Shown here: piece by piece, positions 1 through 32,000 of the stretch | How positions within the stretch are numbered: position 1 is the first letter of the stretch | How the letters are laid out: each line of letters starts with the position of its first letter | Source of the DNA: Candidatus Babelota bacterium | GTDB lineage: Bacteria > Babelota > Babeliae > Babelales > Vermiphilaceae | Reading direction: 5' to 3' | Length of the DNA: 32,000 nt | NCBI GenBank assembly: GCA_039809905.1 | Contig: JBDHVY010000001.1 | Location: 1,080,001 to 1,112,000, forward strand | Notes under the pieces: generated by a model | What the model was told of the DNA's origin: nothing | Seen by the model: the letters and a program-made list of their open reading frames with translations, nothing else | Databases searched by the model: none | Program-made: the position numbers and the translations under genes

Positions 1-621
1 ATGTTCGAATGTACGTGCTTTTATCTGTAAATAATTGAACATAATCAGAGCAGGAATAGCAACAATTAGTCCGGCAATAGTTGTAATCAGTGCTTCTGCA
101 ATACCTGGTGCAATTGTTGCAATGTCGGCAATTTGAGCTTCACTAATGCGCATAAATGAATGAATTAATCCCCAAATAGTTCCAAAAAGTCCCAAAAGTG
201 GGCCTACTGCAGCACATGATGATAAAATGGATAAGTATTGTTCGTTATGTAGTAATATTGTATCAATGGTGGCGTCATTATATTTTTCAAATAATTCCCA
301 TTCAAAGGAATCTATTTTTCGCTGTAAATTGCCCTGTGATAATTCTTTTAAAAATGAAAGATTTTTAGAAATAAAATAACCAGCAGTGGTTTTCTGTTCA
401 GTTGCAGCAATATCAACAAGATCGGCAATGGTTTTTGCCGTTTGAATTTTTTTATTAACTAATTTTAAATGTCTTTCTTTTGCATAAAATAATGCGAGTT
501 TTCCTATAAAAATAGCCCAACAGGCAATAGACATACATAATAAGATAAGCAAAACGAATTTACTAACGGCATCAGATTGTGCTACAAGTAGCCAGAGAGA
601 ATTACCTGAAAAAATATTCAT
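1..621 (-). CDS. MotA/TolQ/ExbB-family proton-channel protein; N-terminal part, the gene runs off the left edge
   Basis: Not in the ORF track because there is no stop in the window. The reverse complement of 1-621 starts at ATG (621-619) and reads MNIFSGNSLWLLVAQSDAVSKFVLLILLCMSIACWAIFIGK...AAVGPLLGLFGTIWGLIHSFMRI...IAPGIAEALITTIAGLIVAIPALIMFNYL without stops. PLLGLxGTxxGxI and AEALxTTxxGL are the TolQ/ExbB signature. Confidence 0.75.
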   Translation of the reverse strand, partial: MNIFSGNSLWLLVAQSDAVSKFVLLILLCMSIACWAIFIGKLALFYAKERHLKLVNKKIQTAKTIADLVDIAATEQKTTAGYFISKNLSFLKELSQGNLQRKIDSFEWELFEKYNDATIDTILLHNEQYLSILSSCAAVGPLLGLFGTIWGLIHSFMRISEAQIADIATIAPGIAEALITTIAGLIVAIPALIMFNYLQIKARTFEH

Positions 622-706
622 ATCACATTCCTTAATTTGTTCTACTGAAGGTCATTCGAGCTTAACAGAAGTTGTTAATTTTGGAAAATGAAATTGTGCG
701 GATTCT

Positions 707-1723
707 TTATGATATAATGCATGGCAACTGTGGCAAATAGAGATCCACTGCATGCTTTCCACCATGTTTTTTTATAATATTACAGTGTATTTCATGAATA
801 CCTAAATTATCTCTTCTTGCTTGAATGTTTTTGATGATTAAATAATCAAGAAATGTTTGTTTTTTTTTATTCACATGATTGAGATGGTCTTTATAAAACA
901 TAATGCAATATTCAAATATATGTTCGCTATAAGATCGAACAGAGCAGTTGCCCGAATTTTTGGGAAGCGATGTTTCATAGGTGAGTTTCCATATTTTTTT
1001 ACGGCTATTTATGTTTAATTTATGTAATAAATCAGACATAAATGCATAGTCATTATTTACATCATTGCGTAATGCATCAGCTATTTTCCGATGAGAAAAA
1101 GATATTGTGGAATCCATAACATTAAGATTAAAGTCGTGCATGACAAATGAAAGCAAAAGCCGATGTGTTGTGCTTAATATATGAGTTAGAAGTTCTTGAG
1201 ATTGATAAGTTTTCTGTTCTTCTGGAGATAGCTCAAAGTAGTCAAATGGCGTATTGCTGATAAACGAGCCATTGGAATGCTTGCTACCAAATGGCAATTG
1301 TTTTCTGTTCTTATATAATTCTAAAATTTGTTCTTTAATTTTTGTGTATTTTGTTTTGTTCGTTTCTGTTTTTTCATTTTCTTCACAAAAATGAGCCTTA
1401 AGAAGTAATGAAGATAAATTGAGTTCACTCATAGCATTAAAGCTGTGGCAAACAATATCCCATATCTTGGGAGTTTGAAATGAAATTATGTTATTCAATT
1501 GGCGACATGTTAGACTTAAGCTTTTTATGCTCGTTGGAGTGCAAAATGCTGCAATACGTGGATGTATCTCTTTGGGTAATGTGAGCAATTCAAATTGTTC
1601 ATTTATCATGGCACAAGAAGGAATTATATTGAACAGTAAGACAGCGATTATTGGTAAATGTATAAATAATATTTGCATTCGCAATTCTCTGATTAATAAT
1701 AAACTATTAGAATCAATATACAA
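707..1723 (-). CDS. F-box-like domain protein with hydrophobic N-terminus (eukaryote-like putative effector)
   Basis: 338-aa ORF. Residues ~47-90, LTLPKEIHPRIAAFCTPTSIKSLSLTCRQLNNIISFQTPKIW, fit the F-box pattern (LPxEIxxxIxxxLxxxxLxxLxxVCxxW/L). An alternative start at M16 (1678) gives the signal-like peptide MQILFIHLPIIAVLLFNIIPSCA. I recognise no other motif in the rest. Confidence 0.5.
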   Translation of the reverse strand: MYIDSNSLLLIRELRMQILFIHLPIIAVLLFNIIPSCAMINEQFELLTLPKEIHPRIAAFCTPTSIKSLSLTCRQLNNIISFQTPKIWDIVCHSFNAMSELNLSSLLLKAHFCEENEKTETNKTKYTKIKEQILELYKNRKQLPFGSKHSNGSFISNTPFDYFELSPEEQKTYQSQELLTHILSTTHRLLLSFVMHDFNLNVMDSTISFSHRKIADALRNDVNNDYAFMSDLLHKLNINSRKKIWKLTYETSLPKNSGNCSVRSYSEHIFEYCIMFYKDHLNHVNKKKQTFLDYLIIKNIQARRDNLGIHEIHCNIIKKHGGKHAVDLYLPQLPCIIS

Positions 1724-1873
1724 TCAAGATCATTTATGTAAATATATATTTTTTTCTATAAAAATTAAATTATTGATTTCTATGCATACAATTAAAAATG
1801 AAATATGAGAATGCTGCTGTTTTTTGTTACAATTTATTTGTTTTTATCATATATGTATCAACAATAAGGAGGA

Positions 1874-3061
1874 GTGATGTTTTTTGTATCGATAATTTTT
1901 TTTGTTCTATCTTTTTTTCCATGTAACGCAATGGACCTTATGCAAAGGAAAAATGAAAGCTATCCTTCTTATGTCTGCATGTTATTTCATGCAATTGTTG
2001 ATTATGATTATGAAAAATCCCGTGAATTGATCAAAGACCATCCGCAGTTAATTAATATCTGTGCTTTATATCATAAGCCTAACAATTTTTGTGAAAAAAT
2101 TACTCCCGTACATTTAGCTGCTCTTGAGGGTAATAGTGTTGCTCTTGAGCAATTGCTTGTTGTTTCACCCCAAGCTATTAACGCAGTAGCAGAACATGGA
2201 AATACACCATTGCATTTGGCAAGCAATGAGCGTATAGCACAATTATTATTAGATAATGGTGCTCGTGAGGTTGTTAATCAACACAACAATGCGGGAAATA
2301 CTCCCTTATATGAAGCTCTTTATGGTAAGCATCATGAAGAACCATATTTTGATGTTGCCAGATACTTACTGAGATATACAGATGTTTGTGATGAAAAACT
2401 TCCCGATAAACAAATAGTTTTGCGTGCTGTTAATTATAAAAATATCAGTTACCTGTCTGATCAATTGCTTATTAGCAATCGCACAGATTATAGAGCGGCA
2501 TTTGATTCGGTTCTTCAAACAAAAAAATCTCTTTTTATAGCGAGTTTTATTGATACATTGGCAAAAAGATTTTTTGAAAACAAGCTTGATTATAAATCAG
2601 AACAATTTTTTATAGAAGAATTGTTTTATTGGGATGGCATTGCTGATCAAGGGCGTCAACATTATTTTCTTAAAACAGTGCGAGAGCGTCCAGATAAGTG
2701 TTCATTTTTTCTTAAAAGAGGAATGAAGATTAATTATAAAAATAAAGATGGCATATCTCCATTGTTGTATGCTATATATCCTTGGATAAAAAAATCATGG
2801 AACGATGTTCCATCACTACATAAATATAATATTTGTGCATTGCTTACTCATGGTGCTGCTGTTACTAAGAGCATGTTGCAAAAGTCGAATGGATATTTGA
2901 AAAAATTATTGAGAAAACAATATGAAACACAACTGTGTTTTATGTGTTTTGAAAATGCTGATGATTTATCAGATATTCCATGTCCAAAACAACATTCAAA
3001 ATTGGTGTGTTCGACCTGTTATTCGCTTTTTGCTCAATGTCCGTTATGTTTTAATTCTTAA
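1874..3061 (+). CDS. Ankyrin-repeat protein with C-terminal RING-like C3HC4 zinc finger and N-terminal signal-like peptide
   Basis: AAGGAGG lies at 1866-1872 before GTG 1874 / ATG 1877. The N-terminus is MFFVSIIFFVLSFFPCNA. ANK repeats include TPVHLAALEGNSVALEQLL, GNTPLHLASNERIAQLLLDNGA, GNTPLYEAL and DGISPLLYAI...LLTHGAAV. The C-terminus, CFMCFENADDLSDIPCPKQHSKLVCSTCYSLFAQCPLC, has the spacing C-x2-C-x11-C-x3-H-x4-C-x2-C-x6-C-x2-C. Confidence 0.8.
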   Translation: MMFFVSIIFFVLSFFPCNAMDLMQRKNESYPSYVCMLFHAIVDYDYEKSRELIKDHPQLINICALYHKPNNFCEKITPVHLAALEGNSVALEQLLVVSPQAINAVAEHGNTPLHLASNERIAQLLLDNGAREVVNQHNNAGNTPLYEALYGKHHEEPYFDVARYLLRYTDVCDEKLPDKQIVLRAVNYKNISYLSDQLLISNRTDYRAAFDSVLQTKKSLFIASFIDTLAKRFFENKLDYKSEQFFIEELFYWDGIADQGRQHYFLKTVRERPDKCSFFLKRGMKINYKNKDGISPLLYAIYPWIKKSWNDVPSLHKYNICALLTHGAAVTKSMLQKSNGYLKKLLRKQYETQLCFMCFENADDLSDIPCPKQHSKLVCSTCYSLFAQCPLCFNS

Positions 3062-3179
3062 TGTTAGTTTATTAAAAGTTGTTTGAAGTTTTTGGTGTAA
3101 ATTTTATTGCTATACAGTTTTTGCTTAATGTAGGGTGAATAAGATTGTTTTTTATACTTAAAAAAGGGCAGTAAATAAT

Positions 3180-3542
3180 ATGAAGTCACCAAAATATTTT
3201 TTCAATGAAGAAATTGTTGAATTAACATTACAGAATACTTTTTTTAGAAAAGAAGTCTTTACTGGTAATCATAGTCAAATTGTATTGATGAGTGTAGCTC
3301 CCGGACAAGAAATTGGTAAGGAGATACATCATGTAGATCAAATTCTTTTTTTTGTTGATGGGCAAGGCGTTGCCATTCTTAATGATGTCCAATCAGATGT
3401 GCTTCCCTATCATATGGTGTTTGTACCTTCTGGTGTTGAGCATAATTTTAAAAATACTGGTGAAAGAGATATGAAAATATGCACCATTTATTCACCAGCA
3501 GAACATAAACCAGGAACAGAAGAAGAAAAAAAGACTCGATAA
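3180..3542 (+). CDS. Cupin-domain protein (cupin_2-like)
   Basis: 120 aa. GKEIHHVDQILFFVDGQG...MVFVPSGVEHNFKNTG matches the two-motif cupin pattern G(x)5HxH...G and PxGxxHxxxN. Confidence 0.7.
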   Translation: MKSPKYFFNEEIVELTLQNTFFRKEVFTGNHSQIVLMSVAPGQEIGKEIHHVDQILFFVDGQGVAILNDVQSDVLPYHMVFVPSGVEHNFKNTGERDMKICTIYSPAEHKPGTEEEKKTR

Positions 3543-3552
3543 TAAGGATATT

Positions 3553-4092
3553 GTGAGCTCTGTCAAAAAAAAACTATGTATATTCACGATTGGCCATTCG
3601 ACAAGATCAATACAAGAGTTTTTAGAGATTTTGAAAACGTATCATATTGCTGAGCTTGTAGATATACGTACAATAGCAAAATCACGACATAATCCTCAGT
3701 TTAATGGTGATGAATTAGCACAAGTTTTACGAAACCATCATGTTGGTTATCGTCATCAAAAAGATTTAGGAGGGTTGCGTCATACTCATAAAAATTCAAT
3801 TAATACAGCATGGAGAAATTCTTCATTTCGTGGATATGCTGATTATATGCAGACAGAAGAATTTAAAGAGGGCATTCAGAAATTAATTGAAACTGCCCAA
3901 TCTAAAGTAGTTGCTATTATGTGTGCTGAAGCAGTTCCATGGCGTTGTCACCGATCATTGATTGGCGATGCTTTACTTGTGCGCGATATACATGTTGAAG
4001 ATATTTATAGTATAACATCAGTCAAACCCCATACACTAACTCCTTGGGCTGTTGTGCATGGAATTGACGTTATATATCCAGCTGCTAAATAA
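3553..4092 (+). CDS. DUF488-family protein
   Basis: GTG start 10 nt after the cupin stop. IFTIGHSTRSIQEFLEILKTYHIAELVDIRTIAKSRHNPQFN and the C-terminal MCAEAVPWRCHRSLI are the DUF488 hallmarks as I recall them. Confidence 0.65.
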   Translation: MSSVKKKLCIFTIGHSTRSIQEFLEILKTYHIAELVDIRTIAKSRHNPQFNGDELAQVLRNHHVGYRHQKDLGGLRHTHKNSINTAWRNSSFRGYADYMQTEEFKEGIQKLIETAQSKVVAIMCAEAVPWRCHRSLIGDALLVRDIHVEDIYSITSVKPHTLTPWAVVHGIDVIYPAAK

Positions 4093-4100
4093 AGGTCAAT

Positions 4101-4613
4101 ATGATCAAAGATCAAATAGGATACGGTTTAAAAATTTTATTTATCGGTATTAATCCGCATCCTGGTTCATATAGGCGTGGAGTTCCTTTTTCAAACAATA
4201 AAATGTTTTGGTATCTTTTAAGTGCAGCAGGTCTTTTGGATGAATCACGAGAGATATTAAAAGATGATGTAAAACTTAAATATATTTATGAAAATGTATT
4301 AAAAAAGAAGTACAAATACGGCTTAATTAATTTAGTTAATTCTCCTTCAATAACGGCAGCAGAATTGAATAAAGCAGAAGTGCTGCCAGGAAGAAAAAAG
4401 ATTTTACAGGCGATAAAAAAATATAAACCCCGCGTTGTTTGTTTTATTGGAAAAGGTAATTATGCTTTATTTATTGGATCTTCTGATATTTCTTATGGTT
4501 GGCAATCCAATATTGGCGAATCAAAAATATATGTAGCCCATGCTCTTCACCATGGGTTAGCAAACATACGAGTTGAAGAATTTCAGGAAGTGAAAAAAGC
4601 TGCCAATAAATAA
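4101..4613 (+). CDS. Mug/TDG-like (family 2) uracil/mismatch DNA glycosylase
   Basis: GLKILFIGINPHPGSYRRGVPFSNNKMFWYLLSAAGLL parallels the E. coli Mug N-terminus (GLRVVFCGINPGLSS...FPFAHPANRFWKVIYQAGF). The second motif is divergent: HALHHGLA in place of PNPSGLS. Confidence 0.6.
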   Translation: MIKDQIGYGLKILFIGINPHPGSYRRGVPFSNNKMFWYLLSAAGLLDESREILKDDVKLKYIYENVLKKKYKYGLINLVNSPSITAAELNKAEVLPGRKKILQAIKKYKPRVVCFIGKGNYALFIGSSDISYGWQSNIGESKIYVAHALHHGLANIRVEEFQEVKKAANK

Positions 4614-4616
4614 TTA

Positions 4617-6308
4617 TTATTCTTTATTTTCTCCTCCAAATGTGAATACATATGCTTGAAGGCCTTTAGGGCATTGTAGAGTCAGTGTGTGTCTTGCGTA
4701 ATCTTCTTTTAAATCAATAATTTCGTACATGCGCGCTTGATGGACTATAATTTTTCCTTGATCATTCATATCATGAGTCCAATATTTTTTTGGCACCGGT
4801 TTTTCATCAAGCAAAATAGTAAGTTCTATTGGTGTGTCTGCCTGCATTACCAAGTAAACGTGATGTGCAATAAAATTTAATATTATCGAGCTTGTATTGC
4901 TATTACTTTGTATACAATCAGAAGTAATGGTCCATGTTCCTTGTAAGCCAACCTGATTATTATCAAGCTTGTCTGTTGTTTGATACATAAAAGATGTATT
5001 TTTTTGTATGTGTAAAGATGGATGATAACTGTTACCGCGTTCAAAACCAAGATATGTTTCAGGAGTCAGTGCTTTTGTAAATGCACATTCTTCTATTTTG
5101 TTGCAGGCAGGCATGCCCAGTAAACTGCGAATCGCGTTTTCCATTTCCACATAACCGCCTTCACCAAAATGTTTTTTTATAATGGTGCCATTTCGATCAA
5201 TAAGATAATGTGCTGGCCAATAATGATTATTATAAGCATTCCACGTTTGATAATCACTATCTAATGCGACGGGATATGTAATATTAAATCTTTTAATTGC
5301 ATCTTCAACGTGTTGTTTGTTTTTTTCGAATGCAAATTCAGGAGTATGAATACCAATTACGGTAAAACCGTATTTTTTATATGAATTATACCATTCTGTT
5401 ACGTGAGGTAATGTGCGGATACAATTAATACAGGTATATGTCCAAAAATCAAGAAGGATGACGGTGCCATGCAGCTGTGCAATTGTTAGTGGTTCTGAAT
5501 TAATCCAATCAGTGATTCCTTGCAATTCAGGAGCTTTTGACATTGTTTCAATTCCTTTTGTTTCTCTCAATATATTCAGTTCTTCTTCTAAGGCTTTATT
5601 TTGTTCAATGGAAATTGTTGGGAACCAATAGGCCATTTTTTCTTGAAATATAATATCAAGATGAAAGATCATTCCAATCGCACTTATAATAACAATTATG
5701 CCAAATATTTGCCTAATCGTCTGCGTATAAGGAGTAATGCTTGTTATAGAGTTCATTATTTTTGAACTACCAAAGCAAAATAAAAGCATTGGTATTGCCG
5801 CGCCAATTGAATAGGCGAGAGTGATGATTATTGTAGAAAAAGTAGTTTTTCCTGCTGCTGCAAGTGTAGTAATTGTTGCTAAAATTGGGCCAGCACAGGG
5901 AGTCCATAAAAGACCAAGTGCAATTCCTAACAGAAAACCGCTCATAAAATGCTCATGCATAGCGATCGAATGTTCTTGTATAAAATTTCCTGCTCGCGCA
6001 ATGTGTTGTGTAAGTTTAATAAATGCTTGCTCAAAAGAAGGAATAATCATAGTAAGGCCAAAGAATATAACAATAGCTAAGGCAATATATCTAAAAATAT
6101 CAGGAGAAATTCCGGTTGCTTGAACAATGGTGCTCAAAGTTAAGGTGAAAAATGAAAAACTTAGGATCAGTCCAATAACGATGCCAAATGGTTTTTTATG
6201 GTTACCATTACTGCCGGCAGTGAATAAAATGGGGGCAATGGAGAGTATACAGGGAGAAAAAATAGTAATAAGACCTGCCAGGAATGAAAAAACAATGAGC
6301 AAAAGCAT
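4617..6308 (-). CDS. DipZ-like fusion: CcdA/DsbD transmembrane thiol-disulfide transporter + thioredoxin-like domain + C-terminal beta-rich domain
   Basis: 563 aa. The N-terminal half is polytopic, with FSPCILSIAP and WTPCAGPIL (the paired Cys-in-membrane motifs of CcdA/DsbD). The middle has DFWTYTCINCIRTLPHV (CxxC redoxin). The overall architecture resembles DipZ. Confidence 0.8.
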   Translation of the reverse strand: MLLLIVFSFLAGLITIFSPCILSIAPILFTAGSNGNHKKPFGIVIGLILSFSFFTLTLSTIVQATGISPDIFRYIALAIVIFFGLTMIIPSFEQAFIKLTQHIARAGNFIQEHSIAMHEHFMSGFLLGIALGLLWTPCAGPILATITTLAAAGKTTFSTIIITLAYSIGAAIPMLLFCFGSSKIMNSITSITPYTQTIRQIFGIIVIISAIGMIFHLDIIFQEKMAYWFPTISIEQNKALEEELNILRETKGIETMSKAPELQGITDWINSEPLTIAQLHGTVILLDFWTYTCINCIRTLPHVTEWYNSYKKYGFTVIGIHTPEFAFEKNKQHVEDAIKRFNITYPVALDSDYQTWNAYNNHYWPAHYLIDRNGTIIKKHFGEGGYVEMENAIRSLLGMPACNKIEECAFTKALTPETYLGFERGNSYHPSLHIQKNTSFMYQTTDKLDNNQVGLQGTWTITSDCIQSNSNTSSIILNFIAHHVYLVMQADTPIELTILLDEKPVPKKYWTHDMNDQGKIIVHQARMYEIIDLKEDYARHTLTLQCPKGLQAYVFTFGGENKE

Positions 6309-6450
6309 AATAAGATCCTTTTTTAGTTATTTTGCTTGAGCATGACATTTTTTATGGGTAAATGGGTATAATCTGTCATTTTTTCTTAAAAATGGTATGA
6401 TAAAAAAGAAATAATATCTGAAAATTATGAAGCTCGGTGGAACTTGCTAT

Positions 6451-6526
6451 AAGCTCTTAACCGGGGTCCTCATCCGAAATAATTTGTCCTTCGTAGCTTC
6501 AGCGAAGTAGGAAATGAAGGATGGGG
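6451..6526 (+). repeat. GC-palindrome repeat copy 1 (degenerate core CGGGGTCCTCA at 6462-6472) plus the 43-nt left arm of the mnmA-flanking inverted repeat (6484-6526)
   Basis: 6484-6526 (TTGTCCTTCGTAGCTTCAGCGAAGTAGGAAATGAAGGATGGGG) matches the reverse complement of 7598-7640 at 40/43 positions. The adjacent 22 nt including the core match at 15/22. Confidence 0.85.
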
Positions 6527-6546
6527 CTAATACATGGGGTATAATA

Positions 6547-7674
6547 ATGAAGGTTGCAGTGCTAGTATCAGGAGGAGTTGATAGTTCAGTTGCCCTCCAA
6601 TTGCTTAAAAACCAAGGGCATGATGTAACTGCTTTTTACCTTAAAATATGGCTAGAAGATGAGCTTTCCTATCTGGGAGATTGTCCTTGGCAGGAAGATC
6701 TTTCCTATGTACAACAGGTTTGTGATCAACTCAATGTTCCTCTTGAGGTGATATCTTTACAAAAAGAATACAAGGATGAAGTGGTAGCCCATACTATTGC
6801 GCAAGTAAAAGCTGGACGCACACCAAATCCTGATATTTTATGTAATCAACGTATTAAATTTGGTCTTTTTCTGGACAAAATCGATTCCAGCTTTGAAAAA
6901 GTTGCGTCTGGGCATTATGCCCAAATTCGTGAAAAAGACGGAATATTTGAATTGTTTCAATCACCTGATCCCATCAAAGATCAAACATATTTTTTATCCC
7001 ATTTGAGTCAAGATCAATTAAAACGAGTGTTGTTTCCGATTGGACATCTGAAAAAAAATGAATTGCGTGCTTTAGCGCATGATTTTAATCTGCCCAATAA
7101 AGATCGTAAAGATAGCCAAGGTATTTGTTTTTTGGGAAAATTTAAATTTAGCGATTTTATTAAACATCATCTGGGTACACAGCAAGGTCTTATGATTGAA
7201 AGTGAAACAGGAAACATTATGGGTCATCATGATGGTTTTTGGTTTTATACCATTGGTCAACGTCAAGGACTGGGTTTGGGTGGAGGACCATGGTATGTGG
7301 TTGCAAAAGATAGCGTTAAAAATATTGTTTATATTTCTCGTAACTATTATGATGCTGAAAAGCAACGAGACCACTTTATGGTTCAAAAAATACATTGGTT
7401 ATCTGGTGTAGCCCGTACACTAACGAATCTTTCTGTTAAATTGCGTCATGGAGCGCAAAAATATTCCTGCGTGTTGGATTATAATATGGATGATGCTGTA
7501 TCAATAAAAATTTCAGAAAGAGATCAAGGTATTGCAGCTGGGCAATATGCAGTGTTTTATGATGGTGATGTGTGTCTTGGTAGTGGGGTAATTTCAACCC
7601 CATCCTCCATTTCCTATTTTGCTGAAGCTACGAAGGACAAGTCATTCCCCATGGGGACCCCAAATAAAGATTAA
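6547..7674 (+). CDS. mnmA: tRNA 2-thiouridine(34) synthase MnmA, with a repeat-derived C-terminal tail
   Basis: MKVAVLVSGGVDSSVA is a PP-loop, and the protein contains NPDILCNQRIKF, DQTYFL, DSQGICFLG and GQYAVFYDGDVCLGSGVI. I place the start at ATG 6547 rather than the track's 6514, because the 11 extra codons lie in repeat sequence. The last ~25 codons (7598-7674) are repeat-encoded. Confidence 0.9.
   Translation: MKVAVLVSGGVDSSVALQLLKNQGHDVTAFYLKIWLEDELSYLGDCPWQEDLSYVQQVCDQLNVPLEVISLQKEYKDEVVAHTIAQVKAGRTPNPDILCNQRIKFGLFLDKIDSSFEKVASGHYAQIREKDGIFELFQSPDPIKDQTYFLSHLSQDQLKRVLFPIGHLKKNELRALAHDFNLPNKDRKDSQGICFLGKFKFSDFIKHHLGTQQGLMIESETGNIMGHHDGFWFYTIGQRQGLGLGGGPWYVVAKDSVKNIVYISRNYYDAEKQRDHFMVQKIHWLSGVARTLTNLSVKLRHGAQKYSCVLDYNMDDAVSIKISERDQGIAAGQYAVFYDGDVCLGSGVISTPSSISYFAEATKDKSFPMGTPNKD
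7598..7668 (-). repeat. GC-palindrome repeat copy 2 (core TGGGGACCCCA at 7652-7662) and right arm of the inverted repeat; forms the mnmA 3' end
   Basis: It is the reverse complement of copy 1 (see above). It encodes the mnmA tail PSSISYFAEATKDKSFPMGTPNKD* and ends 18 nt before the pgsA ATG. Confidence 0.85.
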
Positions 7675-7680
7675 GATAAG

Positions 7681-8298
7681 ATGAAAAAAATTAATCTTGC
7701 CCGTTTTAAACTACAGATATTTAATCGTTTGCCAAAAGCGGAAAAGCGTATCACGATTCCTACGCTTTTTACATTAGCAAGAGTTATTGTTACACCTATT
7801 ATTATAAGTTCCATGGTTTTCGGTTGGTGGGGAGTAGCATTTTTCTTTTTTGTTTTTGCATGTCTTACTGATCTGGTAGATGGTTTTTTGGCCCGTGTTC
7901 TTAATGAAAAAACATTTCTTGGTGCCTGTCTTGATCCTATTGCAGATAAATTATTACTTATTTCATGTTTTTGTACGCTTGCATTTGTTGCTACGCCACT
8001 ATTTTCAGTGCCGCGTTGGTTTGTATTTTTTGTGATAGGTAAAGAGTTATTACAAATTGGTGGAGCTTTCATAATTTACTGGTTACGTGGTCATCTTAAC
8101 GTACAACCTACTGTGTTGGGAAAAACTACTACATGTATTCAAATGATATTTATTATGTGGTTATTTTCCTGCTACTTTTTTTGTTGGGTTCCTATTAAAA
8201 CCTATTATGCTATGCTGAGCCTTATGGTATTTTTTATTAGCGCAGCTTTTATACAATATGTGCGTATTGGTTTGCGCATTATCGCCACAAAAAAGTAA
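7681..8298 (+). CDS. pgsA: CDP-diacylglycerol--glycerol-3-phosphate 3-phosphatidyltransferase (CDP-alcohol phosphatidyltransferase family)
   Basis: DGFLARVLNEKTFLGACLDPIADK fits D-G-x2-A-R-x8-G-x3-D-x3-D exactly. The protein is multi-pass hydrophobic and ~200 aa. Confidence 0.8.
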   Translation: MKKINLARFKLQIFNRLPKAEKRITIPTLFTLARVIVTPIIISSMVFGWWGVAFFFFVFACLTDLVDGFLARVLNEKTFLGACLDPIADKLLLISCFCTLAFVATPLFSVPRWFVFFVIGKELLQIGGAFIIYWLRGHLNVQPTVLGKTTTCIQMIFIMWLFSCYFFCWVPIKTYYAMLSLMVFFISAAFIQYVRIGLRIIATKK

Positions 8299-8305
8299 AA
8301 AAATT

Positions 8306-8692
8306 ATGAAAAAAAAATCGATTGTATTTTTAATGAGTATGATTGGTATTGCCAGCGCATATTGCGCGTGCCAAGAATTTATTAAACCAAAAACAAAAAA
8401 AGTATACGTTTCTGAACAACAATGTGTTGAATTAGACGGTGAAATTATTATATCAGTGACGGATGCACAAAATGCATTAGCAGATATTCTTAAAACTATA
8501 GCTTTGATTGGTAAAAAATCTCTTGATAAAGTAACTAATCATGTCAATGGAGAAAAAAGTGGACTTACTAAGATTGAGCGTACCGAGCGTTATGAAAAGA
8601 AAATAAAAATAAAGAAAGAAATTGAAGATTGTATGTTTCAGTTACAACAAACCTGTCAAAATCTTTCTCATCTTATGTCTGCTTTAGATTGA
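8306..8692 (+). CDS. Small hypothetical secreted/lipoprotein-like protein
   Basis: ATG 8306 gives MKKKSIVFLMSMIGIASAYCAC (signal peptide with Cys). The track start at 8258 overlaps the pgsA end. The remainder is charged and probably helical, with no recognised family. Confidence 0.4.
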   Translation: MKKKSIVFLMSMIGIASAYCACQEFIKPKTKKVYVSEQQCVELDGEIIISVTDAQNALADILKTIALIGKKSLDKVTNHVNGEKSGLTKIERTERYEKKIKIKKEIEDCMFQLQQTCQNLSHLMSALD

Positions 8693-8794
8693 TGACAATA
8701 TTTTCTAATAGAGCATTTTTTGGGGTTTCCCGAAATAGTTTTTTTTGATATACTATATATAGTATAAAAAATCAGATTTCAAAAAATTACTAAT

Positions 8795-10657
8795 ATGGTT
8801 ACTATGTTGCTCAAAAAATTATCTGTTTCAATGACCCTTATTTTTTCTTTTTTTGTTCCGATTCTAGCTGCAGATATAGTTGATACAATAAATGATTCAA
8901 TGAATGAATCAAATGATATCACTATACATAAAAAGCTTGAGTACAAATCTCCTCTTGAATTTAGACAAGCAATAGCCCGATATATAAAGCACACTGATAA
9001 ACATTATTTTAAGAATACACAACGAAATATTGATGACAATGTGGCATATAAAAAAGAATTGCGTTATTTGTTTACGAATTATGGTAGATTTTCAGCTACG
9101 ACATTAATGTATCGTGTACGCTCTGCTCATCAGACAATGATCAAAATTGATCCCAATAAAGAAGATGAAGCGTATCAAAAATATGAACAGATCTGTAGCG
9201 TATTACTTTTGACATGTGCCTATGTTTTTTTGAATGATATGCGCAATGAGATTCTGCAAGCTCTTGATGATATTGATAATCTTATTGCTTATTGGCGCTT
9301 TCAATACAATCATAAAATGAGATATTTTTTTAATAAATCACCATTTAAATGGATTGCCGGTAAACCACAAGAAAAAGAAATCGCTTATAATATATTCAGA
9401 CTTGAGCGTAAGCAAAAACAATTGTATAAAATGCTGGGAATTTTGACGGAGCATGCTCATCGATTTACTACCGTAAAACCATATTATGAAGATTGTTATT
9501 TATGGATTCAAGAATTATTGACAATTACGGGACCCATTAAAAATGAATCAAAATATAATGTTGATGGTTCATTGTTTGATCTGGTTGCAGGACATTTGGA
9601 ATTAAAACTTAAGCACGTTTCTTTGGTTAAACAGAGAATTATGAATTCGCTTACATCAGCTCAAAAACCACATCATTTTGTGCGTAATTGGATTGGATAT
9701 ACCACCATGATTGCAATTGCTGGATGTTGTATTAAGTATCATTTGCGCAATCCTGAAAATATTCCTTTGGCAGTAAAAAAAATAACAAGTTCAATGCAAA
9801 CAGTTGGAAAAAGTATTGTTATTGACCCTATGATAGATTTGTGGAAGGTTCTTTTTGGAACTAGCTCAGAAGATTCTATCACAGGAATTGAAGAAAAGGT
9901 TGAAAATATACAAAAGCTATCTGAAAAGTTGCAATCGGAGATATCCAGGTTAACTGCTCAAGATGCCCAATCCTTGAAAGAGTATGCTCTTGAATATCTT
10001 GATCGCGTATTAACAGGAATGAAAGTTGCAAATAAAGACGAAATAATGAAAGATGCAGCTGCTGGTGAATTGAAAAAGCTGGGCGAGCTTTTTGAAAATA
10101 CGAAAATTATCAAAGTTAATTATGATGATAATAAAATTGATTTAGGTATTGCAATTTTCTTTTTAATGCTTGATAAGATATTTGGTTCATTGCAGCAATA
10201 TCCTGAACTTATTGATAAAATTATTGTTCCTTTGGTTCAAACAATAGGATTTTTGTTCGTAGATATTGGAAGTATTGTTGGCGATGCTGTTAAAAATAAT
10301 TTTTGGACGGCAAAACTAGCAGCATTTACACCCTTAATGGGAGGTTCTGTTGGAGCATACAAAGTATATCGGTGGTCTACGACGCGCAATTATTCACCCA
10401 TACGAATTGCACTTGCAGATGTGAATGCATTATTGATAGAATCGGAAAAACAGCTTGATGATCATGATTATGGCAAGCTTATGTATCTTATTTCTAAGCT
10501 TCGACATAAATCAGTATGCTTAAAAGATCCATTAACAGATGAATTTTTAACAGATATTGCCAAAATTGAATCAAAACAATTTTCTGCTTATACAAAACGT
10601 GATATTGTTGAAAATATGTTTAATAAATACGCGTTCTTGGGACGCGTTGCAGTATAG
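8795..10657 (+). CDS. Hypothetical large protein, paralogue A of a tandem pair (signal peptide, internal hydrophobic segments)
   Basis: 620 aa. It shares blocks with the next gene: ALDDIDNLIAYWRFQYNHKMRYFFNKSPFKWIAGKPQEKEI versus ALSEIDNRITYWQYQKDHQWNYFLSKNPLKWVTGPKQEDEI, and NYSPIRIALADVNALL...DYGKLMYLISKLRHK...IESKQFSAYTKRDIVENMFNKYAFLG versus NYYPLRYALVEINSLF...QYGKMIYLIHMLKKQ...IESSEFNVAAKRAIIEDMFKKYDFLG. Confidence 0.6.
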   Translation: MVTMLLKKLSVSMTLIFSFFVPILAADIVDTINDSMNESNDITIHKKLEYKSPLEFRQAIARYIKHTDKHYFKNTQRNIDDNVAYKKELRYLFTNYGRFSATTLMYRVRSAHQTMIKIDPNKEDEAYQKYEQICSVLLLTCAYVFLNDMRNEILQALDDIDNLIAYWRFQYNHKMRYFFNKSPFKWIAGKPQEKEIAYNIFRLERKQKQLYKMLGILTEHAHRFTTVKPYYEDCYLWIQELLTITGPIKNESKYNVDGSLFDLVAGHLELKLKHVSLVKQRIMNSLTSAQKPHHFVRNWIGYTTMIAIAGCCIKYHLRNPENIPLAVKKITSSMQTVGKSIVIDPMIDLWKVLFGTSSEDSITGIEEKVENIQKLSEKLQSEISRLTAQDAQSLKEYALEYLDRVLTGMKVANKDEIMKDAAAGELKKLGELFENTKIIKVNYDDNKIDLGIAIFFLMLDKIFGSLQQYPELIDKIIVPLVQTIGFLFVDIGSIVGDAVKNNFWTAKLAAFTPLMGGSVGAYKVYRWSTTRNYSPIRIALADVNALLIESEKQLDDHDYGKLMYLISKLRHKSVCLKDPLTDEFLTDIAKIESKQFSAYTKRDIVENMFNKYAFLGRVAV

Positions 10658-10663
10658 AAGTTG

Positions 10664-10730
10664 ATGTAAGAAGTATAACCTAGTGTCTTTTAAGGCAAAT
10701 AGGTTATGCTTCTTACATAATATATTTTTA
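10664..10730 (+). terminator. Rho-independent terminator after paralogue A
   Basis: ATGTAAGAAGTATAACCT (10664-10681) pairs with AGGTTATGCTTCTTACAT (10701-10718), 17/18 plus one G-U pair. A T-rich tract, TATATTTTTA, follows. Confidence 0.55.
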
Positions 10731-10743
10731 TGCAGGAGATGGC

Positions 10744-12300
10744 ATGACACTGTCTATTAAAAAATTAGTCTTTTTTTCTCTGATCACTTATTCCGTAAAC
10801 ATTATTTCAATACCGCAACAGATTTCTGATATTATAAGCGCACGCAGAGCGCGGCTATCACAAGCTCCTTTAAAAACAATAGATGAGGCTCTTTCTGTAT
10901 TAACAATATCTATCGCTCATTTTCCTAAAGATGAGCGAGATATTCAGGCATATGAAAAAAAACAAGCTGAGATATGCGTTAAAGCTGCCAGAATGCTGTA
11001 TGGTGTTGCACGGGTTCAAATACTTGAAGCTCTTTCAGAAATTGATAATCGAATTACCTATTGGCAGTATCAAAAAGATCATCAATGGAATTATTTTTTA
11101 AGTAAAAATCCTCTCAAATGGGTAACTGGTCCTAAGCAAGAAGACGAAATAGAAAATAATCTTGAATTGCTCGAAAGTCATCAAGGCGAATTATATGCTC
11201 TTTTGGGACAATTATCAGAACAAGGAAATATTTTTAATCAGCAATACAAGGATGTTTTTTTAACTGATTATACGCAAGCATATAAATGGATAGATTCTTT
11301 GCTTGTTACCTTAATGCGCATAAAGCCGAATGCAAATCTTAAAGCAAATAATCCTACATTTATTGCAAGAGCAGAATCGTTAAAAATAAAATTGCAGAAC
11401 GTTGCTCAATTTAAAGATCAACTTTTATCTGATATGCCAGAGACTGGCATTCCATCATATTTTATGCGTAATTGGCTTAAAGTGAGTTCATTGTTGCTGG
11501 GTTTAAGCTATGGATATAAAAATTTTACATTGCAGCAATTACAACAACCGATTGTTGCTATTGGCAAAGAGATAGAAAGAAATGTTATCGATCCTGTACA
11601 ACTTATTATAAAAGATGTTTTTTTTGGTGGTTCTTCACAAGAAGATCTTTTGATATCTCAAAAAAATATTGATGTTATGTATAATACCGTAAAAGCATTC
11701 TTAGATACCCTTTCAACTGAGAGTGGTTTAGTTCGAAATCTTGATATAACGGAAGAAGGAAAGCAGGCAATACTTGCTGAAATTAAGTCTGGAAATAGTA
11801 GTTTGTTTCAGGCATTAACAGATGAATTATCTCGCGGTGGTATCTTAAAAAAGAAAAAATGGCTTGATGCAAAGGCTGTACTATATGATTTATATCTATT
11901 GCAATCAGGCGCACGTATTCAAAGAACATTAGCAGGAGTTGGTAAACTTGCATTCATGACACCAGCAATTGCCTCTACGTGGCTTGCATATGCTGGATAT
12001 CAAAAATTTGCTGAAAAAAATTATTATCCATTGCGCTATGCGCTTGTTGAAATCAATTCATTGTTTGTTGATGCTTCACGTCCGATGAATGATGAACAAT
12101 ATGGCAAAATGATCTATTTGATTCATATGCTAAAAAAACAAGCAAGAAAAGATTTGCCCACAAAAAAAAATCTTCAGGCAGATTTTATTCTTGATCTTGA
12201 AAAAATCGAATCATCAGAATTTAATGTTGCCGCAAAACGAGCAATCATTGAAGATATGTTCAAAAAATATGATTTTTTAGGTTTAATTCAAAAAAAATAG
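10744..12300 (+). CDS. Hypothetical large protein, paralogue B of the tandem pair
   Basis: 518 aa, collinear with 8795-10657 (see the blocks there). N-terminal signal-like peptide MTLSIKKLVFFSLITYSVNIIS. Confidence 0.6.
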   Translation: MTLSIKKLVFFSLITYSVNIISIPQQISDIISARRARLSQAPLKTIDEALSVLTISIAHFPKDERDIQAYEKKQAEICVKAARMLYGVARVQILEALSEIDNRITYWQYQKDHQWNYFLSKNPLKWVTGPKQEDEIENNLELLESHQGELYALLGQLSEQGNIFNQQYKDVFLTDYTQAYKWIDSLLVTLMRIKPNANLKANNPTFIARAESLKIKLQNVAQFKDQLLSDMPETGIPSYFMRNWLKVSSLLLGLSYGYKNFTLQQLQQPIVAIGKEIERNVIDPVQLIIKDVFFGGSSQEDLLISQKNIDVMYNTVKAFLDTLSTESGLVRNLDITEEGKQAILAEIKSGNSSLFQALTDELSRGGILKKKKWLDAKAVLYDLYLLQSGARIQRTLAGVGKLAFMTPAIASTWLAYAGYQKFAEKNYYPLRYALVEINSLFVDASRPMNDEQYGKMIYLIHMLKKQARKDLPTKKNLQADFILDLEKIESSEFNVAAKRAIIEDMFKKYDFLGLIQKK

Positions 12301-12332
12301 ACTGTAGCAAAAGATATTTTTCTGCTATTATC

Positions 12333-12368
12333 AAAAAACGATGAAACGTTTTTGTCTCATCGTTTTTT
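12333..12368 (+). terminator. Rho-independent terminator after paralogue B
   Basis: AAAAAACGATGAAAC-GTTTTT-GTCTCATCGTTTTTT has a 10-bp stem with one mismatch, followed by a T6 run. Confidence 0.5.
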
Positions 12369-12419
12369 GTGTTATGTAAAAAACTTTTTATACATCATCG
12401 CGTATGTGAAAGGGCGAAA

Positions 12420-12971
12420 ATGGCGGCGTTTAATCGTATTATTATAGTGGGTAACTTAACCAGAGATCCTGAATATCGCACTATTGCTTCAGGGCAAGCG
12501 GTATGTCGTTTGGCATTAGCAACAAACCGTCAATTCAAAAATAAGCAAACAGGAAGTATGGTTCAGGAAGTTTGTTATATCGATGTTGATGTGTGGGGAA
12601 CGCAAGCGGAAAGTTGTCGTCAGTATTTACAAAAAGGTCGACCGGTTCTTGTAGAAGGTCGTTTGAAACAAGATTCTTGGGATGATCAATCAGGCCAAAA
12701 ACGTACAAAGCATTCAATTGTTGCTGAACGTGTAGTGTTTTTAGGCAATGGTTCTTCAGCTGAAATGTCATTAGGTACATCATTGGAAGATGATGCTGGC
12801 CCTCAACTTAATCCACAAAACCCTGTTGAACGTGATTTGCTCGCGCAATTAGAAAAGGCGCAGACACGAGTTAAAGCAGCAAAGAATAGTAATAAACAAG
12901 AACCAGCTCCATCAACAGGAGAAATTGATTTTCAAGATACTCCTCCATTTGAAGACAATTTACCCTTCTAA
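12420..12971 (+). CDS. ssb: Single-stranded DNA-binding protein
   Basis: MAAFNRIIIVGNLTRDPEYR...VDVWGTQAE...GRPVLVEGRLKQDSWDDQSGQKR is an OB fold. It is followed by a low-complexity linker and an acidic tail ending FEDNLPF. ATG 12420 is preferred over the track's GTG 12369, which overlaps the upstream terminator hairpin. Confidence 0.9.
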   Translation: MAAFNRIIIVGNLTRDPEYRTIASGQAVCRLALATNRQFKNKQTGSMVQEVCYIDVDVWGTQAESCRQYLQKGRPVLVEGRLKQDSWDDQSGQKRTKHSIVAERVVFLGNGSSAEMSLGTSLEDDAGPQLNPQNPVERDLLAQLEKAQTRVKAAKNSNKQEPAPSTGEIDFQDTPPFEDNLPF

Positions 12972-12994
12972 CAGCTTATGTTACAAAAGCTCTT

Positions 12995-13025
12995 AGCTCT
13001 GCTGTAAAAAGCAGAGCTATTTTAA
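12995..13025 (+). terminator. Rho-independent terminator after ssb
   Basis: AGCTCTGC-TGTAAAAA-GCAGAGCT is a perfect 8-bp stem, followed by ATTTTAAT. Confidence 0.6.
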
Positions 13026-13110
13026 TGCAAAAATAAATACTATTTGAATTTTGTTGACACCATAAGGCCTTTTTTGTCACGATGAAATCAGAGGCGTTGC
13101 TAAATAAGGG

Positions 13111-13602
13111 ATGGTAATGAAAAAAAATAGTAATAATAAGACTTTTAAGCATAAAATTTTTAATTTTTTATTTATTATACTTTGTTTGTCATCTCCTAAA
13201 GCATCTTTAATAGCTTCAGATTCACATCAGATTAATCTATCATTTGATTCTCTTTTTTATGCGACATGGTATCAAAAGGCTGTTGAATTAACTCTTTCAG
13301 TATGGCAAACTCTCGCGCAGGTTTTTGAAAAAAATGATGAAATTCCCTATGAAATCTTGCTTGGAAAATTGTCATATGCATATTTTTGTGTGAACCGCAT
13401 GCAGCAAGAAAAAGTTGTATCTCTTGCTGATGATACTGCTTATTTTATGACGGCATTACGTAAAATACAGGATCTTTTCAGCTTTATAGCAATACATGAA
13501 AAAAATTATGATTTTATTGTCTGTGCGCAAGAAATAATTTCGCTCATACAAAAGAGCTTTTATAGTCCAGTTTCCGATTCTCTTAAACCGGACACCCAAT
13601 AG
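13111..13602 (+). CDS. Hypothetical small secreted protein
   Basis: 163 aa. N-terminal FNFLFIILCLSSPKASLIA is signal-like. No recognised motif. Confidence 0.4.
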   Translation: MVMKKNSNNKTFKHKIFNFLFIILCLSSPKASLIASDSHQINLSFDSLFYATWYQKAVELTLSVWQTLAQVFEKNDEIPYEILLGKLSYAYFCVNRMQQEKVVSLADDTAYFMTALRKIQDLFSFIAIHEKNYDFIVCAQEIISLIQKSFYSPVSDSLKPDTQ

Positions 13603-13625
13603 AAGTGAGACGATATTGGGTAATA

Positions 13626-14894
13626 TTATAAATACCACGAAATATCGATTCCATATGTCCCACCAACAACATTTGTATTAAAAATACGAGATCCTGCAAA
13701 CTCAAGATTATAAAAAAGACCAATACGATGACCAGTGTGAGAATGTTCTCGAGCGCTATCATATTCTACAAGAAAGTTCACTGTATGCATGTTCCAGCCT
13801 GCAAGCATTGCGTCAGAATTAATTACAGCACAATTAAACTCATTTTTTGTTAATGGAGTAAGGCGATTTTTTTGCTGGGATGCAAATGAATATGCAGCAG
13901 TTACTGATACACCATGTCCTACATGATCAGCTTTAAAATAAAGACCAGCATTAACTAATGGACCTCGATGATCAGAAACAGGTGCTGATGCTAGTTTAAT
14001 AATGCCACTTTGATTGATGTCTGTTTTAATGCGCATTGTTCGGTCTTTGTTAATAAAGAAAAGTGCATTAAGATATCCTCCAATAGTAACCCATTCATAA
14101 AATCCTATCGATGCTGCAGCACATAAAGGGAATCCCCAATGCCCATTATAACCAGTAGGTAATGAAAACAATTCATTTTCATTGCGTTGTTTTCCGGTAG
14201 GAGCTAAAAATCCAGTCATGCCTGTAAAATCGATAAAGTCGAGCCTTGTAGTATCTTGATAATTATGTGTCCACCCAATCCATGATGAAAGATCTCCCAC
14301 CCCAGTGCTTGTTGTTGCACTGGCATTAATGCCGTAATGTGCCAAAAGAGGGTAGAGATGGCTTGTTGTTTCTTGCCAGATAGGAGTGGTTTTATTTGGG
14401 AATATGGTATCATCGGGAGAAAGATCAATAAAGGTGAGATCGTTTATGGTCAGTTTTCTGATCGGCATATGGAAAAATAAAAAGAAGCCTTTATTCAAAT
14501 TCTGAGTGAAAGACATGTTAGCTTCTATTATTTTAAACTTTCCATTGAGTGAAAATGTTGCAAAGCCTGGCCGTTCAGGAAGTTTCTGTAACTCTGTTAA
14601 GAGCTTGTCATAGGGATTGTTTTGGTCTTGAAATGCTGTGCCTACATTGATGTTTTTCAATGAATGAGTGCCATATATATCCAATAGAGGAACAATAGTA
14701 TTATTTCCAGAGCGACCTTGCGTTGTTGACCCTCCGCCTAAAGTGATATTAAAGGTGGTGAGATAGTCATGTTCAAGGCGGGGCTCAAGAAACATGTTGG
14801 TTGCACGGTAAAAATGAGGATTATCAAGTGCTGGTAATGGCCTATAGCTCGATGTAGCAATGATAATCAGTAAATAATAGGTATATTTCTTCAT
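13626..14894 (-). CDS. Putative outer-membrane beta-barrel protein (porin-like)
   Basis: 422 aa. Signal peptide MKKYTYYLLIIIATSS. The protein is Gly/aromatic/Asn/Thr-rich with alternating hydrophobicity throughout. The C-terminal strand is ...VVGGTYGIDISWYL. Family not identified. Confidence 0.45.
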   Translation of the reverse strand: MKKYTYYLLIIIATSSYRPLPALDNPHFYRATNMFLEPRLEHDYLTTFNITLGGGSTTQGRSGNNTIVPLLDIYGTHSLKNINVGTAFQDQNNPYDKLLTELQKLPERPGFATFSLNGKFKIIEANMSFTQNLNKGFFLFFHMPIRKLTINDLTFIDLSPDDTIFPNKTTPIWQETTSHLYPLLAHYGINASATTSTGVGDLSSWIGWTHNYQDTTRLDFIDFTGMTGFLAPTGKQRNENELFSLPTGYNGHWGFPLCAAASIGFYEWVTIGGYLNALFFINKDRTMRIKTDINQSGIIKLASAPVSDHRGPLVNAGLYFKADHVGHGVSVTAAYSFASQQKNRLTPLTKNEFNCAVINSDAMLAGWNMHTVNFLVEYDSAREHSHTGHRIGLFYNLEFAGSRIFNTNVVGGTYGIDISWYL

Positions 14895-14964
14895 ACGATT
14901 TCAATCTTTCTTATAGTTGCACCAACAATAATGGTAGCATAAAAAGCAATTTTTTTTAAGATTC

Positions 14965-14992
14965 ATTGCTCCATAACGAGTATCTGATATAC
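14965..14992 (+). promoter_or_regulatory. Candidate sigma70-type promoter for grpE
   Basis: TTGCTC (14965-70), a 16-nt spacer, then TATACT (14987-92), ~55 nt upstream of the grpE ATG. Consensus resemblance only. Confidence 0.3.
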
Positions 14993-15045
14993 TAAATACA
15001 TGTATTATTTTTTTAAAACATGGTTATTAAGGGGGATTTGTTATT

Positions 15046-15597
15046 ATGAATGACAATGATAAATTTAAGAAATTTTTTGGTTTTGGTGGTAATGATGATG
15101 CGCAAGAATCTCAATCTGAAGCACATGAATCAACAGTGAATGATAAAGAAAGTTCAGAAAAAGCACAAGCGCATATTTCTGAATGGGCAGATAAATATTT
15201 AACACTAACAGCTGATTTTGAAAATTACAAAAAACGAGTGAGCACTGAGCGAGCTGATTGGGCAAATGAAGCTCAAAAGAAGGTTTTCTTAGATTTATTG
15301 GCTGTTATCGATAATTTTGAACGAGCTCTTGACCAAGAAAAAAAGAGAGAATCAGCAGAAGGGATATCCTGGCTTGCAGGATTTGAGATGATTTATCAAT
15401 CACTTGAAAAAATGCTTGCAAAATATGGAGTTCAAGAAATTACTGATTTTTCAGTATTTAATCCTAAGTATCATGAAGCTCTTGTGCAAGTTGCATCTGA
15501 TAAGCATAAATCAGGCGAAATTGTGCAGGTGTTTCAAAAAGGATACACGATGCATGATAAAGTTATTAGACCTGCTACAGTTAGTGTTGCACCATAA
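15046..15597 (+). CDS. grpE: Nucleotide exchange factor GrpE
   Basis: LTADFENYKKRVSTE, VIDNFERAL, YHEALVQV and VFQKGYTMHDKVIRPATVSV are canonical GrpE blocks. An AAGGGGG RBS lies ~9 nt upstream. Confidence 0.9.
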   Translation: MNDNDKFKKFFGFGGNDDAQESQSEAHESTVNDKESSEKAQAHISEWADKYLTLTADFENYKKRVSTERADWANEAQKKVFLDLLAVIDNFERALDQEKKRESAEGISWLAGFEMIYQSLEKMLAKYGVQEITDFSVFNPKYHEALVQVASDKHKSGEIVQVFQKGYTMHDKVIRPATVSVAP

Positions 15598-15598
15598 T

Positions 15599-16345
15599 AT
15601 GTCTGCAGCTGTTATCCGCCAAGAATTAAAAAAACATATAAATCCTGCAAAAGCAGCACAACCTTTATTTTTTAAAACAGGTTTGGGTGGGTATGCTGAG
15701 CATGATCAATTTCTTGGTATTTCAGTTCCTATTCTTCGTACTATTGCGCGTCAGTTTTGTGATGCATCATTTTCTGATATAACAATTTTATTGCAATCGA
15801 AATTTAATGAAGAGCGCTTATTAGCGCTTTTTATTTTGATTATACAATACAATAAAAATAATCGGTTAATATGGGGTCCCCGTGCGCAATCTAATGAGCA
15901 TGGGGTTAATGTAACAAAACAAAATATCTACAATTTTTATACTGCACACATAGCGCACATCAATAATTGGAATTTAGTAGATGCTTCAGCGCATGAAACA
16001 ATTGGCGCATATTTATTTCATTACACGCGCGATAAAAATGTACTGCTTATATTAGCTCATTCAGATAATCTTTGGCAGCGCCGCATTGCAATGATTGCAA
16101 CGCTTTATTTTATTCGTCAAGGCGATACATCATGGACGTATGATATTGCAGATATTTTATTGCATGATACGCATGATTTGATTCATAAAGCAGTTGGTTG
16201 GATGCTGCGTGAAGCAGGTAAAAAAAATGAAGATGAATTAAAACATTTCTTAAACAAGCATGCACATCATATGCCCAGAACAATGTTGCGCTATGCAATT
16301 GAAAAATTATCTCCCGATATGCGCGCATTCTATATGAATCAATAG
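15599..16345 (+). CDS. DNA alkylation repair protein (AlkD-like HEAT-repeat glycosylase family) carrying an in-frame repeat insertion
   Basis: ATG 15599 lies 1 nt after the grpE stop. FFKTGLGGYAEHDQFLGISVPILRTIA, INNWNLVDASA, WQRRIAMIATLYFI, HKAVGWMLREAGK and MPRTMLRYAIEKL match the family as I recall it. The track's upstream extension from 15404 overlaps grpE out of frame. Confidence 0.75.
   Translation: MSAAVIRQELKKHINPAKAAQPLFFKTGLGGYAEHDQFLGISVPILRTIARQFCDASFSDITILLQSKFNEERLLALFILIIQYNKNNRLIWGPRAQSNEHGVNVTKQNIYNFYTAHIAHINNWNLVDASAHETIGAYLFHYTRDKNVLLILAHSDNLWQRRIAMIATLYFIRQGDTSWTYDIADILLHDTHDLIHKAVGWMLREAGKKNEDELKHFLNKHAHHMPRTMLRYAIEKLSPDMRAFYMNQ
15864..15910 (+). repeat. GC-palindrome repeat copy 3 (TTAATATGGGGTCCCCG), in frame inside the AlkD-like CDS
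   Basis: GGTTAATATGGGGTCCCCGTGCGCAATCTAATGAGCATGGGGTTAAT shares the 16-mer TTAATATGGGGTCCCC with copies 4 and 5. It is translated as RLIWGPRAQSNEHGVN. Confidence 0.7.
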
Positions 16346-16403
16346 ACTACTTATCTCATTGTTTTTTTATATTTTCCTGTTACCTTAATAGTAATTTTTT
16401 ATT

Positions 16404-16435
16404 GAATGTATTTATGAAATACATTCTTTTATTTG
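16404..16435 (+). terminator. Probable terminator after the AlkD-like gene
   Basis: GAATGTATTT-ATG-AAATACATTC is a perfect 10-bp AT-rich stem, followed by TTTTATTTG. Confidence 0.45.
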
Positions 16436-16479
16436 AATAAAATATTCTACAATTTACATAATTTATAGAGGTTTTCATT

Positions 16480-17418
16480 ATGCAAAAAATGAAATTGATG
16501 GTGGGTCTGTTGGCATTTACTTGCGCAAGTGTGCAAGGTGCGGATCATAGACATGGCAATCAAGGACGAGAAGCTAATCGATTTGGTGACAGAAATCAGC
16601 AACGAACAGCGCTAGAAATTGAACAAGGCTTTTCTGCGCCAGAAGGAAAAAATGATGCTTGGCAACCGCCAAGAGAATGGCCTATCATTACGAAAGTATA
16701 TGGTGTTGGGGCAGAAAATCTGAAAAAAAGTCAGGTTTCAATGATGTTTACGCCAAAGAGCGATAAGCTTTATCATAGCCAACTGAGTATTACAAAAAAG
16801 CAGGGTACAGTGTATTCACCTGTTCCGTTACAAAACCTTAACCTTCCACTAACACTGAATCTTCCAGAATCTCAACAAAATGTGAAATATCTCGATGTTA
16901 CAACCATTATTAGAACTCTTCCAGAGACAGTTCAATATTTTGAAGGATCTCAACAAAAAGCAATGACTGGTATTGAATTCTTAAATAACTTCATTTATTA
17001 TGCTAATAATGGAAATTATGAGAGTGCGCTTGGTATGTTATCTTGTTTGCAGGGCCAAAAAGCAGCAGATTTTGGACATGCTATAAAGCCTGTGCTTCAA
17101 GAAGATGCTGTAAAAAATGTCCTTGAAGCAAAGGTATCTTGGGCTGATGGTGTTGTAGGAAGTCTTAGTGCGTTTATGAAGATGGCAGAAAAAGCGGCAA
17201 AAAATGCAGGAAAACAATTGCAAGACGGTGCTGCGGGTATATCGGAAGAAGCTTTGAAAAAGGCTATGCAGTTGAAAGATCAGGCTGCGTATCAAGCTGC
17301 AACCTTTCTAGGCAAATTTAATATGGCATTTACAAAACGTGTTAATGCTTGGGGTGGTATGGTGATTGGTGCCGCTTTGTTTTATGGTGCTTTAAAATAT
17401 TTTGATAAATTAAAATAA
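16480..17418 (+). CDS. Hypothetical secreted protein with C-terminal membrane anchor
   Basis: 312 aa. Signal peptide MQKMKLMVGLLAFTCASVQG and C-terminal WGGMVIGAALFYGALKYF. No recognised family. A strong terminator follows. Confidence 0.45.
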   Translation: MQKMKLMVGLLAFTCASVQGADHRHGNQGREANRFGDRNQQRTALEIEQGFSAPEGKNDAWQPPREWPIITKVYGVGAENLKKSQVSMMFTPKSDKLYHSQLSITKKQGTVYSPVPLQNLNLPLTLNLPESQQNVKYLDVTTIIRTLPETVQYFEGSQQKAMTGIEFLNNFIYYANNGNYESALGMLSCLQGQKAADFGHAIKPVLQEDAVKNVLEAKVSWADGVVGSLSAFMKMAEKAAKNAGKQLQDGAAGISEEALKKAMQLKDQAAYQAATFLGKFNMAFTKRVNAWGGMVIGAALFYGALKYFDKLK

Positions 17419-17434
17419 CTTAAGAATATTTTTC

Positions 17435-17483
17435 GAAAGCACTGGTAACTGTATTAAAACAATTGCCAGTGCTTTCTTTTTTT
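17435..17483 (+). terminator. Rho-independent terminator after 16480-17418
   Basis: GAAAGCACTGG (17435-45) pairs with CCAGTGCTTTC (17466-76), a perfect 11-bp stem followed by T7. Confidence 0.65.
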
Positions 17484-17535
17484 ATGTATATTTTGAACTG
17501 GGTTGGGACGTTACAGCGAAAATCATTATATTGTC

Positions 17536-17566
17536 TTGAAAATATCAGCTAAAAATCTCTTAATAT
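17536..17566 (+). promoter_or_regulatory. Candidate promoter overlapping repeat copy 4: TTGAAA, 18-19 nt spacer, TTAATAT, then the GC-rich palindrome in the discriminator position
   Basis: TTGAAA lies at 17536-41 and TAATAT at 17561-66, directly abutting GGGGTCCCC. ATG 17611 is 45 nt further. Copy 5 has the equivalent layout (CCGAAA-N18-TTAATA) before the gene starting at 20214. Confidence 0.3.
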
Positions 17567-17580
17567 GGGGTCCCCAGTCG
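17549..17580 (+). repeat. GC-palindrome repeat copy 4 (core TGGGGTCCCCA at 17566-17576)
   Basis: CTAAAAATCTCTTAATATGGGGTCCCCAGTCGG aligns with the reverse complement of copy 5, CTAAAACTCTCTTAATATGGGGTCCCCAATCAG. There are 34 nt between the core and ATG 17611. Confidence 0.85.
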
Positions 17581-17610
17581 GAATAAAATAGAGACTGAGG
17601 CTATAAAAAT

Positions 17611-18468
17611 ATGAAAAAAATAATAGTATCAATAAGTTTAATGTTTTGTTTGTTCCAGATTGCGTCTGGCATGGATAAGCTTAATTTATCTTCGAGTTCT
17701 ATGACATTGAATGAATTTATATTGGTGGGAAAAGATGGCGATCAAATTTCTTTATCACTTGATGTAGCGCAATCAGTTCCTTTATTGGCAGAAAAGATAC
17801 AAGAGAATACTTTTTCATTAGTAATTGCTCACGCAGGAAAAAAAGATCTTCAGGTTATAGATATCTGCGCAAGATTACGTAAAGGATTGGAAGAAAATCC
17901 TGCTATCTATGGAAATAAAAATAGAGATTTGTTGGAGGGTATTGCAAGAGGTATGAGTTTATCTGATCTTGCTCGCACAACAGTCATCTTTAGTGATTTG
18001 TATGGTAAAAAAGATGGGCCGTTGACTTTAGGCTGGGAAACAGGGTGGATTCAGCAATTCGAACAAGATAGAGATCTTGGTCAAGGTCATATAGAAGAAT
18101 TCATTGATCGCACAGAAATTGTTAACGCTATAATGGTTTTTCAGCAAACGGGAAAATCACTTATACTTCCAGAAGAATCACCGGCTACACGCGAACCAAT
18201 AACAGTTGATCAATCTGATTTACAATCTATTTTTATTTCTCAGCAACAACTGAAGAAATTCCAAGCGAAAGTGCAATCGGAAAAAGATAACAAATCTTTA
18301 TTGCAACCAAATAATGGGTGGAGTGATAAACTATTTGATGCGATGCCTTTATTTGCGCAAAAGAAGTTGGCTTTATTATCTGCGTATATGCCTAGATATT
18401 CAATAGTTTTTATGCCGATATCTATTGTAGCCTCGATGTATGTGCTTTATAAAATTAAAAAAGGGTAG
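17611..18468 (+). CDS. Hypothetical signal-peptide / tail-anchored protein with a possible Skp1/BTB-POZ-like N-terminal region
   Basis: 285 aa. Signal peptide MKKIIVSISLMFCLFQIASG and C-terminal TM IVFMPISIVASMYVLY. Residues ~35-90, FILVGKDGDQISLSLDVAQSVPLLAEKIQ...LQVIDICARL, resemble the Skp1 N-terminal pattern IxLxSxDGxxFxVxxxVAxxSxxI...LxKVIxxC. This is a pattern match only. Confidence 0.4.
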   Translation: MKKIIVSISLMFCLFQIASGMDKLNLSSSSMTLNEFILVGKDGDQISLSLDVAQSVPLLAEKIQENTFSLVIAHAGKKDLQVIDICARLRKGLEENPAIYGNKNRDLLEGIARGMSLSDLARTTVIFSDLYGKKDGPLTLGWETGWIQQFEQDRDLGQGHIEEFIDRTEIVNAIMVFQQTGKSLILPEESPATREPITVDQSDLQSIFISQQQLKKFQAKVQSEKDNKSLLQPNNGWSDKLFDAMPLFAQKKLALLSAYMPRYSIVFMPISIVASMYVLYKIKKG

Positions 18469-18487
18469 AGATAATCTACCCTTTTAA
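18457..18487. terminator. Bidirectional terminator hairpin shared by convergent genes; both stop codons lie in the stem
   Basis: AAGGGTAG-AGATAAT-CTACCCTT is an 8-bp stem flanked by an A run and a T run. TAG (18466-68) ends the plus-strand gene, and CTA (18476-78), which is TAG on the minus strand, ends the minus-strand gene. Confidence 0.55.
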
Positions 18488-19582
18488 ATAATTTAAGATA
18501 CCGAACATTGCTTCGAAAAAAATCAAAATAATAATGAGTACAGAAAAAAGATCTTCTCGTGTTGTATCTATTTTATGCTGAAAAACTGTTTGTACTTCTT
18601 CGACGATGTGCAACTTTCTATCAATGCCAGCATGCCAACTTTTAAGATCAAGTTTTTCTGCAAGCAGAGAATGTATTTCCGAATAATACGGTTCACCTGC
18701 AATTTTTATACTACTTTCAAGACGTTCAGTGATTACTGAAATATCTACTTTTAATTTACGTAATTGCCCTACTGGGTCGCTAAAAAATGTTCCAAAGAAT
18801 GGTAAATAGGCGCCCCACGATAGATTTGTTTTTTTGCGCTCGTAGATAGTATTAATTTCTTGGTCAAGAAGCCGATCAAAAAAGCGTAATTCAAGTTGCT
18901 GAATGTTGGCAAATTCAAACAAATCAATGATGTCGTCATATTCTTCTTCATAAACAAATGCAGCATCAACATCAATAACAATCAAGCTTCCTCTAAAGTA
19001 ACCAATAGCAGAATCTAAGATTTCATTTTTTTGAAATTCTGAAAGTATTTCAGTTTCAAATCTCAAAGTTGATGCAATGGTGCTACCATAATCTTTTTGT
19101 AATTGTGTTAAATCAAGAGATGCTGGTTGTGGATCTACTTGGATGATAATATATGATGCACATGTTTGAAAAAATTTTGGCTGAGCGATATACGATTCTA
19201 TTTTTTTGTATATTGATCGAGCATCAAGAACACTTTGTTGTTGATATTTGTTTGCAAGTTCATTGCAGTTAACACGAAGATTTTCAAGTGTGTCATTAAA
19301 AGGAATTTTATACGTTAATGAGATAGCCCCAAAACTATGTATTTTGCTGCTGATACAATATGAATGTGCATGGGGATGTGGAAGCTCAATAGCAAGAGGA
19401 GCATTATATTGTTTGAAATGTTTTGGTAAATGAAGAGGCTGTTTAATAATATCGCGTGATTCTTCTATTTTTTCTAAATCAATATCATCGCCAACATCAT
19501 ATGCCCATAGAATCAGTATATTTCCTGAAAATATATGATCAGTTTTTTCTTTTTGCTCAAGGTCTTGTGTTTGGGACTGCAT
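18476..19582 (-). CDS. DUF155 / RMD1-like (YagE-family) protein with C-terminal TM helix
   Basis: 368 aa. The soluble body is followed by ...REDLFSVLIIILIFFEAMFGILNYLKG, the architecture I associate with DUF155. The assignment is from memory and moderately uncertain. Confidence 0.4.
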   Translation of the reverse strand: MQSQTQDLEQKEKTDHIFSGNILILWAYDVGDDIDLEKIEESRDIIKQPLHLPKHFKQYNAPLAIELPHPHAHSYCISSKIHSFGAISLTYKIPFNDTLENLRVNCNELANKYQQQSVLDARSIYKKIESYIAQPKFFQTCASYIIIQVDPQPASLDLTQLQKDYGSTIASTLRFETEILSEFQKNEILDSAIGYFRGSLIVIDVDAAFVYEEEYDDIIDLFEFANIQQLELRFFDRLLDQEINTIYERKKTNLSWGAYLPFFGTFFSDPVGQLRKLKVDISVITERLESSIKIAGEPYYSEIHSLLAEKLDLKSWHAGIDRKLHIVEEVQTVFQHKIDTTREDLFSVLIIILIFFEAMFGILNYLKG

Positions 19583-19663
19583 GTGCAGATCTTTCTTTTT
19601 TTATAAGTTATTTTTATTGAGCATACTCAAGATTAGATAATAAAAAAAGAGGGTATACATTTT

Positions 19664-19702
19664 TTAAGTGGTGCATCAAAAAAATGCACCACTTAATTTT
19701 TT
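19664..19702. terminator. Strong hairpin immediately downstream of the 19705-20214 stop
   Basis: TTAAGTGGTGCAT-CAAAAAA-ATGCACCACTTAA is a perfect 13-bp stem. The T run follows the stem only on the plus strand, so its role for the minus-strand gene is uncertain. Confidence 0.4.
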
Positions 19703-19704
19703 AG

Positions 19705-20214
19705 CTATTCCTGATTTGCTTGTCTAACACTTGCTACGCCTGCTGCAAAGCCCTGATTGTATTTTTCTGATGCCTCTGCTTGGCTAGCAGCTTGTTCAGC
19801 TCTTTGTGCCGATGATTGAGCATTTTCTGCGGCTTGTTGTGCCCTATCGGCATCATCTTGAGTTTTATAATAACGATCATCATAGCTAGAGCGATAAGGA
19901 TATGTAGCACTATATGTTAATGCGGACATAATACCAAAAGATAGTAAAAAATTGCCATATGCCCAACCACCAAATCCACCAGCCCAATATCCACCACGGC
20001 CATAATATCCTCCGTGGTGATATCCGTGTCCGCCATGATATCCATTGTGATGTCCGCCATCATGATGATGACCGCCACCTGCGTGATGTCCGCCCATATG
20101 CCCACCACCACCATGGCCTCCATGTCCACCGCCGCCATGAGAAAATGTATTTTGCGTTAATAGTAATGAGCTTACCATTATTATTAGAGAATATATGTTT
20201 TTTTTCTTATTCAT
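19705..20214 (-). CDS. Secreted Gly/His-rich low-complexity protein with Ala/Gln-rich C-terminus
   Basis: 169 aa: MNKKKNIYSLIIMVSSLLLTQNTFS-HGGGGHGGHGGGGHMGGHHAGGGHHHDGGHHNGYHGGHGYHHGGYYGRGGYWAGGFGGW..., then AQQAAENAQSSAQRAEQAASQAEA. The N-terminus is paralogous to the 20358-21368 product. This frame is chosen over the overlapping repeat-induced ORFs because it has a signal peptide, a paralogue and a start context. Confidence 0.6.
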   Translation of the reverse strand: MNKKKNIYSLIIMVSSLLLTQNTFSHGGGGHGGHGGGGHMGGHHAGGGHHHDGGHHNGYHGGHGYHHGGYYGRGGYWAGGFGGWAYGNFLLSFGIMSALTYSATYPYRSSYDDRYYKTQDDADRAQQAAENAQSSAQRAEQAASQAEASEKYNQGFAAGVASVRQANQE

Positions 20215-20254
20215 TAAAAATCCTTTTTTTTATAACCCAAATCTTCATTATATG

Positions 20255-20287
20255 CTGATTGGGGACCCCATATTAAGAGAGTTTTAG
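20255..20287 (-). repeat. GC-palindrome repeat copy 5 (core TGGGGACCCCA at 20260-20270)
   Basis: See copy 4. It is inverted relative to copy 4. There are 45 nt between the core and the minus-strand ATG at 20214. Confidence 0.85.
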
Positions 20288-20311
20288 AGACTTTTTTCGG
20301 ACTAGTATAGT

Positions 20312-20337
20312 GAAAAAAGCGCAGATTTCTCCGCGCC
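20312..20337 (-). terminator. Rho-independent terminator after the Gly/aromatic-rich gene
   Basis: The minus strand reads GGCGCGGA-GAAA-TCTGCGC-TTTTTT, a 7-bp GC-rich stem (one G-U pair) with a GNRA-type loop and a T6 run, 20 nt after the stop. Confidence 0.6.
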
Positions 20338-20357
20338 TTTTTATTTTTTTACATTAT

Positions 20358-21368
20358 TTAATCATAATAGCGATCACATGCTTCTGGACAATCATAACTG
20401 TCTGGGCAGCCATATCTTCTTTCGCACGTTCTACGGCTTATGTAATCATCATCATCATTATAGTAATCTCTGCTATAGTAATCCCACCACCATGGATATA
20501 ATGTCCAGAAATCATACCATGGGCTCCAATAACCGCCCCACCAACGATATGGTACACCGCCCCAGAACCAAACAGGGTAATATCCGCCACCATACCAGAA
20601 GCCCCATGCTCTACGTCCATCTACATTGAAACTTCTCGGACGATTACGTGCTGTTGTTGTGCCACCACGAGGAGCTCTTCCTCGTTGTGCTGTAACAGCT
20701 TTGTTTACAGCTGTAGCATTTTTAGCAGCTACTGGTTGAGCTGTTTGAGCTGCAGCAGTAGCTGCTTGTCTTGTTGCAGGAACTGTTGAAGATATTGGAC
20801 TGCCTGTTTTTGTAGTAGGAGTTGTTTGCGTAGCAGTTCTACCAGCAGCTGTTTGAGCTACAGGTGTGCTAGCTGCAGTTCTGCCGGTTGTAACACCTGA
20901 TTGTCGTGAGGCCGCTGGGGCTTGAGTTGTTCCTGCAGGAGCTTGTTGTGTAGAGCCCGCTCTGGCAGCAGCTGATCCAGCGATAGTACCGGCAGTAACG
21001 CCAGCAAGAGTGCCGGCTGCAACTGCACCTCCACCATAATATCCACTATTTCCAGAAACGTTAACATTTGTAGTACGATTTACATTTGCATTACCACGTC
21101 CGGTAGCGCCTGCTCGGCCTGCATTTGTGCCACGACCGCTACTGATACCTCTACCGGCACCACCACGCATGCCAGCAGAACGTGCACCACCGCCACTAAA
21201 GCTTCGGGCACCGCCACCGCCCATGCCTCTACCTCCACCGCCCATATGTCCGCCGCCACCACCGCCATGTCCACCACCGCCGCCACCTCCACGAGGGAAT
21301 GTGTCATGCGTCAATATGAGCATGCTGGCAAGAATGCTCAATATTATTGTATTTATTTTTTTATTCAT
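20358..21368 (-). CDS. Secreted Gly/Arg-rich, Thr/Ala-rich protein with extremely Trp/Tyr-rich, Cys-containing C-terminal module
   Basis: Start ATG 21368 gives MNKKINTIILSILASMLILTHDTFP-RGGGGGGGHGGGGGGHMGGGGRGMGGGG.... The middle is TTGRTAASTPVAQTAAGRTATQTTPTTKTG.... The end is AWGFWYGGGYYPVWFWGGVPYRWWGGYWSPWYDFWTLYPWWWDYYSRDYYNDDDDYISRRTCERRYGCPDSYDCPEACDRYYD. A GNRA-loop terminator follows. Confidence 0.6.
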   Translation of the reverse strand: MNKKINTIILSILASMLILTHDTFPRGGGGGGGHGGGGGGHMGGGGRGMGGGGARSFSGGGARSAGMRGGAGRGISSGRGTNAGRAGATGRGNANVNRTTNVNVSGNSGYYGGGAVAAGTLAGVTAGTIAGSAAARAGSTQQAPAGTTQAPAASRQSGVTTGRTAASTPVAQTAAGRTATQTTPTTKTGSPISSTVPATRQAATAAAQTAQPVAAKNATAVNKAVTAQRGRAPRGGTTTARNRPRSFNVDGRRAWGFWYGGGYYPVWFWGGVPYRWWGGYWSPWYDFWTLYPWWWDYYSRDYYNDDDDYISRRTCERRYGCPDSYDCPEACDRYYD

Positions 21369-21395
21369 AAAATGATCCTCAGGATACATCATATT

Positions 21396-21686
21396 TTATT
21401 TGCATGGTTTACAATTATCATCCATGTCGCAATTACATTCGCATTTTCCATCTTTACGACAATCGCATTTATTGCATGATTTTTTCATATCATTGTCATG
21501 GTCTGAAGATTTTTTTTCTGAATGAGAAAAATATCCAGATTTATGTTGATCATGATTGTGATGTTTTTCAGCTTCGTTTTTATGGTCATGATTATGATTC
21601 ATATCATTATGTGAGTGTTTTTCATGATTTTTGTTTTCATGCATTGAGTTTTTTTCCTCGTTGTTCTTTTTCTTGAAATCGTTCAT
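21396..21686 (-). CDS. Small His-rich protein with Cys-rich (metallothionein-like) C-terminus, no signal peptide
   Basis: 96 aa: ...HENKNHEKHSHNDMNHNHDHKNEAEKHHNHDQHK...SCNKCDCRKDGKCECNCDMDDNCKPCK. AAAGGAG lies 7 nt upstream of the ATG. The stop is 27 nt before the next gene's ATG, so this is probably an operon. Confidence 0.55.
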   Translation of the reverse strand: MNDFKKKNNEEKNSMHENKNHEKHSHNDMNHNHDHKNEAEKHHNHDQHKSGYFSHSEKKSSDHDNDMKKSCNKCDCRKDGKCECNCDMDDNCKPCK

Positions 21687-21873
21687 AGCGAACTCCTTTT
21701 TTTGAAAATAAAATATTTATACTACTATAGTTATCATATATAATAATGTTTTCAAATAGCAATAAATATTTAAGAAAAGCATGTAGGCTAAAGGGTTTTT
21801 TGAGGATAAGAGTATTGTAAGAAACTAACCTGAGGGGCTATTCTTAGGCAGAGGATTGAATAACATGAATAAA

Positions 21874-21882
21874 GGGGGGGGG
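21874..21882. repeat. Homopolymeric G9 (C9 on the minus strand) tract in the lepA / His-rich-gene intergenic region
   Basis: AATAAAGGGGGGGGGTTGTCG is the longest G/C homopolymer I saw in this AT-rich window. Confidence 0.9.
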
Positions 21883-21949
21883 TTGTCGATTTAAAGAGAG
21901 ATTAGCCCCATTTGCTATATAAATACGCACATGAGGCTACTTAAGTATT

Positions 21950-22012
21950 TTATTTCTTTAATAGTGATAAGAAGGCTTCTTGTGGTACTTCAACTGAGCC
22001 GACCTGTTTTAT
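21950..22012 (-). pseudogene. Orphan copy of the last 20 codons plus stop of lepA
   Basis: The minus strand reads ATA AAA CAG GTC GGC TCA GTT GAA GTA CCA CAA GAA GCC TTC TTA TCA CTA TTA AAG AAA TAA, which is IKQVGSVEVPQEAFLSLLKK*. The real lepA end at 22138-22076 encodes MKQVGSVEVPQEAFLSLLKK*. Identity is 51/63 nt. It is in frame with lepA but separated from it by the lepA stop plus two more in-frame stops in the spacer. Confidence 0.85.
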
Positions 22013-22028
22013 CCCCAACGTGCACTAC

Positions 22029-22057
22029 GCTTCAATTGGGGACCCCAATTAAGAAAG
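22029..22057 (-). repeat. GC-palindrome repeat copy 6 (perfect 17-nt palindrome AATTGGGGACCCCAATT; core at 22037-22047)
   Basis: On the minus strand it reads CTTTCTTAATTGGGGTCCCCAATTGAAGC, with the same TCTTAAT-TGGGGTCCCCA layout as copies 4 and 5. It lies in the 63-nt spacer between the lepA stop and the orphan lepA 3' copy. Confidence 0.8.
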
Positions 22058-22075
22058 AAAATAAAGTTTATTTAT

Positions 22076-32000: not shown

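Follow-up and report, generated by a model that had tools for sequence, protein, structure and literature searches.

Hpn and Hpn-2, the Ni-storage proteins of Helicobacter pylori, are small and cytoplasmic and combine a His-rich sequence with Cys motifs. In Hpn, His accounts for close to half of the residues. Metallothioneins are recognized by CxC and CxxC spacing and by the lack of aromatic residues in the cluster (PMC10612145). Trafficking of Zn and Cu involves His- or His/Met-rich periplasmic proteins (PMC8561739, PMC13308877), and exported proteins of this kind (PcoE/SilE, CopI, PA4063 and ZinT-type His loops) capture Cu or Zn in the envelope with flexible segments rich in His(/Met). Gly/His sequences bind these metals too: the octarepeat of the prion protein binds Cu(II) and Zn(II) (PMC6721516, PMC10249355), and so does the Gly/His peptide shepherin I (PMC10698721).

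Here we analyse three consecutive genes, A, B and C, in a 32-kb window (the whole stretch of DNA studied). The genes appear almost unique to one uncultured bacterial lineage. Judging from composition and motifs, we tentatively propose that the region is a lineage-specific metal-buffering module organized in two transcription units.

Reading frames and genomic setting

The three minus-strand genes listed in an earlier note on this DNA are all found as ORFs: gene A at 21396-21686, gene B at 20358-21368 and gene C at 19705-20214. According to the ORF list and its composition, A encodes 96 residues without a hydrophobic segment, in keeping with the cytosolic type assigned to it before. The ORF list gives 336 residues for B, predicted to be exported, and 169 for C, predicted to be an exported or membrane protein. 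The ORF of gene B remains open to 21392; the 336 residues are counted from the MNKK start, which has a GAGGA Shine-Dalgarno sequence and coincides with the start of the homologue in L084, a more distant contig. The gap between A and B measures 27 nt, as claimed.

GC content reaches 0.48-0.51 only at 20501-21500 and is at most 0.40 elsewhere in the window. GC3 is 0.27 in A, 0.26 in B and 0.24 in C, compared with 0.24 and 0.21 in the flanking genes. The GC peak, already recognized as unique and at least partly codon-forced, is thus caused wholly by Gly/Ala/Thr/Arg codons, at codon positions 1 and 2. By GC3 the three genes are native to the genome, and a recent transfer from a GC-rich donor is therefore ruled out.

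Comparison with the genes on L082, an orthologous metagenome contig, yielded dN/dS values of 0.21 for B, over the last 226 aa that the orthologue spans, and 0.17 for C, at a dS of ~0.6. Differences are distributed over the three codon positions as 2/2/23 in the tail of B and as 5/4/25 in residues 71-169 of C. This third-position pile-up, together with dN/dS well below 1, shows that A, B and C are real genes, that their frames are correct and that they are under purifying selection. The frame ambiguity raised in the earlier note is decided by the same bias in favour of the proposed frames. That the ORFs represent non-functional low complexity, or a misread frame or strand, is effectively refuted already, even though GGN repeats open long frames on the opposite strand too and public collections hold hardly any homologues: only the proposed frames give GC3 like that of real genes, the opposite-strand ORFs are not conserved in L082, and the Shine-Dalgarno sequences, predicted signal peptides and terminators all sit where expected and are conserved.

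In relatives, lepA and its neighbour gene adjoin each other directly; here the module lies between the two, as an insertion that split this tight pair. The closest relatives of LepA, at 68-71%, come from MAGs, one of them labelled Pseudomonadota. A scar of the insertion lies by lepA (21950-22075, minus strand), where a palindrome-repeat copy (core 22037-22047) is followed by an in-frame second lepA 3' end (21950-22012) with the same 19 residues and stop codon; the nucleotide differences across the duplicated codons are all synonymous.

As described before, the palindrome TGGGGWCCCCA has identically oriented copies at 20260 and 22037; it occurs five times in the window, against 0.1 expected. 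The copy in the B-C spacer (20227-20313, no strand assigned) belongs to a dispersed MITE/REP-like repeat, lies outside the conserved module and contains, upstream of C, a promoter-like site (TTAATA-18-TATAAT, 20276-20247). As the repeat is dispersed and is missing from the B-C spacer of L082, it defines no mobile unit, and we rejected the palindromes as ends of a mobile A-B cassette.

A Cys-cluster protein and its predicted exported partners

Protein A combines a Lys/Asn/His/Asp-rich N-terminal part with a C-terminal cluster (residues 71-95, 21402-21476, minus strand) of eight Cys in 25 residues, without aromatics; the whole protein has 8.3% Cys, two Phe and one Tyr. A search of 1.84 billion representatives returned a single homologue, P0002 (E 3.6e-8), with an overall identity of 44-49%, in which all eight Cys and their spacing are kept (C-x2-C-x-C-x5-C-x-C-x-C-x5-C-x2-C). 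The Cys-rich end that had been reported is therefore a metallothionein-style cluster of eight invariant Cys, whereas the reported His richness stands only as a content of 13.5%, with no run longer than 2 and a drop to ~8% in P0002. The conserved part of A is thus the Cys motif, not the His richness. Neither A nor P0002 matched a metallothionein family in Pfam or NCBIfam, bacterial SmtA (PF02069) included, even at E <= 10, PDB sequence searches with whole A and with the Cys cluster found nothing relevant, and A has no database match or sequence relationship to Hpn. The likeness to Hpn and metallothioneins that the earlier note pointed out has no counterpart in a sequence relationship. We also discarded A as a RiPP precursor: the window encodes no maturase (radical SAM, LanM-type etc.), and the genes around A are lepA, B, C and one that is MJ0711_N-like.

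In L084, a homologue of A is followed, 40 nt on, by one exported gene of the Gly/His type, the head of which is B-like and the core C-like. The association between a Cys-cluster protein and an exported protein rich in Gly and His is therefore conserved, and its recurrence in a distant relative supports a functional link between A and the exported proteins.

Upstream of A, a promoter/leader block (21687-21762, minus strand) contains a promoter-like TTGCTA-18-TATGAT site (21762-21733) and an AGGAG Shine-Dalgarno sequence. Over the block, identity to the sequence that precedes the A-type genes in L084 is 76%, compared with 65% for the coding regions and 46% for DNA farther upstream, and this higher conservation of the leader than of the coding sequence points to shared regulation. 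The terminator proposed after B is confirmed as an intrinsic one (20313-20342, minus strand), with a hairpin of -17 kcal/mol (z -5.15) followed by U6, and is conserved in L082. Between C and the next gene lies a strong hairpin (19664-19696, no strand assigned; -20.5 kcal/mol, z -7.4), also conserved in L082. Rfam returned no riboswitch or known RNA at threshold.

Residues 1-32 of B and C share 56% identity (composition-corrected BLASTP, E 3.7e-5), which bears out the similarity of their starts reported before and shows that the two are paralogues. Both begin with MNKK(K), continue with hydrophobic segments (3-25 and 4-25) and a c-region of the form T-x-x-T-F-S/P, and so display the charged n-region, h-region and polar c-region of Sec signal peptides. 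This signal-type N-terminus is conserved in L082 and L084 and has no lipobox Cys. The secretory N-termini recognized earlier are therefore present as predicted signal peptides (residues 1-25 of each protein, minus strand), called by inspection, hydropathy and AF2 helix only, with an uncertain cleavage site. A GGHMGG-type head motif is found in three of the four B/C-type proteins.

The remainder of B, on the minus strand, comprises a Gly/Arg(/His/Met) head (residues 26-109), a glycine zipper recognized in the sequence (110-135, G119-x3-G123-x3-G127-x3-G131), an Ala/Thr/Gln/Pro linker (136-250, dN/dS 0.38) and a Trp/Tyr-rich tail with four Cys (251-336, 20361-20618, dN/dS 0.04). The Trp/Tyr/Cys character attributed to the tail is evident in its 47-aa core, which contains 12 Trp, 9 Tyr and 3 Phe (Trp 26%, versus a background of 0.94%), and in four invariant Cys; compared with L082 the tail is virtually invariant at a dS of ~0.75. 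By contrast, B does not belong in the His/Cys-rich trio described before, since it has only 3 His and 4 Cys in 336 aa and is Gly/Ala/Thr/Arg-rich. The AF2 model of the tail has a pLDDT of ~50. A DsbD-type protein, encoded at 4617-6308, would provide envelope thiol-redox machinery, consistent with an extracytoplasmic four-Cys domain in B. Full-length B found nothing at E <= 1e-3 in an index of 5.8 billion proteins, an uninformative result because 8000 poly-Gly word candidates swamped the search. The tail alone had no word-sharing candidate in that index, a null that overstates its rarity, as the index is without the B, L082 and L084 proteins. Whatever its function, the tail is an unusually clean case of a bacterial domain that is extremely aromatic, strongly constrained and without known relatives.

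In C, likewise on the minus strand, the signal peptide (a hydrophobic segment and AF2 helix) precedes a His/Gly segment (residues 26-70, 20005-20139; dN/dS 0.19), with 15 His and 23 Gly among 45 residues (84% His+Gly), a composition that, like that of the tail core of B, deviates strongly from chance. It is followed by a Gly/Tyr/Trp stretch with a hydrophobic helix (71-105) and a long Ala/Gln-rich helix (113-168). The AF2 single-sequence model predicts three helices (2-23, 81-104 and 113-168) and leaves residues 25-80 disordered. Small-xxx-small motifs occur as G83-x3-G87 and G94-x3-A98-x3-S102, so that the characteristic feature of a glycine zipper, such motifs within a hydrophobic segment, is present in C as in B. 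C and its L082 orthologue are 82% identical, with a dN/dS of 0.08 for residues 71-169; the His/Gly segment maintains its composition, with 15 and 14 His in the two orthologues, at shifting positions. The sequence of C is present unchanged on an NCBI contig of 1.23 Mb. A search with the core of C gave one match, a 74-aa fragment of an L082-type orthologue, and its tail gave weak sub-threshold echoes of the Lpp/OprI alanine zipper. Two phage assignments were rejected as most likely composition-driven: Holin_LLH, at 15-18 bits against a cut-off of 24.9 and covering the Ala/Gln-rich helix alone, and the PHROG 4150 virion protein, at an E of about 1e-3.

Searches of Pfam (E <= 10), NCBIfam, PHROGs, PADLOC and PDB sequences assigned none of the three proteins to a credible family. 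The glycine-zipper families PF05433, PF13488 and PF13441 and the BA14K family (PF07886) had no match at E <= 10 with B, C, the L082 orthologue of C or the L084 protein. A plasmid collection gave no match (tblastn with A and the tail of B), and neither did the IMG/VR viral contigs, searched with A and C.

Proposed metal buffering and rival functions

Metal handling at the cell envelope is our best reading of the module, although a doubtful one. In the first unit, the conserved promoter and leader would drive A and B, with transcription ending at the intrinsic terminator after B. A would remain in the cytoplasm, where its Cys cluster may bind soft or borderline ions (Cu(I), Zn, Cd, Ni) in a metallothionein-like thiolate cluster and its polar His/Lys/Asn-rich N-terminal part may add weaker sites. 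B, and likewise C from the second unit, would leave via Sec and expose, after the signal peptide, a flexible Gly-rich head with the conserved H-G(4-7)-H-(M)-GG motif. In C this head is expanded to 45 residues, one third of them His, and could chelate Cu(II), Zn(II) or Ni(II) via imidazoles and backbone amides, like HGGG-type peptides. The hydrophobic helix, with its glycine zipper or small-xxx-small motifs, would hold or assemble B and C at the membrane, and their divergent C-termini would give each its own attachment or partner: the long helix in C and the Trp/Tyr-rich four-Cys domain in B. We infer export, topology, metal binding and the choice of metal; matrix formation and phase separation are likewise suggested by composition. 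Should the metal-buffering proposal be true, the new Cys8 motif would join a very short list of bacterial metallothionein-like proteins, and a new type of exported His/Gly 'sponge' would be operon-coupled to the Cys8 protein, both in an uncultured small-genome lineage.

The earlier proposal of a metal-handling module gains from the recurrence of the linkage between A and an exported protein in L084, but no metal sensor, transporter/efflux pump or riboswitch is encoded in the window or next to the module. Also against metal handling, homology to metallothionein, Hpn, CopM/PcoE-type or other metal-protein families is lacking, A does not conserve its His content, the best-conserved part of C is its non-His core, and the strongest constraint in B, with its 3 His, falls on the Trp/Tyr-rich domain, which suggests that it binds a membrane or polymer and not metal. 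Instead of a metallothionein-like cluster, the eight Cys of A may make up a pair of structural Zn(Cys)4 sites or hold an Fe-S cluster.

In a rival explanation that we consider rather unlikely, B and C would serve as structural proteins of the envelope or of a matrix and oligomerise via the glycine zipper. The aromatic tail of B would bind the membrane interface or a cell-wall polymer, Tyr, Cys or His-metal cross-links might form, with metal a means of assembly and not the purpose, and the part of A would be that of a small zinc protein with an accessory or regulatory role. The most constrained parts, the Trp/Tyr tail of B (0.04) and the hydrophobic and long helices of C (0.08), speak for it, as do the fourfold GxxxG zipper of B, the small-xxx-small motifs of C, the faint alanine-zipper resemblance of its tail and the long Ala/Thr/Pro/Gln spacer of B, of a type common in linkers that span the wall; high expression is suggested by the strength of the Shine-Dalgarno sequences and terminators. 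Such a function leaves unexplained, however, why a cytoplasmic eight-Cys protein is co-transcribed and co-conserved with exported genes and why the His count of C is maintained, and the Pfam glycine-zipper, Lpp and cell-wall-binding families gave no match at threshold.

We regard it as improbable that B and C are factors secreted by a host-associated bacterium against host or competitors, with Gly/His and Arg/Gly/aromatic low-complexity regions that work in the manner of Gly/His-rich antimicrobial peptides or pass into condensates or membranes of the host. The genomic context, with an ankyrin-repeat protein, two PP2C-type proteins and many orphan genes, would suit secreted factors, and so would the lineage-specific nature of the insertion. 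Trp-rich segments are membrane-active in many peptides. There is also a compositional likeness to shepherin-type peptides, which as Zn(II) complexes form fibrils and act against fungi (PMC10698721). Yet strong purifying selection with low dN is unlike typical fast-evolving effectors, the second hydrophobic helix suggests membrane retention, secretion-system genes are absent nearby, and A is given no role. Should the metal-buffering proposal be true, the new Cys8 motif would join a very short list of bacterial metallothionein-like proteins, and a new type of exported His/Gly 'sponge' would be operon-coupled to the Cys8 protein, both in an uncultured small-genome lineage.

Comparison with known systems

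The last 25 residues of A resemble metallothioneins (the animal MT beta-domain; bacterial SmtA/BmtA, PmtA and MymT) in their CxxC, CxC and CxCxC arrangement, in their charged or polar spacers and in the lack of aromatics, and A is likewise small and without an export signal. It differs in showing no detectable similarity to MT families in Pfam, NCBIfam or PDB; the cluster makes up only a quarter of the protein, and the 70-residue Lys/Asn/His/Asp-rich N-terminal part has no MT counterpart. Like Hpn and Hpn-2, A is small and probably cytoplasmic and combines His with Cys motifs, but it has 13.5% His, no poly-His run and no sequence similarity to them, and its homologue does not keep the His richness. 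The PcoE/SilE, CopI, PA4063 and ZinT-type proteins each belong to a defined fold or family, none of which B and C match, and the genes of B and C do not stand beside one for a metal transporter or sensor.

Glycine-zipper envelope proteins (SlyB/Pcp, Rickettsia 17-kDa antigen) are similarly small and exported and have a GxxxG-type hydrophobic segment; BA14K further combines a region rich in Gly, Tyr, His and Arg with a tail that is RY..SYD-like and contains Cys. B and C differ from them in having no Pfam match to any of these families even at E <= 10 and no lipobox Cys. The antimicrobial peptides shepherin I/II and holotricin 3, documented binders of Zn(II) and Cu(II), are near-identical in composition to residues 26-70 of C, with (G)nH repeats; these, however, are short eukaryotic peptides that processing sets free, whereas C is bacterial and has, besides a hydrophobic helix, a long helical tail.

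The N-terminal half of the prion protein carries a signal peptide, PHGGGWGQ octarepeats and a AGAAAAGA/GxxxG hydrophobic segment, ahead of a disulfide-bonded C-terminal domain. B and C share this order of parts (signal peptide, HGGG-type repeats, glycine-zipper segment and C-terminal domain, with Cys in B), and the HGG-coding DNA of C gives a sub-threshold echo of the Rfam Prion_pknot. The likeness is one of layout and chemistry without homology: the repeats of B and C are irregular, their C-terminal domains are unrelated to that of the prion protein, and there is no GPI signal. It is highly improbable, if conceivable by analogy, that B and C are a convergent bacterial counterpart of the prion layout, in which the HGGG region would sense Cu(II) or Zn(II) and drive assembly of a fibril, gel or coacervate through the zipper and the Trp/Tyr domain. 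Just as speculatively, this assembly might take place either at the envelope or inside the host with which this bacterium is probably associated, with A setting the cytoplasmic metal threshold.

Three genes under selection downstream of lepA

The three ORFs are located on the minus strand exactly where the earlier note had placed them: A (21396-21686, 96 aa), B (20358-21368, 336 aa, with the open frame reaching 21392) and C (19705-20214, 169 aa). From sequence reading, an AGGAG Shine-Dalgarno motif stands ahead of A, and B starts 27 nt past the stop codon of A with GAGGA in front. On the minus strand B is followed by a hairpin with U6, a copy of a palindrome repeat that includes a TTAATA-18-TATAAT site, C, and a second strong hairpin. 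Both hairpins stand out against shuffled sequence (z -5.2 and -7.4, respectively) and are kept in L082, an orthologous metagenome contig. The second (19664-19696), which separates C from the gene that follows, has a 14-bp perfect stem, with runs of A on the minus strand and one run of T on the plus strand. If it is an intrinsic terminator, its orientation suits the strand without an upstream gene; it is nevertheless conserved in L082.

L082 (1498 bp) was the one locus retrieved when JGI metagenome contigs were scanned with patterns from B. On it, a B orthologue represented by its final 226 codons precedes a full-length C orthologue. Nei-Gojobori estimates between the window and L082 gave dN/dS values of 0.21 for the aligned part of B (dS 0.63) and 0.17 for the whole of C (dS 0.58). 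The strongest selection acts on B's aromatic tail (residues 251-336, dN/dS 0.04, differences by codon position 2/2/23) and on the core of C, which comprises its hydrophobic helix and its long helix (residues 71-169, 0.08, 5/4/25). The corresponding values are 0.19 for the His/Gly segment of C, 0.38 for the Ala/Thr linker of B and 0.64 for the signal peptide of C. The low dN/dS, together with the lack of preserved opposite-strand ORFs in L082, indicates that B and C are real proteins under purifying selection, and the possibility that A, B and C are not genes is effectively excluded.

The GC content is 0.48-0.51 at 20501-21500 and at most 0.40 in the rest of the window. Since the GC3 values of A, B and C (0.27, 0.26 and 0.24) are like those of the neighbours (lepA 0.24, the other neighbour 0.21), the peak, previously ascribed at least partly to Gly/Ala/Pro-type codons, comes wholly from positions 1 and 2 of Gly, Ala, Thr, Arg and Pro codons. 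At third positions, A-C follow the usage of the resident genome, which supports the reading frames and argues against recent import from a GC-rich donor.

A is rich in Lys (19%), Asn (16%), His (13.5%), Asp (12.5%) and Cys (8.3%), and C in Gly (20%), Ala (12%), His (9%) and Tyr (8%), with 15 His and 23 Gly in the 45 residues 26-70. The extreme His/Cys composition claimed for all three proteins does not extend to B (Gly 19%, Ala 14%, Thr 11%, Arg 9%), which holds only three His and four Cys. The 47-residue core of its tail contains 12 Trp, nine Tyr and three Phe, against a Trp background of 0.94% in the window.

Relatives and genomic setting

A filter-free HMMER search of 1.84 billion cluster representatives returned a single homologue of A, P0002 (103 aa, E 3.6e-8, 44-49% identity). 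All eight C-terminal Cys and their spacing, C-x2-C-x-C-x5-C-x-C-x-C-x5-C-x2-C, are invariant, as is the GKC...DD.CKPC context, while the N-terminal part keeps just its polar, basic character. Thus, of the His-rich protein with a CxC-rich end described before, the Cys cluster is maintained and the His richness is not (about 8% in P0002). P0002 is the second of three genes in a row on a more distant contig, L084 (1366 bp). Directly upstream in tandem (283-558, plus strand) is a 91-aa A paralogue that lacks the eight-Cys cluster, with the MNG.KKN start and polar composition of A. A predicted exported protein, reaching the contig end, begins 40 nt past P0002; it opens with a B-like head (SHGGGGGGGHAGGGGGHMGGG, followed by a stretch rich in Arg, Ala, Ser and Thr) and continues in the manner of C (GYGHG repeats, GGYWGGFGAFAYTDFLL).

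Over residues 1-32, B and C share 56% identity (composition-corrected E 3.7e-5), as expected from their proposed paralogy, and with the B-like head in L084 their N-terminal module is found in a relative too. By sequence comparison, these relationships show common descent of B and C from one ancestral gene, and an ancestral pairing of A with an exported protein. With ORFs, GC peak and paralogy borne out, the initial observation is confirmed. Ahead of the first A-type gene, the window and L084 share a block of 76 nt at 76% identity (coding sequence 65%, DNA farther upstream 46%). It contains a promoter-like site, which suggests a conserved regulatory region; in L084 it stands before the 91-aa paralogue.

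In L002 and L003, the two closest LepA relatives found (70-71% identity), an MJ0711_N-like gene (354-361 aa) comes right after lepA, overlapping or 2 nt apart (L002 9980-12888; L003 9980-12870). In the window (18476-23893), 2.5 kb with A, B and C separates lepA from the 368-aa MJ0711_N-like gene, and this gene also comes after C in L082 and L083. The two gene orders identify the module as an insertion specific to this sub-lineage. A search with the C core matched solely a 74-aa fragment of an L082-type orthologue in an ENA assembly, where the MJ0711_N-like neighbour follows as well; plasmid and viral contig collections yielded no relatives of the module. Its rarity is real, but such nulls overstate it, as B and the L082 and L084 proteins are absent from the indexed protein collection.

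The last 19 codons and stop of lepA are present twice (21950-22138, minus strand). The second copy, 126 nt downstream and in frame, encodes the same peptide, KQVGSVEVPQEAFLSLLKK*, with only synonymous differences across these codons and TAA in place of TAG, and the 63 nt between the copies contain a palindrome repeat. The downstream copy has the appearance of a displaced 3' end of lepA with a history as coding DNA at another site, which, if true, would mark a recombination or integration scar.

The palindrome core, TGGGGWCCCCA, occurs five times in the window (0.1 expected) and belongs to a dispersed element of ~60-90 nt, with TTGTCCTTCGTAGCTTCAGC...GGATGGGG, at 6463-6526, 7598-7661, 15857-15895, 17523-17609, 20227-20313 and 22013-22075. 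Two inverted copies overlap mnmA, at its start and its last ~25 codons, recalling Rickettsia palindromic elements, which insert into ORFs. Copies do surround A-B, as reported, but they do not point to a cassette, because the repeat is dispersed and occupies different sites in L082 (1255-1330 and 1470-1490).

Elsewhere the window encodes an ankyrin-repeat protein (1874-3061), a DsbD-type protein, two PP2C phosphatases and many orphans. The regions 24000-25386 (minus) and 25679-28528 (plus) contain a tandem pair of 207-aa GNAT acetyltransferase paralogues and an Fe/Mn superoxide-dismutase-like gene, the latter flanked by the two PP2C-type genes. This content and the 1.75-Mb chromosome of the best relative fit a bacterium that has a small genome and may be host-associated, and the eukaryote-like domains suggest a host-associated lifestyle.

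Protein architecture and possible roles

A has no hydrophobic segment. B consists of a signal peptide, a Gly/Arg head with the H-G(n)-H-M-GG motif common to B and C, a four-fold GxxxG zipper (G119...G131), a 115-residue Ala/Thr/Gln/Pro spacer and an aromatic tail ending in C-x5-C-x5-C-x3-C, for which the AF2 model is unreliable (pLDDT 50). In a single-sequence AF2 model of C, a predicted signal-peptide helix (2-23) precedes a disordered His/Gly, then Gly/Tyr region (25-80), a helix (81-104) of hydropathy 1.5 with G83-x3-G87 and G94-x3-A98-x3-S102, and a confident long helix (113-168, pLDDT 82-95).

The best-supported reading, which we propose tentatively and from sequence features, is a metal-buffering module. 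A would be a cytoplasmic protein with a Cys8 thiolate cluster, B and C would be exported Gly/His proteins held at the membrane, and A and the exported proteins would be co-regulated from the conserved promoter. Metal buffering would explain the invariant Cys pattern of A, the maintained His count of C and the conserved linkage; the interpretation suggested earlier is supported in part. No metal sensor or transporter is present near the module. Metal buffering gives no explanation for the fact that constraint in B and C is highest in non-His domains. A structural or envelope-assembly role of B and C fits these domains better but leaves A without explanation, and we consider it rather unlikely; a role directed at a host or competitor appears more improbable still.

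Comparison with known families

A, B and C have no significant match in Pfam, NCBIfam, PHROG, PADLOC or PDB sequences, and match none of the metallothionein, glycine-zipper, BA14K and Lpp families; the Ala/Gln helix of C gives sub-threshold echoes of Holin_LLH and alanine zippers. No Rfam element reached threshold. A sub-threshold match to the 'Prion pseudoknot' (Prion_pknot; 20101-20140, minus strand; 26.4 bits, gathering score 39, E 0.05) lies inside C DNA coding for HGGGGHGGHGGGG and most likely reflects just octarepeat-like codon composition.

A-B-C is a genuine orphan gene family of extreme composition, with the Trp-rich tail of B as its one notable domain. Its members are of kinds already known, metallothionein-like and His-rich exported proteins, with no demonstrably new mechanism. 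The Cys cluster of A resembles that of metallothionein, and B and C resemble both HGGG-type Cu/Zn-binding repeats, such as the PrP octarepeat (PMC6721516, PMC10249355) and shepherin I (PMC10698721), and periplasmic His-rich metal proteins (PMC8561739, PMC13308877); in each case the likeness is one of layout and chemistry rather than of family membership.
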